DNA from: Armatimonadota bacterium | GTDB taxonomy: Bacteria > Armatimonadota > UBA5829 > DSUL01 | Length of the DNA stretch: 64,000 bases | Direction of reading: 5' to 3' | Assembly (NCBI GenBank): GCA_039811685.1 | Contig: JBDHZC010000007.1 | Coordinates: 96,001-160,000 of the forward strand | Shown here: in pieces, positions 1 through 64,000 of the stretch | Position numbering within the stretch: position 1 is the stretch's first letter | How the letters are laid out: the number at the start of each line of letters is the position of its first letter | The notes under the pieces: generated by a model | The model's input: the letters and a program-made list of their open reading frames with translations, nothing else | What the model was told of the DNA's origin: nothing | The model's database searches: none | Program-made: the position numbers and the translations under genes

Positions 1-290
1 GTGTCGTCGCTGAAGTCCTGGTGTCCGGGCGTGTCCAGCAGGTTCAACATGAAGCCGTCGTATTCAAACTGAAGAACTGTCGAGGTGATTGAGATGCCGC
101 GCTGCTGCTCCAGCTTCATCCAGTCTGACGTAGCTGCGCGCACAGCTTTGCGCGATGCTACGGCGCCTGCGTGCTGAATAGCCCCGCCATAAAGAAGGAG
201 CTTTTCAGTCAGTGTGGTCTTTCCCGCGTCCGGGTGAGAGATGATGGCGAAGGTGCGCCGCCTGCGTATTTCTGAGTGGTTGTTTTGCAT
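1..290 (-). CDS. prfC: Peptide chain release factor 3 (5' part; runs off the window start)
   Basis: Manual translation [38 protein letters not shown]...[16 protein letters not shown]...[12 protein letters not shown] matches the RF3 G-domain. An alternative in-frame ATG lies at 305. Confidence 0.95.
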
Positions 291-437
291 AGGAGATAGG
301 TACATGTTAGCGGCGTTGCAGGCACTGCCGCAAATACAAAAACAGGTCAGGTCAAAGAGGATGAGACGAACAAGGAAGAGCTTCTGAGTGCCGCCGAGAT
401 ATCCCAGCATCGCTGCCTCAACAGCAGCGAGAAGGAA

Positions 438-1109
438 TCACTCCCACTCAACGGAGACGACCTTGGGGATCTGAAGCAGCCGGCCGGACAAATCCGCTCG
501 TTGGAGATCCTGATTTCTCGGAATTCTGATCAAGACAGCAGGAGCTTCCCCCCCGACGCTTTCAGTCAGGTTTACGCTGAGGAAGTCAGCTCCGGCATCG
601 CTCAAAGCCAGCATAATGTCTTTCAGCGCCCCTCTGGGGTCGATGGCAGACACGCGCAGAATGCAGTCCGAGCGCCGCGTGTCAACAATATGCTCAGCGC
701 TGCGGACGACAGCCAGTGTAACATACATTAGCAACGTCGCGATGAGCGCCACAATCAGCATCTGCCGTCCGACACCTATTGCAATACCCACGCCAGCTGT
801 AGCCCACAGGCTGGCCGCAGTCGTGAGTCCACGAACAGCGCTGCCCTGCTGAATGATAGTGCCTGCCCCCAGAAAGCCTATTCCGCTGACAATCTGCGCG
901 GCTATTCTGCTGCTGTCCGTGTCCGGGCGTCCGATCGCAATATGGATAGACCCGAGCGTGATCAACGTTGCCCCCACGGAGACCAGGATATGAGTTCGCA
1001 GCCCTGCGGGATGCCCCCGAATCTCGCGTTCAAAACCGATAAACCCGGCGCACAACGCTGACAAAACTAGCTGCCCTGTAGCGCTGCCAAGAAAAGCGAC
1101 ATCAATCAT
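438..1109 (-). CDS. MgtC/SapB family membrane protein
   Basis: Motifs IGFERE..GHPAGLRTH, RIAAQIVSGIGFLGAG and GLTTAASLW, followed by a C-terminal ACT-like region. Confidence 0.9.
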   Translation of the reverse strand: MIDVAFLGSATGQLVLSALCAGFIGFEREIRGHPAGLRTHILVSVGATLITLGSIHIAIGRPDTDSSRIAAQIVSGIGFLGAGTIIQQGSAVRGLTTAASLWATAGVGIAIGVGRQMLIVALIATLLMYVTLAVVRSAEHIVDTRRSDCILRVSAIDPRGALKDIMLALSDAGADFLSVNLTESVGGEAPAVLIRIPRNQDLQRADLSGRLLQIPKVVSVEWE

Positions 1110-1143
1110 CGACAGTCAGCCTCGCTGCTTCCCATCTGGTAGC

Positions 1144-2880
1144 TCAGGCGGGCGCCTTTACCTGCGCCGCAGCGCTGTTAAGTTCATCCAGCAGTTGCTG
1201 TCGCGCGCTGTGCACTTCCCGCGCAACCTCATCCAGAGCAATGTCGCGTTTCTCCCCCGCCCAGCGGTTGCGGAACTCGGCTTTGCCCTCCCGGGCTCCG
1301 CGCCCCAGCACAATCTGAAGAGGTATTCCGATAAGATCCGCATCCTTGAACTTCACCCCGGCGCGTTCCGTGCGGTCATCGTACAACACCGCCAGGCCCA
1401 GATCGCGAAGCTCATCATACAAAGCGTCAGCCAGAGCGCCGTCTTCCTCAACGTTCAGGCACAACAGCGTGACGTCAAAGGGCGAAACAGACATGGGCCA
1501 CAGAAGCCCGTCCACATCCGCGAACTGCTCCGCCATAGCTCCAATGATCCGCGTAACGCCGAAGCCATAGGTGCCCATAATAATCGGCTGTTCCTGACCG
1601 TTTTGATCAAGAAATTTGGCGCCCATCACCGCGCTGTATTTCGTGCCCAGCTTGAAGATGTGCCCGGCTTCGATCCCATGCTCGTCCTTGAGGACACCAC
1701 CGCAACGAGGACACGGATCTCCCCCTGCAGCCACACGTAAATCACCCCATACGTCCACGTGGAAGTCACGATCGAGATTGATATTTACCACGTGTGCATC
1801 CTGTTTGTTCGCGCCACTCACCCAGTTCCCGCCGCATCTAAGCTCATCTCCGGCAACTATTGTGACGCCACTCAAACCGCATGGGCCGGCAAAGCCAACG
1901 GGAGCGCCGGTAACTCTCTGGACTGTCTGCGCGGAGGCCAACTGCAGCTTTCGACCCCGCATCAACCTTGAGAGCTTCGCTTCGTTGAGGTCCTTGTCCC
2001 CGCGAACAAGCGCCACTACGACCCCTTCGTCATCTTCGTAAATCAGAGTCTTGATGAGCTTCTCTGAGGGAATCTGCAGAAAATCCGTCACTTCCTCGAC
2101 TGAGCGCTTGTCCGGAGTCTCCACTACTTTCAGAATGTCCGGCTCGGGTAAGTCAACAGCGTCAGTAGTTCCGATCTCGCAGCGCTCCGCGTTAGCCGCG
2201 TAACCGCACGAATCACAGATGAGAATGGTGTCTTCACCGGACTCGACAACCACCATGTATTCGTGACTCACCGAGCCGCCGATAGCGCCCGATTCCGCCT
2301 CGACAACCTGATAGTCCAGGCCCAGCCTCTTGAGAATCCGACCGTAGCACTCGTACATCTGAGAGTACGATTCATCCAGGCTCTCTTCTGAGGTGTGGAA
2401 GCTGTAACAGTCGTGCATCATGAACTCACGCCCGCGCACAACTCCTCCGCGCGGCCTGGGTTCATCCCGAAACTTGGTCTGTATCTGATAGAGCATGAGG
2501 GGCATCTGGCGGTAAGAGCGCACCTCAGAGCGGACAATGTCGGTGATGACTTCTTCGTGGGTCATCCCCAGGACAAGGTCGCGATCGCTTCGATCTTTGA
2601 GGCGGAAGATGACATCCACTGCAGAGCGGCCTGTCTCGTCCCAAAGCTCCTGAGGGTGAAGAGCGGGCAGCAGCAACTCCTGCCCGCCAACGCGGTTGTT
2701 CTCTTCCCGCACGATATTGGCCACCTTGCGCAACACCCGGTTGCCCAGCGGCAGCCAGGAGTAGACTCCGCTGGCCAGCTTTCTCAGATACCCGGCCCGC
2801 AACAGAAGCTGGTGGCTGATGAGTTCCGCCTCTGAGGGCACCTCACGCAGAGTGGGAATGAACGCCCGGGAATAACGCAC
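1144..2880 (-). CDS. proS: Prolyl-tRNA synthetase (bacterial type with editing insertion)
   Basis: SHQLLLRAG, THEE, YQIQTKFRDEPRPRGG..RGREF, GHIFKLGTKYS and KFKDADLIGIP motifs. Confidence 0.97.
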   Translation of the reverse strand: MRYSRAFIPTLREVPSEAELISHQLLLRAGYLRKLASGVYSWLPLGNRVLRKVANIVREENNRVGGQELLLPALHPQELWDETGRSAVDVIFRLKDRSDRDLVLGMTHEEVITDIVRSEVRSYRQMPLMLYQIQTKFRDEPRPRGGVVRGREFMMHDCYSFHTSEESLDESYSQMYECYGRILKRLGLDYQVVEAESGAIGGSVSHEYMVVVESGEDTILICDSCGYAANAERCEIGTTDAVDLPEPDILKVVETPDKRSVEEVTDFLQIPSEKLIKTLIYEDDEGVVVALVRGDKDLNEAKLSRLMRGRKLQLASAQTVQRVTGAPVGFAGPCGLSGVTIVAGDELRCGGNWVSGANKQDAHVVNINLDRDFHVDVWGDLRVAAGGDPCPRCGGVLKDEHGIEAGHIFKLGTKYSAVMGAKFLDQNGQEQPIIMGTYGFGVTRIIGAMAEQFADVDGLLWPMSVSPFDVTLLCLNVEEDGALADALYDELRDLGLAVLYDDRTERAGVKFKDADLIGIPLQIVLGRGAREGKAEFRNRWAGEKRDIALDEVAREVHSARQQLLDELNSAAAQVKAPA

Positions 2881-2992
2881 GAGGACTGTTTCCTTTCCGT
2901 TGTGACAATTCGCGTCGAGCCGTCACTGCTCCGACCAACGGGAGTATAGCGTAACGCGCAAGGCTCTATCTGTCAATTCTGCAGGCGAGCGC

Positions 2993-3484
2993 CTAAAGCC
3001 TGCCGGCCGGTATCCGACGGTCCAAAACAGGTGTCAGATCGTACTGCACAGCAACTTCTCTGCACGCCTCAAAGAACTTGCATTTTGAGCAGTCCCGCCA
3101 GATTTTTTGGGGAAACGTTGAGCGCGGAACCTGCCGAAAACCCAGCTTTTCGAAAAAGTGTGGCACTGCAGTCAACGCAAAAACGCAGGAGAGTCCGAGA
3201 ACGGCAGCTTCCTCGAGGCAGGCGTTAACCAGGCTTTTCCCAAGTCCTGTTCCCTGCGCCTCATCCGCTACGACCAGCGAGCGAACTTCCGCCAGATCGC
3301 CGCCCATAATCTTGAGGGAGGAACAGCCCACAATGCCGCCCTTGACCTCGGCAACGAAGAAGTCCCGCAGCGCATCGCACAGCTCCTCTTCAGAGCGCGG
3401 TAACACGTTGCCGATCCCTGCCTGCCGGTTGATGAGCTTCGCGATCCCGGGAACATCAGCTATGCGTGCTTTGCGTATCTCCAT
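2993..3484 (-). CDS. GNAT N-acetyltransferase, short ArgA-like (amino-acid N-acetyltransferase)
   Basis: LAEVRSLVV..QGTGLG..LV, FALT...FF.KLGF and PQKIWRDC..C motifs typical of short ArgA. Confidence 0.8.
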   Translation of the reverse strand: MEIRKARIADVPGIAKLINRQAGIGNVLPRSEEELCDALRDFFVAEVKGGIVGCSSLKIMGGDLAEVRSLVVADEAQGTGLGKSLVNACLEEAAVLGLSCVFALTAVPHFFEKLGFRQVPRSTFPQKIWRDCSKCKFFEACREVAVQYDLTPVLDRRIPAGRL

Positions 3485-3561
3485 TGCCGCCAGCTATCAG
3501 ACGGAAAGAGCCTGCGCGACGATCTCCGCAGTAAGACTTCTCAACAGCGCAGAAACAGTCG

Positions 3562-4632
3562 TCAATCCTCTTCCTGTTCAGCCACAACGCGCTCCACATG
3601 CTTGACCAGCTCATCCACCATGTCAGCTTCCGGAACTTTGTTCAAAGACTCTCCGCCGGCAAAGATCAGACCTACGCCGCCACCACCAGCCAGACCGACA
3701 TCCGCCATACGCGCCTCGCCAGGACCGTTCACCACACAGCCCATTACAGCGACGCGCAGCGGTTTCTTCGTCTTGATGTGACTCAGACGCGCTTTGACAG
3801 CCTGCGCCGTGGCGTGTAGATCAATGTCCGCACGCCCGCACGAGGGACAAGCAACGATGGTGATTCCGCCCTGGCGGAGATCCAGAACTCTCAGCATCTC
3901 AAGGCCGGCCTTGATCTCTTCCACTGGATCCGCAGTCAATGACATCCGAATGGTGTCACCAATACCAAGCGCCAACAGCGTGCCAATTCCCACGCACGAT
4001 CGGATGGTCCCTTCCCAGGGAAGGCCGGCCTCGGTTATCCCCAGATGCAGCGGATAATCTACCAGCTCAGACATCTTTCTGTACGCTTCAATGGTGACAG
4101 GGACTTCGAAAGACTTCAGAGAGATGACAATGTCGTGAAAGCCTTCGTCTTCAAGAATATGCACCTCATCGAGAGCGCTCTGCACAATGGCGTCAGCCGT
4201 CGGATGCCCGTAGCGTGCGGTATCCAGTGACCCCGCGTTCGCGCCTACGCGTATGGGAATCATGCGGTCTCGAGCAGCTCGCACTACTTCGCGAATCTTG
4301 TTTGGATCGCGAATGTTGCCCGGATTCAGGCGCAGCTTGTCAACCCCCGCTTCAATGGCTTCGAGCGCCAGAAGATGGCTGAAGTGGATGTCCGCCACCA
4401 GCGGCACGGGAGACTGTTTGCGTATTTCGGGGATAGCCTGGGCGTCCTCATGATGCGGCACGGCAATGCGGACGATATCTGCTCCCGCCTCGGCCAGTTG
4501 GTTAATCTGCCTGACAGTGGCGTCAACGTCATGCGTCTTGGTGGTACACATAGACTGAAGCGCAACCGGAGCGTCTCCTCCGATGCCTACGCCACCGACA
4601 TTCACCATTCGGGTTTTGCGTCGTTGAATCAT
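3562..4632 (-). CDS. ispG: HMBPP synthase (flavodoxin-dependent)
   Basis: QSMCTT, PLVADIHF, RLNPGNI, YPLHLGITEAG, CPSCGR and MGCVVNGPGE motifs. Confidence 0.97.
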   Translation of the reverse strand: MIQRRKTRMVNVGGVGIGGDAPVALQSMCTTKTHDVDATVRQINQLAEAGADIVRIAVPHHEDAQAIPEIRKQSPVPLVADIHFSHLLALEAIEAGVDKLRLNPGNIRDPNKIREVVRAARDRMIPIRVGANAGSLDTARYGHPTADAIVQSALDEVHILEDEGFHDIVISLKSFEVPVTIEAYRKMSELVDYPLHLGITEAGLPWEGTIRSCVGIGTLLALGIGDTIRMSLTADPVEEIKAGLEMLRVLDLRQGGITIVACPSCGRADIDLHATAQAVKARLSHIKTKKPLRVAVMGCVVNGPGEARMADVGLAGGGGVGLIFAGGESLNKVPEADMVDELVKHVERVVAEQEED

Positions 4633-4721
4633 AACGGTAGGTGCGGACCTTTCACACGCGCGCGAAAGCGACGGCGCAGCAAGAGCGCCTGACGCATCGC
4701 AAGTCTGGTTGTGACTGAACC

Positions 4722-5777
4722 CTAGCGGCTGTGCATCAGGCTCTTGATGAGCGGCAGGTTAGTGATGTCTTTGTACATCACCAGAACGATTATGACACCA
4801 AGCACAGCAAACCCAACGGTCAAAGCGGCCTGTTGCGTCTGCGGGCTGAGCCGGCGCCCGCGAGCGGCTTCGATAATCAGCAGCAAAAGCAGACTGCCGT
4901 CCAGCGGGCCAATCGGCAAGAGATTGAGAACAGCAAAGTTCAGGCTCAGGCCGGCCGCCAGAATCACCAGAGGCACCAGACCCGCCTGCGCGGCGCTGCT
5001 GGTTGCCTGAACAATGGCGATAGGCCCACCGGCTTCTTTGGCAATCTGTCTGGAGAAGATCGTCTGCACCAGCTTCTTGACGAATCCGAAGCTGATCTGC
5101 GTACCCCGCTGGACAGCCTCCACAACGCCAAGCTTCTTGATGGCGCTTCCGGGATAGAATCCGAGCCGGCCGACCTTCTTGCCCTTGTCCATATCAACAC
5201 GAGGTGTCGCCTGAAGGGTGAGGCGTTTGTCACCGCGCTGAACAACAACCGCGATGGTCTCTCCCGGGTGCTTCTGAATTACTCCAATGAGCTGGTCCAC
5301 TTCGCGGATGCGCTCTCCCGCGACACTCAAAATCTTGTCATCCGGCTTCATTCCAGCACGCGCTGCTGGAGAGTCTTTCTCTACAGAAGCGACCAGAGGC
5401 TGGCCAACGGGCAGGCCGGAGGCCATACCAATAACGATGAATACAAGGTAGGCAAACAGGAAGCTGGCAAACGGCCCGGCAAAGATGACGATCATTCGCT
5501 TCCAGACAGACTGAGCGTTGAACCCATGTGGTGGGCCCTCTTCGCTCGGATCCATCCCCGGAATACGTACAAAACCGCCAGCGGGAATCGGGCGCAGGTT
5601 GTACTCAGTCCCGCCGCGCTTGACGATAGTCAACTTCGGGTTGCCAAAGCCGACGGCAAACTCATCTACGGCCATCCCGCACGCTTTTGCGGCCAGAAAG
5701 TGCCCCAGCTCATGCGCAACTACGAGAATTACAATGACGGCGATGACACCGACAATACTGATCAGACTAGCGTATAT
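4722..5777 (-). CDS. rseP: RIP metalloprotease RseP (M50 family, with PDZ domain)
   Basis: HELGH lies in frame upstream of the track's ATG at 5675; GGFVRI, AGP, PDZ and NLLPIGPLDG motifs. Start placed at ATA 5777 by inference (see findings). Confidence 0.9.
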   Translation of the reverse strand: MYASLISIVGVIAVIVILVVAHELGHFLAAKACGMAVDEFAVGFGNPKLTIVKRGGTEYNLRPIPAGGFVRIPGMDPSEEGPPHGFNAQSVWKRMIVIFAGPFASFLFAYLVFIVIGMASGLPVGQPLVASVEKDSPAARAGMKPDDKILSVAGERIREVDQLIGVIQKHPGETIAVVVQRGDKRLTLQATPRVDMDKGKKVGRLGFYPGSAIKKLGVVEAVQRGTQISFGFVKKLVQTIFSRQIAKEAGGPIAIVQATSSAAQAGLVPLVILAAGLSLNFAVLNLLPIGPLDGSLLLLLIIEAARGRRLSPQTQQAALTVGFAVLGVIIVLVMYKDITNLPLIKSLMHSR

Positions 5778-5808
5778 GGCTCAACTCCCCTGTCGCATAA
5801 TACATCAT

Positions 5809-7005
5809 CTACCTGGCCATGACCGGTGTAAACAAACGGCGGCCTTCTTCGACAATGTGCGTCGCCTGTGCTCTGGCGCGCTTATCAGTCTCAACAATGC
5901 AATCAAGATCCGGATTCCGGATGTTGTCAAAGTGAGTCATAGTTTTTTCGACGACGCGCACGATGTCGAGAAAACCGATCTCTTCTTTGAGAAACGCCTC
6001 CACTGCCACATCGTCCGCCGCACTCATAACTGCAGGCATCACACCGCCCTCATCCGCAGCTTCACGAGCAAGTCGCAGCGCCGGAAATCTTTCTGCGTCT
6101 GGCGGGAAAAACTCCAGCGGGCCACTCACTAGCAAATCCAGCCGCGGCAGATCTGTGTTCATCCGCTCTGGAAACAGCAGCGCATACTGAATGGGCAGGC
6201 GCATGTCCGGCAGACCAAGCTGCGCCTTTACACTGCCATCAACCAACCGCACCAGTGAATGGACAATGCTTTTCGGGTGGACAACGACCTTCACCTGTGA
6301 GGCCTTCACGCCAAACAACGCCTCGGCTTCCAGAATCTCCAGCCCCTTGTTCATAAGAGTGGCTGAATCAACCGTTATCTTTCGCCCCATTTTCCACGTC
6401 GGGTGGTCAAGCGCCATCGCCGGCGTTATGTTCGCCATTTCCTCGGTGGTCAACTGCGCGAAGGGCCCGCCTGAGGCCGTCAGAATCAGGGCTTCGATCG
6501 AGCCTTCCGGCTCGCCAATGAGACACTGGAAAATCGCGGAGTGCTCGCTGTCTATCGGAATCAGGCGCGCGTTGCCTTTCTGGACAGCTTTCCGCACCAG
6601 CGAGCCCGCCACAACGAGAACTTCCTTGCTGGCAATAGCGATGTTTTTCCCAAGAGCAGCCGCGGCGAGAGTGGGACGCAAACCCGCAAAGCCCTGCACA
6701 GCAACAACAAGAGTGTCCGTCTCCGGGTCTGAAGCCGCCTCACACAGTCCTTCTTCGCCTACGAGGATTTGTGTATTGGGAAACTCCCGGTTGCGGGCTT
6801 TCAGAATCTGTGCGCCTTCAGCGTCCCGCGTGACAACTGCGCGTGGCTGCCAACGCACTGTCTGTTCAGTCAGCAGTTCAATGTTGCCTGCGCCGGATAG
6901 CGACCTTACCCGGACGCGCTTTCCCAGCCGCTCGACTACATCCAGAACTTGCGTCCCTACGGAACCCGTACTTCCAAGCACACTGATTGTTCGTGTTTCA
7001 GCCAC
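5809..7005 (-). CDS. dxr: 1-deoxy-D-xylulose 5-phosphate reductoisomerase
   Basis: LGSTGSVG, PIDSEHSAIFQ, LTASGGPF and HPTWKMGRKITVDSATLMNKGLE motifs. Confidence 0.97.
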   Translation of the reverse strand: MAETRTISVLGSTGSVGTQVLDVVERLGKRVRVRSLSGAGNIELLTEQTVRWQPRAVVTRDAEGAQILKARNREFPNTQILVGEEGLCEAASDPETDTLVVAVQGFAGLRPTLAAAALGKNIAIASKEVLVVAGSLVRKAVQKGNARLIPIDSEHSAIFQCLIGEPEGSIEALILTASGGPFAQLTTEEMANITPAMALDHPTWKMGRKITVDSATLMNKGLEILEAEALFGVKASQVKVVVHPKSIVHSLVRLVDGSVKAQLGLPDMRLPIQYALLFPERMNTDLPRLDLLVSGPLEFFPPDAERFPALRLAREAADEGGVMPAVMSAADDVAVEAFLKEEIGFLDIVRVVEKTMTHFDNIRNPDLDCIVETDKRARAQATHIVEEGRRLFTPVMAR

Positions 7006-7008
7006 TGA

Positions 7009-7824
7009 TCAGGAAATTGACGGAGCAGGAGAGAGGTCAGGCGCCGCAGCACTCGCCAGATCCTGACCGGGCGAGTTGACAACCCCGCCGAACTTTCGCA
7101 CGCGGCTCTGATAGTCCGCAATGGCCTTCAACAAGTCTTCCTCACCAAAGTCCGGCCAGAGCACGTGAGTGACGTGGAGTTCCGCATAGGCAATCTGCCA
7201 CAAAAGAAAGTTGGAGATGCGCATCTCTCCCGCTGTGCGAATCAGCAAATCCGGGTCGGGGAGCCCCGGCTGGTAGAGCGAGGCGGCAATAGTGCGCTCG
7301 TCAATATCGTCTGGAGAAAGTTCGCCCCGCTGCACCCGGAGCGCAATCTGGCGGAATGCGTCCACAAGCTCGCCCCGGCCGCCATAATTGATTGCGAGAT
7401 TGAGAATAAGCCCGGTGTTATCCTGTGTCCTGCGCACATCGTCCAGAAGCGCCTGCCGGACGAAATCGGGGAGGTCATCTGTGCGTCCGCTTAACCTTAG
7501 CTGAACGCCCTCATCCATGAGCTTTCGCAACTCCTGGTGAGCGGCGGACGCAATCAGCTTCATAATACCGCTGATCTCACTGCGCGGGCGGCGCCAGTTC
7601 TCGGCAGAGAAAGTGTAGAGAGTCAGAGCCTTGATGCCGAACTCACCCGCCAGACGAACAACACGATCCACAGTCTTGTAGCCACGGCGGTGGCCTTCCA
7701 GGCGCGGCAACCCACGGTGAGACGCCCAGCGTCCATTGCCGTCCATAATGATGGCAATGTGAGCGGGCACACGCTCCGGATCGATGCCGCATTCGCGAAG
7801 TTTGTCAGGGCGGAGTTCAGACAT
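7009..7824 (-). CDS. uppS: Isoprenyl (undecaprenyl diphosphate) synthase
   Basis: HIAIIMDGNGRWA, FSAENWRRP, NYGGR and DPDLLIRTAGEMRISNFLLWQ motifs. Confidence 0.97.
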   Translation of the reverse strand: MSELRPDKLRECGIDPERVPAHIAIIMDGNGRWASHRGLPRLEGHRRGYKTVDRVVRLAGEFGIKALTLYTFSAENWRRPRSEISGIMKLIASAAHQELRKLMDEGVQLRLSGRTDDLPDFVRQALLDDVRRTQDNTGLILNLAINYGGRGELVDAFRQIALRVQRGELSPDDIDERTIAASLYQPGLPDPDLLIRTAGEMRISNFLLWQIAYAELHVTHVLWPDFGEEDLLKAIADYQSRVRKFGGVVNSPGQDLASAAAPDLSPAPSIS

Positions 7825-7895
7825 TATGCCGCTCGCCAGCCATCGTCTTCCGCCAGCGATCTATAACAACCGGCGGCGGTGTGGTCAGGCGACTA

Positions 7896-8453
7896 TTATA
7901 CTTCCATCAACTCGGTTTCTTTGTTCTTCTGAAGCCTGTCAATCTCTTCAATGAACTTGTCCGTCAACTTCTGCACCTGCTCCTGAAGCCGCCGGGCATC
8001 GTCTTCGGAGATCTCGTGCTCCTTCTCCTGATGCTTGAGCTTGTCGTTCACATCTCGCCGGACATTTCGGACAGCAATGCGGTGGTCTTCGGCTCTCTTG
8101 TGAAGCTGCTTCACCATGTCCTTGCGGCGCTCTTCTGTTAGATACGGGATTTGCAGGCGGATAACGTTCCCGTCACTGGAAGGCGTCAGGCCAAGATCGC
8201 TGTTGGTGATAGCCTTTTCAATAGCAGCGATAGACTGCTTGTCCCATGGAGAGATCAGAAGCTGCCGGGGCTCAGGAGCGGTGACAGTCCCGAGCTGATT
8301 GATGGGCATGGGAGTGCCGTGGTAGTCCACCATCACGTGATCGAGCAGAGTTGGATTCGCGCGACCAGTGCGCAGCGTCTGAAAGTCCTCTATCGCCACC
8401 TCAACAGCCCGCTGCATTCTGTATTCAGCATCTTTCATCAGATCAGTTGTCAA
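7896..8453 (-). CDS. frr: Ribosome recycling factor
   Basis: [24 protein letters not shown] and VRNVRRD motifs. Confidence 0.97.
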
Positions 8454-9250
8454 GAGTCAATCCCTCCAACATACGTCCCGAAGTCATCGCGCAAGACGAC
8501 CTCCCGGATATTCCCTCGCCTGGTGATATTGAATACGACGATCGGCAGATTGTTTTCCTGGCACATGGTAAAGGCCGTCATATCCATCACCTTGAGGTTC
8601 TGGCTGATCGCATCCGCGTAGCTGATTCGATCGTACTTGACTGCTTCCGGGTTCTTTCGCGGGTCCGAGTCGTAGATACCGTCAACGTTAGTCGCTTTCA
8701 GCAAAGCCTGCGCGTGGATTTCAACAGCGCGCAGCACGGCGGCCGTATCAGTTGTAAAGTACGGATTTCCGGACCCGGCGGCCAGAATGACCACGCGCCC
8801 CTTTTCAAGATGCCTGATCGCGCGGCGGCGGATGAACGGCTCGGCGACCTTGTCCATGTTGATGGCAGTCTGGACACGCGTATCTACGCCAAGGCGCTCC
8901 AGAGCATCCTGCAGGGCCAGAGAGTTGATCACCGTCGCCAGCATACCCATTGTGTCGCCCGTGACTCTGTCAACGCCGCCCTCTGAAGCCTGCTGACCGC
9001 GTATGATGTTTCCACCACCGACGACGATAGCTAACTGGACGCCAAGATCCTTCAAGGATCGCACGTCTTCCGCAATTGCTCCGATTGTTTCGGGACAGAT
9101 GCCGAAACCCTGAGACCCGGCGAAAGCCTCACCCGAAAGCTTCAGCAGAACGCGGGACCAGCGCAGCTTTTGCTGTATCCCGAGAGCGTCCAGGCCGCCA
9201 GAAGACCGGCCGCTCGATTGGAAGTTGGGATCTGCCTTCTTTGCGCTCAC
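8450..9250 (-). CDS. pyrH: UMP kinase
   Basis: [25 protein letters not shown] and GNPYFTTD motifs. Start uncertain; the first in-frame GTG after the tsf stop was used. Confidence 0.95.
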
Positions 9251-9278
9251 GACTCTGGTTGCGTCTCCCAGTACGTCA

Positions 9279-9929
9279 CTAACCCGTAGTTCCGTTGCCA
9301 GAAGCCGACTCCTCAGTCTCCTCTTTCGCCTCTGTCTCTCCGACGCGCCAGCGAACAAAGCGCTTAATCTCAATCTTCTCGCCGATTATCGCTACAGTCT
9401 CGTTGACAAGCTGTTTGATGGTCTTGCCCTCATCCTGAATGGAGGGCTGGTCCAGAAGGACTTTTTCACCAAAGAAGAGCTTTTCCATTCGCCCTTCGAC
9501 AATCTTAGGCAGGGCGGCTTCGGGTTTGTTCTGCTGACGCGCCCACACTTCGTGGATTTCGCGCTCACGCTCCAGAACATCCGGCGAGATGTCCTCGCGC
9601 TTGAGGTATTCGGGGTTTGTCCACGCAATGTGCATGGCCAGCTTGTGAGCCAACTCCTGAAACTGCTCGTTCTTGGCGACAAAAGGCGTCTCGCAGCCAA
9701 GCTCAAGCATTACAGCGATCTGACGGCCAGTATGGATGTAGGTCTCAATGATGCCTTCGGAAGCCTGCCTGTCCTGGCGTTTGGCGGCGGTCGCTTCCCC
9801 GCGCTTGCGCAGCAAGTCCCGGGCCTTCTCAAAGTCCCCGTTTGTCTCTTCAAGCGCCCTCTTGCAGGCCATCATCGGAGCTCCGGTTTCGTCCCGGAGC
9901 TTCTTTACAGTCTGAGCGTCTATTGCCAC
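9279..9929 (-). CDS. tsf: Translation elongation factor Ts (short form)
   Basis: [30 protein letters not shown] and LAMHIA motifs; GTG start with GGAG upstream. Confidence 0.95.
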
Positions 9930-9999
9930 TGCGTGTATTTCTCCATCTTGATTCAAAAGCAACAAGGCCGGACAGATGCCGGGCCCAGAGTAGAAAAGA

Positions 10000-10944
10000 T
10001 CAGGCCTCGGCGCTGTCGCCGTCTGCGGAAATGTCTGCTGCGCCCGCAGAAGTGTCCTCAGATGAGGTGACAGGCTCGGCCTGGGCAACTCCGACAGCAG
10101 TCAACTCGGATGCAGTAGCGGCTGCGGGCCCTTCTCCTTCGTGACCATCGGGGGAGGCGGAAAACACAGCCGCATCCTCGGCCGTCACAACACTTTCTTC
10201 TTCCGAGGCTTCCACCTGTGAGATATCCTCACCGTCTTCAACCACCTCTGCGCCCTGCCATTCGATCTGCTTGACTTCGATGATAGCCTCCGACATCTTC
10301 TGACACATCAGCTTGATAGCGCGGATGGCGTCGTCGTTGCCAGGGATGACCAGATCCACCTCGTCAGGGTCGCAGTTGGTGTCAACGATAGCGACGACAG
10401 GAATCTCCAATTTGCGCGCTTCCTGAACAGCGATGTGCTCTTTCTTGAGGTCTACAATGAAAACTGCGCCCGGGAGCTCCGGCATGTCTTTGATACCGCC
10501 GAGGTAGCGCTCCAGGCGGTCTTTCTCCTCACGCAGAAGACTGGCTTCTTTCTTGTTGAACTTCTCGAAGCTGCCGTCCGCTTCCATGGTCTCCAGATCG
10601 CGCAGACGCTGAATACGGTCTTTAATGGTGCGGTAGTTAGTCAGCATACCACCGAGCCAGCGCTGATTCACCCAGTACTGGCGGCACTTTCGAGCGGCAT
10701 CCTCAACCGCTTCCTGCGCCTGTTTCTTCGTCCCGACGAATAGAATCGGCTTGTTGTCTTCGGCAACAGACTGAATGAACGCGCGCGCGTCTTCAAAGAG
10801 CTTGAGAGTCTGGTGGAGGTCAATAATGTAGATACCGTTGCGTCCCCCATAGATGTACCTTTTCATCTTGGGGTTCCAGCGGTTGGTGCGGTGGCCGAAA
10901 TGAACTCCTGCTTCGAGAAGCTCTTTCATGCTGATACTGGGCAT
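10000..10944 (-). CDS. rpsB: 30S ribosomal protein S2 with acidic C-terminal tail
   Basis: [32 protein letters not shown] and PGNDDAIRA motifs; AAGGA before the ATG at 10944. Confidence 0.97.
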
Positions 10945-11165
10945 AGATTTTCCTTTCAGGTTATCGCGTTGATCTCGCTTCAACCCTGCGGCGCGAGCCC
11001 GGCGCTGCAACAATTGTGCACACGACGAACTCGACCCAGCCGCGCGGTCCACGAGACTGTGAAGTGAGCAAAGCCCCGAATGTTATGCCACAGATCTTCT
11101 GAGCCAGCACGGGACTGCCCGTAACCGAAACGCGCTCTGCGCTTCGAAAACGACACAAACGCTGG

Positions 11166-11195
11166 ATTGTAGCACCACGCTTAGCGATAGCGCAA
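11166..11195 (-). promoter_or_regulatory. Putative sigma70 promoter of the rpsB operon
   Basis: TTGCGC-N18-TACAAT with a TG extension, on the minus strand. Confidence 0.5.
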
Positions 11196-11264
11196 ATTCC
11201 TGAGCTCCGTGCAATCGAAGGCGAAGGGTCTGGAAATGAAGCGTTGAAGGCGACAAAGGGCACA

Positions 11265-12764
11265 CTAACGCACGGAAGCGCTGGCTGCCGGGCGCCCGGC
11301 AGTAAGAGACTCCGCTCCTCCAGCCGTCCAGTTCAGCACAGGAGCGGCCAGAATACCCACGACGATAACCAGAGCCGCGAGCGCGCCAAGGACAAAGCCG
11401 TACGTGGGGGAAGCGCTCACCGAAGGCTTGTCGGCCACGCCGGATGCAGGCTCTTCTTCCATAAACATGACCACGGTTACGCGCAGGTAGTAAAACACTC
11501 CCATGACGCTCGTAAGGACGGCAATCACCGCCAGGCCCGGATATCCGGCCTGGACCGCAGCGCTGAAGAGGAACAGCTTTCCAAAGAACCCGGCGAACGG
11601 TGGTATACCGGCGAGTGAAAGCAGAAAAACTGACATCAACGCCGCCAAGAGCGGGCTGCGCCGCGCAATGCCTCTGTAATCATCAATATCTTCCGCTTTG
11701 TCTCCCGAACCAGCAAAAACGATGACGACAGCGAATGCGCCGAAGTTCATCAGCGTGTACACAAGAAGATAGAACAGCACCGCGGACATGCCGTCAACGC
11801 CCGCCACGCTGTCGCGTGACAGCGTCAACAGCCCCATCAGAATATAGCCTGCGTGCGAGATGCTGGAATAAGCCAGGAGCCTCTTGATATTCTGCTGCGG
11901 AATGGCAATCAGGTTGCCCCAGATCATTGTGCCAGCCGCCAGGAGCCACAACAACAGGTGCCAGTTTGGAGATAGACCAGGGGCAACAATTCGGGCCAGC
12001 CCACCAAAGCCAGCAGCCTTGGCAACGACGGACATAAAAGCCGTGACAGATGTTGGAGCTCCTTCATAGACATCTGGAGTCCACATGTGAAAGGGAACAA
12101 GCGCCACCTTGAATCCCAGAGCCACCAGAACCATCCCCACGCCCATGGTCAGCATGGCTCCCGAATTGGCGGCAAGGGCGGCAGCGATGGAAGTCGTACC
12201 CGTCGCAGCAAAAACCAGAGCTGTGCCATACACGAAGAACGCGGACGCGAAGGAACCGAGCAGAAAGTACTTGAGCGCCGCTTCCTGGCTGATGCCCTCC
12301 AGGCGTCGAAATCCAGAGAGCACGTACAGCGGTATCGACAGGAGCTCCAGCCCCAGAAACATCATAATGAAGTTGTCTGAGGCTCCCATCAGCATCGCGC
12401 CGGACGAAGAGAACATCATCAGGGCATAGTACTCACCGCGCGCCAGAGATTCGCGGTTGACATACGGGCTTGAAATGATGATCCCGATAGCGGTGGCAAT
12501 AAGGATGATAAGGTCGAAAACGACAGTGAAGCTGTCAATGGACTGCATTCCGAGCGGCGCGGTGGCAATCTGGGACGCATGAACAGTCACGCACCCGCTG
12601 ACAATCACACCGATCAGCCCAAGCGCCGGGAGCAGGCTGTGCGTCGAGCGCGGGCGGAAAGCGCCGACAAGCAGCACGAGCGCCGCCGCGGCAGCCAGTG
12701 ACCACACCGGTGCGGACACCCACAGGTTCTGCTTGATAAACTCAGTTGTCAGATCGATGCTCAT
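11265..12764 (-). CDS. nuoN: NADH-quinone oxidoreductase subunit N
   Basis: LELLSIPLY, EAALKYF, FKVALVPFHMWTPDVYEGAP and KRLLAYSSISHAGY motifs. Confidence 0.95.
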   Translation of the reverse strand: MSIDLTTEFIKQNLWVSAPVWSLAAAAALVLLVGAFRPRSTHSLLPALGLIGVIVSGCVTVHASQIATAPLGMQSIDSFTVVFDLIILIATAIGIIISSPYVNRESLARGEYYALMMFSSSGAMLMGASDNFIMMFLGLELLSIPLYVLSGFRRLEGISQEAALKYFLLGSFASAFFVYGTALVFAATGTTSIAAALAANSGAMLTMGVGMVLVALGFKVALVPFHMWTPDVYEGAPTSVTAFMSVVAKAAGFGGLARIVAPGLSPNWHLLLWLLAAGTMIWGNLIAIPQQNIKRLLAYSSISHAGYILMGLLTLSRDSVAGVDGMSAVLFYLLVYTLMNFGAFAVVIVFAGSGDKAEDIDDYRGIARRSPLLAALMSVFLLSLAGIPPFAGFFGKLFLFSAAVQAGYPGLAVIAVLTSVMGVFYYLRVTVVMFMEEEPASGVADKPSVSASPTYGFVLGALAALVIVVGILAAPVLNWTAGGAESLTAGRPAASASVR

Positions 12765-14377
12765 CGAGTATGAAGAATCTCCAGTTGATCGGGCTGCTCT
12801 GCAGACTGCGCAAGAGCGGGAGAGGCGTGGGTCCGCCGGCTTTCAGTTGACGGAACGGAAGGCGAGATGGAGGCCTGGCGGGCGTTTTCAACAGTCTGCA
12901 CGATGCGCAGAACGCTGGGCTCTACGCGCTCCAGGATAGGCTTCGGATAGACCCCGAAGAATATGACACCAACGGCCAGCGGGGTCAGCACGGCAATCTC
13001 ACGAGCGCTCAGGTCCAGAAGGCTCTTGTTCTCCTCATTAGTCATCGGCCCATGCAGGACGCGCTGCACCATCCAGAGCAGGTAACAGGCGCTGAGAACG
13101 GCGGTACTGGCGCCGAGCACCGCATACCACGGATTGCGCATCCAGCTCCCCAGAAACACCAGAAACTCTCCGACGAAGCCCGAGAGAAACGGCAGGCCGA
13201 TGGAAGCCATTGTAATGATGATAAAGACAGCGCCATACTTGGGCATTACACTGTAGATGCCGCCGTAATCGGCAATCTGGCGCGTGTGCCTGCGCTCATA
13301 GATCATCCCGACAAGGAGAAACAGCGCTCCTGTGGCCAGCCCATGGCTGATCATCTGGTAAACACCGCCCTGCAGTCCCTCGAGCGTGAATACGAAGATA
13401 CCGAGCATAGCTATGCCCAGATGACTGACAGAAGTGTACGCCACCAGCTTCTTCATGTCAGGCTGGCGCAGGGCCACCAATGCCCCGTAAATGATGCTGA
13501 TGATAGCCAGCGTCACCAGAAGAGGCGCAAAGTGCAGGCTGGCGTTGGGGAAAAGTGGCAGACAGAACCGCAAGAAGCCGTAAGTGCCCATCTTCAGCAA
13601 CAAACCGGCCAGAATGACAGACCCGGCCGTGGGCGCTTCTACGTGCGCATCGGGTAGCCAGGTGTGAAACGGAAACATTGGCACTTTGATGGCGAAGGCG
13701 AGCGCGAACGCCAGGAACAGAAGCGTCTGCGCGGCTGCGGTGAGATGCATCACGTAGAGCTTGGGCAGATCGAAGGTCAGCTCACCCGTCGTTTTGAAAT
13801 TGATCCACACCATCACGAGGATGGCCACCAGCATCAGCAGGCTGCCCACCATCGTATACAGGAAGAACTTGACTGCGGCGTATATTCGCCGCTGCCCACC
13901 CCACATCCCAATGATGAAATACATCGGGATGAGCATAGCTTCCCAGAAAACATAGAAAAGCACGAGGTCCAGAGCGCAGAATACGCCGATCATCGCGCTC
14001 TCCAGAAGCAGCATCAGCGCGTAGTACTCTTTCTGGCGATCTTTAATGCCGGCGAAGGAGCCGAGAATGGCGACAGCGCTGAGGAACGTGGTCAAGAGCA
14101 CCATCACCAGACTGATACCATCCAGACCGATGTGATAGGTGAGCGCCGGTTGCCCCATCAACTGAATCCAGGGCTTTTGCACCTCGAACTGCCAGACTGC
14201 GCCACTGCTTGAGTAAAGGAAGAACAGCGGTACGCTGAGCGCAAAGGTAATCAGCGCCAGGACAAAAGCGAAACCCTTCGCAGCGGATTCCGCTTTGCGG
14301 GGAAAGAAAGGCAGTACGGCCGCGCCTGCGAGCGGCAGAAAGATCAACAGTGAAAGAATGCACTGGTTGTAATGCAT
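12761..14377 (-). CDS. nuoM: NADH-quinone oxidoreductase subunit M
   Basis: FYVFWEAMLIPMY, KVPMFPFHTWLPDAHVEAPT and LLKMGTYG motifs. Confidence 0.95.
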   Translation of the reverse strand: MHYNQCILSLLIFLPLAGAAVLPFFPRKAESAAKGFAFVLALITFALSVPLFFLYSSSGAVWQFEVQKPWIQLMGQPALTYHIGLDGISLVMVLLTTFLSAVAILGSFAGIKDRQKEYYALMLLLESAMIGVFCALDLVLFYVFWEAMLIPMYFIIGMWGGQRRIYAAVKFFLYTMVGSLLMLVAILVMVWINFKTTGELTFDLPKLYVMHLTAAAQTLLFLAFALAFAIKVPMFPFHTWLPDAHVEAPTAGSVILAGLLLKMGTYGFLRFCLPLFPNASLHFAPLLVTLAIISIIYGALVALRQPDMKKLVAYTSVSHLGIAMLGIFVFTLEGLQGGVYQMISHGLATGALFLLVGMIYERRHTRQIADYGGIYSVMPKYGAVFIIITMASIGLPFLSGFVGEFLVFLGSWMRNPWYAVLGASTAVLSACYLLWMVQRVLHGPMTNEENKSLLDLSAREIAVLTPLAVGVIFFGVYPKPILERVEPSVLRIVQTVENARQASISPSVPSTESRRTHASPALAQSAEQPDQLEILHTR

Positions 14378-14402
14378 AAGCCGGTGAGTCTATCCGTTTC
14401 TG

Positions 14403-16394
14403 CTATCTGGTCAGCACCCAGATGACGACAATCGCGCCGAGTACCATCCCCGCCGCATAGTTGCGCACGTAGCCAGTCTGCAATCCGCGGAAGAGATGGC
14501 TGAAAATACCGACGATCGTTGCGACGGCGTTGACGATGGCGTCAATAACCAGCACATCGATCCCGCGCCAGAGGAAATAGGCCAGGCCCATTCCGGGGCG
14601 CACAACAACAGCCTTGTAAAACTCATCAACGTAGAACTTGTTAAGCAGCAGGTTGTACAGCCACGGAGCGCTGCGAGCTATTGACCAGGCGCTTCCGGGC
14701 TTTCTGACGTACATCTGATAGCCCGCGTAGATGCCCAGAACCGACAGCACCACTGTAACGCCCATCAGGCGCATCTCCCAGACGTGGCTGGTTGGGACGA
14801 TCTGGCGATGGAGCATCTCGAGCGCGCGCGCGACGTCCGCCTGCGTTCCCACAGACGGAGCGAGAAAATCTGAAAACGTCTCGGCGGAAGCGCCAAACAG
14901 GTGTGTCAGCCAGCCGATCGGCGCAATCTTCATCAGCGCCTCAGGCATGTTTAGAAACCCTGCGAATACCGCCCCCACCGCCAGCAGGATCAGCACAATA
15001 CTCATTGACGCAGGGGATTCGTGAATGTGGCGCTGAGTCTCTTCATCCATGCGCGGCTGGCCGTGAAAAGTCTTATAGGTCACGCGCGCCATGTAAAACG
15101 CAGTCAACAGAGCCGTCACAACCCCAACAGTCCACAGAACTACTCCGCCAAGCGGAGAGCTGAACGCGTACCACAGAATCTGGTCTTTGGAGATGAACCC
15201 GGAAAACAGCGGAATGCCCGCGATAGCCAGCGTCGCTATCCAGAACGTCCAGGTAGTCACCGGCATCCATCTGGACAGCCCACCCATTCGCCGGATGTCC
15301 TGCTCGTCATGCATAGCGTGAATGACGCTCCCGGACCCAAGGAACAGCAGCGCCTTGAAGAAGGCATGCGTCATCACATGAAAAATCCCAGCGGCAAATG
15401 CGCCAACTCCGCAGGCCATAAACATGTAGCCAAGCTGAGACACAGTGGAGTACGCGAGGACGCGCTTGATGTCGTTTTGCACCAGTCCGATCAGCGCCGC
15501 GAATAACGCCGTAGCCGCGCCGATACCCGCGACGACCATCAGCGCGACAGGCGCATGAACGAACAATATATGACAGCGCGCCACCATATAGACACCCGCC
15601 GTGACCATGGTGGCGGCATGGATGAGAGCGGAAACGGGAGTCGGGCCTTCCATCGCGTCCGGCAACCAGACGTAGAGTGGTATCTGGGCGGACTTGCCTG
15701 TCGCGCCCGCAAACAACAGCAGGCAGATAATGGTCATCGTCACAGTCGGGACCGCGAGAGGCGCAGCGGCGACTTTCGCAAACACATCCTGGAAAGTCAA
15801 AGAACCGAAGGTTACGAAGATGAACAGCATTCCCAGAATGAAGCACCAGTCACCCACGCGGTTGACGATGAAGGCTTTCTGCCCGGCAGCGGCGGCGGAA
15901 GGTCTTTCGAACCAGAACCCGATCAGCAGATAGCTGCACAGCGCCACCCCTTCCCAGCCCACGTACATCAACAGGAAGTTGTCGGCCAGGACAAGCAGCA
16001 ACATCGCGAACGTGAACAGGTTCATGTAGGCGAAGAAGCGGGGGTAGCGGGGGTCATGCGCCATATACCCCATCGAGTACACGTGAATGAGGAATCCAAT
16101 CCCCGATACCACGCACACCATCACTGCGGACAGCGGATCCAGCACGAATGCCACCTGCGTGTGCACGGCCCCCGTGGCGATCCAGTCAAAAAGAGACTGG
16201 TGGAGCACCCGCTGGTCCTCCGGCAGACCCAACAGATGCAGCAGCCCCATGACAGAGACGATCAGGCTCCCCAGAACAGCCAGGCTGGCGATAGCGCCGG
16301 AGACCTTCCTGGGCAGCAGATGGCCGATGAAGGCATTAATGAATACACCGATGAGCGGGCAAAGCGGTATTAGCCACAGATACTTGAAGTCCAA
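14403..16394 (-). CDS. nuoL: NADH-quinone oxidoreductase subunit L
   Basis: WEGVALCSYLLIGFW, KSAQIPLYVWLPDAMEGPTPVSALIHAATMV and THAFFKALLF motifs. Confidence 0.95.
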   Translation of the reverse strand: MDFKYLWLIPLCPLIGVFINAFIGHLLPRKVSGAIASLAVLGSLIVSVMGLLHLLGLPEDQRVLHQSLFDWIATGAVHTQVAFVLDPLSAVMVCVVSGIGFLIHVYSMGYMAHDPRYPRFFAYMNLFTFAMLLLVLADNFLLMYVGWEGVALCSYLLIGFWFERPSAAAAGQKAFIVNRVGDWCFILGMLFIFVTFGSLTFQDVFAKVAAAPLAVPTVTMTIICLLLFAGATGKSAQIPLYVWLPDAMEGPTPVSALIHAATMVTAGVYMVARCHILFVHAPVALMVVAGIGAATALFAALIGLVQNDIKRVLAYSTVSQLGYMFMACGVGAFAAGIFHVMTHAFFKALLFLGSGSVIHAMHDEQDIRRMGGLSRWMPVTTWTFWIATLAIAGIPLFSGFISKDQILWYAFSSPLGGVVLWTVGVVTALLTAFYMARVTYKTFHGQPRMDEETQRHIHESPASMSIVLILLAVGAVFAGFLNMPEALMKIAPIGWLTHLFGASAETFSDFLAPSVGTQADVARALEMLHRQIVPTSHVWEMRLMGVTVVLSVLGIYAGYQMYVRKPGSAWSIARSAPWLYNLLLNKFYVDEFYKAVVVRPGMGLAYFLWRGIDVLVIDAIVNAVATIVGIFSHLFRGLQTGYVRNYAAGMVLGAIVVIWVLTR

Positions 16395-16396
16395 CC

Positions 16397-16714
<318 letters not shown>

Positions 16715-17224
16715 CTACGGGAACCTCCTCAAAGCCAGCACAACAGCGCCAATCATAGCGGCCAGCAAGACAAGCGACGTAATCTCAAAAGGAAGCAGAT
16801 AGCTGCTGAACAGCAACTGACCGATGCGCTCCGGTGAACCAAAGTCCGCAGCGATCGCCTGAGGGAAATGACGGACGCCTTCTCCGGCCCTGGCAATGTG
16901 CAGCGCCGCCTCGAACAACAACACACATCCGAGAACGATTGCCGCCGCCAACTGCCACGATGGGTTTTCTCTCAGTGGACCTTCAGCGCCACCAACATTG
17001 AGCAACATCATCACGAACAGAAACAGCACCATAATGGCGCCGGCATACACGGCAACCTGTACGATGAAGATAAACTCGGCGCCCAGCAGCAGAAAAAAGA
17101 TCGCCAGAGAGACCAGCACCAGCACAAGACTCAATGCCCCGTGCACAGCGTTCTTCGAGAGTACAAGATACAGCGCAAAGAACACCGCGACAGCGGCTAT
17201 AAGGACAAACGGGATCCAGGTCAT
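16715..17224 (-). CDS. nuoJ: NADH-quinone oxidoreductase subunit J
   Basis: AEF...QVAVYAGAIMVLFLFV and YLLPFEITS.VLL.AMIGAV motifs. Confidence 0.95.
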   Translation of the reverse strand: MTWIPFVLIAAVAVFFALYLVLSKNAVHGALSLVLVLVSLAIFFLLLGAEFIFIVQVAVYAGAIMVLFLFVMMLLNVGGAEGPLRENPSWQLAAAIVLGCVLLFEAALHIARAGEGVRHFPQAIAADFGSPERIGQLLFSSYLLPFEITSLVLLAAMIGAVVLALRRFP

Positions 17225-17252
17225 CGGCCTGCCACTCTCCTGCCAGTCACGT

Positions 17253-18398
17253 TCACCCTCTCACCGCATCCGGCTGAGGGACAACCTGACGGTGCTGCTC
17301 GAGCTGACGGGAGTTCACCAGCCTCAGCACTGCGAGGAAGACTACAAAAAGCGCGATGTTAACTGCCGTGAGCCACAGCGTCGCGCGCTCTTTGGCCACC
17401 ACAATCACAACCGCCGTAGCCGCCAGATTCAGCAAGGCGGCGGGAATCATCACCTTCCATCCGAAGCCCATGAGCTGGTCGTAGCGAATGCGCGGCCACG
17501 AAGCTCGCACCCACATGTAGAAAATGATGAAAGCGAAAATCTTCAGGATGAACCAGATCAGATTCAGATACCAGACATCCGGCCCAAAGCCGTGCCAGCC
17601 CCCCAGATACATCACTGTAGCCAGGGCGCTTGTAGTGACCATGTTCACGTACTCACCCATAAAAAACATGGCGAACCGAAAGCCTGTATACTCCGTGTGA
17701 AAGCCCGCTACCAGCTCGGACTCCGCTTCCGCCATGTCAAACGGAGCGCGGTTCAACTCAGCATTGCTTGCCACGACAAAGAGCAGAAAACCTATGAACT
17801 GAGGACCTATGTTCCAGATGCCCTGCTTCACCTGCTGATTGACGATGTCTAGCAAATCCAGGGAGCCCGCCAGCAAGACAACCGCAACGACAGTCAGACC
17901 AACAGGAATCTCGTAGGAGATCATCTGGGCGCTGGCCCGTAGACCTCCAAGCAGCGAATACTTGTTGTTGGAGCTCCACCCAGCAAGCGTGATGCCATAG
18001 ACAGCCAGCGACGATAGCGCAAGCACATAGAGAATACCGATGTTCACATGCGCAACCTGCAGGTAAACCACACGGCCCGCAACGTGAATAGGTTCCCCAA
18101 AAGGCACGACTGCAAAGGCCGCCAGCGCAGGGACGATGCTGATGACAGGCGCAAGGTAGTACACCAGCTTGTCAACCCCGGTCGGAATGATATTCTCCTT
18201 GGCCATGAGTTTCACGGCGTCAGCGAGAGGCTGCAACAGACCGAACGGACCGACACGGTTTGGCCCGATGCGCTGCTGCATTCGCGCGACAACCTTGCGC
18301 TCCAGCCAGATGAGTACAGGCACAAGCTGCAGCAGCACCACAAAAATGATCACTGCCTTGATGAGGCTTGCTATCCAGTCAAAAGTAGTATTGCTCAT
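17253..18398 (-). CDS. nuoH: NADH-quinone oxidoreductase subunit H
   Basis: ERKV...[29 protein letters not shown] and [21 protein letters not shown] motifs. Confidence 0.96.
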
Positions 18399-18421
18399 TA
18401 TCTAAGACGAAGGGCTAAAGG

Positions 18422-19699
18422 TCAGTGTCCGTTTTGCGCGCGCTGCTGGCAGCCGCCGTTTCTCACATGCTCCTCAAACTCGTGCCGCCAGTGCTCAATG
18501 CCTGATACCACCGACATAATGGAAGTGTCTCCGAGCGGGCAGAAACATTTGCCATCCATGTTGTCCGTGATGTCCAGGAGGAGATCGATATCGTCCATCT
18601 GGCCGCCCGTCAGCTCAAGCTCGTTCAGGATTTTGAACATCCAGTCCGTGCCTTCGCGGCACGGCGTGCACTTGCCACATGACTCGTGCCGGTAGAAGTG
18701 AACCAGATTGCGCGCAACACCGACCATGCACGTTGTCTCATCCATAACGATCATTCCAGCAGACCCGAGCATAGAGCCCGCCGCCTGGATGGATTCGTAG
18801 TCGTAGTTAATGTCGCACTTCTCCGCCGGAAGAATGGGGACGCTTGACCCGCCGGGAATCACAGCCTTGAGTTTGTGGCCATCACGCACCCCACCGGCAA
18901 ACTCGTTGATCAGCGTCATCATAGGAGTCGCCAGCGGGACTTCGTAGTTCCCGGGGCGATTCACATGCCCGGAAATGGAGACCACTTTGGTACCGGCGCT
19001 GCGCTCGGTTCCCCACTGCTTGAACCAATCCGCACCGTTGTTCACAATGTGCGAGATATTAGCCAGTGTCTCCACGTTGTTGATGATGGTGGGACTGGCG
19101 TAAAGGCCCGATACAGCAGGAAACGGCGGCTTCAGGCGCGGCAACCCGCGCTGCCCCTCCAGCGAGTTCAGAAGCGCTGATTCCTCTCCACAGATATAGG
19201 CGCCTGCTCCGGGGTGCACAGCCAGATCGACGTCAACCCCCGTGCCCTGAATGTTCTTGCCGAGATACCCTCTGGCATAAGCCTGTTCAATAGCTCTGCT
19301 GACTATCTGGATTGGACCGACGAACTCCCCCCGGATATAGATAAAGCCTGTCTTGGCGCCAATAGCGTGACAGGCGAGAATCATCCCTTCGAGAAGCTGG
19401 TGCGGGTTGACCTCCATCAACTGACGATCCTTGAATGTGCCAGGCTCAGATTCATCCGCGTTGCACACAAGGTAGTGCGGTTTGGATGTGTCCTTGGGGA
19501 CAAAGCTCCACTTCATTCCAGTTGGAAAACCAGCCCCACCCCGTCCACGCAGACCCGAGGCTTTAACAAGCTCGATCAGCTCATCAGGAGCCATAGTGAG
19601 CCCTTTTTGCAGAGAGCTGTAACCTCCATTGCCCACGTAAACGTCAAGGTCTTTGACGTTGTCAATATGGTTGCGGCTGAAGACAATCTCATTGGCCAT
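18422..19699 (-). CDS. nuoF: NADH-quinone oxidoreductase subunit F (FMN, 4Fe-4S)
   Basis: GLRGRGGAGFPTGMKW, NADESEPGTFKD, GAGAYICGEE and ESCGKCTPCREG motifs. Confidence 0.96.
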   Translation of the reverse strand: MANEIVFSRNHIDNVKDLDVYVGNGGYSSLQKGLTMAPDELIELVKASGLRGRGGAGFPTGMKWSFVPKDTSKPHYLVCNADESEPGTFKDRQLMEVNPHQLLEGMILACHAIGAKTGFIYIRGEFVGPIQIVSRAIEQAYARGYLGKNIQGTGVDVDLAVHPGAGAYICGEESALLNSLEGQRGLPRLKPPFPAVSGLYASPTIINNVETLANISHIVNNGADWFKQWGTERSAGTKVVSISGHVNRPGNYEVPLATPMMTLINEFAGGVRDGHKLKAVIPGGSSVPILPAEKCDINYDYESIQAAGSMLGSAGMIVMDETTCMVGVARNLVHFYRHESCGKCTPCREGTDWMFKILNELELTGGQMDDIDLLLDITDNMDGKCFCPLGDTSIMSVVSGIEHWRHEFEEHVRNGGCQQRAQNGH

Positions 19700-20247
19700 T
19701 ACGTGCTCTTTGCTCCTGCAGGTTTGTCCTCAAACGGAACAAGCTGTGGCGGCTCGGGATGATCGCTGGCGGGCTTGAAGCGCAGGTCGTCAATGATCGC
19801 GTCAAGCTGCTTGATGGTGAGTTTTTCGTAATACTTGTCGCCCAGCAACATCACCGGCGCCCCACCGCATGCGCCAAGGCACTCAACGGTTTCAAAGGTA
19901 AAGCGTCCGTCCGGGGTCGTTTCTCCTTCTTTGATGCCCAGCCGCTCTTCCAGGTGATTGACAAGCTGTCCGGACCCACACAGCTCGCACGACAGTGTCC
20001 CGCAGACCTGCAGAATGTACTTTCCAACCGAGTAGCGGTAGTACATGGTGTAGAAGCTGGCGACGCCTTTGACGTACGCTGGAGTTGCCTCCAGGAGCTC
20101 GGCGATGTCGATGATGGCCTCATCAGTTACAATTCCGTCCTGCTCCTGAGCAACATAGAGCGCCGGCAAAAGCGCAGAGCGCTTCTCCGGATAACGGGCG
20201 GCGATATCGTTAATTCGCTGTCTGGATTCTGCTGTAAGATGCGCCAT
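19699..20247 (-). CDS. nuoE: NADH-quinone oxidoreductase subunit E (2Fe-2S)
   Basis: VASFYTMY, CGTLSC and ECLGAC..AP motifs. Confidence 0.94.
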   Translation of the reverse strand: MAHLTAESRQRINDIAARYPEKRSALLPALYVAQEQDGIVTDEAIIDIAELLEATPAYVKGVASFYTMYYRYSVGKYILQVCGTLSCELCGSGQLVNHLEERLGIKEGETTPDGRFTFETVECLGACGGAPVMLLGDKYYEKLTIKQLDAIIDDLRFKPASDHPEPPQLVPFEDKPAGAKST

Positions 20248-20267
20248 AAAACTTAATCTCTAGACGG

Positions 20268-20627
20268 CTACTGCCACTCCAACGCGCCCACGCGCCAGAC
20301 ATACATATAGCCCAGAAGCAGAATTGCAAGAAAAATCCCCATCTCGATGAGTCCGAAGACCTGCAGCTGCCGAAATACCACAGCCCACGGGTACAGAAAG
20401 ATCACTTCGATGTCAAAGAGGATGAACAGCATCGCGACCAGATAGAACTTGACCGGAAAGCGCTCCCGAACCTCGCCAACGACCGGCTCTATTCCGCACT
20501 CGTAAGGGGCCAGTTTGCGCTCGTTGCCGCCTTTTGGCCGTCCAATGAACATAGCCAGACTCAATGCACCGACTGCAAATGCGGTGGCAATAATGAGCAT
20601 AAAAAGGATTGGTAAGTAAGGATTCAT
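20268..20627 (-). CDS. nuoA: NADH-quinone oxidoreductase subunit A
   Basis: PYECG, KFYLVAMLFILFDIE and GALEW motifs. Confidence 0.95.
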   Translation of the reverse strand: MNPYLPILFMLIIATAFAVGALSLAMFIGRPKGGNERKLAPYECGIEPVVGEVRERFPVKFYLVAMLFILFDIEVIFLYPWAVVFRQLQVFGLIEMGIFLAILLLGYMYVWRVGALEWQ

Positions 20628-20765
20628 CGCTGCGTGTCCTGCATTGTGCGCGATTCCGGCTGGGCGCGCCTGTGTTGCCTACACGAAAGGCCTCGACTTC
20701 GTGTAGTTTCGCACAAGCCACGGCACAAAAAACCGGCCAGGAAGACCCCGGCCGGAGCCGAAGAG

Positions 20766-20794
20766 ATTTTAGCCAAGCATCCTCCCCATGTCAA
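20766..20794 (-). promoter_or_regulatory. Sigma70 promoter of the nuo operon
   Basis: TTGACA-N17-TAAAAT on the minus strand, about 140 nt before nuoA. Confidence 0.75.
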
Positions 20795-20931
20795 CGCAAC
20801 TATTCTTCTTTCTCTGTTCACAAAGCGCGCATTGTGCCGAATACACTGGTGAGAGCGCTTCCCTTCGCTGGTTGGCGGTGGTATGATAAGCACAGCGGCA
20901 TGAAGGGCTCTTTCGGTAACGACTGAAGCTG

Positions 20932-22002
20932 ATGGCACACGCACACGGCAAACAGGCTTCCGTTCAGACGAACTATCCTCACCCGGAAGGGCACGGTGGG
21001 TGGCTCCACGGTGTCTTTGTCCACGACCACAAGCACGACCATGCGCTCAACGACTCACTTGCCAGCCACGAACGTGGAATCCGCGCGCTCAAGATTTCTC
21101 TCATCGGCCTTTTGCTCACAGCGACGCTGCAGACCGGCGTTGTCGCTATCTCCGGGTCTGCGGCCCTGCTGGCGGACACTATTCACAATTTTGTTGATGC
21201 CGCAACAAGCATCCCGCTGTGGGTCGCCTTCGCCCTGGCTCGCCGCAGCGCCAGCAAGCGCTTCACGTACGGTTATGGCAAAGCTGAGGATATGGCGGGC
21301 GTTGCTATCGTCCTGCTCATTTTCTCCTCGGCCTGCGCTGCGGCTTATGAGTCTATTCAGAAGATCATCCACCCCCTGCCTATGACCAACATCGGATGGG
21401 TCGCTGCGGCTGGAATTGTGGGTTTCGTTGGAAACGAAGCGGTCGCTCAGTTGCGGATGCGAGTCGGACGGGAGATAAGCTCGGCAGCGCTCATAGCTGA
21501 CGGACAGCATTCGCGCATTGACGGCCTCACAAGTCTGGCAGTCGTTGTCGGGGCGGCGGGCGCACGGCTCGGCTACGGAATCATTGACCCGCTCATCGGT
21601 CTGGTGATTACGATCTCGATTCTCGTCATCGCGGGGGAAACGGCCAAAGCCGTCTGGGGCCGCCTTGTGGACGCAATCGAACCCGAGATCGTGGCTCAGA
21701 TTGAAGAGTTGCCCCTTAAGGTACGAGGCGTCCAGGGAGTGCACGACGTGCGGGCGCGCTGGATGGGTCACAAAATTGTGGCAGACCTGCACATCACGGT
21801 GCATCCGTTTTTGACGGTGCAGGACTCACACGCCATAGCCGTGCAGGTGCGCGATTTTCTACGGGAGAAAATTACGCCGCTGGCAAGCGCTGTTGTGCAT
21901 GTCGATCCGGGGGACGAGCTAGCCGCACACCGGCTAACACGCGGGGAGCAGTGCCGGGGTTGCCTTGTGTGTACCGGATGTCAGGACGGCTCCGGTATCT
22001 GA
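20932..22002 (+). CDS. Cation diffusion facilitator (CDF) metal efflux protein
   Basis: His-rich N-terminus; SAALLADTIHN..D, FTYGYGKAED and ALIADGQH.RID motifs; dimerisation domain; Cys-rich tail. Confidence 0.92.
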   Translation: MAHAHGKQASVQTNYPHPEGHGGWLHGVFVHDHKHDHALNDSLASHERGIRALKISLIGLLLTATLQTGVVAISGSAALLADTIHNFVDAATSIPLWVAFALARRSASKRFTYGYGKAEDMAGVAIVLLIFSSACAAAYESIQKIIHPLPMTNIGWVAAAGIVGFVGNEAVAQLRMRVGREISSAALIADGQHSRIDGLTSLAVVVGAAGARLGYGIIDPLIGLVITISILVIAGETAKAVWGRLVDAIEPEIVAQIEELPLKVRGVQGVHDVRARWMGHKIVADLHITVHPFLTVQDSHAIAVQVRDFLREKITPLASAVVHVDPGDELAAHRLTRGEQCRGCLVCTGCQDGSGI

Positions 22003-22013
22003 AGTTGCACCAG

Positions 22014-23147
22014 CTACGTACGAGAGGCCGGACTCGAGCCTGTCCTTCTGGCTCCACGGGCAAAGGGCAGCGCGGCAACCACCCACAGAACCAGTGACAC
22101 AGCTGATCCGACCGTCAAGGCGCGATAAGCTCCGCGGCGGTCCAGCGCTCTGGTCAGGGTCGCGCTCTTGGCAAAATCTATAGAACCGATTGCCCGCCGA
22201 TCGTCAATAGTGCTTTGAGCCAACCTGAGCGCAAGGGTTGATTCAGCGTATTTGGGCTGCAGCGCGTCTACCTGCAGCTTCGCCGCTTCGTAGTCCGCCT
22301 TTAACTTCTTGTGTTCCATCGCCAGCGCAGGGATTTTCTCCAGCATCTTCTGAGCGCGAGCAAGATCTCTGGCGGCGGTGTCGTAACGAGACACGGCGTC
22401 TCTCTGGTCCTCCTGAGCCTGAGAAAGCCGCTGCTCAATCGGGCGCAGCAAAGACTGTGCGTCCGGTGACTGTTGTGATGAGTCCCCGGCGCCTGTACCA
22501 GCCTGCAGATAGGCAGAGACATCGGACTGCACGTCTTTCAGATCCTGTGCCCGGCGCGCTCGCTCAGCAACCAGATCAGCCGCCGCATCCCGCTGTTGCT
22601 TCAGCAGCATTACCTGGGACTTGGCCTGCTCGTAATCCAGAGGCAGCAGGACACCCGCCTGTTTGCGTTCAAAGTCTTTCAACTTTTCCGCAGCTTCACC
22701 GAGCTTTTTCTGAGTAGAGTCCAGCAAAACCGCTGTCGTATCCTGTTTTCGAAACGCGCCGACCTGATTGAGCACCAGCGCGCGGAGTAGCGTCAGGTCA
22801 GCTACCCTGTTGGCAAGCTCAACGGCTTCTTCGGCAGTAGCAGCGCGTCCCTGAAAGATTGCAGTTCTGGGGTTCGTTGCGGACACTTCCACGTGAAGCC
22901 GCTCCAGCAGCGCCGTCTGATCCAGCTTCAGATCGCTCGCCGCCTGCTTTGTCACAGGGCTGGATGTGGCCAGGTGAACAACGTCGAGGGCTGCAACAGG
23001 AGAGGACTTGGCAAGCAGCAGCCGCGCCGTAGCTCTGTAGCGGACGCCCGTGAGCTTGTGTGCCCCGTACCCAATAGCCGTCGCTCCAGAAATGACAAGC
23101 AACCCCAACAATAGCCACCATGTTCGCATCAAGCGGTTAAATAGCAT
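22014..23147 (-). CDS. Wzz/GumC-like chain-length determinant-type membrane protein
   Basis: N-terminal TM followed by YRATARLL, a long coiled coil and a C-terminal TM; no kinase domain. Start uncertain. Confidence 0.6.
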   Translation of the reverse strand: MLFNRLMRTWWLLLGLLVISGATAIGYGAHKLTGVRYRATARLLLAKSSPVAALDVVHLATSSPVTKQAASDLKLDQTALLERLHVEVSATNPRTAIFQGRAATAEEAVELANRVADLTLLRALVLNQVGAFRKQDTTAVLLDSTQKKLGEAAEKLKDFERKQAGVLLPLDYEQAKSQVMLLKQQRDAAADLVAERARRAQDLKDVQSDVSAYLQAGTGAGDSSQQSPDAQSLLRPIEQRLSQAQEDQRDAVSRYDTAARDLARAQKMLEKIPALAMEHKKLKADYEAAKLQVDALQPKYAESTLALRLAQSTIDDRRAIGSIDFAKSATLTRALDRRGAYRALTVGSAVSLVLWVVAALPFARGARRTGSSPASRT

Positions 23148-23437
23148 AGGCAAGCTCCCGAAATGACTCCCAGGTTCGCGGCATTGTACCACGATTGCAC
23201 TGTGATAGGAAGAATAGCTGGCGTTTGCGGACGGTTGTCTATCTCAGCCTCCGGCGCAGGACAGCCTGCGGGTATAACAAGGAGGAGGCGGGCAGACGGG
23301 ATGCCCTGAAAAGGAGCATGGTGAACGCTGGCGAAATGACGTCTGCGTCACATAACACGCAATCTGGGTGAGCCAGACACGTAGTGACAAGACGCACAGA
23401 CGAGTGAAGTACAACGAGAGAAACGGCGGAGGACAGG

Positions 23438-23710
23438 TTGATGGACGAAGAAATGGTGTCGATCTACACAGCGCGAGATGAGACTGAGGCGAAGATTGTC
23501 AAGAGCCTTCTGGAGGATGCGGGAATCGCGGTCTGGGAGAAGTCGGACTTTGCGCATACAGTGCACCCGTTCGCGGCGACTCTCAGCGACGAACAGCTCT
23601 GTGTACCGAAATCGCAGGCTGAAGAGGCGATTGCGCTGCTTGAAGATTATGAAAGCGAAGCAGAGACAGAGGACGCCTTTGAGTATCAGGAGGACGATGA
23701 GTTAGCCTGA
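23438..23710 (+). CDS. DUF2007-like small protein with acidic tail
   Basis: EA.IVKSLLE.AGI and L.VP....EEA pattern; GGAGG RBS. Confidence 0.75.
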   Translation: MMDEEMVSIYTARDETEAKIVKSLLEDAGIAVWEKSDFAHTVHPFAATLSDEQLCVPKSQAEEAIALLEDYESEAETEDAFEYQEDDELA

Positions 23711-23864
23711 GACGTGAGGAGTGCGCTGAAGGAAAACCACCGTCACTGGCGAAGGCCTCATGGTTAGGCGAGCAGACACCAGACCCGGAAAACTGGCAAT
23801 CGAGTCCCGGGGCGCTGAGTGTGCTGCGGGTCGCAACGGATAACGGAAAGGCTGGACTGAGACT

Positions 23865-24890
23865 TTGGCGGATAGCGACGTACGAATAGGGTTTGTTGGG
23901 TGCGGCGGCATTGGAAACGAGCACCTCAAGATATGGCAGAGGACACCGGGCGCGAAAGTCGTAGCCGTATGCGACGTTGTTCCAGAGCGCGCCGCGAAAG
24001 CTGCCGAATTGTACAGCGCTGAGGCTTTTACGGACTTGACGGAGATGCTCAAGAAGGCCGACATTGAGGCGGTTGACATCTGCACACCGTCCGGTCTGCA
24101 CGCAGAGCAGAGCACAGAGGCGCTTGAAGCGGGAAAGCATGCTCTGACAGAAAAGCCCATCGATATCAATCTCGACAGGATCGACAAACTCATCGCCACT
24201 GCCGACCGCACAGGATTGAAGCTGGCGTGCATCTTTCAGTATCGCTTCAGCCCCGAGATTCAGCGCGCTCATCAACTGATTCAGGGGGGACGGCTGGGCA
24301 GGCTTATCTCTGGAAGCACCTACATCAAATGGTTCCGGGCGCAGAGCTACTACTCCGCCGATGACTGGCGCGGAACGTACAGACTGGACGGCGGCGTACT
24401 GGGAAATCAGGGCATTCACAGCCTGGACCAGCTCTGCTGGATGGCCGGCCCGGTGGCCGAAGTTGACTATGCGTACATCGAGACCATTGAGCGGGACATC
24501 GAAGCTGAGACATTTGCGATAGCGGTCTGCCGGTTTGAAAGTGGAGCCAGAGGCGTTGTGGAGGGCACAACGAACTGCTTCCCCGGCTTTGGCACGCGCA
24601 CGGAGATCTTTGGGACCAAAGGCTCCGCTTCGTTTGACGGTAACACGGTAACCTCATTCCGGATTGAGGGCGAAGAGATCGACCTCACCACGAAACAGGA
24701 CAAAGACGGCGACGCTTCGAGCGATCCGTTGGCGCTGGGTCTGGGCGGGCATGCTGCCCAGATGCTGGACTTTGTGCAGGCGATTCGCCAGGATCGCGAC
24801 GTGCTGTGCAGTGGGCGCGACGCGCGTGTCGCTGTAGACTGTCTCAACAAGATTTATCAGAAGGCCGGAGCGCCTCCGCTCGGGGTGTGA
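23865..24890 (+). CDS. Gfo/Idh/MocA family oxidoreductase
   Basis: GCGGIG, ICTPSGLH, EKP and GGVLGNQGIH motifs. Confidence 0.92.
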   Translation: MADSDVRIGFVGCGGIGNEHLKIWQRTPGAKVVAVCDVVPERAAKAAELYSAEAFTDLTEMLKKADIEAVDICTPSGLHAEQSTEALEAGKHALTEKPIDINLDRIDKLIATADRTGLKLACIFQYRFSPEIQRAHQLIQGGRLGRLISGSTYIKWFRAQSYYSADDWRGTYRLDGGVLGNQGIHSLDQLCWMAGPVAEVDYAYIETIERDIEAETFAIAVCRFESGARGVVEGTTNCFPGFGTRTEIFGTKGSASFDGNTVTSFRIEGEEIDLTTKQDKDGDASSDPLALGLGGHAAQMLDFVQAIRQDRDVLCSGRDARVAVDCLNKIYQKAGAPPLGV

Positions 24891-24959
24891 GAGCAACCTA
24901 GTGAATGGGGTCTGAAGCCGGTCTGGACGGGATGAGAAGCGGATATTGAGCTTCCGGCG

Positions 24960-26225
24960 CTAAACGCCGGCGGCCCGCTCCGCTTCCTCACGCGCAATCG
25001 CCGACCACCGCTTCACCCTCGCCGGATCTCTCCCGATGGTGTGGGTGTCCTTCATAATGATCTCGACCACACAACCGTGGGCTTTCTCCAGCCTTGTCCG
25101 CAAATCACACCGGATGAAGTCTTCGTCGAAAGTCTCGGTAGCCAGCGCGACGGGGTTGGGCTTCATGGACATGATGTAGCGGTCCTGGAGGTTCTCCGCC
25201 ATCACGGCGACGTCCGACCAGGGCGACACGGAGACCCGGCGAAGATTTGGAATACGCTTTATAGCGTACCACCGGTTGTCCAGCGGCTCGCAGCAGCCGT
25301 AGCAGGACAGCCCGAAGCGCTCCAGAATGGGGAGTTGATAATCGAAGACAAACTCTTCAAACATGGCCGGACTCACGCCGACCGTCTCCTGACTTTCAGC
25401 CAGAATCCACAGGTCCTTCAGCCGAACCCGGCCCTGAAATCCTTCCGCCGGAAGCTCGTCCGTCCAGCCGAAGCCACCCGATCCGACATAATCGCCCTCG
25501 TTGTTCAAGCAGAGGAGACCGGCGCTTTCCAGAGCTTCCAGCCGCGCAAGATGCGCATCTCGCAGAAAGGCCATGATGCGATGCAGTCCGGTCGGGTTTT
25601 CGAGCATATCCAGCATCATCTGCTCCAGGCCGCGCAGGTGCACAAGCGGCAATGTCAGCCCGACGCTCCACTGCCAAGTATGGCGAAGCCGCACTCTCAG
25701 CAGCCCCTCGAAGGTCTCCCGCGCCAGATCCAGCATGTTTTCTGTCGCTTCGTGATCCACGCAAGCCAGCGAAGGGTGCAGCGAAGAGATGTCGTCCAGA
25801 TCCTTGACAGGGGCGTCCCACACGTACGATCCGCCGTGGCCTGAGTGTGTGTAGGTCTCCTGCGCACCGTAGCCCGTCTCGCTGTGGACGTAGCCGATAT
25901 TGAACACATCGCACGTGACGCGGTCGTCTCCCATTTCCGCGCCCCAGAAAATCTCCTGGCGCAGCCAGGTCTCCCACAAGCGGCCCTGATCCGTCTGACA
26001 CTCCAGCATCCCGGGCAGGATAATCTCGTTCCAGCCATTTTCGGGAGAGCAGAACACCAGAGGCCGGGTTTTCTGCAGCGCGTTATGCGCATGCCAGAGC
26101 TCGCGCTTTTCCTGCTCGACTGGCCTGTTGGCAAGCTCGCGCACACGCGCCGCCAGGCGCCGCAGCACATCCTGGTCGCCGCGTGTTAGTTGAGGTTGTG
26201 TCTGAGACGCCTGTGAAATGGACAT
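24960..26225 (-). CDS. Uroporphyrinogen decarboxylase/MtaA-like superfamily protein of unknown substrate
   Basis: LRGLEQMMLD..ENP, VSPAMFEEF and YGCCEPL motifs. Confidence 0.65.
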   Translation of the reverse strand: MSISQASQTQPQLTRGDQDVLRRLAARVRELANRPVEQEKRELWHAHNALQKTRPLVFCSPENGWNEIILPGMLECQTDQGRLWETWLRQEIFWGAEMGDDRVTCDVFNIGYVHSETGYGAQETYTHSGHGGSYVWDAPVKDLDDISSLHPSLACVDHEATENMLDLARETFEGLLRVRLRHTWQWSVGLTLPLVHLRGLEQMMLDMLENPTGLHRIMAFLRDAHLARLEALESAGLLCLNNEGDYVGSGGFGWTDELPAEGFQGRVRLKDLWILAESQETVGVSPAMFEEFVFDYQLPILERFGLSCYGCCEPLDNRWYAIKRIPNLRRVSVSPWSDVAVMAENLQDRYIMSMKPNPVALATETFDEDFIRCDLRTRLEKAHGCVVEIIMKDTHTIGRDPARVKRWSAIAREEAERAAGV

Positions 26226-26400
26226 TGTCAGTCTTTAGCTCCAGCAACTTGTGCTATGACGCGAGGCATTTATCCTGCTCAGCTTCTCTGCCCGCACGCC
26301 GCACGGCAACTGAGACTCCAGCATCCACCCTGACCCGGCAAAGCCCGGACTCGCCTGTCAGACCAGCGATATCCGGGCTTTGTCCTCTTCTCTGACCTGT

Positions 26401-26805
26401 CTAAATCTGGCCGGTATTCACCAGAGTAAGCATCACAACGTATAGCCCCATATACATTCCTGTCGCCCAGCGTGTGAGCGTGCGTCCGCGCAACGGCTCG
26501 ATACGTCTGTAGCGTTCACAGACCACAACAAAGGGTGTGAAGCTCACGAGTTTGGCTACCAGAAAGTGCAGTGGACTGTGACTCAAAAACCACGCCATCA
26601 CAGGATTGTATTCCGTTGCCAGTCCCGTGTGAACGAGCATCAGTGTGGACACAGCGTCCGCAACGCAAAACAACACCAGAATCCAAGACTCATAACACAA
26701 ACCCAGCCACTCCCCGGCGTCAGCGGCGCCGGCAAGCGCGACCGCGGATCTCTTGTCGTCAGCGTGACGGTAGTCAGGGCGCGGGGGTTGTCTGTCTTGA
26801 GGCAA
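26401..26805 (-). CDS. Small membrane protein (DUF5658-like)
   Basis: D..ST.....G.A.E.NP.M and F..AK pattern with three hydrophobic segments. Confidence 0.6.
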   Translation of the reverse strand: MPQDRQPPRPDYRHADDKRSAVALAGAADAGEWLGLCYESWILVLFCVADAVSTLMLVHTGLATEYNPVMAWFLSHSPLHFLVAKLVSFTPFVVVCERYRRIEPLRGRTLTRWATGMYMGLYVVMLTLVNTGQI

Positions 26806-26959
26806 GGGAGCTCCAATCTAGATTGTGGACGGATGTCCGAGCGAGAAGTCTCAGAAGATTGAGTCTGGTTGAGAGTGCGGAGGAGAGCATGCCGCCGAGA
26901 CTCACACAACGACAGCAGAAGATTCCGCTAGACTCATGTTACTGCCTGAGGGAGACTTT

Positions 26960-29041
26960 TCACACTGAGGAATGTACTGGAGTTGTCGCCCTGGCAGAGT
27001 GACGGGCTGGAGACAGTGCGCGCGCCTGGCGCGCCCGTTGCAGCTTCTCTCGGACTCCGTTCTGTAGAGCGCGAGCCTGGCTTTCCAGCTCCGGGTCAGT
27101 CAGGCCCGCGGCTTCCAGTACCGGGCGAAGCTCCTTCAGAGAGGCGAAGTAGCGACTGAGTAACTCATCCGCCTGCTTCCACTGAGAAGTGGCGGCGGAC
27201 ATGTCGCCTGAGTCCTGGAGCTGGTCACCCCGGCGCGCATGCGCCCAGGCGTACGCCGGATCAACCATCTCTGGCATGGCGCGCACCTGTCCGTAAGGCG
27301 CCTTCTCCAGATACAGCAGGCGGCTCCACAGCCCGTCAGCCTGCTTTCTGTGCCCCAGTTTTTCCAGAAGGAGCGCCTCTTCGAGCGTCAAACGGCTGGA
27401 GAGCGGGTCCAGCTTCCTGGCCTGCTGATAGGCCGCCAGCGCTTCGTTATCTCGGCCGTCGCGCAGATAAAGCTCCGCAAGAGAGCGGAATACCCGGGGA
27501 TTTGTCGGCTCCAGACGATGCAGACGCTCAATATCCTGCGGCCGGTCCTCAAGCTGGGCCGCTCGCAGCCGGACATTCACGTCCCAGGGCGCGATGCGCC
27601 CGGCGGTTCTCCAATCCTCCAGCGCCTGCGGCCAGTCCTCAGACGTCTCCATCGCCCGGGCGCCTTCGGCATAGAATGAGCTGTAGATGACCACTAACGC
27701 AAGGGCCAAAGTGAGCAGAGCAGCGGCTGCAGCAACCGCAGAGCCGTAGATACCGGCGCGAAGGGAGAGTTGCCTGTCCTCTCGCAGCGTCGCGCGCGCC
27801 AGCACCCCGGCCAGTGCGGAAGCCGCCAGGGCAATGGGCAGCGACCACCAGTCCGAGTCAAAAACACCGCGCACAGCCGTGCAAGCGCAGGCAGCCAGCG
27901 CTGCGCAGACAAACGGGGCGAGGTCTGCCTTGACTTTGCGTAACGCAAGAGCTCGCGCACTGGAGACTATCAGCGCGAGCCATGCCCCAAACAGCGCAAT
28001 GTCCCCGGGCCAGCCATACTCGGCCGCGCCCTGCAGATAGTTGGAGTGCGCCATACGCGTAAAACCGGCGACCGCATAGCCCGGAAGAGCGACATCAAAC
28101 GTACCCGGGCCAAAGCCGACTACGGGACGGGCATTAGCGGTGCGCATTGCGCCGATCCACGTAAGCTTCCGGAATGCAAAGCTGTGCCCCTCAGAGTGTG
28201 CGGCGACGGCCGACGGCTCCACGCGCCTGACAGTGGGACGTCCAAGCGCTGTGGCCAGCGCAATGGAAATGGCAAGCGACAGGCCAAGGCGAACCCAGAT
28301 AGCGGGCGAAAACAGTCTGACTAACGCAGCGAGCGCCCCGAAAACGGCCAGACCCACAGCCAGTGCCAGGACTCCGGCTCTGGCGCCAGTCAGGCCCAGC
28401 ACGGCAATCTGAAGCGCCAGGGCAAAACCCAGCCCCGCGACAGCCGCCCGTTCCTGTGCCTGAGCGATCAGCGCGAGAGTGACAGGTATCGTCAGAACGA
28501 GAAATCCTGCCAGATAACCCGGATTGAACATTGTAGAAAAGACGCGCCAGTCTGGCTCGCCCTGCCGGAAGTGCGCAGCGTATTCATTACCGCCAAGGAC
28601 GCTCACGACGATTGCGCCTGCTACAAGAGCAAACGCGCTCCAAAAGACCGGCCGGCGATCATCCGCAGAGTAGGCGACAGCGCAGAAGACAATGAGACTG
28701 CTGAGGAGATTCAGGTCGCGGACAAGCGTGCGTCCGAAGCTGACCGTACAAACCGAACTGAGCGCAACGAAGAGTATGCCCACCCCAGCAAGCCAGAACC
28801 CTGGCCACGTCCTCGCCTGAATTCGTCCGGAACGAAAGAAAGGCACAGCGCTTACAACAGCGCCCAGGACAAGAAGGGCATATACAGACATCTCTCTGTC
28901 CGTCTGCATTGTTCCAGCCCACAGGGGTGAGAGCGCCAGAGCCAGAGATGACACGCAGAGCATGGCAGCAGAGGTCAGCCGTCCAGACCCGATGCGCAAG
29001 TGAGTTGACCCTTGTTGCTCTACCTTCTTACGCGCAGCCAC
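26960..29041 (-). CDS. O-antigen ligase/Wzy_C family protein with C-terminal TPR repeats
   Basis: About 12 TM segments; NP.YLAG, TGARAG, R...W, GFGPGTF and AHSNYLQ...EYG motifs, then helical TPR-like repeats. Confidence 0.85.
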   Translation of the reverse strand: MAARKKVEQQGSTHLRIGSGRLTSAAMLCVSSLALALSPLWAGTMQTDREMSVYALLVLGAVVSAVPFFRSGRIQARTWPGFWLAGVGILFVALSSVCTVSFGRTLVRDLNLLSSLIVFCAVAYSADDRRPVFWSAFALVAGAIVVSVLGGNEYAAHFRQGEPDWRVFSTMFNPGYLAGFLVLTIPVTLALIAQAQERAAVAGLGFALALQIAVLGLTGARAGVLALAVGLAVFGALAALVRLFSPAIWVRLGLSLAISIALATALGRPTVRRVEPSAVAAHSEGHSFAFRKLTWIGAMRTANARPVVGFGPGTFDVALPGYAVAGFTRMAHSNYLQGAAEYGWPGDIALFGAWLALIVSSARALALRKVKADLAPFVCAALAACACTAVRGVFDSDWWSLPIALAASALAGVLARATLREDRQLSLRAGIYGSAVAAAAALLTLALALVVIYSSFYAEGARAMETSEDWPQALEDWRTAGRIAPWDVNVRLRAAQLEDRPQDIERLHRLEPTNPRVFRSLAELYLRDGRDNEALAAYQQARKLDPLSSRLTLEEALLLEKLGHRKQADGLWSRLLYLEKAPYGQVRAMPEMVDPAYAWAHARRGDQLQDSGDMSAATSQWKQADELLSRYFASLKELRPVLEAAGLTDPELESQARALQNGVREKLQRARQARALSPARHSARATTPVHSSV

Positions 29042-29958
29042 TTATGCCACTTATTCTTTGCAATAAAGTACGACGCTCTGAGTCCCAGACCCAGCGGAAC
29101 AATGAGGCGGTCCAGCAAGCCAGTCCCCTCCCAGTAGTGCCGTCTGAAGAAGATGTACATGCTTCTGTGGTGGTGGTAAATCATACGGTTAGGCGCCAGA
29201 TCACTTGCCCGCGCTTTGCGGTGCGTCACTTCCGCCTGTGCGCAAAACCAGACTGTCCACCCGGCCTGACGCGCGCGCCAGCAGATGTCAACATCTTCGA
29301 CATACATGTAGTAGACCTCTTCAAAGCCACCCATCTGCACCAGCGCCAAGCGTCGAATGAGCATGGCGCATCCACTCACCCAGTCCACCTCACGGCTATC
29401 GCGGTGATCCCAATCTGTCTGAAGGTAGTTGCGCACCGCAGGATTGTTGGGGAACAGCCTGCCCAGTACGCTGTGCCTGTACAGCCCGGCCGCCAGAGTT
29501 GGAAAACGCCGCGCGGAATGTTGCACGCTTCCATCCGGGTTGAGCACCCGCGGTCCGAAGATCGCGCTCTCAGGGTGCTGTTCAGCACATCCGATAAGGG
29601 CGACAATGGCAGCAGAGCTCAGGTGCGAATCGGGATTGAGAACAAAGACAAATCGCCCGCGCGACTGCTCAAATGCCCTGTTGTGCCCGGCTCCAAAGCC
29701 GAGATTGCGCTCCTGCGGGAGAATGCGCACAACTGGATAAGACTGCCGTACGGCCTCGACGGAGAAGTCATCTGAATGGTTATCCACTACGATGACTTCA
29801 CAGGAGTATCCGTCAATCTGAAACGCAGCTCCCGTATCTCTGGCGCGATCTTCGACGGGGACAAAGGAGCTGAGGCAATCCAGCAGATCCTGGCGCGTAT
29901 TCCAGTTTACTATGGAAACCGTGAGGTCCAGTTCAGATTCTTCGGGTATGTTAGCCAC
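29020..29958 (-). CDS. GT2 glycosyltransferase (WbbL-like)
   Basis: IVNWN, VVDNHS, NLGFGAGHN, LNPD, SGCAML and EDVD motifs; GTG start overlaps the upstream stop. Confidence 0.9.
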   Translation of the reverse strand: MANIPEESELDLTVSIVNWNTRQDLLDCLSSFVPVEDRARDTGAAFQIDGYSCEVIVVDNHSDDFSVEAVRQSYPVVRILPQERNLGFGAGHNRAFEQSRGRFVFVLNPDSHLSSAAIVALIGCAEQHPESAIFGPRVLNPDGSVQHSARRFPTLAAGLYRHSVLGRLFPNNPAVRNYLQTDWDHRDSREVDWVSGCAMLIRRLALVQMGGFEEVYYMYVEDVDICWRARQAGWTVWFCAQAEVTHRKARASDLAPNRMIYHHHRSMYIFFRRHYWEGTGLLDRLIVPLGLGLRASYFIAKNKWHKWLRVRR

Positions 29959-30799
29959 GTTGCGCTCTCGCCGTGCGCATCTTCCAGTTGACCCATGAGA
30001 TCGCCTTCCCAAGCCACAGGAGAGAGGAGCGGCCTTTGAGATCCTTGTTGTAGAACTTTACGAGGCCCAGATGCGACTCCCTCAGAATCCACGCGCCTGC
30101 GCTCTGCGTGCTGTGGCCACCCACGTGTGCGACTTTCGCCTCCGCAACGAACCACACCTCCCAACCCGCTTCTCTGGCTCGCCATGCCCAGTCCACATCG
30201 TTGAAGAGAATTGGAAACGCTTCATCAAAGCCGCCGATAATCTCCCACGCCGCGCGCGGCACAGCCCAGCAACTGGCCATCGGCTGGTCCACCTGGCGTG
30301 TGTGCAGATGGTCGAAGTATGTCATGCGGTATGCCCCGAAGATGCGGCTTTTCGGGAACAATCTCGGCAGCTTCAGCGCCGCCCACAACAAGCTCAGCGG
30401 CCATGGGAACTCTCTGCAGGAGCTTTGCACAGCGCCACCGGGAAGGATAAGCTGTGGCGCGGCAATGGCAGCGCACGGGTGGTTCATAAGGAAGTCGAGC
30501 AGTGTATCCAGCGCGCCTGGCGTCACCTGCGTGTCAGGATTTAGAAGGACAATGTAGTCTCCACGCGAATGTGAAAACGCCACATTGTTGCCCCGCGCAA
30601 AACCCAGATTCTCACTCTGCGCAAAGAAACGCACAGCAGGGAAGTCTTGCTGAAACGACGCGGCCTCGAAGTGCCCGGCATCATTATCAACGACGATGAC
30701 TTCATACTCTCCCGACGGCGGGTGCTGTTGGATGGACTCCAGCAACTTTCTCAAGAGCGCTGAAGAGCGCCAGTTAACGATGAGCATCGAGCAGCGCAC
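29951..30799 (-). CDS. GT2 glycosyltransferase (WbbL-like)
   Basis: LIVNW, VVDN, NLGFARGNN, LLNPD, GGFDE and NDVDW motifs; start uncertain. Confidence 0.9.
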   Translation of the reverse strand: MRCSMLIVNWRSSALLRKLLESIQQHPPSGEYEVIVVDNDAGHFEAASFQQDFPAVRFFAQSENLGFARGNNVAFSHSRGDYIVLLNPDTQVTPGALDTLLDFLMNHPCAAIAAPQLILPGGAVQSSCREFPWPLSLLWAALKLPRLFPKSRIFGAYRMTYFDHLHTRQVDQPMASCWAVPRAAWEIIGGFDEAFPILFNDVDWAWRAREAGWEVWFVAEAKVAHVGGHSTQSAGAWILRESHLGLVKFYNKDLKGRSSLLWLGKAISWVNWKMRTARAQRG

Positions 30800-31445
30800 T
30801 GTGGAGCTCCGCGAGATCAGAAAAGACGCAGTCCGGGCCGACGGGATCGAAGTGGCCGGCAGGATTTCTATACAGCAGTGCAATAGAGCGCAGACCGGCC
30901 GCTTTACCGGCCTCTATATCCATAAAATGGTCCCCAATCATCAGGGCACTCGAGGCCGGCCGGTCAAGTTGCGCCAGCGCGTTTGTCAGATGGAGCGGGT
31001 CAGGTTTGACACGCGGAGTGTCCTCCCGCGCCAGCGTTGCGGAAAATACGTCGGGAAGCAGAGTCAGAAGGTGGTCAGTGGCTCTTCGGCAGTTGCGCGT
31101 AACAATTCCCAGACGCCACCCGCGCGACGCCATGTCCAGCAGCAACTCCGGCGCGTGAGGCTTCACCCGTGCCGTCCAGGCATGCTTCATCTCGATGTCT
31201 TCCAGTAGATCCCACGCATCCTTGACATACAGGTTGCCAGAACACGGAAGTTGCCTGCTGGCCTGGTCAACGATGGACAGTATGTCAAAGTCTTCAATAT
31301 TAGCTGTGGACGCTCCCGCTTGTTGGGCGTGGTGGAGCACGGCGCGTTTCATTGCGGGGAAATTGATGTTCGTGTCGACAAGTGTGCCGTCCAGATCGAA
31401 CAGGACGGCCTCCACACCCGTGAAGATAGCCTCCGGAGCACGCAC
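30774..31445 (-). CDS. HAD family hydrolase (phosphoglycolate phosphatase-like)
   Basis: FDLDGTLVDT, VTRN, KPDP and IGD..MD motifs. Confidence 0.9.
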   Translation of the reverse strand: MRAPEAIFTGVEAVLFDLDGTLVDTNINFPAMKRAVLHHAQQAGASTANIEDFDILSIVDQASRQLPCSGNLYVKDAWDLLEDIEMKHAWTARVKPHAPELLLDMASRGWRLGIVTRNCRRATDHLLTLLPDVFSATLAREDTPRVKPDPLHLTNALAQLDRPASSALMIGDHFMDIEAGKAAGLRSIALLYRNPAGHFDPVGPDCVFSDLAELHSALLDAHR

Positions 31446-32136
31446 ATTTCAGATGATAGCGGCAGGCGAAGCAGGCGTCAACGCATCTGAAGCAACTCAC
31501 TCGACGCAGCGCGATCACAGCATGCCAGTTGTGTCGAACGACCGCGCACGCAAGGCTCTCACGAATGCGGAAGACGATAGGCGCTCAAATATCGTCAGAG
31601 TGCGCTGAAAAAGAGCGCTCCAGCGGGGATTTCGGGCATTCGCTCTTGAGCTCGTCCAGACAAACAATGCTGTTAGGGTCCCAGGTGAGTTGTGGCACAA
31701 ACCTTGTGAGAACACAGGACGGGAACGCGTTGGTGGCTTTGGGTCTCTGGTTCTTGCAGACAGAATTATTCCGGCTCCGGTGCCGGAGACAGTCTGCGGG
31801 GTAGTCTCATTTAGACTGTCTCGCTCGGGCGCCGTGCTCGCCAACCTCCTCCCACGGCGCCCATTTTCGTACCTCCTCAACGCTCGCCATCACCGGTAAT
31901 CCTACCATCAGCAAAATTGTTGAGCATTTTCTTCCAAAATCATAAGTTTGAGAGATTCCTGTGGAACAAAAACATTGTGAAAAGCCAGCGGCCTGCCAGG
32001 TACGCTGGAGTAGCCAGACGATGTCTCTATCTTTTCACGGATAGCAGCCAGGCCGGCTACCACTACAAGACAACTGAAAAACCCGGCATGAAGCCGGGTA
32101 ATTGGACAGGGGCGAATATTCAAGGAGGATACAAGA

Positions 32137-33561
32137 ATGTCGCTTCGCATTAATCTGAACAGTGCCGCGCTCATTGGGCACAGGTCGCTTGCCACTAACG
32201 ATGACATGCTGAGTCGCTCAATCGAGCGCCTTTCCACCGGTTACAAGATCAACCGGGCATCAGATGGTCCGGCTGGTCTGGCGATTTCGGAGTCCTTGAG
32301 AGCTCAGATCGGCGGCTTGAAGCAGGCTATCTCGAACACACAGGATGCGGTCAACATGGTAAAGACCGCTGAAGGCGCTCTCGCTGAAGTGCACAGCCTT
32401 CTCCGATCAATGCGCGACCTGGCTGTTCATGCTCTGAACACCGGGGCCGTGGACGATACACAGTTGGCTGCTGACCAGTCGCAGATCACCTCTGCCATCG
32501 ACGCCCTGAACCGAATCTCTTCAAACACGGCGTTTGGCGGAAAGAAGCTGCTGGATGGCACCGCTGGTGTGGCCGGGCAGGTGACGACCAATCCATCGAA
32601 TGGCGCCTTCATTTCGGGAGGCACCGCCACCAAGGCAGGAACCTACACTGTCACGATCAACACAGCGGCTACGAAAGCGACCTATGCCGGAACTGGTGGC
32701 GCCTACGCCGCCCAGACTGGCACCGTCACTATCAACAACGTCGCCATCGCTCTGAACAGTGCGGTCGAGACCACCGCTGCGCTGGCTGTGCAGAAGATTA
32801 ACCTGTACAGTGAGCAAACGGGCGTTACGGCATCAGTTGGCGCTAACGGAGTTGAGTTGACGCAGAACAGCTACGGTGCTGGCAGCTCCATCAGCCTGAG
32901 CTTTGGTGGCTCAGTGACAGCAACAACACTGATGGGGACTGGTTCTACGCTCACTGCAGGTGTCAATGCCAACATCACGGTGACGGGTGGAACAGTCAAC
33001 GCGACCAACGTCAACGGCAGTGGCCGGCTTGTCTCCGGAGCTGCCTTCGCTGGCACGGATCTTGATGGCGCCGTCATCAGCGCAAACGGTCTGGCCGCCT
33101 CCACCTTCGACATAGTGGTCACGCAGGGCTCGCTGCAGTTCCAGGTAGGATCCGAAGTGGGGCAGACGGCAAGCGTCGCTTTGAACAGCACCCATTCGTC
33201 CAAGCTGGGTATCGCGGCAAGCGGGTTGGAGACGTCGGCCACGAGTGTCGCCGACATTGACGTGACGACGCTGGCCGGGGCTCGCGACGCTCTCAGACTG
33301 ATTGACGCTTCGATCAATCAGGTATCAACTGTTCGCTCAGATCTGGGAGCCGCGCAGAAGAACGTGTTTGAGAGCGCAATCAACAGCCTGACTGTCGCTT
33401 CGGAGAACATTGCTGCATCCGAAAGCGCCATCCGAGATACCGATATGGCGGCCGAAATGGCCGAGTTCTCGAAGAGCCAGATACTGATGCAGTCGAGCGT
33501 GGCAATGCTTGTCCAAGCCAACTCTGCCCCTCAGCAGCTCGTGCAGTTGCTGAGAGGATAA
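32137..33561 (+). CDS. fliC: Flagellin
   Basis: RIN.N, ERLSTGYKINRASD.PAGLAISE, FQVG and ASESAIRDTDMAAEM motifs; AAGGAGG RBS. Confidence 0.97.
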   Translation: MSLRINLNSAALIGHRSLATNDDMLSRSIERLSTGYKINRASDGPAGLAISESLRAQIGGLKQAISNTQDAVNMVKTAEGALAEVHSLLRSMRDLAVHALNTGAVDDTQLAADQSQITSAIDALNRISSNTAFGGKKLLDGTAGVAGQVTTNPSNGAFISGGTATKAGTYTVTINTAATKATYAGTGGAYAAQTGTVTINNVAIALNSAVETTAALAVQKINLYSEQTGVTASVGANGVELTQNSYGAGSSISLSFGGSVTATTLMGTGSTLTAGVNANITVTGGTVNATNVNGSGRLVSGAAFAGTDLDGAVISANGLAASTFDIVVTQGSLQFQVGSEVGQTASVALNSTHSSKLGIAASGLETSATSVADIDVTTLAGARDALRLIDASINQVSTVRSDLGAAQKNVFESAINSLTVASENIAASESAIRDTDMAAEMAEFSKSQILMQSSVAMLVQANSAPQQLVQLLRG

Positions 33562-33569
33562 CTACTGGC

Positions 33570-33670
33570 TTCGCTCTCATACAGCGGTAGAGCGAAATCG
33601 TTCCGAAGTATTTCGGAACGGTAACGACTGGCAAGTGGGAGTCCGTTCCTTCCCGGGGCGGGCTCCCACT
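33570..33670 (+). repeat. Three tandem inverted repeats after fliC
   Basis: TTCGCTCT/AGAGCGAA (33570-33596), CGTTCCGAA/TTCGGAACG (33599-33620) and AGTGGGAGTCCG/CGGGCTCCCACT (33634-33670). Confidence 0.75.
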
Positions 33671-33791
33671 ATTCCTGACACAACCTTAGCGGCCGAATCG
33701 CAGCAGTCGCCACCTGACCGGCGCCGGACTGCGCCAAGGAGCCACAGTCTCCGGGCCGTCCTATCAATTTTCTCTGAGAGAGAACACAGCC

Positions 33792-35780
33792 ATGCCCGCT
33801 CTACAGAGCATAAGCGGCCTGATATCAGGCCTCCAGACGGACGATATCATTCAGAAGCTGATCGACTTCAAGAAACGGCCGATCCAGCTTCTGAATAATC
33901 AGAAGACTCAGCTTACTGATAAACTTGCGGCCTGGCAAAGCCTCAACGCGCGGCTTCTGGCGGTCAAGCTCAGGGCCGCAGACCTCACCACCGCCTCCAC
34001 CTTTGGTTCCAAGTCGGCTGTGTCATCAGACGAATCGGTCGCCACCGTCAGCGCCTCGAGCGCAGCGACGCAGGGTTCCTACACCCTGAAGGTACTCAGC
34101 CTTGCCAAAGCACAGCAGTTGGGATCTGCTCAGAACTACGAAAGCCCTACAAACAGCAGTGTAGGCAATGGCACGATCACTATTCACAACACTTCGAGTA
34201 ATCAGGCCTGGTCCATAACTATACCAGAAGGCGCTGACTCACTTGAAGCGGTGCGCGATGCGATAAACGCATCCGGCTCCGACGCCATCGCCAACATTGT
34301 CAGCGACGGATCAGCCAGCCCGTACCGCCTGGTGCTCACGAGCCGCAAGACCGGCAGCGCCGGAGCTCTCAGCGTGACAACCTCACTCACAGGTGGCGCC
34401 GGGCTTTCCTTCGACGGGCCCTCATCCGTTATTTCACCCGCCGATGACGCTCAGGTGCAGTTGGGCAGCGGCGCGACTCCTATCGTTGTCACCAGCAGCT
34501 CAAATACGATTACAACTCTGATTCCGGGGGTTACACTGACTCTGAACTCCGCCGCGCCAGATCGATCCATTTCGGTCAACGTGGGCAGTGACACTCAGGG
34601 CATCACAAAGAAAATCCAGGACTTTGTCTCCGCTTACAACGACTATGTGAGCTTTGCTCGCGACGCAGCCAGATACGACCCTGAGACGCAGCAAAGCGGT
34701 CCGCTCATCGGAGACTTCACCCTGCAGACACTCCAGTCCAACATAAGTGGACACTTGAACCGCGGAGTCTCTGGCCTGTCAGGCGCGGTGGCGGCTTTGT
34801 CCAGTCTTGGAGTCCGCCTGACCCAGGACGGGACGCTGAGCATTGACTCAGCCACACTTCAGGAGCAGCTTTCGACCAATCTGGCCCAGGCATCGCGTGT
34901 TATGGCGCGTTCAGGCGCAGCTACGGACGCAGGTATTGTTTTTCTAAATGCCACGGGGGCGACCCGGGAATCAACCGGCGCGGGGTACTCGATCGACATC
35001 ACGCAGGTTGCTACGCAGGCGCGTGTGACAGCGGGAGTCGCAATGAGCGCGCCGCTTGCCCAGGAAGAAACGCTCACGATCAACGGCGCCCAGGTGACAC
35101 TCAGCGCGGGCTCTGACCTTGCCACAGTAGTGTCCGCGATTAACGCAATCTCCAGCCGCACCGGAGTGACCGTAGCCGCAACGCAGGCGGATGGCTCCGG
35201 TACTGGATCCTATCTGACCTTCCGAAGCAACAGCTACGGATCGAGTGTGCACGTGAGCATCCTCAGCACTGTGAGCAGTGGCGTTGCAGGCTCGAGTGGT
35301 GTGGGAAACGTCCAGGCAACTGACACTTCCGCACAGGGTGAGAACGGAACCGGGACGGGCGCCGCTGGAGTGGACGTAGCCGGCCTCATCAATGGCGAGC
35401 TCGCGACCGGAAACGGAAAGATTCTCACCAGCGCCTCATCCAACCCGACGACCGGAGGACTCTCCGTTCTCGTCAACTCGACGACAACCGGCAGCAAGGG
35501 CTTTGTCACCTATTCACGCGGAGTGGCTGCCGCCATCAACGATGTTCTCGCCAGCCTGACTGACATCTCCACCGGGGCAGTGACCACCACACAGAAGGGA
35601 TTGCAGGATCAGATTACGTCTCTGGACGACCAGATGGCGAGCTTGAACACCCGCCTCTCACAGGAAGAGGAGCGCATTCGAACCCAGTTCGCCGCTCTGG
35701 AAAGCACGCTGAGCACCATCCAAAGCCAGGGACAGTACCTGAGCGCTCAGTTCGCGGCGCTTAGCGGACAAAAGAAGTAG
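33792..35780 (+). CDS. fliD: Flagellar filament capping protein
   Basis: GLISGL.T..II.KL, RLVLTS..TG, SSNTI..LIPGVTLTL, FVSAYN and QF.ALE motifs. Confidence 0.95.
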   Translation: MPALQSISGLISGLQTDDIIQKLIDFKKRPIQLLNNQKTQLTDKLAAWQSLNARLLAVKLRAADLTTASTFGSKSAVSSDESVATVSASSAATQGSYTLKVLSLAKAQQLGSAQNYESPTNSSVGNGTITIHNTSSNQAWSITIPEGADSLEAVRDAINASGSDAIANIVSDGSASPYRLVLTSRKTGSAGALSVTTSLTGGAGLSFDGPSSVISPADDAQVQLGSGATPIVVTSSSNTITTLIPGVTLTLNSAAPDRSISVNVGSDTQGITKKIQDFVSAYNDYVSFARDAARYDPETQQSGPLIGDFTLQTLQSNISGHLNRGVSGLSGAVAALSSLGVRLTQDGTLSIDSATLQEQLSTNLAQASRVMARSGAATDAGIVFLNATGATRESTGAGYSIDITQVATQARVTAGVAMSAPLAQEETLTINGAQVTLSAGSDLATVVSAINAISSRTGVTVAATQADGSGTGSYLTFRSNSYGSSVHVSILSTVSSGVAGSSGVGNVQATDTSAQGENGTGTGAAGVDVAGLINGELATGNGKILTSASSNPTTGGLSVLVNSTTTGSKGFVTYSRGVAAAINDVLASLTDISTGAVTTTQKGLQDQITSLDDQMASLNTRLSQEEERIRTQFAALESTLSTIQSQGQYLSAQFAALSGQKK

Positions 35781-35801
35781 CATTGTGAGGATGAAGGGTT
35801 G

Positions 35802-36218
35802 ATGAACTCCAGCGGGTATCAGCAGTACACGGCCAACGACGCAGCCACAGCGAGTCCAGAGCGATTGCTGGTACGGGCGTATGACGGCATGGTGCGCTTT
35901 CTCGGGTTGGCTGAGGAAGCCATTCTGCAGCACGATTACAACCTGCAGAACCACTATATCCAGAGAACGCAGTCCATCCTCGGGGTGCTCAGCGCCAATC
36001 TCGAAAGCGCGCACAACGAAGCGCTAGGCGCGTCACTGAGCTCGTTGTATGAGTGGTTCAGTCTGCGCTTGATTGAGGCAAACCTCAAAGGCGACGCGGA
36101 AGCCGTTGGTGATGTGCGACTGCGAATTGCCGATTTGCGTGATGCATGGAGTCAGGCTGCGCAGCAAATGCACCTGTCGCACTCTGGCGGTGAAGCCGGC
36201 ATCGAAGAGGCGGCCTGA
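35802..36218 (+). CDS. fliS: Flagellar chaperone FliS
   Basis: TASPERLL...YDG..RF, L..LYE.F..RL..AN and LRDAW motifs. Confidence 0.92.
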   Translation: MNSSGYQQYTANDAATASPERLLVRAYDGMVRFLGLAEEAILQHDYNLQNHYIQRTQSILGVLSANLESAHNEALGASLSSLYEWFSLRLIEANLKGDAEAVGDVRLRIADLRDAWSQAAQQMHLSHSGGEAGIEEAA

Positions 36219-36219
36219 A

Positions 36220-36666
36220 ATGAGCCCGGAGACTTCCCGGACCCAGGCCATGGCCACGCTGTCCAGCCTCAGAGATGGCCTGCGCCAGTGGGCCCAGATA
36301 TCGAAAGCTCAGGAGCAGGCTGTCGCAGAGGGCAGAATCGAGGAGATGAGCAGCCTGGTGGCCCAACGCGGTGCGCTGATGACAACGTTGGAGGCGCTTT
36401 TTTCTGAGGTCGCAGAAATCAAACGAACCGCCGAAGCCGACGCATCCAACCCCGAATGGTCAATGGCTGTTGCGATGCAGATGACTGAGGTGTTTGCGCT
36501 CGGTACAGAATCAGCCAGGGCCGATGAACGCACTGCGAGATTGGTGGCACAACGCCTGCACAGTCTGAGCTCTGAGATGCAGACTTTGCAGCATGGCCGC
36601 CTGAGACGCCTCGCCTACGACGTTTCTCCGCCTTCAAGCGCGCGATTTCTCGACCGCAACCTTTGA
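36220..36666 (+). CDS. FliT/FlgN-like helical flagellar chaperone
   Basis: Follows fliS; all-helical, with Q..AV..G.IE....L..QR and a C-terminal AY...FLD. Confidence 0.55.
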   Translation: MSPETSRTQAMATLSSLRDGLRQWAQISKAQEQAVAEGRIEEMSSLVAQRGALMTTLEALFSEVAEIKRTAEADASNPEWSMAVAMQMTEVFALGTESARADERTARLVAQRLHSLSSEMQTLQHGRLRRLAYDVSPPSSARFLDRNL

Positions 36667-36685
36667 GAATCTCCGCCGCTCGCCT

Positions 36686-36713
36686 GCAACTCCACAGCCT
36701 TACCAGCCGATAA
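36686..36713 (+). promoter_or_regulatory. Putative sigma28 promoter
   Basis: Perfect -10 GCCGATAA at 36706-36713; weak -35 (GCAA, N16). Confidence 0.45.
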
Positions 36714-36724
36714 TACGGCTGACA

Positions 36725-37861
36725 ATGCCTGCACGTCGCACACTCTACTGCCTCCTGCGCGCCTCGCATCTCTTGGCTATCTGCTGGATGCTTGGCGTTT
36801 CAGTCACGGCTTCACACGCCGCGACAGCGGCAGGACCGTACGATCAGTTGATGGCCAGGCTCGCAGAGCAGAAGCAGACAGGCCGTCTCCGCGTGACAGA
36901 AGTGGGCCGATCGGGCAACGGGCGTGTCATCCCTCTGGTCGCCATCCGGCCGATAGCCACGAGAGCGCTGCCCCGCACACGAATCCTGATTATCTGCGCG
37001 CAGCACGGTGATGAACCAGCAAGCGCCCACGCAGCATTGGAGTTGATCCAACGAAGCGCCGCAAACGACAAACCAGAGGCTCTTCTCAGTCCACACACGC
37101 GACACCTCCTCGGCGGTAAGCTGGCAGGACTTAAAGATGTACTGTGGCTCATCGTACCTGTTGCCAACCCGGATGGCTACAATGCCGGTAAGCGTCTCAA
37201 CGGAGCCGGCCAGGACCTGAATCGCGACTGGCAGCGCGCCACTCAGCCAGAAACCCGCGCAGTGCGCGGGGTGTTCGATACGTGGAAGCCGAACCTGGTC
37301 CTGGACCTGCACCAGTGGAGTCCGGACGACCCGCCACCTGCGGACAACGGACTGGAAATGGTTCTGCGGCCGGAATCGCCCGTGCAGCAGCGTCTGGAGC
37401 GCCATATCGCGGTGTCCGCCTTGCGCGCAGTAACCTCGACTGATCGCCGAGCGTCGCTGGTGACAGCGAGTCCACGCTCAACGCCCACCCTCGCCCATCG
37501 GTACTTCGCCGCGCAGGGAGTGGCGGCCTTTCTGATTGAGACCGCCGCTCGCGACACCCAGGCCCAACGCAAGGCCCTTCTCACAGACATGATTCTTGTG
37601 CTCAGCAACGTCTGCGCCTCTGTGCCCGCAGACACCAGAGCCGCCGCATTTCGCAACAGCGGCGAGTTCATCTACCCGCGGGAGTTTGCATCCTGGCTGC
37701 GAGGTCAACAGCCCACTCAGCCAGGCCGCGATACCGGGCGAACACTTGTGGCGGCCGGAGTTGCCGCCGGATTCTGGGCGCTGCTGAGCGCCCTGCACCT
37801 GAAGAGCCGGCCGACATTTCTGGCAACGTCGGACGAAATCCTCAGCGAAGGCCAGACCTAA
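36725..37861 (+). CDS. M14 zinc carboxypeptidase with signal peptide and C-terminal membrane anchor
   Basis: QHGDE, VANPDG, R.N..G.DLNRD, QPETRA, DLH and IET motifs. Confidence 0.85.
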   Translation: MPARRTLYCLLRASHLLAICWMLGVSVTASHAATAAGPYDQLMARLAEQKQTGRLRVTEVGRSGNGRVIPLVAIRPIATRALPRTRILIICAQHGDEPASAHAALELIQRSAANDKPEALLSPHTRHLLGGKLAGLKDVLWLIVPVANPDGYNAGKRLNGAGQDLNRDWQRATQPETRAVRGVFDTWKPNLVLDLHQWSPDDPPPADNGLEMVLRPESPVQQRLERHIAVSALRAVTSTDRRASLVTASPRSTPTLAHRYFAAQGVAAFLIETAARDTQAQRKALLTDMILVLSNVCASVPADTRAAAFRNSGEFIYPREFASWLRGQQPTQPGRDTGRTLVAAGVAAGFWALLSALHLKSRPTFLATSDEILSEGQT

Positions 37862-38047
37862 GGCATACATTTGTCCGGCGGTTCAGGCAGGTTCCAGGAC
37901 CTGTTTCGTAGAACCCTTCGTGAACACGCCAGTAGCCCGCAGCTACGCGCATCCGCTATAATATGCCGCGCTTGCGGTGGAGGCGCGCGTGGCACGGCTC
38001 GGAGAACCCATTGTGGTCTGTCAGCGTCTAAGTATCAGGAATTGTTA

Positions 38048-39781
38048 ATGAGCTTGGTAAAATCCTTGAAATTTCTCTTTTTCACGGGCATGCTTCTGGC
38101 CGGTGCTTCCTGCGTGTCCGCTGAAGACTGGACGCTGCCCCGGGGCGGAGTCGAGCTGACTAACTCGACAGACGAAAACCTGATACTGCCGGTATCGGTA
38201 GCCTGGCAGTTCAACACATCGCCATATGTCGGCAATACGTCTCAGCCGGTTGCGGTCGGAAATACTGTGGTGTTTGCGGTGGCGGATCGAATCTTCGCTG
38301 TTGACACCCAGACCGGAGCTTTTCGCTGGGCGTATCCGGCGCAAGACCCACTGGGGAGCCAGGTCAAGACCAGCCTCGCCTACGACAGAGGCAACGTGTA
38401 TTTTGGTCTGAACGACGGCACGCTCTACTGTATATCCTCGGAAGATGGCCACCTGCGCTGGTCGTACAGCACGCAGTCTCCAATTCGGTCATCCCCGATT
38501 ATCTTTGACGGAGCGATATACTTTGGTTCCGATGACAATATGGTTCACTGCATTGACGCGGAGACCGGTGAACCCAAATACGCCTTCCGGACGCGTGACG
38601 ACGTCACCTCACCGGTAGCCGTCTCCAACAACATGATCTACTTCGTTTCGCGCGACGCTCATTTGTATGTGGCTAACGCCGGAAACGGACACATCAGATA
38701 TTCCTACCGCTTTACCAACCCGACGCTGAATGTCGTTCCGGTCCTGGATCAGGACAGTGTTTACCTGACATCCGGCAATCTGCTGCTGGCGCTCAACTCC
38801 AAGAGCGGGTCACAGCGCTGGGCGCTGAGTTTTCCAACAGAGTTTTCTGCGCCGCCCGCTCTGCACGACAAGACGCTGTTTGTTACCCTTCGCAACCGGA
38901 GACTCTACGCCATCTCGACAAGCGGCAAAGAGGTCTGGCCCGGATCTGTAGACCTCATCTATTCAACGCGCGCGACGCCGCTGGTTGCAGGAAACAGTGT
39001 TGTTGTCGCATCGGATAAGGGGCTTGTGTCCGCGTTTGATACGGAGACCGGCATACTCAAGTGGCGCTATGTCATCGCCCCTAATCAGAGTGGTGAGCAG
39101 AAGATCACCGGGACGAATAACAACATCAATGTATCACCGGTATATGCTAACGGGACGCTGTACACACTGGCGGATGACGGCACGCTGACGGCGTTTCGCA
39201 CGCAGGCTCCCGATCAGACACCGCCTGTGGCGTACAGCCTCACACCCGCTCCGGGCACACGCGTTTCGGGTAGTCCGCCTCTGAAAATGTCGGCAGTAGT
39301 CACAGATGCGGCCACGGGAGTGGATGAGGGTAGCATTTCCCTGAGCCTGAAAGGACCAGGTGGCGCGACTCAGACGCTGGAAGCGGACTATGAACCTGCC
39401 ACTGGCGTGGTTTCCTATGCGACCCCCTACGACAAAACGGCCAAGCCTATGGAAGCCGGGACGTGGGAGTTGACGCTGGTCGCCGGGGACTGGAAAGGCA
39501 ATGAGCTTCGCACGAATTGGAGTTTCATTGTTGACAACTCACTACCGGCGCCCAAGGTCCGAGTAGTGGCGCCGCGTCGGCCGAAGCCCGCACAAACAAA
39601 TGAACCGGCCGCTGACGCAGCAAATCAGACGCTGGATCGTCGGAGTCGGCGTGACGGCGGTCATGATGCCGGCGAATTTGGTGGAGACACGCCACCGCCG
39701 CCACCACCGCCTCCGGGGCCTGAGGGACCGGGAGGAGGGCCGCAGAGCTTTGACGGGCCGGGCGGCCCCCCGCAGTATTAG
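38048..39781 (+). CDS. Secreted PQQ-like (BamB-type) beta-propeller protein with Ig-like domain and Pro/Gly-rich tail
   Basis: Signal peptide; repeated A.D..TG...W.Y and SSP units; C-terminal poly-Pro. Confidence 0.8.
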   Translation: MSLVKSLKFLFFTGMLLAGASCVSAEDWTLPRGGVELTNSTDENLILPVSVAWQFNTSPYVGNTSQPVAVGNTVVFAVADRIFAVDTQTGAFRWAYPAQDPLGSQVKTSLAYDRGNVYFGLNDGTLYCISSEDGHLRWSYSTQSPIRSSPIIFDGAIYFGSDDNMVHCIDAETGEPKYAFRTRDDVTSPVAVSNNMIYFVSRDAHLYVANAGNGHIRYSYRFTNPTLNVVPVLDQDSVYLTSGNLLLALNSKSGSQRWALSFPTEFSAPPALHDKTLFVTLRNRRLYAISTSGKEVWPGSVDLIYSTRATPLVAGNSVVVASDKGLVSAFDTETGILKWRYVIAPNQSGEQKITGTNNNINVSPVYANGTLYTLADDGTLTAFRTQAPDQTPPVAYSLTPAPGTRVSGSPPLKMSAVVTDAATGVDEGSISLSLKGPGGATQTLEADYEPATGVVSYATPYDKTAKPMEAGTWELTLVAGDWKGNELRTNWSFIVDNSLPAPKVRVVAPRRPKPAQTNEPAADAANQTLDRRSRRDGGHDAGEFGGDTPPPPPPPPGPEGPGGGPQSFDGPGGPPQY

Positions 39782-39799
39782 GCTGCTTGCGAAGCTGAA

Positions 39800-40930
39800 T
39801 TGAGCCAGATAGACCCCGCACATCTGCGCGCCTGTGTGGCCCTTTCGTGCTCGGAGATATCAGTCAAGGCGTGGCAGCGCCTTGTGGAAGTCTTTGGATG
39901 TGAAGAGAGCGCGCTGAACGCACGGGACTCCGAGCTGGAGATGGTGCTCGGACTTTCAGCCCAAGCCGTGGCGAGGGTAATAAGCGCCAGAGAGCTCCTG
40001 AACAAGGCTGACGAAGTGATCGAGCGCCTCGATGCACAGGGTGTGGAAGCTATCGTCTTGGAAGATATCCGCTACCCTGAGTTGCTCAAGCAGATTCCCG
40101 ATCCCCCACAACTGCTTTTTGTCCGTGGTCAGTTGAAAGAGCGGGACCGCTTTGGGATTGCGATAGTTGGCTCACGCAGACCACGCCCTTACGGCCTCAG
40201 CATGGCGTCCAAGCTCGCCTCAGATCTTGCCTGTGCCGGTTTGACGATTATCAGTGGCGGGGCGATGGGCATTGATCGCAGCGCTCACGAAGCGGCTCTG
40301 CGGGCGGGCGGACGCACGATTGCCGTGCTGGGATGCGGCATTGACGTCGTCTATCCAGGCGATCACAAAGAGCTCTACCAACGCATCGCCCAGCAGGGAG
40401 CAGTGGTCAGTGAGTTTCCTCCAGGCGCTCAGCCGGTGCGGTGGCGCTTTCCGCAACGCAACCGGATCATCAGTGGGCTGTCACGGGGCGTGATTGTCTG
40501 TGACGCACCGGAAGATTCCGGCTCCCTCATTACGGCTACGTGCGCGCTGGATCAGAACCGGGACGTCTTCGCCGTACCCGGAAACGTTGACACTGGCCAC
40601 AACCGGGGCGCGCATAAGCTGCTGAAGGAGGGAGCGAAGCTGGTCGAGTGCGCTGAGGATGTGCTGGAGGAGTATAATCTGGAGTCTGGCCGTTCAAATG
40701 GCGGGTCCCACGCAGGAGCAGGCGGCCCTTCGGAGCTCCCCGCAGTAGAGGTGACGGAGGAGGAGATGAAGATTCTGAGTCTTCTGGACCTGGAGCCGCT
40801 GGCGCTGGACATCATCATCGAGAAGACAGGAATGGGCGCGGCGGAGGTGTCCGGCGTTCTAACCTTTCTAGAGATGAAGCGGCTGGTGAAGCGCGTGGCG
40901 GGTCCGGCCTTTGTCCGGCTGCTGCGGTAG
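39800..40930 (+). CDS. dprA: DNA-processing protein A
   Basis: YPELLKQIPDPP, AIVGSR, ISGGAMGID..AH, FPQRNRIISGLS and SGSLITA motifs. Confidence 0.96.
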   Translation: MSQIDPAHLRACVALSCSEISVKAWQRLVEVFGCEESALNARDSELEMVLGLSAQAVARVISARELLNKADEVIERLDAQGVEAIVLEDIRYPELLKQIPDPPQLLFVRGQLKERDRFGIAIVGSRRPRPYGLSMASKLASDLACAGLTIISGGAMGIDRSAHEAALRAGGRTIAVLGCGIDVVYPGDHKELYQRIAQQGAVVSEFPPGAQPVRWRFPQRNRIISGLSRGVIVCDAPEDSGSLITATCALDQNRDVFAVPGNVDTGHNRGAHKLLKEGAKLVECAEDVLEEYNLESGRSNGGSHAGAGGPSELPAVEVTEEEMKILSLLDLEPLALDIIIEKTGMGAAEVSGVLTFLEMKRLVKRVAGPAFVRLLR

Positions 40931-41289
40931 AGGGCACTGGGCGGAATACCGGCAGGTGATAACATTGAGAGGCCCCGCCGCTGCAGTTTTGACACGAAGC
41001 AGAATTGCACTATAGCGGCAGTTCTTGATTTGAGCAGGCATTGCGCTCGATGAACTGATTAGTCCCAGCGTGCACATCCTGATCGTGAGAAAGGTCACGG
41101 CTTGGACACGTGGCTTCAGCTTCGAGCTCGTCCGCACCTCTAGCCGGTTCACACCCACGCGAGTGGTCTGTCAAGCGCCGGCTCACATTCGGCCATACGC
41201 TCTCCGCACAATTCCAACGCATCGTCTCCAGCCCTAACCACCCCTCACCCTTCGATCCTGTCCGCTGATCCCTCATCCTGTCCCCCGCA

Positions 41290-41318
41290 TTGACACTGCG
41301 GACAATCGCGCGTATAAC
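41290..41318 (+). promoter_or_regulatory. Sigma70 promoter upstream of topA
   Basis: TTGACA-N17-TATAAC. Confidence 0.7.
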
Positions 41319-41590
41319 ATCCGCTGGCTGTCTCTCGCACCTGTGTTCTTGCTCGGCAGGCTGATTGATTCACCGGAGGAGTTGCCTGGGCGGGCGCTTT
41401 TCCAGCCACGCTACAGAGGCTATAACAGCCGCCCGATAATTCGAGCGGACCGGCTGACAGTAGAGCGATCGCAAGCTCACGCCTCGTCTGACAAAACCGC
41501 TGCAGCCTGGGAACAATCCATGTGAGGCGGCGTTCTAGTAGCGTAGACGCTGCACTTTGAGAGCTGTCTCAAAATGTCCGGACAGGATTT

Positions 41591-43723
41591 ATGCCACAGA
41601 AAAAACCACTAATAATTGTAGAGTCTCCCGCAAAGACCAAAACGCTGAAGAACTTTCTCGGCGGGGCGTATGACATTCACGCTTCGGTGGGACACGTCCG
41701 GGATCTGCCCAAAAGCAGACTGGGTGTGGACGTGGAACACGACTTCCAACCTTCGTACTCGATCATCCGGGATCGCAAGAAGGTGGTGGAAGATCTCAGA
41801 AAAGCCGCAGCAAAGGCCAGCGAGGTCTATATCGCTTCCGACCCGGATCGCGAAGGAGAGGCTATCGCGTGGCATGTGGCCGAGGCTCTGAAGCTGGATG
41901 AACCCAAGCGCATTGAGTTCAACGAGATTACAAAATCCGCGGTAACCGAGGCTTTTCGGCATCCCAGGACAATTGATGAAAAGCGTGTGGGCGCACAGCA
42001 GGCGCGCAGGGTACTGGACAGACTGGTCGGCTACAAAATCAGCCCGCTGCTGTGGACTCGCGTAAAGCGAAATTTGAGCGCAGGACGCGTCCAGAGCGTT
42101 GCCGTGCGGCTGATCTGTGAGCGCGAACGCGAAATCCAGGGCTTCGTACCTGTGGAGTACTGGACGCTGACGGCTCGGCTGACACCTCAGGATCAGGTGT
42201 TTCCTTTCGAAGCCAGACTCCTCACCATTGACAAGGACAAAGCGTCTCTGTCGAATGAGGGCGAGGCTCAGGCCGTGGTTGAAGAGCTGCAGGGCGAGAC
42301 CTACCGCGTTGATAAGATCACGCGAACCGAGCGCAAGCGCAACGCTCCCGCGCCCTTCATCACCAGCACTCTGCAACAGGAAGCTTCCCGCAAACTCGGC
42401 TTTGGAAGCATGCGTACGATGCGGGCGGCGCAGGATTTGTATGAAGGGATTGAACTTGGCGGTGAAGGCTCTGTTGGACTGATCACCTATTTGAGAACTG
42501 ACTCAACGCGCGTTTCTCCGGAGGCCGTCGCCGAGTGCCGCAGCTACGTCACAGACAAGTACGGCAGCGAATATCTGCCGGGCAGCCCGCGCGTGCATAA
42601 ATCGTCCAACAAATCTGCGCAGGACGCCCACGAGTGCATTCGTCCGACATCCGTACTGCGCGAACCAGCCGCGCTCAAGAGCTTTCTCTCTTCTGACCAG
42701 TTCAAGCTGTACACCCTGATCTGGCAACGCTTTGTAGCCAGCCAGATGAATCCGGCCCTCTATGACGTCGAGAGGGTGGACATCCAGGCCGGACGCTTTG
42801 GATTTCGCGCCACGGGGTCAACGGAGAAGTTCAAGGGCTTCAGAGTTCTCTACTCTGAAGGTACTGATGACAAGAAGGAAGTGGACGACGAAGACCGTCC
42901 GCCGCTACCCAGCATGACTGAGGAACAGGTTCTGAAGCTGCTGGAGCTTGTGCCGGACCAGCATTTCACAGAACCTCCGCCTCGCTATACTGAAGCGACG
43001 CTGGTGAAAACTCTGGAGGAGAAAGGCATCGGTCGCCCCAGCACCTATGCCTCTATCGTAAGCACGATTCGAGACCGGGGGTATGTGGTTCTGGAGCAGA
43101 AGCGCTTTAAGCCGACGGACCTCGGATTTACCGTCAACGATCTGCTTGTAAAACATTTTCCGAGCATTCTGGATGTCTCATTCACGGCCAATGTTGAGAC
43201 ACAGCTTGACGAAGTGGAAAATGGAAAAGCTGACTGGGTGAGTCTGCTCAGGGAGTTTTACGGACCCTTTGAGAAGGCGCTTGGCGAAGCTCAGGAAAAA
43301 ATGGAGCGAGTCAAAGTGGAGCCGCGCGAGAGCGACGAGCTGTGTCCGAAGTGCGGGCGCAAGATGCTCATCCGCCAGAGCCGCTCCGGCGAAGAGTTTC
43401 TGGGCTGCAGCGGTTACCCTGAGTGCAAGACGACAAAAAGCCTGCAGCCACCCCTGGACGTGAAGTGTCCAACATGTCACGAAGGGGACGTCATACAGCG
43501 CAGATCCAAACGCGGGAAGATATTCTTCGGGTGCAACCGGTGGCCGGACTGCGACTTTGTCTCCTGGGACAAGCCCGTCTCTGAGCCCTGCCCACAGTGC
43601 GGAGGCCTTATGGTTGACAAGACGACCAAGGCGCGAGGTCACGAGGTTCGCTGTACGGTGGAAGGGTGTGGATACAGCCGGCCGGTTGTTGAAAAACCGG
43701 AGTCCGAAGACGAAGCCGCCTAG
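41591..43723 (+). CDS. topA: DNA topoisomerase I
   Basis: IVESPAK, DPDREGE, SAGRVQS, ITYLRTDS and GIGRPSTY motifs; C-terminal zinc ribbons. Confidence 0.98.
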   Translation: MPQKKPLIIVESPAKTKTLKNFLGGAYDIHASVGHVRDLPKSRLGVDVEHDFQPSYSIIRDRKKVVEDLRKAAAKASEVYIASDPDREGEAIAWHVAEALKLDEPKRIEFNEITKSAVTEAFRHPRTIDEKRVGAQQARRVLDRLVGYKISPLLWTRVKRNLSAGRVQSVAVRLICEREREIQGFVPVEYWTLTARLTPQDQVFPFEARLLTIDKDKASLSNEGEAQAVVEELQGETYRVDKITRTERKRNAPAPFITSTLQQEASRKLGFGSMRTMRAAQDLYEGIELGGEGSVGLITYLRTDSTRVSPEAVAECRSYVTDKYGSEYLPGSPRVHKSSNKSAQDAHECIRPTSVLREPAALKSFLSSDQFKLYTLIWQRFVASQMNPALYDVERVDIQAGRFGFRATGSTEKFKGFRVLYSEGTDDKKEVDDEDRPPLPSMTEEQVLKLLELVPDQHFTEPPPRYTEATLVKTLEEKGIGRPSTYASIVSTIRDRGYVVLEQKRFKPTDLGFTVNDLLVKHFPSILDVSFTANVETQLDEVENGKADWVSLLREFYGPFEKALGEAQEKMERVKVEPRESDELCPKCGRKMLIRQSRSGEEFLGCSGYPECKTTKSLQPPLDVKCPTCHEGDVIQRRSKRGKIFFGCNRWPDCDFVSWDKPVSEPCPQCGGLMVDKTTKARGHEVRCTVEGCGYSRPVVEKPESEDEAA

Positions 43724-43731
43724 CGTGCGCG

Positions 43732-45075
43732 ATGTTTGACGGTGTGACAGTCATCGGCGGCGGGCTGGCTGGCAGCGAGGCCGCATGGCAGATAGCCAGA
43801 CGCGGCGTCCCCGTGCGCCTGTGCGAAATGCGACCCGGCAAGCAGACGGGCGCCCATAAGACCGCTAATCTGGCGGAGCTGGTCTGCAGCAACTCTTTCA
43901 AGAGCAACCTGCCCCACACGGCAAGCGGCGAACTCAAGCGAGAGATGCGCAGCCTGGGTTCTATGATTCTCGAGGCCGCTGACGAAGCCTCAGTGCCGGC
44001 TGGCGAAGCTCTGGCGGTTGACCGCGAACTGTTTGCCGCAAGTGTCCAGAGTCGCCTCAACGCCCTTTCCAGCGTGGAGATTATTCGGGAAGAGGCAGAG
44101 CGCATTCCGGACGAAGGGCTGGTGATTGTGGCGACCGGTCCCTTGACGTCTGAAGCGCTCGCCGCAGATGTCGCCCGGATAACAGGGTCCGAGCGGCTAT
44201 TCTTCTACGACGCTGTGGCCCCGATAGTCGAGACGGACTCAATAGACTTCGACCATTGCTGGGAAGGCTCCCGCTACGATAAGGGCGACGGCGCGTATCT
44301 GAACTGCCCACTGAGCAAAGAGCAGTACGACGAGATATATGAAGCGATTTGCTCTGCGGAGCTGGCGCCTGTCCACGATTTCGAAGACCCCAGGTTTTTT
44401 GAAGGGTGCCTGCCGCTTGAGGAGATCGCCCGCCGCGGACCCGAGACCCTTGCGCATGGCCCCTGGAAACCTGTAGGCCTGCGCGATCCGCGCACAGGTG
44501 AGCGCGCGCATGCGGTCGTTCAGCTTCGGCGTGAAAACAGCGCCGGCACCTGTTACAGCCTGGTAGCCTGTCAGAGCCGAATGACCTGGCCTGAGCAGCG
44601 GCGGATATTTGGGATGATTCCCGCTCTGGCTAATGCTTCGTGGCTGAGACTGGGAGTTGTGCACCGGAATACGTATCTGGACTCCCCGCGCCTGCTGGAC
44701 ACAGCGCTGCGCCTGCGCTCCGTCCCGCGCGTGGCCTTTGCCGGGCAGATCACGGGAGTGGAAGGCTATCTGGAGTCTGCGGCCACCGGACTTCTTACGG
44801 GTATCAATGCCGCGCTCGCCCTTCTGTCAGAGGACGAGCCATTCGTCCCGCCCGCTGAGAGCATGCTTGGCGCTCTTGTGCGCTACGTTGCGGAAAGCGA
44901 ATCAGCGGCCTTCGCCCCGATGAACGCCAATTTCGGCATTCTTCCGCCAGTGGGAGGGCCAAAAAGACGCAAAGAAGACCGTCGCCGGATAGCCTGCGAC
45001 CGCGCCCACGATGCGCTCATCAAAGCCGCCGAGGTTCAAGGCGTTTTGTCAGTCCCCACCGCTCCAGGCGTGTGA
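43732..45075 (+). CDS. trmFO: Folate-dependent tRNA (uracil-54)-methyltransferase
   Basis: GGGLAGSEAAWQ, ELVCSNS, FEGCLP.E, HRNTY and AGQITGVEGY.ES motifs. Confidence 0.96.
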   Translation: MFDGVTVIGGGLAGSEAAWQIARRGVPVRLCEMRPGKQTGAHKTANLAELVCSNSFKSNLPHTASGELKREMRSLGSMILEAADEASVPAGEALAVDRELFAASVQSRLNALSSVEIIREEAERIPDEGLVIVATGPLTSEALAADVARITGSERLFFYDAVAPIVETDSIDFDHCWEGSRYDKGDGAYLNCPLSKEQYDEIYEAICSAELAPVHDFEDPRFFEGCLPLEEIARRGPETLAHGPWKPVGLRDPRTGERAHAVVQLRRENSAGTCYSLVACQSRMTWPEQRRIFGMIPALANASWLRLGVVHRNTYLDSPRLLDTALRLRSVPRVAFAGQITGVEGYLESAATGLLTGINAALALLSEDEPFVPPAESMLGALVRYVAESESAAFAPMNANFGILPPVGGPKRRKEDRRRIACDRAHDALIKAAEVQGVLSVPTAPGV

Positions 45076-45199
45076 CCCAGCGCCTGACGGGCGCCGATTG
45101 CCGCTCTTTTTCTCCTTCATCACCCTGCTGTCACTGCTTTCCCGGTATTTTCACCAGTCTTTTCTTGAAAACGAGCAGACGTACGCCTGCCCGCCCGAA

Positions 45200-45216
45200 T
45201 TGGCACGGGATTTGCA
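45200..45216 (+). promoter_or_regulatory. Sigma54 (-24/-12) promoter
   Basis: TTGGCACGGGATTTGCA matches YTGGCACG-N4-TTGCW exactly. Confidence 0.75.
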
Positions 45217-45237
45217 CCATAGGACAGTAGAAAATCA

Positions 45238-45680
45238 GATTCCGAAGCACTTGCCTCCCGCTTGGCGGCTGGCGGCGTCTGGTGACAGGTACCGCGCAGC
45301 CGGGGCGAGGCGTTTGCAGATGACAATTGCAGACGTGACGTTCAGTCGAGTTCGGAAATCAGAAACGTCCGATCTGAAAGATGGGATCGGCCAAGAGCCG
45401 GCAGCACTGCTGTAAATGCAGATGTGCGCCCACTCCTGTTGGGGGAGTGTCAGGCTTCGAAGAATACCCGAGGCAATTTGAGTTGGGCAGCGACGCAACA
45501 CAGCGCGGCTTTTGTGCGCGGTAGTTGGTCGCAAGTGGCAGAGGCGGGCGCTTTTCGTCTAGGGCGGAAACGTTCTGCTTTCTTTACCACGCTGCGCCGC
45601 TTACTTGAATCAGGCTCAGCCTGATCTCAGGTGAGGGTTACGGCGCCGGCTCAGTCGCATTGCACGTCAGCAAGACCGAC
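45238..45680 (+). ncRNA. Candidate large structured RNA or 5' leader (unassigned)
   Basis: Nested stems, long-range pairings and GNRA-type loops found by eye; no convincing ORF. Family unknown. Confidence 0.4.
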
Positions 45681-45697
45681 CCAGGAGTAAAGATAGT

Positions 45698-46528
45698 ATG
45701 AAAACAGGCAAATTGTGCTTGTGGACGGTAGCCCTGGCCGTTGTCACAGGCTTTATGTCGAGTCCGTCTCACGCGGAGCGGACTCTTCCAGGATCGTTCC
45801 TGAAATGGCGCGTCAGCAACTCCGCTGAGTTGGCCAAACAGATTGACGACTCTGCAGAAGTGGCCCGGCGCTATCAGGCCTTCTACAAGCAGGACCCTTC
45901 CGTGATTTCGGAACGCTTCCAGGGACTTCATGTGATGACGCTGTCGAAGCAGTTGACGACTCGCGTTCATTTCATCTCCAAGAGCGGCAAGATCAGCTCC
46001 AAGACCACAACTTTTCTCCCCGGAGCGCTGGTGTTTGCCGACGCCAACAACAAACCGGTGCTTGACTACAAGTGCGGGAATCCTATGAGCTCCGACCTTC
46101 CATCCGTGGAGAAGGTGATGTCAGAGAAGACTCCCGAAGTCAGCACTGACCTGCCAATGAGCGGGCAGGGCGCCGAGGTCCCTGTGGACGTCCAGATGAC
46201 AGAAGTCGCATCCAGCACGGCTGTGCCAAACGCTGAACCGATCTTCACCGAAGTTCTGGCCCAGCCGACGGAAGTCTTTACCGGCGCCGCAACAGTTGGT
46301 CCCGCGACGGCGACTACCGCGACGACGGCTGTTGAAGCCGCTCCGGTGGCCGTGGCGGCTGGTGGAGGTCCGGTTGGCCTTCTGGCTGCTGTCCCGCTGC
46401 TGTTCCTTGGAGGCGGTGGTGGTGGCGGTGGAGGCGGCCCTGTAGTGCCGGAGCCATCGACGATACTGACTCTTGGAGCAAGTCTGAGCGCCTTTGCAGG
46501 GCTGGCGATTCGAAGAAAGCGCCACTGA
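45698..46528 (+). CDS. PEP-CTERM sorting-domain surface protein
   Basis: Signal peptide, Thr/Ala-rich linker, poly-Gly, then VPEPST, a TM helix and RRKRH; AGGAG RBS. Confidence 0.92.
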   Translation: MKTGKLCLWTVALAVVTGFMSSPSHAERTLPGSFLKWRVSNSAELAKQIDDSAEVARRYQAFYKQDPSVISERFQGLHVMTLSKQLTTRVHFISKSGKISSKTTTFLPGALVFADANNKPVLDYKCGNPMSSDLPSVEKVMSEKTPEVSTDLPMSGQGAEVPVDVQMTEVASSTAVPNAEPIFTEVLAQPTEVFTGAATVGPATATTATTAVEAAPVAVAAGGGPVGLLAAVPLLFLGGGGGGGGGGPVVPEPSTILTLGASLSAFAGLAIRRKRH

Positions 46529-46624
46529 TCCAACTTACCACAACGGACGCTCCCCAAACAGGTTCGACCCGGTTTCTACCTCCACCAGAGGCCGGGTCGG
46601 ACTCTGAAAGGTGTGGAAGCGTTG

Positions 46625-46670
46625 AGCGCAGACCAGAAGGGTGACGAGCTTCTGGTCTGCGCTTCTTTTT
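46625..46670 (+). terminator. Intrinsic terminator after the PEP-CTERM gene
   Basis: 15-bp stem AGCGCAGACCAGAAG/CTTCTGGTCTGCGCT followed by TCTTTTT; another long hairpin lies at 46562-46602. Confidence 0.85.
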
Positions 46671-46709
46671 CGTTGAGGAAAGGCCCGGCATTGCGAGGCG
46701 GGGCAGCCA

Positions 46710-46739
46710 TTGCGAAGGCACAGACCAGCATGGTATACT
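46710..46739 (+). promoter_or_regulatory. Sigma70 promoter of the nusA-infB operon
   Basis: TTGCGA-N18-TATACT with a TG extension. Confidence 0.6.
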
Positions 46740-46770
46740 CAACGGCGTAGAGGCTCGTTTCGCATGGATG

Positions 46771-46800
46771 AAGTGGGTTGAAAAACCCGCTTTTTTTGTT
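46771..46800 (+). terminator. Leader attenuator of the nusA operon
   Basis: AAGTGGGT-loop-ACCCGCTT plus a U tract; resembles the AGTGGG/CCCACT leader hairpin found before rimP-nusA in many bacteria. Confidence 0.7.
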
Positions 46801-46979
46801 GCTGTGCTTGTAGTTACACAGGCTACAATGTCCATGCTATATTAGAGAGCTTTTTATCGTGGGTCGCTGACGGCGCCCCAATTATTAATTGAACAGCCGC
46901 CAACTTCGACCCGAGCGGATGATCGCTGCGGGTCGTATTGTTAGTGGCATATATCGAGCGATTTCGGGAGACGCAAGCG

Positions 46980-48197
46980 GTGAACGAAGAGTTCCTGGAC
47001 GCCCTCCGACAAATCGAAAAGGAAAAGGAAATCCCGTTCGAGGTGTTGATGGACACCATCGAGCAAGCGCTGGTGCACGCCTACAAGAAGCACTATGGCG
47101 CGATGGACGTTCGGGTTCGCGTTGACCACACGCCCAAGGGATTCAAAGTTTTCACTCAGAAAGATGTTGTCCAGGAGGTTGAGAACCCGGACATCGAGAT
47201 CTCACTTGCCGAAGCGCGAGCTACCAATCCTGATGCGCTCGTCGGGGATACGGTTGAGTTTGAGGTGACTCCGGAGAACTTTGGGCGCATTGCCGCGCAG
47301 ACAGCCAAGCAGGTTGTTGTTCAGCGCATCCGGGACGCTGAGCGCGAGCAGGTGTATGACGAGTTTGGCGATCGCATCGGCCAGGTAGTCACGGGAGTTG
47401 TCCAGCGCACTGAACAGCGAAATGTGGTTATTGGTCTGGGCAAGGTGGAGGCTCTGCTTCCTCCACCGGAACAGGTTCCCACAGAGCCCTACAACTTCAA
47501 TGATCGCCTGAAGGTCTATGTTCTGGAGGTTCGCCGAACCAATCGCGGTCCTCAGGTGTATGTTTCACGCACGCATCCCAATCTGATACGCGGCCTTTTT
47601 GAGTTGGAAGTGCCGGAAATTGCGGAGGGTATAGTCGAGATTCAGTCCGTCGCGCGCGAACCCGGACAGCGTTCAAAAATCGCCGTTTCGTCTTCAGATG
47701 AGCGGGTTGATCCGGTTGGCGCATGCGTAGGGCACAGAGGTACGCGCGTGCAGTCAGTTGTCACGGAGCTTTATGACGAGAAGGTAGATATCGTCAGATG
47801 GAGCCCGGACACGGCCAGGTTTATAGCGGAGTCCCTGAGCCCTGCCAAGCCTTCCAACGTCACGATAGACGAAGCCAATAAGACTGCCCTCGTTGTGATG
47901 CCGGACAATCAGCTTTCGCTGGCTATTGGCAAGAGCGGACAGAATGTACGATTGGCCGCCCGGCTGACCGGATGGCGCATAGACATTCGCAGTGAGTCTC
48001 AGGCAGACGAGCCCGGCGCCCCGGCGGATCGAGACGCCGCTCTTGACTCATCCGCCACAGCTTCCGAGGAGACCGCCCCACTCTCAGATGCCCCATCTGT
48101 TGCGGAAACAACTCAGATAGAGGCTGACTCCTCGACGGAGGCTGGTGTCGCTGTAAGCGACGGCGTTGAGGCCGCTGAAAATGAGGCGCAGGAATAG
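46980..48197 (+). CDS. nusA: Transcription termination factor NusA
   Basis: FGRIAAQTAKQV, LFELEVPEI, AREPG.RSKIAV and SLAIGKSGQNVRLAA motifs; GTG start. Confidence 0.97.
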   Translation: MNEEFLDALRQIEKEKEIPFEVLMDTIEQALVHAYKKHYGAMDVRVRVDHTPKGFKVFTQKDVVQEVENPDIEISLAEARATNPDALVGDTVEFEVTPENFGRIAAQTAKQVVVQRIRDAEREQVYDEFGDRIGQVVTGVVQRTEQRNVVIGLGKVEALLPPPEQVPTEPYNFNDRLKVYVLEVRRTNRGPQVYVSRTHPNLIRGLFELEVPEIAEGIVEIQSVAREPGQRSKIAVSSSDERVDPVGACVGHRGTRVQSVVTELYDEKVDIVRWSPDTARFIAESLSPAKPSNVTIDEANKTALVVMPDNQLSLAIGKSGQNVRLAARLTGWRIDIRSESQADEPGAPADRDAALDSSATASEETAPLSDAPSVAETTQIEADSSTEAGVAVSDGVEAAENEAQE

Positions 48198-48257
48198 CGC
48201 GGGCGACTGGCGCGTTGCCTGTGGGAAACAGATTTTGAGTGAAATCTGTTATAAAGT

Positions 48258-48539
48258 GTGAAGACTGAGCAAACTGAGGAATCCGGGAGCCAGATCCGCA
48301 GTTGCGTGGGCTGCCGGCGAAAGGCGTCCAAGCGCGAGTTTGTCCGGATTGTTCGATCGCCCGACGGTGAGGTCTCTCTGGACTCTGGAGGCCGAGCTGC
48401 TGGGCGCGGCGCCTACGTATGCGCGAATGAAGTTTGTGTGAAGAAGGCCCTTCGAGGGTCAAGATTGACGAAGGCTCTTAGAGCCAGCGTAAATGAGTCC
48501 GTGCTTAACGATCTAATGAAATCGGTCGCGTCCAGGTGA
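48258..48539 (+). CDS. ylxR: YlxR (DUF448) RNA-binding protein
   Basis: RSCVGCR..K.E.VRIVR and GRGAYVC motifs. Confidence 0.92.
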   Translation: MKTEQTEESGSQIRSCVGCRRKASKREFVRIVRSPDGEVSLDSGGRAAGRGAYVCANEVCVKKALRGSRLTKALRASVNESVLNDLMKSVASR

Positions 48540-48689
48540 ATATGCGAGCCCGTAAGACAGGTCATTGTGGACCTGTCTGTGAGTGCGTGTACGCCGTGCG
48601 CATGGCTGTTGCTCGCCTCTGCGACAACTTGAGGGGCGACCAGATGTAGTCATCAGTTTCTATTGAATAGACGGAGGAGGTCGGCGGTA

Positions 48690-50603
48690 TTGAGTATCCG
48701 CGTTTCCGATTTAGCTAAGGAGTTGGGAGTCACATCATCCCAGTTGATTTCAGCGCTCCACGACCTGGGAGTCGAAGTCGCTGGCCCAACCAGTACAATA
48801 GACGAAGACACCGCCGAACTCGTCAGAGAGCTTCTGGCGTCCCAGTCTGCGGGCGTCACTGAAGTTCCTGAGAACGTCATTGTTCGCGACTTTGCGGACA
48901 TTCTCGGTATTTCACCCTCAGACGTGCAAAAAGCCCTGATTGAGATGGGCGTTCTTGCTTCCCTTACCCAGACAATTGCCTTCGAGCAGGCCGAGAAAGT
49001 GGCCGCAAAGCTCGGCAAAGATATCCGCAAAGGCACGGGCCGCGCACCAACTCCCGCAAAACCGAAAGCCAAACCCAAAGCCGCGCCAAAGGGCGCTCGC
49101 GAGCGTCCGCCGGTTGTCACGGTGCTCGGACACGTGGACCACGGCAAGACATCTCTGCTTGATGCCATCCGAAACACGCGGGTAACGGCTGGTGAGTTCG
49201 GCGGCATAACCCAGCATATTGGCGCTTACCAGGTCATCAAGAACGACAAGCCTATCACTTTTATTGACACCCCCGGGCACGCTGCCTTTACCGCCATGAG
49301 AGCGCGTGGCGCGCAAGTGACGGACATTGCCGTGCTTGTCGTAGCCGCAGACGACGGAATAATGCCGCAGACACGGGAGGCCATCGATCATGCCAGGGCC
49401 GCGGGTGTCCCGATTATCGTAGCGCTCAATAAGATTGACAGGCCCGATGCCAACCCCGAAAGGGTCAAACAGCAGCTTGCAGAGGTCGAGTTGATTCCCG
49501 AAGAATGGGGCGGCGACACCATGGTGGTCCCCGTCTCAGCGACGGAAGGCACAGGGATTGACGATTTGCTGGAGAGGATTCAACTTCAGGCGGAAGTCCT
49601 GGAGCTTACGGCCGATCCTGCGGCCGATCCGGAAGGCGTCGTGATTGAGTCGCGGCTGGAACGAGGCCGGGGACCGGTGGCGACCCTGCTCGTGCAAAAT
49701 GGAACGCTCAAGATTGGCGCATCGGTGGTCGTAGGGTCCACCTACGGCAAAGTCAAAGCGATGATCGATGACAAGGGGCAGCGCGTTCAGAAAGCGGGGC
49801 CAGCCACACCAATAGAGCTTCTGGGACTCCAGGATGTTCCAAATGCGGGTGAGACACTCACTGCGGCCACAGACGACCGCCACGCTCGTCAGGCGGCGCA
49901 GGAACGCACAGACAGGGAGCGCGAAGAGCGTCTGGCTTCCAGCGCAAAGGTGAGTCTTGAGGATCTCTACCGCAAGTTGCGCGAGGGCGAAGTCAAGGAG
50001 CTTAACGTCGTCATCAAATCTGACGTGGACGGTTCCGCGGAGGCGATTCGCCAGTCGCTCGATGAGCTTTCAACAGATGAAGTCGCTGTGAAGGTGATTC
50101 GAAGCTCGGTTGGAAACGTCGCGGAGTCTGATGTGATGCTGGCCGCCGCGTCCAGCGCTATCGTCATCGGGTTCAATGTTCGTGTTGAGAAGGAAGCGAT
50201 CGCGGCTGCAGAGCGGGAACGGGTCGAAGTACGCGAGTACAACATTATCTACGAGCTTCTCGACGACGTACGTAAGGCTATGGCTGGTCTGCTGGAGCCG
50301 GAGGAAAAAGAGGAGATCATCGGGCATGCCCAGGTGCGCCAGCTCTTCAAGACTCCGGGTGGCATGGTCGCCGGCAGCTATATGCAGGACGGGCGCATCA
50401 CGCGCAATTCTCTTGTCCGCGTAATGCGCGATGGGAAGGTTGTGTTTTCAGGCGGAGTGGATTCGCTGCGGCGCTTCAAAGAGGATGTGCGCGAAGTCGT
50501 GTCCGGATTTGAATGCGGCATCCAGGTTGACGGCTTCAACAGCATTCAGGAAAACGATATCATTGAAGCCTACGAGATTCAGCAGGTCGCGCGCACACTT
50601 TAA
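48690..50603 (+). CDS. infB: Translation initiation factor IF-2
   Basis: [35 protein letters not shown] and ECGI motifs; GGAGG RBS before a TTG start. Confidence 0.98.
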
Positions 50604-50636
50604 GCGCGTGACCGCCGGCTGAGGCTGAGGCAACCG

Positions 50637-50921
50637 ATGGTACACGTCGGCTTGCTGAGAGTGGAAGTAGCGCTGGGTGAAGGCAACAGCCTGAAAGACA
50701 AGCGCCACGTGATCAAAAGCACGCTGGACACGGTCCGCGACAGATTCAACGTGTCCGCCGCCGAAGTTGGCTTTCTGGACAGCCTCAGACGCGCTGAAAT
50801 GGCTTTCTCAATCGTCTGCAACGACCGCGCCCGCGCCAACGCCATTCTGGACAAGGTGCTGGACCATATCGAGCGAGATCCCAGAATCTCTGTCACGGAA
50901 GCGGATATTGAGTTTTTGTAA
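50637..50921 (+). CDS. ylxP: DUF503 (YlxP) family protein
   Basis: SLKDKR..IKS and RFNVSAAEV motifs. Confidence 0.9.
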   Translation: MVHVGLLRVEVALGEGNSLKDKRHVIKSTLDTVRDRFNVSAAEVGFLDSLRRAEMAFSIVCNDRARANAILDKVLDHIERDPRISVTEADIEFL

Positions 50922-50935
50922 AAGGAGTGTCTCTG

Positions 50936-51295
50936 ATGAGTCTGCGACAGGAGAGAATCAACAAGGTTCTGATCCAGCAGATCAGTGAGATCATTATGCG
51001 TATGAAAGATCCCCGGCTTGGGTTTCTGACAGTAACCGGAGCAAAGATCGCGCCGGATCTGCGTTCCGCCCGCATCGGCGTGAGTGTGCTGGGGGAAGCG
51101 GACGAACGGAAAGAAGCAGTACGCGTACTAGAGATCGCCACCGGACACATCCGGCGGGAACTCGGCCGGAGCGCCCGGCTGAAGTCCACGCCAGCGCTGG
51201 AGTTCTATCTGGATGAAGGCGCCTTGAACAGCTTCCGCGTGCAGCAATTGCTCAAGGATATTGAGGACAAAGGCTCTGACACCGGAGACGTTTGA
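50936..51295 (+). CDS. rbfA: Ribosome-binding factor A
   Basis: KDPRL..TVT, DLRSA and P.LEFYLD motifs. Confidence 0.93.
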   Translation: MSLRQERINKVLIQQISEIIMRMKDPRLGFLTVTGAKIAPDLRSARIGVSVLGEADERKEAVRVLEIATGHIRRELGRSARLKSTPALEFYLDEGALNSFRVQQLLKDIEDKGSDTGDV

Positions 51296-52244
51296 CGCAG
51301 TCTGGAGAATGATAGACGAGGCCTCCTCGATCATTCTTCTGATGCACTGGAATCCGGACGGTGACGCGCTTGGCAGCGGGCTGGGCCTGGCTCTGGCGCT
51401 CAGAGAGATGGGCAAGGACGCGCACATCGTGTCTTCGCAGGAGATGCCGAAGATATACGAGTTTCTGGAGCCTCAACGCGTCGTCGAGGGCTCTTCACCG
51501 TGGACTAACCCTGATCTGGTCATCCTGCTGGACTGTGACCGGCCGGAGCGCGCCGGAGATATGGAGCCACTGGCCTCTGCTGCGCAAAAGACTCTGGTTA
51601 TTGATCATCACCCCGCAACCTCAGACTTTGGCAGCTTTCGCCTCACAGACGTATCCGCGGCCGCAACGGCAGAGGTCATTTTCCACCTGCTCAAGTTCCG
51701 AAAAGCGCCTCTGACCTATTCGATCGCTGAAGCTCTGCTCACGGGACTGGTGACTGACACGGGGGGGTTTCGTTTTCGCAACACGCGGGCGCAGACTCTG
51801 GAAGCGGCCGCAGACCTGACCCGAGTCGGGCCTTCAGTGGCGGAGATCGTCGAAGCGGTATACGACACGCGCTCGATGAGCAGTCTCAAGCTGATGGCGC
51901 GCGCGCTCGAGTCACTCCAACAAAGTCCCAGAGGCAGCGTAGCGTGGGCGACGCTTTCGCACAACGATTTCATTGAGACGCACGCGATACCGGAGGACAC
52001 GGAAGGCTTTGTAAATCTCATTCACACGCTCAAAGGAGCCCAAATAGCCGCTATCCTGCGCGAAGAACAACCTGGCAGAGTGCGCGTGAGCTTTCGATCA
52101 AAGGGGGAGGCGGTAGTGAACGGGGCGGCGGAAGCGCTGGGCGGTGGAGGTCACGCGCGCGCCAGCGCATGTATCCTGGAGACGTCACTCCAGGAGGCTG
52201 AAGAGCGCGTGCTGGAAGAGCTGAAAAAGTGGACGGAGTTTTAA
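51261..52244 (+). CDS. nrnA: DHH family oligoribonuclease/pAp phosphatase
   Basis: H.NPDGDALGS, IDHH, TDTGGF, SFRSK and GGGGH motifs. Confidence 0.93.
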   Translation: MRTKALTPETFDAVWRMIDEASSIILLMHWNPDGDALGSGLGLALALREMGKDAHIVSSQEMPKIYEFLEPQRVVEGSSPWTNPDLVILLDCDRPERAGDMEPLASAAQKTLVIDHHPATSDFGSFRLTDVSAAATAEVIFHLLKFRKAPLTYSIAEALLTGLVTDTGGFRFRNTRAQTLEAAADLTRVGPSVAEIVEAVYDTRSMSSLKLMARALESLQQSPRGSVAWATLSHNDFIETHAIPEDTEGFVNLIHTLKGAQIAAILREEQPGRVRVSFRSKGEAVVNGAAEALGGGGHARASACILETSLQEAEERVLEELKKWTEF

Positions 52245-53155
52245 TAGTCAACAAGCCCGCCGGATGCACCAGTCACGACGTTGTCGAGATTGTCCGCCGG
52301 CGCTTCGGAATACGCAGAGTCGGACACGCCGGCACGCTGGACCCACAGGCGGAGGGAGTTCTCGTTCTACTTTTGGGACGGGCGACGCGGCTGGCGGAAT
52401 TCGTGTCCGGCCATCACAAGAAGTACATCGCCAGACTCTTGCTGGGCATATCCACTCAGACTCAGGATGCCGAGGGCAGCATTACCGCTGACCACAGTAC
52501 CCAGCATGTGACAGAAGAGGATCTGAGAGAAGCTGCCGGAGCGTTTCGCGGCCCCATCCTTCAGATTCCACCGATGTTCAGCGCAGTGAAGGTGGGTGGA
52601 AAGAGGCTGCACCGTCTGGCGAGGGCCGGGCAGACCGTCGAGCGCCAGCCGCGAAAGGTTACGGTATACAGTCTGATTGTCGAGGATTTTCAACCGGGCG
52701 AACACGCGCGGGCTACACTTTGCTGTGTGGTCTCCGCCGGTTGCTACATCCGCACGCTCTGCTCAGATATTGGCGATAAACTGGGTGTCGGCGGCTGTAT
52801 GGAGAGTCTGTTACGGACAGCTTCGGGAACATTCGCGCTTGAAGACGCCGTACCCCTCTCCGCAATAGAGCGCGCCAGCAGTGACGAATTGAGACGCCAG
52901 CTCCTGCCCTCAACCGCAGCCGTCCAGGAGTTCCCGCGCATCGACGTGGACCTCTGCGACGCGGAAAAGTTTTGTCACGGCGGATTTCTGGAGAGAAGTG
53001 AGTGTGACGAAGGTCTGGTGCGAGTACACAGCCATACCGGCGAGCTGCTCGGTGTCGGACGCTTCGATGGAGAGAGTGCGAGCATCCGGCCGCTGAAAGT
53101 GCTGCGGGACGCTCCGAACGACTCACACTCACAGACCATGCCAGATTCGGATTGA
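52229..53155 (+). CDS. truB: tRNA pseudouridine-55 synthase
   Basis: KP.G.TSHDVV, GHAGTLDP.A.GVL, QIPPMFSAVK and YIRTL motifs. Confidence 0.96.
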   Translation: MDGVLIVNKPAGCTSHDVVEIVRRRFGIRRVGHAGTLDPQAEGVLVLLLGRATRLAEFVSGHHKKYIARLLLGISTQTQDAEGSITADHSTQHVTEEDLREAAGAFRGPILQIPPMFSAVKVGGKRLHRLARAGQTVERQPRKVTVYSLIVEDFQPGEHARATLCCVVSAGCYIRTLCSDIGDKLGVGGCMESLLRTASGTFALEDAVPLSAIERASSDELRRQLLPSTAAVQEFPRIDVDLCDAEKFCHGGFLERSECDEGLVRVHSHTGELLGVGRFDGESASIRPLKVLRDAPNDSHSQTMPDSD

Positions 53156-53207
53156 CTTGTCGCGTGAGTCTGCAATGGGCTGCTGGAGTCGAAGAGAAGG
53201 GCGGAGA

Positions 53208-54155
53208 GTGAGCGTTTTCTGGGGGTTGGACAATTTCAAGGCGCCGGACTCGGGCGTAGCCGTTACGATAGGTACCTTCGATGGAGTGCATCTGGGGCAT
53301 CAGGCGCTGCTCGAACAACTGGTGAGCACGGGCCGCCAGCAAAATCTTCCAACTGTGGCGCTGACCTTTGATTGCCATCCTCTTGAAATACTCGCGCCTC
53401 AGAAGACCCCTCCTCTCATTCAGACTGCGTCAGATCGCATTCATCGATTGGCTGACAGCGGTGTTCAGGACGTTATCGCTCTTCACTTTGATGAGGCGAT
53501 GGCCCATATGGAGCCGCGAGACTTCGTTCAGCAAGTCCTGCTCGATCGAATTCACACAAAAGCGCTTGTCGTCGGTGAGAACTTCAGATTCGGGCGGGCG
53601 CGATCTGGAACTCCGGCTCTGCTGAAGACTCTGGGCGAAGAGCTCGGTTTTTCCGTGGCTATAGTCCCTCCCCTTGTTGTTGACGGACGCCAAATCTCCA
53701 GTACCCTTGTTCGTCTGAGCGTGGCAAGTGGTGACGTGCGGCAGGCAGCGCGACTGCTGGGCGCAACCTTCCGTGTAAAGGGCGTGGTGGTGCACGGTGA
53801 TGGACGCGGGCGCGAGATTGGTTACCCGACCGCTAATATTGATGTCCCCACCAAATATCTGAAGCCTGGCAATGGAGTGTACGCGGTGACCGGGCGCTTT
53901 GGTGACACGGCGATTCGCGGCGCGGCCAGCATCGGCACCCGGCCGACTGTGGGCGGCACAACGCTGACGCTCGAGGTGTATCTGATCGGCTTTGACGGCG
54001 ACCTGTACGGGCAGGAAATGGAAGTGCTGTTTCTTGACAAGCTGCGCGACGAGGAAAAGTTCGAAAGCATTGAAGAAATGGTGACGCAGATTGGCAAAGA
54101 CGTACACGCAGCTTTGCAGACTTCTGAGCCGGCGGCCGAGCTCGCCGCTAGATAA
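53208..54155 (+). CDS. ribF: Bifunctional riboflavin kinase/FAD synthetase
   Basis: GTFDGVHLGH, ISST.VR, GYPTAN and LRDE.KF motifs. Confidence 0.96.
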   Translation: MSVFWGLDNFKAPDSGVAVTIGTFDGVHLGHQALLEQLVSTGRQQNLPTVALTFDCHPLEILAPQKTPPLIQTASDRIHRLADSGVQDVIALHFDEAMAHMEPRDFVQQVLLDRIHTKALVVGENFRFGRARSGTPALLKTLGEELGFSVAIVPPLVVDGRQISSTLVRLSVASGDVRQAARLLGATFRVKGVVVHGDGRGREIGYPTANIDVPTKYLKPGNGVYAVTGRFGDTAIRGAASIGTRPTVGGTTLTLEVYLIGFDGDLYGQEMEVLFLDKLRDEEKFESIEEMVTQIGKDVHAALQTSEPAAELAAR

Positions 54156-54283
54156 CTCCTCCTCACAACTTCTTCAGCGAACTCTCGAAGGGCAGGCGCG
54201 CACCGGCGGATAAGGGGCACTACGGCTGCCAGCGCGGGCCAGCCTCACTATATACCCCTACCCTATGAAATAAGGAGTCAGCT

Positions 54284-54928
54284 ATGAAAAAAGCTCTGAT
54301 TGTCTGGGGCGGCTGGGACGGGCATGAGCCGAAGCAGTGCGCCGATATCTTTGCGCCAATTCTGCAGGAGAAGGGCTTCGATGTGAAAGTTTCCGACTCC
54401 ATGGACCCTTACAAAGACGCGGACTATATGAGCTCTTTGAGCCTCATAGTCCCCGTCTGGACGATGGGTCAGATTGAAGGCGAGCAGGAGAGCGGGCTAC
54501 TCAGCGCTATCAAGAGTGGCGTTGGCGTGGCCGGATGGCACGGCGGTATGGGCGACGCTTTCCGCAACAACACCGAATACCAGTTTATGGTTGGCGGACA
54601 GTGGGTGGCGCATCCCGGGAACGTCATTGACTACAAAGTCAATATCACCAACGGTGATGACCCAATCACACAGGGACTGTCAGACTTCGCTATGCACTCT
54701 GAGCAGTATTATATGCATGTTGACCCTTCCAACGAAGTGCTGGCGACAACGACTTTCAATGGTGCGCATGCGGCATGGATTGACGGCTGCGTGATGCCGG
54801 TAGTCTGGAAGCGCAAATACGGAAATGGTCGCGTCTTTTACTCTTCTCTGGGACATGTCGCTGCAGACTTTGACGTACCCGAAGCCAGAGAGATTCAGGT
54901 GCGCGGCATGATGTGGGCAGCGCGCTAG
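54284..54928 (+). CDS. ThuA-like (class I glutamine amidotransferase fold) protein
   Basis: [27 protein letters not shown] and [10 protein letters not shown] motifs. Confidence 0.88.
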
Positions 54929-54949
54929 CGGAAAGGGCCGGACAAGACA

Positions 54950-56053
54950 ATGGCTGAAGCTACGAAAGTCGGCATCATTGGATGCGGCAATATCAGCGAC
55001 ATTTACTTCCAGAATCTTCAGAAGTACGAGACGACGGAAGTGGTTGCGTGCGCTGATCTTTTCCTGGAGCGGGCACGGGAGAAAGCGGCAAAGTGGAATG
55101 TTCCGAAGGCGTGTTCTCCTGAGGAGCTGCTGAGCGATCCGGACGTTAAAATCGTTGTCAACCTGACGATTCCGATTGCTCATGCGGAGGTCTCGCAGAT
55201 GGCGGTGGAAGCTGGCAAGTCTTCTCACTGCGAAAAACCTCTCACGATAACGCGTGAAGACGGAAAGCGCCTGCTGGCCACAGCCAGGGACAAAGGCGTG
55301 CGGATTGGCGCGGCGCCGGACACCTTCATGGGCGCAGGTATTCAGACGTGCCGCGAGCTTCTGGACTCCGGGGCGATAGGCGAGCCGGTGGCGTGCACGG
55401 CATTCATGGTGTGTCACGGGCATGAAAGCTGGCATCCTGATCCCGAGTTTTACTACAAACTCGGCGGGGGGCCGATGTTTGACATGGGGCCGTACTATCT
55501 GACAGCGCTTGTCAATCTACTGGGCCCCGTCAAGAGAGTGACAGGGTCCACCCGCATCACCTTTCCGGAGCGCAGGATAACCAGTGAGCCAAAGCGTGGT
55601 CAGGTTATCAAAGTGGACGTACCGACGCACATCGCGGGAGTCATGGACTTTCAGAGCGGGGCTATAGGCACGATCATCCAGAGCTTCGACGTCTGGCATC
55701 ACCGCCTGCCCTGTATCGAGATCTATGGCACGGAAGGATCCATGCAGGTTCCGGATCCCAATGGCTTTGGCGGGCCGGTGCGCATCCGCAAGCAGGGTGA
55801 TTCTGACTGGCAGGATGTGGAGATCACGCGGCCGTACGCGGAAAACTCCCGCGGCATCGGCGTGGCGGACATGGCCTGCGCAATCAGCTCAGGACGCAAA
55901 CACCGCGCCAGTGGCGATCTGGCCTATCACGTGCTTGACCTGATGCACGCCTTCCACGACGCCTCAGACGAAGGCAGGCATATCCTGGTGCAGAGCACCT
56001 GCGAGCGCCCTGCCCCGATGCCTGTAAGCGGCGAAAACGGCAAGCTCGACTAA
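54950..56053 (+). CDS. Gfo/Idh/MocA family oxidoreductase
   Basis: GCGNIS, NLTIP.AH, EKP, APDTFMG and [12 protein letters not shown] motifs. Confidence 0.92.
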
Positions 56054-56085
56054 CAGGCTCTGAAGGGTCTGTCTGTGCTGATACA

Positions 56086-56120
56086 AGCGGGGCGCAGTTG
56101 TCCGCGCCCCGCTCTCTGCT
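56086..56120 (+). terminator. Hairpin, probable terminator before the RM locus
   Basis: 10-bp stem AGCGGGGCGC/GCGCCCCGCT with a pyrimidine-rich tail. Confidence 0.55.
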
Positions 56121-56157
56121 TCTGCCGCGCACTTGAGCGCAATCCCGGAAAGCTGTC

Positions 56158-56187
56158 TTGACGCCGCCCGCGCGCCCGCTCTATGAT
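56158..56187 (+). promoter_or_regulatory. Sigma70 promoter of the hsd operon
   Basis: TTGACG-N18-TATGAT, 57 nt before the hsdM ATG. Confidence 0.6.
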
Positions 56188-56244
56188 GAGACCGGCGCAA
56201 GAAACGCCGCCAACATCCATTGCGCTGAGGAAACGCCCGCTTAT

Positions 56245-57699
56245 ATGTTTGAACAAGCCTTCAGGAACATTGACGATGTTCTCCGCAAAGAAGCCGGATG
56301 CACCACCGAGCTGGACTACACAGAGCAGACCTCCTGGCTGCTTTTTCTGAAGTATCTTGACGGCCTCGAACAGGACCGCGCCACCGAAGCGGCGCTTGAC
56401 CGCAGGCCCTACAGCTACATTCTGGATGAGCCATACCGCTGGAACGCCTGGGCGGCCCCGCATGATTCTGACGGGAATCCAGACCGGCAGCGGCAGATGA
56501 TAGGGGATGACCTGGCAGGGTTCGTGAACGCGAAGCTGTTTCCGTATCTTCAGGGCTTCAGCCAGCGCGCCAGTGGCCCAAAGACGATTGAGTACAAGAT
56601 CGGGCAGATATTCGGCGAGATCAAGAACAAAATCACCAGCGGCTACAACCTGCGTGAGATTATTGACCAGATTGACGCGCTGCGGTTCCGGTCACAGAAA
56701 GAGAAGTACGAACTCTCGCACCTGTACGAAGCGAAGATACAGAATATGGGCAACGCGGGGCGCAACGGCGGCGAGTACTACACCCCGCGCCCGCTTATTC
56801 GCGCTATCGCGAAGGTTGTCAACCCGCAGATTGGCGAGACGGTTTACGACGGCGCATGCGGCTCAGCCGGCTTCCTTTGCGAAGCGTTCGACTATATGAA
56901 AGAGAAGCCGAACCTTACGACGGAAGAGATGGAGACGCTTCAGACGCGCACTTTCTACGGGCGGGAGAAGAAGCCGCTGGCCTTTGTGATTGGCACGATG
57001 AATATGATTCTGCACGGGATTGACGCTCCGGAGATAGAGCACGTCAATACGCTGGCGCAGAACGAGATGGAGATACAGGAGGCGGACCGCAAAGATGTCA
57101 TCCTCGCCAATCCTCCGTTTGGCGGCAAGGAGCGCGCGGAAGTGCAGCAGAACTTTTCCATCCGCACGGGAGAGACAGCGTTTCTGTTTTTGCAGCATTT
57201 CATCCGCATGCTTCGCGCAGGCGGGCGCGCGGGCGTAGTGATCAAGAATACGTTTCTCTCAAACACGGATAACGCCTCCGTCAGTCTGCGCAAGCGGCTT
57301 CTGGAAACCTGCAACCTGCACACGATTCTGGACTGCCCGAGTGGGACGTTTCAGGGGGCTGGCGTGAAAACCGTGGTGTTGTTCTTCGAGAAGGGCGCGC
57401 CTACACAGAAGGTCTGGTACTACCAGCTTGACCCGGGACGCAGCCTGGGGAAAACAAATCCACTGAACGATGACGACCTGCAGGAGTTTGTGACACTTCA
57501 GAAGGACTTCGCAGATTCTCAGCAATCCTGGACGGTGGAAGCCGCGTCTATCAACCGCGAAACGTGGGATCTGTCCGTAAGGAACCCGAACAATGGCGTG
57601 GAAGCAAAGTATCGCACGCCGCAGGAGATCATCGAAGAGATAGAAACCCTGGACCGCGAGAGCGCCGAGCTGTTGAAGTCAATACGGGGGCTGCTGTGA
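56245..57699 (+). CDS. hsdM: Type I RM N6-adenine methyltransferase subunit
   Basis: GEYYTPR, YDGACGSAGFL and NPPF motifs. Confidence 0.95.
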   Translation: MFEQAFRNIDDVLRKEAGCTTELDYTEQTSWLLFLKYLDGLEQDRATEAALDRRPYSYILDEPYRWNAWAAPHDSDGNPDRQRQMIGDDLAGFVNAKLFPYLQGFSQRASGPKTIEYKIGQIFGEIKNKITSGYNLREIIDQIDALRFRSQKEKYELSHLYEAKIQNMGNAGRNGGEYYTPRPLIRAIAKVVNPQIGETVYDGACGSAGFLCEAFDYMKEKPNLTTEEMETLQTRTFYGREKKPLAFVIGTMNMILHGIDAPEIEHVNTLAQNEMEIQEADRKDVILANPPFGGKERAEVQQNFSIRTGETAFLFLQHFIRMLRAGGRAGVVIKNTFLSNTDNASVSLRKRLLETCNLHTILDCPSGTFQGAGVKTVVLFFEKGAPTQKVWYYQLDPGRSLGKTNPLNDDDLQEFVTLQKDFADSQQSWTVEAASINRETWDLSVRNPNNGVEAKYRTPQEIIEEIETLDRESAELLKSIRGLL

Positions 57700-58907
57700 A
57701 ACAGGCCTTTAGCACCGAGAGTCTTGGAGCTATCTGCGGGATAGAAATTGGCCGGACACCTTCACGATCAAACCCTCAACTGTGGGACGCGTCGAAGAAA
57801 ACCGGGAACGTGTGGCTATCAATTGCGGACTTGGCAAACGGCCAGGGTCACACCGTTTTCGATAGCCGGGAATACATTTCGCACGAAGCGGCTTCGCAAT
57901 GCAGACTTGTGTCAAAAGGAACTCTGCTTGTGAGCTTCAAGTTAACGCTCGGTCGTCTTGCATTTGCGGGACGAGATCTGTATACGAATGAGGCCATTGC
58001 GGCCCTGCGCCTAAAGACAACCGAGGTTAGCCCAGCCTATCTGTACTACTATCTAACTTTTTTTGACTGGGAAGACGCGTGTCAAGGAGACACAAAGATA
58101 AAAGGCAGGACGCTCAACAAGGCTAAGCTGGCCCGGATACTTGTCCGAGTCCCGCCCCTCCCGGAGCAGCGGCGGATTGTGGCGATTCTGGACAAAGCTT
58201 TCGCCGCCATTGACAAGGCCAGGGCAAATACCGAAAAGAACCTCGCCAACGCACGGGAGCTGTTCGAGAGCTATCTGAATGAGGTGTTCACGAAGAGGGG
58301 AGAGGGGTGGCAGACGATCCCCTTGGCCGAAGCAGTTACGGTTGACTGCACTCTATCCTATGGCATTGTCCAGCCAGGGCCAGAGTGTGACACCGGTCTG
58401 CCGGTAGTGCGGCCAGTTGACCTTCTTGGGAAGGCCGTTGGCCTTGCCGGTCTGAAGCGGATCAAGCCTATATTGGCCGCCAGGTACAAGCGTACTACTC
58501 TGCAGGGCAACGAGTTGCTCTTAGCGGTTCGCGGAAGCACGGGCGTAGTCGCGCTTGCAGCCCCAGAACTGGAGGGGGCGAACGTGACCAGGGGCATTGT
58601 CCCGGTACGGCTGGAGCCGACCCTGGTTCACAAGCACTTCAGCTACTACCTCTTTCTATCGCCGCTAGTAAAGGACCAGATAGCTGCGGCCACATATGGG
58701 GCGGCACTGCAGGGGATAAACATTGCTGATGTCCGCAAGGTCCGACTTGCATTGCCGCCTCTGGGACAGCAGGCGGAGATTGCAGCCTCCCTAGAAGCGG
58801 TGGACAGAGCTTGCGGCGGCCTTGGCGCAAAAGCAACGCGCAGGCTCGCCACCCTCGACGAATTGAAGAAATCGCTGCTGCATCAGGCGTTTGAGGGGGA
58901 GCTGTAG
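57696..58907 (+). CDS. hsdS: Type I RM specificity subunit (two TRDs)
   Basis: Two TRD + PPL.EQ..I repeats and a terminal LKKSLLHQAF.GEL; GTGA overlap with hsdM. Confidence 0.93.
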   Translation: MKQAFSTESLGAICGIEIGRTPSRSNPQLWDASKKTGNVWLSIADLANGQGHTVFDSREYISHEAASQCRLVSKGTLLVSFKLTLGRLAFAGRDLYTNEAIAALRLKTTEVSPAYLYYYLTFFDWEDACQGDTKIKGRTLNKAKLARILVRVPPLPEQRRIVAILDKAFAAIDKARANTEKNLANARELFESYLNEVFTKRGEGWQTIPLAEAVTVDCTLSYGIVQPGPECDTGLPVVRPVDLLGKAVGLAGLKRIKPILAARYKRTTLQGNELLLAVRGSTGVVALAAPELEGANVTRGIVPVRLEPTLVHKHFSYYLFLSPLVKDQIAAATYGAALQGINIADVRKVRLALPPLGQQAEIAASLEAVDRACGGLGAKATRRLATLDELKKSLLHQAFEGEL

Positions 58908-58930
58908 CGGATGCAAGTCAGAACCGTAAC

Positions 58931-59545
58931 TTGTCCACGCAGATTGAGGAGGGGCCGCTCGTTCTGACTTCAGTGCCACCGACCTTTATGCTGATAGCAG
59001 GCCCGAATGGAGCGGGCAAGACTACGTCGGCTAATCTACTGCTCCCGGAGACAACGCCGTACGTCAACGCGGACAATATTGCGCGCAACCTACCGCCGCG
59101 ACCTGGGCGCAGCCTTGACGTGGAAGCAGGACGCCGCATGCTGCAGGAAGTAGACCGGCTCCTGAAATCTGGCTCCGATGTCGCGGTAGAAACAACGCTG
59201 GCAGCGCGATCTTTTGTTCGGCGCGTACTTTTTGCGAAGCAGAAGGGTTATCAGGTATGGTTGATCTTCCTGTGGCTGCCCTCCCCGGACCTGGCGATAG
59301 CACGGGTCGCACAGCGCGTTGAGAGTGGAGGGCATTCCGTGCCGGAGCCAGTCATCCGGCGGCGCTACTGTCGCGGGATCCAGAATTTCTTCCGGCTCTA
59401 CCGGGCTGCTGTGGATGGCTGGCGCTTTTACGACAGCAGCCCGCTCTATGCGCCCAAAGTCATTGCCACAAGGCTGCCAGGCCAGGAGGAAACTGTGCTC
59501 AGCCCTGAGGTATGGGATAAGATCATGAAGGAGTCCAACCTATGA
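58931..59545 (+). CDS. Zeta-toxin-like P-loop kinase/ATPase (COG4185-like)
   Basis: IAGPNGAGKTT Walker A; YVNAD, ETTL and RV..RV..GGH.VPE..IRRRY motifs. Confidence 0.85.
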   Translation: MSTQIEEGPLVLTSVPPTFMLIAGPNGAGKTTSANLLLPETTPYVNADNIARNLPPRPGRSLDVEAGRRMLQEVDRLLKSGSDVAVETTLAARSFVRRVLFAKQKGYQVWLIFLWLPSPDLAIARVAQRVESGGHSVPEPVIRRRYCRGIQNFFRLYRAAVDGWRFYDSSPLYAPKVIATRLPGQEETVLSPEVWDKIMKESNL

Positions 59546-59736
59546 CGGATATCAAGAAGCATCCCCTTGCCGAGCGTCTCAGCAACTGTACACGCATTGA
59601 CGCCCTCATCCGCAGGGCTATGAGGGAGGCCGTATCGGAGCACAGACGTGCAGGCCGCGCGGTAGCCACATGGGAGAATGGTAAGGTCGTACTGGTCGCG
59701 CCACAGCCCCCATCCGCACGGCGTCCAAAGGATTAG
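59542..59736 (+). CDS. Small partner protein (putative antitoxin)
   Basis: 64 aa; ATGA overlap with the kinase stop; AAGGAG RBS; A..EH.R.G......GKVV pattern. Confidence 0.7.
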   Translation: MTDIKKHPLAERLSNCTRIDALIRRAMREAVSEHRRAGRAVATWENGKVVLVAPQPPSARRPKD

Positions 59737-59758
59737 TCCAGCACTGCGACGCGCAACA

Positions 59759-62161
59759 ATGAACGAAGCCGAAACCAGAGCTGAACATATTGATCCCGCA
59801 CTGAAGGAGGCTGGCTGGGGCGTTGCAGAGGGCAGCCGCATCCTGCGCGAGCACCGCATCACCTTGGGGCGTATCGAGAGCAAGCATCAGGGCGTTCTGA
59901 AGCGGGCGGAGCCGACCGTCGCGGACTACGTGCTCGTAGTGCGCAACCGCAAGCTGGCCGTCATCGAAGCCAAACCCTGGGATGCGCCTGTGACCGAAGG
60001 TCTCGGAAAGGCCAAGCGCTATGCCGAGCTAATGGAGGCGCCCTTTGCGTTCTCTACCAACGGACAGGGCATTTACCGCGTGGATATGCGCTCCGGCACG
60101 GAAGGCCACGTCGCACAGTACCCCACACCGGAGGAGCTCTGGAACCTCACGTTCGGCGCGGGCAATGAATGGCGCGACCGCTTCGCCGCTGTTCTGCCTG
60201 CAGATGCGGGCAGTCAGTTTCAAACGCGCTACTACCAGGACATCGCCATCGAGCGCACGCTGCAGGCTATCGCGGATGGCAAGGACCGCCTGCTTCTGAC
60301 GCTGGCTACCGGCACAGGCAAGACGTTCATCGCCTTCCAGATCTGCTGGAAACTGTTTCACGCGCGCTGGAATCTGAGCCGCCAGCCCACACGCCTGCCA
60401 CGCATCCTGTTTCTGGCGGATCGCAATGTGCTCGCTAATCAGGCTTTCAACGCCTTTTCAAGGTTTCCAGACGACGCAATGACACGCGTTGACCCGGCCT
60501 CCATCCGCAGGAAAGGGCGAGTGCCGACTAACGCCAGCTTGTTCTTTACGATTTTTCAGACCTTTATGTGCGGCCCGGAGGTGGACGGAAAACCCTCACC
60601 CTACTTCGGTGACTATCCGGCTGATTTCTTCGACTTTATTATCATAGACGAATGCCACCGCGGCGGCGCAAGCAATGAGAGCACCTGGCGCGGGATTCTG
60701 GAATACTTCAAGCACGCCGTGCAGCTTGGGCTAACCGCAACGCCCCGCCGCGATGAGAACATTGACACCTATCGCTACTTCGGCGAACCGATCTATACCT
60801 ATTCGCTGAAGCAGGGCATCAACGACGGATACCTCACACCGTTTCGCCTGAAGCAGTACGCGACGACTATAGATGAGTATCTGTACGCGCCAGACGACGC
60901 AGTTGTCGAAGGGGAGATTGAGGAAGGCCGCCGCTACAAGGAATCAGACTTCAACCGCATCATCGAGATCAAAGAGCGCGAAAAGTTCCGCGTCAATCTA
61001 TTCATGCAGCAGATTGACCAGAATGAAAAAACCCTTGTATTCTGCGCTTCGCAGGAGCACGCCCTGGCCGTCCGAGACCTGATCAACGAGCTTAAGACAG
61101 TTGGCGACCCCAACTACTGTCACCGGGTGACGGCCGATGAGGGCGAATTAGGGGAGCTGCATCTGCGCGAGTTTCAAGACAACGAGCGCACGACCCCGAC
61201 CATTCTTACTACGTCGCACAAGCTGTCCACGGGCGTGGATGCGCTGAATATCCGGAATATCGTGCTGATGCGGCCAATCAGGTCGCTGATCGAGTTCAAA
61301 CAGATTATCGGCCGCGGAACGAGGCTCTACGAAGGCAAGGCGTACTTCACCATCCACGACTTTGTAAAAGCCTATGAACATTTCAACGATCCGGAGTGGG
61401 ACGGCGAACCTGTCGAGCCAGACCTCTGCCCGAAGTGTGGAGAGTCCCCCTGCACCTGCGAGAAAACCCCTCCTCCGCCTCCTCCAACATGCCCGGTGTG
61501 TGGTAAGAGCCCTTGCGAATGTCCGCGCGAACCTTGCCCCGTCTGCGGACAGGTTCGGTGTATCTGTAAACGCAACAGGATAGTCGTCAAGCTCGCGGAC
61601 GGGAAAGAGCGACGCCTGCAGGCGATGATGGCGACGGGCTTCTACCATCCGGACGGCAAGCCGATGTCCGCGCAGCAGTTTCTGGAGGCGCTGTTTGGGA
61701 GACTGCCGGAGTTCTTCAAGGATGAGGACGAGCTGCGCCAGATATGGGCTGACCCTGAAACCCGGACAAAGCTTCTCCAATCGCTCGAAACAGAGGGCTT
61801 CGGCCTGGAGGCGCTCCGGGAGATGCAGAGACTGATACAGGCTGAAGACAGCGATCTGTTCGACGTGCTGGCTTACGTGGCTTACGCGACCGACACGGTA
61901 ACTCGCGAACAGCGAGCCTCCCTTGCTATGCGGCGCATTGGGGCGGAGTACGAAGAGAAGCAGCGCGCCTTCATTGAGTTTGTGCTGGGGCACTATGTCA
62001 ACGTGGGTGTCGAGGAGCTCGCGCCGGAGAAACTGAACGCCCTGCTCAAGCTCCGGTACCATTCAGCCATCGCAGACGCAACAGCAGACCTCGGCTCACC
62101 CCGTCAGATACGGCAGATATTCGACGGATTTCAAAAGTACCTGTACGTTCCGCAGCAGTAG
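59759..62161 (+). CDS. hsdR: Type I RM restriction subunit (EcoAI/EcoEI-like)
   Basis: ADYVL...IEAK nuclease motif; ATGTGKT, DECHR, LTATP and QIIGRGTR helicase motifs; DSDLFDVL C-terminal domain. Confidence 0.95.
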   Translation: MNEAETRAEHIDPALKEAGWGVAEGSRILREHRITLGRIESKHQGVLKRAEPTVADYVLVVRNRKLAVIEAKPWDAPVTEGLGKAKRYAELMEAPFAFSTNGQGIYRVDMRSGTEGHVAQYPTPEELWNLTFGAGNEWRDRFAAVLPADAGSQFQTRYYQDIAIERTLQAIADGKDRLLLTLATGTGKTFIAFQICWKLFHARWNLSRQPTRLPRILFLADRNVLANQAFNAFSRFPDDAMTRVDPASIRRKGRVPTNASLFFTIFQTFMCGPEVDGKPSPYFGDYPADFFDFIIIDECHRGGASNESTWRGILEYFKHAVQLGLTATPRRDENIDTYRYFGEPIYTYSLKQGINDGYLTPFRLKQYATTIDEYLYAPDDAVVEGEIEEGRRYKESDFNRIIEIKEREKFRVNLFMQQIDQNEKTLVFCASQEHALAVRDLINELKTVGDPNYCHRVTADEGELGELHLREFQDNERTTPTILTTSHKLSTGVDALNIRNIVLMRPIRSLIEFKQIIGRGTRLYEGKAYFTIHDFVKAYEHFNDPEWDGEPVEPDLCPKCGESPCTCEKTPPPPPPTCPVCGKSPCECPREPCPVCGQVRCICKRNRIVVKLADGKERRLQAMMATGFYHPDGKPMSAQQFLEALFGRLPEFFKDEDELRQIWADPETRTKLLQSLETEGFGLEALREMQRLIQAEDSDLFDVLAYVAYATDTVTREQRASLAMRRIGAEYEEKQRAFIEFVLGHYVNVGVEELAPEKLNALLKLRYHSAIADATADLGSPRQIRQIFDGFQKYLYVPQQ

Positions 62162-62316
62162 CGATGGACATCTTTTGACACTGTCTGACACTCCACTTTC
62201 AGGTTCTCTGCCCACAGTTGGGTATGGCCCCCTACAGACGAAGAAGGATGAGACGGAACAGGCCGCGAGTTTGACACTCGCGGCCTGCAAGTACAAGCGC
62301 CTGTAGAGTGAGCCGC

Positions 62317-64000
62317 CTACGGATTGCGGACTTCCATTTCCGCGTCTCTGGACCTAGCCCTCAGCACACGGATGTTCTGTCCGTTGACCCTTTCAGCGGT
62401 GATCACTCCTACTATGGTCAGGTACTCTCCTTCCGCTGGAATGGACGAGGAGTCTATAATTTTTACTCCGCGCTGTCCCGGAATGAGCGGGTCCACCTGA
62501 CTGCCATCATCGAGAAGGAAGTAGGAGTCTATGTAGTTGACATAGGAAACACGGCCTGAGATCATCACAAGGAGGCCCTGGTTTTCCGCCCCATGACCGG
62601 CGCTGTCTATGTAGGTCTCACCGCCCAGACTCCGGTTGGTGATATAGCGGATTGGTGTGGTAGCCTGCGCGTCACCCAGCGTGAACGTCGCGTCACGCAG
62701 CACCCTCTCACCATTCGGATTAGTGCCTATAACGCCCTTGAGGCGCACGCTGTCTCCTACTGTCGAGATCCACGCTGTTCCCGAACCAGTCTTGCTGGCT
62801 GCTCCTGCTGAGGGCAGAGTGGGCATGGTGGTCTCAACGCGAATGCCAGCGCTTCCATCCGGATCCTGCGCATAGAACACGCCCGCCTCTCCCAGTGGAA
62901 CAAGCGTTACAACGCTGTCCGCTGTGAACTCCGCAAACGAATGGTCGGCAAGCTGGCGAGCCTTTCCAACGCTGGCAACTTCTGTAGGCTCAGGCGTCGC
63001 GCCGGTCAGGCGCACATCATCCACAGCCATCAGGTTGACCTGGAGGCCCCACAGCTGCACCAGCCGGACAAACACAGTCACCGCATTGGACTGTGCCACA
63101 ACAGGCGGAGTGGTGAAGTCATCCGTCCAGACACCAAGGTTCGTCTCTGGCGCTGGAAATATCCGGTAATCCTCCGACCACTTCTGGGCCCAGACTATGC
63201 CGGGATTCAACGGGTCCACACCACCCATCGGGTCAATCCCCACCCAGACCTGTACATCCGACCACTGCGCATCCCCAATCCCAAATGGGCCAGGGGTCTC
63301 TTCCGAGGCGTTCGCCGCTCTTGCGATTGTTACGTAGTCAAAGCTCGCTTGATAGGTCTCTCCGGGGACAGCCTGGACACGTTGGCACACACCACCCCCC
63401 TTTATCGTATGGCTGGCCATCGAGCCGAGGAAATAGCTTCCCTCGTTAGCCTTGACTAGGCCCCACCATTCCTGCGTCCCTGAAGACGGATATGGCCCCA
63501 CAAGACCATCCACGGCCAACGCCGGATAGACCGTGAAAGGCTTCCACGGCGCCAACGTATGCTGATACTGGTCATCCAGGTCGTCGAAGCCTCCATTGCG
63601 CAGGAAAGGCTCCGCCGGACCCGGTGTCTCGAACGTTGCATTTCGGGATACAGCGGCCTCATAGCCAGGGGCCTCGCTTACGACCCGATACGTGTAAACG
63701 TGCTGTGGGTCCAGTCCAGTCACAACAACCGAATGCTGCTGAGTCAGGCCGGTCTGCACGGTTTGCAGATCGTACTTGATGCCTTCATCGTCATTCTGCC
63801 AGTCTGGATCGTACTGAACCGTAGAAGCAGAGGGCACGTCCGTCTCCCAGATTATCTCGAAAGAGGAATCTGAGAGCTGCCGCGCCTGCGGGCCATCCAC
63901 AATGTTTATCAGTGGTTCTGTCGCCTCGGTGAGGGACACGTTGTCGATGTCCAGATGGGCGCCGTTTTCCGCGCCTTCTTTGGTGGCCTTGAGACCGGAT
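62317..64000 (-). CDS. Large secreted or surface protein (FN3-like + jelly-roll + OB-fold-like C-terminus); 5' end outside the window
   Basis: Frame stays open to 64000; W.TD....V.Y...H.V..TGL....Y.YRV FN3 pattern, LRNGGFD jelly-roll start, FY.QD..GIRV and GLLV..SG.V...YF.LDDGS repeats. Confidence 0.75.
   Translation of the reverse strand, partial: SGLKATKEGAENGAHLDIDNVSLTEATEPLINIVDGPQARQLSDSSFEIIWETDVPSASTVQYDPDWQNDDEGIKYDLQTVQTGLTQQHSVVVTGLDPQHVYTYRVVSEAPGYEAAVSRNATFETPGPAEPFLRNGGFDDLDDQYQHTLAPWKPFTVYPALAVDGLVGPYPSSGTQEWWGLVKANEGSYFLGSMASHTIKGGGVCQRVQAVPGETYQASFDYVTIARAANASEETPGPFGIGDAQWSDVQVWVGIDPMGGVDPLNPGIVWAQKWSEDYRIFPAPETNLGVWTDDFTTPPVVAQSNAVTVFVRLVQLWGLQVNLMAVDDVRLTGATPEPTEVASVGKARQLADHSFAEFTADSVVTLVPLGEAGVFYAQDPDGSAGIRVETTMPTLPSAGAASKTGSGTAWISTVGDSVRLKGVIGTNPNGERVLRDATFTLGDAQATTPIRYITNRSLGGETYIDSAGHGAENQGLLVMISGRVSYVNYIDSYFLLDDGSQVDPLIPGQRGVKIIDSSSIPAEGEYLTIVGVITAERVNGQNIRVLRARSRDAEMEVRNP

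Follow-up and report, generated by a model that had tools for sequence, protein, structure and literature searches.

A large conserved leader between a sigma54 promoter and a PEP-CTERM gene in an Armatimonadota bacterium

The window, the whole stretch of 64,000 nt that was analysed, contains an element of about 470 nt between a trmFO gene and a gene encoding a 276-aa exported protein. The element is best explained as the 5' UTR of a single-gene, sigma54-driven mRNA, which extends over about 45227-46670. Judging from comparison with its one close homologue, the leader is under purifying selection, and on the plus strand it folds better than its shuffled controls. As to function, analogy points to a stabilising, translation-setting 5' UTR like the leaders of S-layer messages and far larger than these, a reading to which a probability of about one half is given.

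The locus, its promoter and its transcript

The host is a little-studied sludge bacterium of the phylum Armatimonadota with a 3.4-Mb, 97%-complete genome (G000; the window is G000:C7:96001-160000), and the DNA of the window is present in 20 of the 24 listed sludge and wastewater runs, including six RNA runs from four studies. The features of the locus are collected in Table 1. The trmFO gene is the upstream neighbour in every family-level homologue inspected (L005-L007 and L034-L036), and after the 276-aa gene the nusA-infB region comes next; neighbours other than trmFO bear names taken from their translations. The terminator-like hairpin downstream of trmFO, found by a consensus scan that returned four sites against 2.5 expected in shuffles, would insulate the leader against trmFO read-through. 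Its U-tract (45102-45116) is identical in sequence to the seed core of the sRNAs described below, probably by chance since it is absent from the homologue L034. Elsewhere, the genome shows REP-like palindromic intergenic repeats of about 125 nt in tandem arrays (G000:C2:618080-618390, C2:147041-147415, C2:709445-709650, C11:37810-38218, and also in C9 and C4).

Table 1. Features of the locus and positions of the sRNA genes (window coordinates unless a contig is named)
Feature	Position	Strand	Remarks
trmFO/gid-family gene, 5' of leader	43732..45075	+	GIDA PF01134, E 3.8e-93
Terminator-like hairpin and U-tract, 3' of trmFO	45089..45116	+	consensus scan only
sigma54 -24/-12 box TTGGCACGGGATTTGCA	45200..45216	+	predicted +1 45227
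Domain I, closed by UUCCGAA/UUCGGAA, with inner stems and invariant GUGA tetraloop	45240..45357	+	
Core: stem P2, bulge, stem P3	45253..45306	+	10/10 leaders examined, three lineages; P2 45253-56/45303-06, unpaired 9-10-nt bulge, P3 45266-71/45297-302
Linker hairpin with GAAA loop	45369..45390	+	two double changes in L034
Domain II, multibranch, closed by GAGCCGGC/GCCGGCUC	45395..45652	+	window and L034 only
Invariant UCUUUAC, complementary to 45687-45693	45581..45587	+	candidate anti-RBS pseudoknot
Invariant hairpin directly 5' of Shine-Dalgarno site	45654..45680	+	inside longest identical block
Shine-Dalgarno AGGAG	45683..45687	+	sequence
276-aa exported protein	45698..46528	+	
Two strong hairpins 3' of gene, second followed by U-run	46562..46670	+	probable transcript end
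sRNA gene	G000:C1:768620-768731	-	tandem copy near 768570; sRNA loci L059-L098
sRNA gene	C2:618416-618527	-	
sRNA gene	C5:99000-99111	-	
sRNA gene	C3:285425-285533	+	

The sigma54 box shows GG at -24, GC at -12 and the 7-nt TGGCAC-N5-TTGC spacing, and its predicted +1 lies 471 nt 5' of the ATG at 45698. The first-pass annotation had read an exact sigma54 motif with a start near 45227 and had made this depend on an rpoN gene. The reading holds: the box is the sole such match within the window (0 in 100 shuffles), rpoN is encoded in the genome (PF04552, E 1.5e-36), and a sigma54 box is located upstream in 26 of the 30 homologous loci fetched, the window counted. The distance from the box to the start codon ranges from 28 to 222 nt (median about 90) in 22 loci outside the family of the window, from 264 to 271 nt in three sister-genus genomes, and is 481 nt in the window. 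This is more than twice the longest distance in the original survey of proteobacterial PEP-CTERM genes, where the mean is 71 nt and the longest distance 221 nt (Haft et al., 2006; PMC1569441).

Only one true sigma54 activator is encoded in the genome: it shows a receiver, an AAA domain with GSFTGA and a lid, and a stop just past the lid, without a DNA-binding domain. Its gene (L101:1023-2222, in G000:C1) is located downstream of a histidine kinase. Against the PrsR model TIGR02915 it reaches 386.1 bits (cut-off 502.6) and covers model positions 1-374 of 445 only. Since it falls below the PrsR cut-off and ends after the lid, it resembles enhancer-independent activators such as FlgR and CtcC. 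A k-mer scan of 67 promoters gave no shared upstream motif beyond A/T tracts. The activator and the kinase probably form an enhancer-independent system that runs a single regulon of surface proteins and sRNAs.

The gene product shows a signal-peptide-like start, a domain of about 110 aa, a Thr/Ala/Pro/Gly-rich stalk and a PEP-CTERM tail. The tail (residues 250-274) scores 20.4 bits with PF07589, just below the cut-off of 20.7, and can be recognised directly from the letters by its PEP motif, hydrophobic helix and basic end; three exosortases are encoded in the genome. Altogether the genome contains about 55-60 PEP-CTERM genes beside these three exosortases, and only about eight of the PEP-CTERM genes have a sigma54-like box upstream. 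DUF6777 (PF20568) matches 30 of 33 aligned members of the gene family at E <= 0.1 (best 1.8e-11) and leaves the window's own domain unmatched; DUF6777 is also an Atlas lead at 0.77. The gene is assigned to the DUF6777-family PEP-CTERM proteins through the sequences of family members, not through its own copy. A model of the DUF6777-like domain (45776-46111) shows a pLDDT of 95.6. Among solved structures, no match to the domain was found by Foldseek at E <= 0.001, and the best VIA match has a Z of 2.6, which does not establish a new fold. Of the 61 genomes searched, 48 contain the gene family, in most cases downstream of a sigma54 box. A paralogue in the same genome, G000:C1:745400-746320(-), shows 38% identity; its sigma54-like box is weaker, and its leader is short and without the core motif. 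By analogy with pepA of Aquincola, which is RpoN-dependent and required for flocs (PMC9850573), the product is probably a coat or matrix protein.

The RNA evidence consists of metatranscriptome contigs from four of the six RNA runs, one in each of four studies, and such contigs give neither start site nor level. One contig is unbroken over 45246-46563 and a second over 45259-46241; in the two other runs the leader is covered in pieces, from 45372 and 45348. A start near the ATG, which the first-pass annotation had allowed for, does not agree with contigs that reach back to 45246. The 5' ends of two contigs fall 19 and 32 nt downstream of the predicted +1, which points weakly towards it. The fragment 45031-45245 is uncovered in all four runs and trmFO is barely covered, a gap that is consistent with the predicted start and by itself proves nothing. 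No splice joint was found in the four assemblies covering the leader, and a self-splicing or excised element was rejected because these assemblies show no joined exon form (contigs miss rare forms). Since the contigs are continuous from the leader into the gene and unspliced, the element is a 5' leader and not a free-standing gene, and a cis-acting reading fits. Of the large cis-regulatory RNA or ncRNA originally proposed, a cis leader with a conserved plus-strand fold stands, whereas a free-standing ncRNA finds no support. In one run, three short A-rich loose ends are located behind 45489, 46062 and 46207, where they are untemplated and on the 3' side of the plus strand; each on a single contig, they hint weakly at what may be decay tails. 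The longest contig stops at 46563, by the hairpins that probably form the end of the transcript.

Conservation and fold of the leader

The one close homologue found in a metagenome scan, L034, shows 67% protein identity and a 497-nt leader, and the full form of about 470 nt is known from the window and L034 only. Of 466 aligned bases of the two leaders, 362 (78%) are identical; the gene itself is identical at 64 of 137 four-fold sites (47%) and at 137 of 276 third positions, and the spacer above the promoter at 73 of 120 positions. It is on these alignments that purifying selection is recognised. Eleven blocks of 12-33 nt are identical, the longest of them (33 nt) at 45648-45680. Indels of 1, 3, 8 and 15 nt, together with the lack of a uORF common to the window and L034, rule out a coding explanation of the leader. 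Paralogous leaders were not found in the genome by blastn, nhmmer or a domain II model. The DNA search of 60 relatives gave only a 28-nt match in the promoter region; the domain II model gave one 18-bit match (E 0.004), taken as chance, in 149 other genomes of the phylum and no match in 33 other homologous loci, and the domain II pattern gave nothing in viral contigs. The sister-genus leader has 250-270 nt, and elsewhere in the class the leader has about 80 nt. A member of this gene family from a different family of the class (L030, in G042) shows a 212-nt leader with a z of -3.3; this leader is independent, with no sequence likeness to that of the window seen.

The plus-strand fold of the window leader has an energy of -203.6 kcal/mol and a z of -4.34, which none of 100 dinucleotide shuffles equals; in a sample of 41 of the 180 ORF-free 470-nt upstream regions of the genome, with 10 shuffles each, one reaches z <= -4.3. 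The z of the minus strand is -2.47, and L034 shows -3.13 on the plus and -1.46 on the minus strand. Thus the leader beats its shuffled controls, and the preference for the plus strand that had been proposed from G-U pairs and loops is confirmed. Among 40 base-redrawn controls of L034 (mean -209.4, sd 7.2), the best equals the energy of L034 itself, -223.3. In the sister lineages the shorter leaders range from z +0.4 to -2.5, little better than shuffles, and many short leaders of class relatives show a 5'-proximal hairpin of unrelated sequence.

The eleven helices named in the first-pass annotation are all present in the window, at or near where they had been placed, and the outer GATTCCGAA/TTCGGAAATC helix consists of a 7-bp core with a bulged extension. 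Eight of them are kept in L034 and three are not. The kept helices are TTCCGAA, GCCTC (4/5 pairs), CGGCTG, CTG-GTGA-CAG, GAGCCGGC, CACTCC, GCAGCG and CCGATC, the last with two double changes; GCTTCG/CGAGGC and AGGGCG/CGTTCT each lose two of six pairs, and different hairpins stand in the place of the ATCAGGC hairpin. GCAGCG/CGCTGC competes with GCGA/UCGC, which has a double change. In domain II, invariant blocks alternate with hairpins of changing sequence. Independent folds of the window and L034 share 43 of their 120 and 141 confident pairs, and the RNAalifold consensus shows a double change in 11 of 138 pairs. Among six segments of 33-54% identity, two fold at p <= 0.02 in both sequences and two in one; of the others, one is marginal, and the A-rich 5' end folds in neither sequence. 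A strict column test, low in power with two sequences and indel-rich hairpins, counts 15 of 39 changed pairs kept against a null of 14.3 +/- 2.5, and 19 of 38 against 17.3 +/- 2.6, and with a test this weak on two sequences the internal pairing of domain II has the status of a model. A curated helix table in which 10 of 10 changed pairs are kept among 91 was drawn after viewing both sequences and is not independent evidence. The covariation looked for thus appears as double changes that do not lift the strict test above its null, and it is suggestive only.

The core in domain I has a wider range than domain II. Its one-sided bulge contains the invariant octamer CCGCUUGG at 45258-45265. In 14 loci the box is followed by CCGCTTGGC, and 10 of these were analysed, with four near-duplicate loci omitted; from most counts L040-L043 were omitted as near-duplicates of rows already included. 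L035 shows three P2 pairs changed on both sides, and in P3 the window, the sister genus and L035 differ by double changes. An unpaired octamer is favoured because L035 keeps P3 but breaks the alternative hairpin CCGC-UUG-GCGG. On an automatic alignment, in which the rows of the window, of L034 and in part of L035 are misaligned, 81.8% of the core cells pair (8/500 shuffles as high) and the covariation score is matched by 43/500 shuffles; core covariation on this alignment is suggestive, not significant. The promoter-plus-octamer pattern is found in 10 of 401 genomes of the phylum: four are the family leaders, and the remaining six stand at the level of the 12 matches of a reversed-pattern control, so outside the family the pattern is at chance level. 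Three viral matches to it were dismissed as unrelated.

A specific partner is suggested by the 11 identical blocks and by an octamer that is invariant across genera. No partner of the octamer was found among tRNAs, 16S rRNA, the leader itself and the sigma54 sRNAs, and no intramolecular site is common to all lineages. That the octamer might be a complement of the tRNA D-arm was considered and rejected, as an exact complement is present in 0 of 49 ARAGORN tRNA calls. The octamer region resembles a complement of 16S rRNA near position 912, which is its best match in 7 of 10 leaders, all of shorter-leader lineages; this match is mostly within shuffle range (0-24/100) and is not the best one for the window. 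The core of L005-L007 and L036-L039 shows an imperfect complement of about 20 nt to the same 16S region, borderline and far weaker in the window. A complement of the octamer in one sRNA terminator of two sister-genus genomes was also discarded, being absent from the copies of the window genome.

Ribosome site, small RNAs and possible function

Opening the fragment from the Shine-Dalgarno to the AUG costs, by secondary structure, 1.9 kcal/mol in the window and 2.9 in L034 within the whole leader, and 3.0 and 5.5 kcal/mol with the last 45 nt alone; with the whole leader cheaper in both, the ribosome site is predicted to be nearly open. The invariant UCUUUAC is complementary to the last Shine-Dalgarno base and the spacer (Table 1). 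Both strands of this pairing are invariant in the window and L034 and show no covariation. The energy needed to free them is about equal to the gain from the pairing if pseudoknot penalties are left aside, and the two states have energies of -215.1 vs -215.2 and of -237.3 vs -236.8 kcal/mol, before loop penalties. An equally good anti-RBS helix is found in 6 of 30 shuffled leaders, and none beyond chance in the shorter leaders of the family. Intrinsic attenuation is unlikely, since the window and L034 share no U-run terminator.

The genome also contains sRNA genes of about 80 nt that show a sigma54 promoter, an invariant anti-Shine-Dalgarno seed and a terminator: four copies with the promoter and a tandem fifth. 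Their exact pattern has matches in 22 of the 53 class genomes and none in the control, and their profile has matches in 40 of the 53. The seed favours PEP-CTERM ribosome sites, with 9 of the top 50 among 2776 gene calls (which are crude and include a few false PEP calls) and a p of 1.4e-7 among strong-SD genes; the three perfect seed complements elsewhere in the genome are all at PEP-CTERM ribosome sites. The window gene ranks 404/2776, and its ribosome site is predicted to pair with the sRNA at -15 to -18 kcal/mol; matching the gene only moderately, the sRNA has a weak tie to the leader. Hfq and CsrA genes are present. An escape of sigma54-driven PEP-CTERM genes from the sRNA was considered and rejected (pairing strength of 8 sigma54-preceded PEP-CTERM calls vs 51 others, p 0.47).

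As a stabilising 5' UTR, the leader would fold into two closed domains once the sigma54 activator fires. These domains would shield the message from nucleases with the ribosome site left nearly open, so that the mRNA of an abundant surface protein would last long and be translated well, as with the slpA leaders. The short 5' hairpins of class relatives would represent the ancestral state, expanded in one family to about 260 and to about 470-500 nt, and the invariant unpaired bases, the CCGCUUGG bulge foremost, would be tertiary contacts or the site of an RNA-binding protein that tunes decay or translation. Several observations stand against this reading: pure protection should keep shape over sequence, yet blocks and octamer are invariant, which suggests a specific partner; for the same protein, a leader of about 80 nt serves in most of the class; and the column test is not above its null, the independent folds share few of their confident pairs, and the shorter sister leaders are near shuffles.

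The invariance of both pairing strands and the near-equal energies of the two states are also what would be expected of a sensing switch, in which binding of a ligand or regulator to the core bulge or to domain II would shift P12, and UCUUUAC would then block the Shine-Dalgarno and spacer. Invariant unpaired bases and GNRA loops hint at tertiary structure, and genes of CsrA and Hfq are encoded in the genome. The switch is nevertheless unlikely, given a pairing without covariation that a fifth of the shuffles equal, shorter family leaders without such a helix, no Rfam match at E <= 10, and a narrow range with one gene context. Its fuller form, a new class of sensing RNA whose bulge core binds a ligand or protein and whose genus-specific domain II relays this to the RBS pseudoknot, has a small probability. 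The two self-contained closed domains, and a size and block conservation like those of large ornate ncRNAs, would also suit a dual-output transcript, whose leader would be released by cleavage and remain as a stable RNA of 250-430 nt, a scaffold or trans regulator; this is improbable, as contigs from two studies are unbroken from leader to gene, no terminator is shared, the architecture varies between genera and the genome has no second copy.

Still less probable is a leader that sets the response of the gene to the co-induced sRNAs by shielding its ribosome site from sRNA-Hfq or presenting it. The same promoter type on the four sRNA genes and their tandem copy, the presence of Hfq, the preference of the seed and its pairing energy here speak for it; the rank of the gene, the equal standing of sigma54-preceded and other PEP-CTERM genes, and the class-wide presence of the sRNA beside a long leader that is limited to one family speak against it. 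The last reading, without RNA function, takes the leader for a neutral GC-rich expansion or for DNA sites, for example a downstream enhancer at the near-palindrome CCGC-TTG-GCGG. It agrees with the negative strict covariation test and with an 11-mer that is near-palindromic and without a double change of its own. It is very improbable and largely refuted by conservation: identity is 78% in the leader vs 47% at four-fold sites, double changes are found in the stems flanking the octamer, and L035 keeps a P3 pairing that is independent of the fifth base and breaks the palindrome. As to DNA sites, the distance from the octamer to the box is 57-58 or 69-71 nt, values that do not differ by a full turn of the helix, and the only true sigma54 activator has no DNA-binding domain.

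PEP-CTERM proteins drive sludge flocs, and their known control is transcriptional (sigma54, PrsK/PrsR, Proteobacteria); the locus shows a conserved RNA-level layer on a PEP-CTERM gene in a different phylum. If the leader were a sensing class, it would place a post-transcriptional gate on an enhancer-independent sigma54 circuit, of which the anti-Shine-Dalgarno sRNAs are a further product, and this gate would choose which PEP-CTERM coat protein the cell displays. Sensing of a ligand would make it a new riboswitch class, whereas stabilisation only would be a useful, narrower addition. The two stems around the invariant octamer are its testable core, and the natural series of leaders of about 80, 260 and 470 nt on one gene bears on how large RNA structures grow.

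Comparison with known systems

At the gathering threshold, Rfam 15 gives 0 matches in the window (riboswitches, T-box, OLE, GOLLD, ROOL and introns included); the leader shows no credible plus-strand match at E <= 10, and five homologous loci show none at E <= 1. The absence of any fitting Rfam family agrees with the first-pass annotation, which could not match the leader to a riboswitch. In the full texts searched, which cover few subscription journals, no paper on a PEP-CTERM leader RNA was found among those listed, nor one that joins an Armatimonad RNA motif, riboswitch or noncoding RNA with PEP-CTERM, and an unnamed motif may lie inside the supplements of large RNA-motif surveys. DUF6777 has no occurrence among the full-text matches listed.

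With the PEP-CTERM-box promoters of PrsK/PrsR (PMC1569441), the locus shares a single-gene PEP-CTERM operon with a sigma54 box, exosortases (three matches here) and a host from sludge metagenomes. Those boxes are reported from Proteobacteria only and have an upstream enhancer motif (PMC1569441), whereas the window belongs to Armatimonadota and the k-mer scan of 67 promoters gave only A/T tracts. The activator of this genome is below the PrsR model cut-off and without a DNA-binding domain. The first-pass annotation had referred to sigma54 promoters of proteobacterial PEP-CTERM genes, and the present host is not a proteobacterium.

Translational riboswitches and T-box leaders have in common with the window a long structured leader, an invariant bulge between stems and a possible RBS pairing; the window leader differs in its lack of an Rfam match and of a covarying expression platform and in its range of one family. 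Riboswitch classes are not known to be so narrow in range or limited to one gene context. T-box leaders have a UGGN bulge and a specifier loop; the bulge of the window ends in UGG, where that of the T-box starts with UGGN, and no specifier loop was seen. The large ornate bacterial ncRNAs OLE, GOLLD, ROOL and the raiA motif resemble the leader in size, multibranch fold and invariant blocks between variable hairpins, and differ from an element that is continuous with a coding region, is known from two full sequences and has no Rfam family.

The slpA leaders are single long stem-loops of 100-200 nt. The window leader, in contrast, has 471 nt, two multibranch domains, invariant unpaired bases and a sigma54 promoter. 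With the stabilising 5' UTRs of the slpA and ompA type it shares a structured 5' end, co-transcription with its gene and an open RBS, structure and openness being predicted. In lactobacilli, the half-life reported for slp mRNA is 15 min, and the transcript owes its stability to a stem-loop in the 5' UTR that also keeps the RBS exposed (PMC10221546). The likeness to these slpA mRNAs lies in a structured leader, a single-gene message, an abundant surface protein and a ribosome site that is likewise predicted to be open.

Follow-up and report, generated by a model that had tools for sequence, protein, structure and literature searches.

Why should a type I restriction-modification (RM) operon carry a small kinase of the zeta-toxin type and a 64-amino-acid (64-aa) protein between its specificity and restriction genes? 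The locus lies in a window of 64,000 nucleotides, the whole stretch of DNA that was analysed. The original prediction was a toxin-antitoxin-like second line of defence triggered by anti-restriction proteins, in the manner of PrrC, or else an addiction module stabilising the locus. We conclude that the pair is most likely a mobile passenger of defence loci and not a dedicated guard of this restriction enzyme. The two genes probably make up a toxin-antitoxin-like module whose partner is new, carried in a hotspot for cargo.

The host operon is a type IB (EcoAI-family) hsdM-hsdS-hsdR operon. All five genes are co-oriented on the + strand in the order hsdM, hsdS, kinase, 64-aa open reading frame (ORF) and hsdR, as predicted, and Pfam, PADLOC and NCBIfam agree on the identities of HsdM, HsdS and HsdR. 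The gene for the methyltransferase subunit, hsdM (56245..57699), matched N6_Mtase (1.4e-61), HsdM_N and PADLOC MTase_I (5.8e-159). It likely starts at ATG 56245 rather than at the mechanical ORF start, TTG 56158; the MTase_I alignment begins at residue 30. The specificity subunit gene, hsdS (57696..58907), matched Methylase_S in two stretches (8.7e-24) and PADLOC Specificity_I (5.3e-44). Its likely start is GTG 57696, rather than the mechanical start at 57564, and this GTG overlaps the hsdM stop codon as GTGA. The hsdR gene (59759..62161) encodes an EcoAI/type IB restriction subunit with the Pfam domains ResIII and EcoEI_R_C. Read from ATG 59759, it fits the NCBIfam EcoAI-family R model (NF046051) from position 1 (3e-236 over 1-796, 786.5 bits).

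The kinase gene (58931..59545, +) and the gene of the 64-aa partner (59542..59736, +) overlap as ATGA, from the kinase TGA and the partner ATG. The gaps of 23 nt (from the hsdS stop at 58907 to the kinase TTG at 58931) and 22 nt (from the small ORF to the hsdR ATG at 59759) hold as originally described when the kinase is read from TTG 58931 (204 aa), but the first gap would be 65 or 80 nt if translation starts at GTG 58973 (190 aa) or ATG 58988 (185 aa). The kinase start is uncertain. Homologues start about 7-15 residues ahead of Walker A, with P17 almost invariant, and GTG 58973 or ATG 58988 is at least as likely as TTG 58931. The database entry with 100% identity to the kinase is 185 aa long, as is the ORF read from ATG 58988.

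A sigma-70-like promoter site (TTGACG-18-TATGAT, 56158..56187, +), matched by consensus alone at 10 of 12 positions, lies 5′ of hsdM. After it, the consensus scan found no + strand promoter site or terminator before 61014. This result does not establish the single promoter proposed for the operon; the number of sites in the scan (3) was not above that in shuffled sequence (2.4). In two metatranscriptome runs, contigs covered parts of hsdM and of hsdS but not the pair, and DNA carry-over is possible; these runs speak neither for nor against expression. We found no direct or terminal inverted repeats flanking the pair, in line with the lack of insertion sequence ends noted originally. The G+C content of the pair (0.58-0.61) equals that of the flanks, so that composition gives no insertion signal.

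The Pfam match, the motifs and the fold identify the kinase as a short zeta/PezT-type P-loop kinase and a candidate toxin. It matched Pfam Zeta_toxin (PF06414) with 1.1e-10 (41.7 bits; cut-off 22.3) over profile positions 15-162 of 199, and its Pfam assignment is Zeta_toxin/AAA_33. The Walker A motif GPNGAGKT (residues 24-31) and the aspartate of N46-A47-D48 are intact, as had been noted, and GPNGAGK, NAD, ETT and RVxxRVxxGGH are invariant in an alignment of 32 homologues. In the profile alignment, D48 falls on the second Asp of the PezT DGD, and ETT falls on the PezT EGT. The catalytic Asp is D67 in zeta and D66 in PezT (PMC6362051, section 6). The AF2 model of the kinase (pLDDT 94.8) had its top Foldseek matches in AvrRxo1-ORF1 (4z8q_A; E 3e-9, TMq 0.72), zeta (1.8e-6) and PezT (3.1e-6). 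The VIA Z scores were 15.6 for zeta (1gvn_B, 177 residues aligned), 15.0 for PezT and 15.0 for AvrRxo1 (186-189 residues), and the alignments to these three covered 169-189 residues. PADLOC and NCBIfam contained no family for the kinase or the partner, except for a match to mad3 confined to Walker A.

The GTXR motif for UDP-GlcNAc is missing from the kinase. The corresponding stretch reads E87-T-T-L-A-A-R93, with the Arg four residues past the Thr and not two. Because this motif is missing, as is published for the like-spaced Rv0366c (PMC6362051), the cell-wall target suggested in the original prediction is unlikely. The candidate target would probably be a nucleotide-type substrate other than UDP-GlcNAc, or a nucleic-acid end.

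The second gene encodes a member of an unnamed family, which its conserved pairing and natural fusions mark as a candidate antitoxin. Of 80 related loci, 67 had a partner homologue directly 3′ of the kinase, with its start between -34 and +6 nt from the kinase stop. The two proteins were fused in a single frame in loci L039, L063 and L080, and a degenerate fusion was seen in L055, which makes 3-4 loci beyond these 67. A word-index search with the 64-aa protein found only itself; synteny and an iterated HMM brought out the family. It has 6492 representatives at E≤1e-3, with lengths of 50-80 aa. Every member looked up is named ′hypothetical protein′, and a search of a protein atlas returned only clusters of that name (scores ≤0.85). 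The partner model (pLDDT 82) consists of one long helix and a beta-hairpin. No Pfam family was found for the 52 members searched. Foldseek against the PDB returned no chain with E≤0.001, Arc1 included, in a search whose power is weak for so short a model. Neither a DNA-binding fold nor a known antitoxin fold was recognisable by Pfam, hhalign or the PDB fold search. A likeness to Phd/YefM, suspected from the motif G.P..V.RDGK.V, was dropped at an hhalign probability of 0.4%.

Two small neighbouring genes that are co-transcribed, with a pairing that recurs in unrelated genomes, are a trait of type II toxin-antitoxin systems. The conserved pairing, the Zeta_toxin match, the folds, the translational coupling and the occasional fusion support the toxin-antitoxin look of the pair. 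The lack of a DNA-binding or known antitoxin fold in the partner and the toxin-first gene order count against it. Three loci (L012, L047 and L052) have kinases with all catalytic motifs and no partner nearby; such lone intact kinases are awkward for a lethal-toxin reading. As judged from the sequences, what is new here is a large unnamed downstream partner family for a cross-phylum clade of zeta-like kinases.

The distribution of the cassette indicates that it is autonomous and mobile. Phyla are intermingled in the kinase tree, and a relative was present in 615 of 72,556 plasmid records. Phage genomes gave only four weak partial matches. The neighbours included PIN, ParDE, HipBA and PemK modules, transposases and an integrase. 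Of 70 loci, 61 had a co-directional ORF on the 5′ side, and in 42 of the 70 the 5′ ORF lay no more than 120 nt away. Often, the cassette was the last gene behind a housekeeping operon (ABC transporter, methylmalonyl-CoA mutase, LepA, AsnS, ThiC or HypE).

Methylase or restriction genes lay beside the cassette in about 15 of 80 loci, well above chance, in support of this part of the original prediction. For example, 6 of the 80 loci had N6_Mtase within 3.5 kb, with about 0.46 expected, and in L044, L051, L055 and L063 the cassette directly followed a co-directional methylase or restriction gene. In about 64 of the 80 loci, RM-type Pfam domains were absent to a distance of 3.5 kb. The hsdS-hsdR slot itself was occupied in three cases: the type IB operon of the window, an HSDR_N/T1RH-type operon of a Geobacter metagenome-assembled genome (L037; HsdM 24% identical) and plasmid pSYSG of Synechocystis. 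The branches of these cases in a quick kinase tree require at least two origins. The cassette thus entered the slot of different type I families, at least twice independently.

Other cargo occupies the same position. Close orthologues of the window operon had other, unrelated genes directly 5′ of hsdR, and the modules seen in the slot or directly upstream of hsdR were this pair, DarTG, MNT, ImmA/IrrE-DUF4411, RhuM, PDDEXK_3 and GmrSD_C. This shows that, in this operon family, the site immediately 5′ of hsdR, which is the hsdS-hsdR gap wherever hsdS was seen, is a cargo hotspot. In pSYSG, the kinase and partner share the slot with DarT-DarG and an MNT-type nucleotidyltransferase gene, as if independent modules had built up there.

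We therefore regard the pair, with better than even confidence, as an autonomous, horizontally mobile, toxin-antitoxin-like cassette in a variable cargo position. The kinase would be a short zeta/PezT phosphotransferase, in which the P-loop, the catalytic Asp and the Glu/Arg/His set are kept, and would be toxic when free. The partner, translated from the overlapping start codon, would bind the kinase and hold it inactive; for such binding the natural fusions are indirect support only. The cassette would typically join a co-directional gene at its 3′ end, be expressed by read-through from the promoter of that gene, and accumulate on plasmids and in defence islands. The copy in the window occupies the variable cargo point of a type IB operon, between hsdS and hsdR. 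The likely effect there would be stabilisation of the locus (addiction) and/or growth arrest upon a collapse in the expression of the operon or of the partner, as in a phage infection.

Several other explanations were weighed. In a guard role like that of PrrC, the kinase would be kept latent by the Hsd complex, alone or together with the small protein, until a phage anti-restriction protein disabled the restriction enzyme and the kinase caused abortive infection. The EcoprrI locus (type IC) likewise embeds an accessory gene in a type I operon, with prrC in the same position next to hsdS and hsdR (PMC12707154), and the three slot cases, the loci with an RM gene directly upstream and the excess of N6_Mtase all agree with such a role. 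However, RM genes are absent from the vicinity of most cassettes, the cassette carries its own conserved or fused partner, none of 29 other EcoAI-type hsdR loci examined held the kinase, and close orthologues have unrelated cargo upstream of hsdR. The contents of the pSYSG slot resemble independent modules piled up. PrrC is an unrelated anticodon nuclease that depends on its RM partner, whereas the cassette mostly occurs without any RM system and has no similarity to PrrC. The dedicated guard of the original prediction is thus possible but unsupported, and we consider it distinctly unlikely. An uncatalogued abortive-infection module, in which a new helix-hairpin inhibitor keeps the kinase off until infection releases it to phosphorylate nucleic-acid ends or, in the manner of AvrRxo1, a nucleotide cofactor such as NAD, with the hsdS-hsdR junction as a general docking bay for second-line modules, is a lesser possibility that we hold only tentatively.

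The kinase might also be harmless: the product of an accessory metabolic gene that phosphorylates small molecules (nucleotides or cofactors), with the small protein as its regulatory or stabilising subunit. The copies behind housekeeping genes also fit this explanation, as do the lone kinases with intact motifs and a P-loop kinase fold common to many metabolic kinases. The patchy distribution across phyla, the frequency on plasmids and the neighbours from toxin-antitoxin and defence systems argue against it, and no constant metabolic partner gene was found among the neighbourhoods scanned. The best full-length fold matches are toxins, and a relative with like spacing is published as toxic (PMC6362051). 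We judge a harmless enzyme unlikely. Another candidate is an enzyme of the polynucleotide 5′-kinase (Pnk) type that acts on the ends of RNA or DNA. It would assist defence loci in repair or modification, or be a toxin directed at nucleic acids, with the small protein as its adaptor. The top VIA score was that of the Clostridium thermocellum Pnk (CthPnk, 4gp7_A; Z 16.5, 154 residues), the best PDB sequence-profile match was Pnkp1 (E 1.3e-4, profile positions 4-135), and O-phosphoseryl-tRNA kinase and T4 Pnk also scored high. The fold scores of zeta/PezT, AvrRxo1 and the polynucleotide kinases tie and do not separate the zeta type from Pnk. The Pfam assignment is not to a Pnk family, however, and the zeta and AvrRxo1 alignments extend over more of the kinase (177-189 residues, against 154) and take in its C-terminal 25 residues. 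The protein is a single kinase domain, and no phosphatase or ligase neighbour recurred in the 366 ORFs scanned. A Pnk-type enzyme is, in our view, distinctly unlikely.

Most zeta/PezT homologues in genomes are orphans without a known antitoxin. One survey examined upstream genes only (PMC10532202, section 18). The present analysis points to a large family of candidate partners on the downstream side, backed by natural fusions with the kinase, for a clade that crosses phyla. The hotspot of interchangeable accessory modules directly upstream of hsdR bears on how defence islands are assembled. Should the kinase turn out to be a toxin triggered by phage, the known mechanisms of abortive infection would gain a new enzymatic effector and perhaps a new target.

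The cassette resembles epsilon-zeta and PezAT in its Pfam family, P-loop, aligned catalytic Asp and Glu, fold (Z 15-15.6) and two-gene arrangement. It differs from them in a kinase about 80 residues shorter and in lacking a UNAG-binding motif and an epsilon or PezA antitoxin; no cognate epsilon/PezA gene is present immediately upstream of the kinase, where hsdS lies. The toxin-first gene order is the reverse of that in epsilon-zeta, PezAT and Rv0367c-Rv0366c. AvrRxo1 is an NAD 3′-kinase. The AvrRxo1-ORF1:ORF2 (Arc1) system, which gave the best Foldseek match, has the same order as the cassette, a kinase gene and then a small downstream gene, Arc1 being the cognate inhibitor. The 204-aa kinase lacks the N-terminal secretion region of AvrRxo1, whose solved chains have 329-332 residues.

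Rv0366c (PezT-Mtb) is reported as a bacteriostatic toxin neutralised by an adjacent small partner protein, and the pair Rv0366c-Rv0367c (PezAT-Mtb) as confined to Actinobacteria (PMC6362051). Both kinases are ~190-200 aa long, carry GPNGAGK(S/T), space the catalytic Asp, Glu, Arg and His alike and lack GTXR. By printed residue numbers, and not by a tool alignment, G9, D36, E75, R116 and H122 of Rv0366c correspond to G24, D48 (with a 3-residue gap), E87, R129 and H135 (PMC6362051). The partners differ: Rv0367c is upstream, RHH/ParD-like and about 129 aa, while the partner here is downstream and a helix-hairpin of 50-80 aa. The present clade spans many phyla and plasmids, in contrast to the actinobacterial pair.

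The pair sll8004-ssl8003 on pSYSG of Synechocystis PCC 6803 occupies the same hsdS-hsdR slot in an operon of another type I family. Kopfmann et al. (2016) only listed these genes, as ′related to TA modules′ but short of their criteria (PMC4963859). Beyond that one-line listing, we found the partner family and its embedding in RM loci undescribed in the papers searched, although the supplementary tables of PMC10532202 and PMC4963859 could hold more. The pSYSG kinase is 48% identical to that of the window and its partner belongs to the same family (E 4.8e-19), and sll8004/ssl8003 makes the question tractable in a model organism.

Five genes lie in the same orientation in the ORF map of the window, all on the + strand: hsdM (ORF 56158-57699, likely start ATG 56245; N6_Mtase, 1.4e-61), hsdS (likely start GTG 57696, which overlaps the stop codon of hsdM, end 58907; Methylase_S, 8.7e-24), a P-loop kinase ORF (58931-59545; Pfam Zeta_toxin and AAA_33), a 64-aa partner ORF (59542-59736) and hsdR (59759-62161; ResIII plus EcoEI_R_C). 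PADLOC type I models match the Hsd genes, and HsdR scores 786.5 bits against the NCBIfam EcoAI/type IB R-subunit equivalog (cut-off 550); with the Pfam matches, the Hsd subunit assignments are firm. Given these starts, the predicted spacing was recovered, with 23 nt to the left of the kinase-partner pair, an ATGA overlap within it and 22 nt to the right. Where the kinase begins is uncertain: its homologues start 7-15 residues ahead of the P-loop, and GTG 58973 or ATG 58988 is no less likely a start than TTG 58931. As to the proposed single promoter, one promoter-like site precedes hsdM, with no further + strand site or terminator until inside hsdR. The scan found no more sites in the region than in shuffles, so that a single promoter is only plausible. 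No flanking repeats were found around the pair, consistent with the predicted lack of IS ends, and its G+C content equals that of its flanks, giving no signal of insertion in composition. Metagenomes of activated sludge and wastewater, from 13 studies or more, contain DNA near-identical to window 56000-62400. In HsdR, a Cys-rich insert (residues 557-603, window 61427-61567) lies between the helicase and EcoEI_R_C; it contains three CPxCG..C.C repeats and a poly-proline stretch, and resembles small zinc ribbons strung together.

Profile, motif and fold matches identify the kinase as a predicted zeta/Pnk-type phosphotransferase with its catalytic residue set intact. It scored 41.7 bits against Pfam Zeta_toxin (curated cut-off 22.3) and also matched AAA_33; PADLOC and NCBIfam gave no match past the P-loop. 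Of 8000 candidates scored, 3389 proteins fall in this large family at E≤1e-3, and they carry database names such as 'predicted ABC-type ATPase', 'zeta toxin family protein' and 'AAA family ATPase'. GPNGAGK, N46-A47-D48, E87/T89, R125, R129, G133-G134-H135, R143 and R145 are invariant in 32 aligned kinases, which bears out the prediction that Walker A and the NAD aspartate are intact. The family profile aligns this aspartate with that of PezT 'DGD', and ETT with PezT EGT. The GTXR UDP-GlcNAc motif is absent.

The 64-aa protein had no match besides itself in a word-index search. From 230 confirmed kinase relatives, the best 80 genome loci were kept, and partner homologues were sought there by iterated HMM. 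In 67 of the 80, a homologous ORF of 49-91 aa was found, its start lying between -34 and +6 nt relative to the stop of the kinase. Among the other 13, L042 meets a contig end; kinase and small domain are joined in one frame as single-chain fusions in L039 (2055-2855), L063 (7971-8624) and L080 (7959-8618), and in degenerate form in L055; L040 and L046 each have another small overlapping ORF unmatched by the partner HMM; and L012, L047, L052 and L053 lack a small downstream ORF. The remaining two, L054 (588-779) and L057 (8504-8692), carry, where the partner would usually be, a different small overlapping downstream ORF with the shared motif GTREE.SGRFLP; their kinases form a divergent alphaproteobacterial clade. 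Because the overlap is conserved and fusions exist, we argue that kinase and partner probably work together. Among 1.84 billion cluster representatives, a 52-member partner profile matched 6492 at E≤1e-3, of which 1011 reached E≤1e-10; every named relative looked up was a 'hypothetical protein', and no Pfam family was found. The partner model, a long helix (residues 8-37) and a hairpin (41-52) at pLDDT 82, had no fold match in the PDB. A suspected likeness to Phd/YefM failed on profile comparison. On E. coli IncP-like 41-kb plasmids (L116, 3744-4585), distant kinase relatives (about 33% identity) sit in the stable-inheritance region, with a small ORF overlapping upstream, not downstream; partner and gene order therefore vary among kinase clades.

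When ORFs within 3.5 kb were compared with Pfam (366 of 446 greedy ORFs, distal ones being left out for size), the neighbours of the cassette in the 80 loci were mostly unrelated housekeeping genes. In 61 of 70 loci the ORF upstream points the same way as the cassette, and in 42 of 70 it ends no more than 120 nt away, so that the cassette would typically be the last gene behind another gene's promoter. Adjoining toxin-antitoxin genes include PIN, ParDE, HipBA and PemK; other neighbours are transposases, an integrase, AAA_14-DUF4143 ATPases, SIR2, SMODS and Schlafen/AlbA_2 proteins. Among 72,556 plasmid records, 615 encode a kinase relative, always below 60% identity; such relatives are all but missing from phages. 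Phyla are intermingled in a quick maximum-likelihood kinase tree.

The position between hsdS and hsdR is occupied in the same way in two further cases. A Geobacter MAG (L037) has hsdM-hsdS-kinase-partner-hsdR in an HSDR_N/T1RH-type system, its HsdM being 24% identical to that of the window. Plasmid pSYSG of Synechocystis PCC 6803 has hsdM-[DUF433, PIN-like]-hsdS-[MNT nucleotidyltransferase]-[sll8004, ssl8003]-[DarT, DarG]-hsdR, where sll8004 is the kinase and ssl8003 the partner (partner HMM, E 4.8e-19). This locus (NC_005231.1 1-8346, minus strand) is one type I operon with four accessory modules; its hsdR spans the record origin and is not in the PLSDB gene table. Kopfmann et al. (2016; PMC4963859) list sll8001-ssl8005 as 'related to TA modules' in a pSYSG defence island. 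The window kinase falls in a different major clade of the quick tree from these two kinases, and the tree's starred branches force at least two origins of this position.

Of 301 genomes searched from the phylum of the window, 33 have an EcoAI-type hsdR. None of the 4 other genomes searched from the window's family has this RM system, which suggests that the operon as a whole was acquired horizontally. Nine closest hsdR orthologues share 58-69% identity; upstream sequence is present for eight, and all eight, together with L058, carry other cargo directly upstream of hsdR. The cargo is an ImmA/IrrE peptidase plus DUF4411 (L083), a 23S_rRNA_IVP-like protein with a Top1-type Zn ribbon (L084, L090, L058), RhuM (L086), PDDEXK_3 (L087, L091), GmrSD_C-DUF5655 (L089) or two unknown ORFs (L088); an hsdS upstream of it was seen only in L084, L086, L087, L090, L091 and L058. 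L058 also has the kinase pair, 1.3 kb downstream of hsdR, after RhuM and PIN genes. This variety shows that the position just upstream of hsdR in this operon family is a site for interchangeable accessory genes, with the kinase pair as one occasional occupant.

The original prediction read the pair as a toxin-antitoxin-like second line of defence triggered by anti-restriction proteins, or as an addiction module that stabilises the locus. As a guard of the PrrC type, the kinase would be kept latent by the Hsd complex and fire when a phage blocks restriction; PrrC and PARIS are named RM guardians in a 2025 review (PMC12707154). A DNA methyltransferase or restriction-type domain is near the cassette in about 15 of 80 loci (L004, L010, L012, L015, L028, L037, L044, L051, L052, L055, L058, L063, L066, L069 and, by tblastn, L072; L056, with a ResIII helicase nearby, is ambiguous). 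N6_Mtase lies within 3.5 kb in 6 of 80 against about 0.46 expected (317 matches in 121 genomes of the window's phylum, about 0.6/Mb at an assumed mean genome of 4.3 Mb), a rough control because the two sets differ in taxa and related loci are not independent; around a housekeeping gene, a published control puts RM Pfams at 0.3-0.8% (PMC12715929). In L010 (86-10084) the pair is within a BREX-like locus, with a PglX-type methylase and an AlbA_2/HATPase_c_4 protein on one side and BrxL on the other; L028 and L066 also have an AlbA_2/HATPase_c_4 protein immediately before the pair. The guard role, however, is disfavoured, because the cassette is found mostly without RM genes nearby, carries its own partner, and is missing wherever else EcoAI-type loci were examined: 29 other hsdR loci, fetched with flanks no longer than about 1.5 kb, have no such kinase within that range.

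The evidence is best explained by a toxin-antitoxin-like cassette that is autonomous and mobile. The candidate toxin is of a known kind, a short zeta/PezT-Mtb-type kinase, and the candidate antitoxin is a downstream partner not described before; the cassette tends to build up at defence loci as well as on plasmids. A benign kinase and a polynucleotide-kinase-type activity are both real alternatives to this cassette. With the confident AlphaFold model (pLDDT 94.8), Foldseek placed AvrRxo1-ORF1 at the top (E 3e-9, TMq 0.72), followed by zeta and PezT. VIA Z-scores were 16.5 for C. thermocellum polynucleotide kinase (154 residues aligned), 15.6 for zeta (177 residues), 15.0 for PezT and 15.0 for AvrRxo1 (186-189 residues), and on this model the four are effectively tied. 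Against PDB sequences, the family profile matched Pnkp1 best (1.3e-4), with PezT behind (4.4e-3).

Our literature searches turned up no account of the partner family or of its embedding in an RM operon. A 2023 PezAT survey reports many orphan zeta homologues, its search for partners covering upstream genes alone (PMC10532202). M. tuberculosis Rv0366c is reported to be bacteriostatic and rescued by its neighbour, to lack the UNAG site and to have a pocket closer to that of AvrRxo1 (PMC6362051). Its printed residues (9-GPNGAGKS-16, D36, E75, R116, H122) have the same motif spacing as the window kinase, in a comparison of printed positions only. The kinase-partner fusions recall EzeT, a fused antitoxin-toxin, with the opposite domain order.
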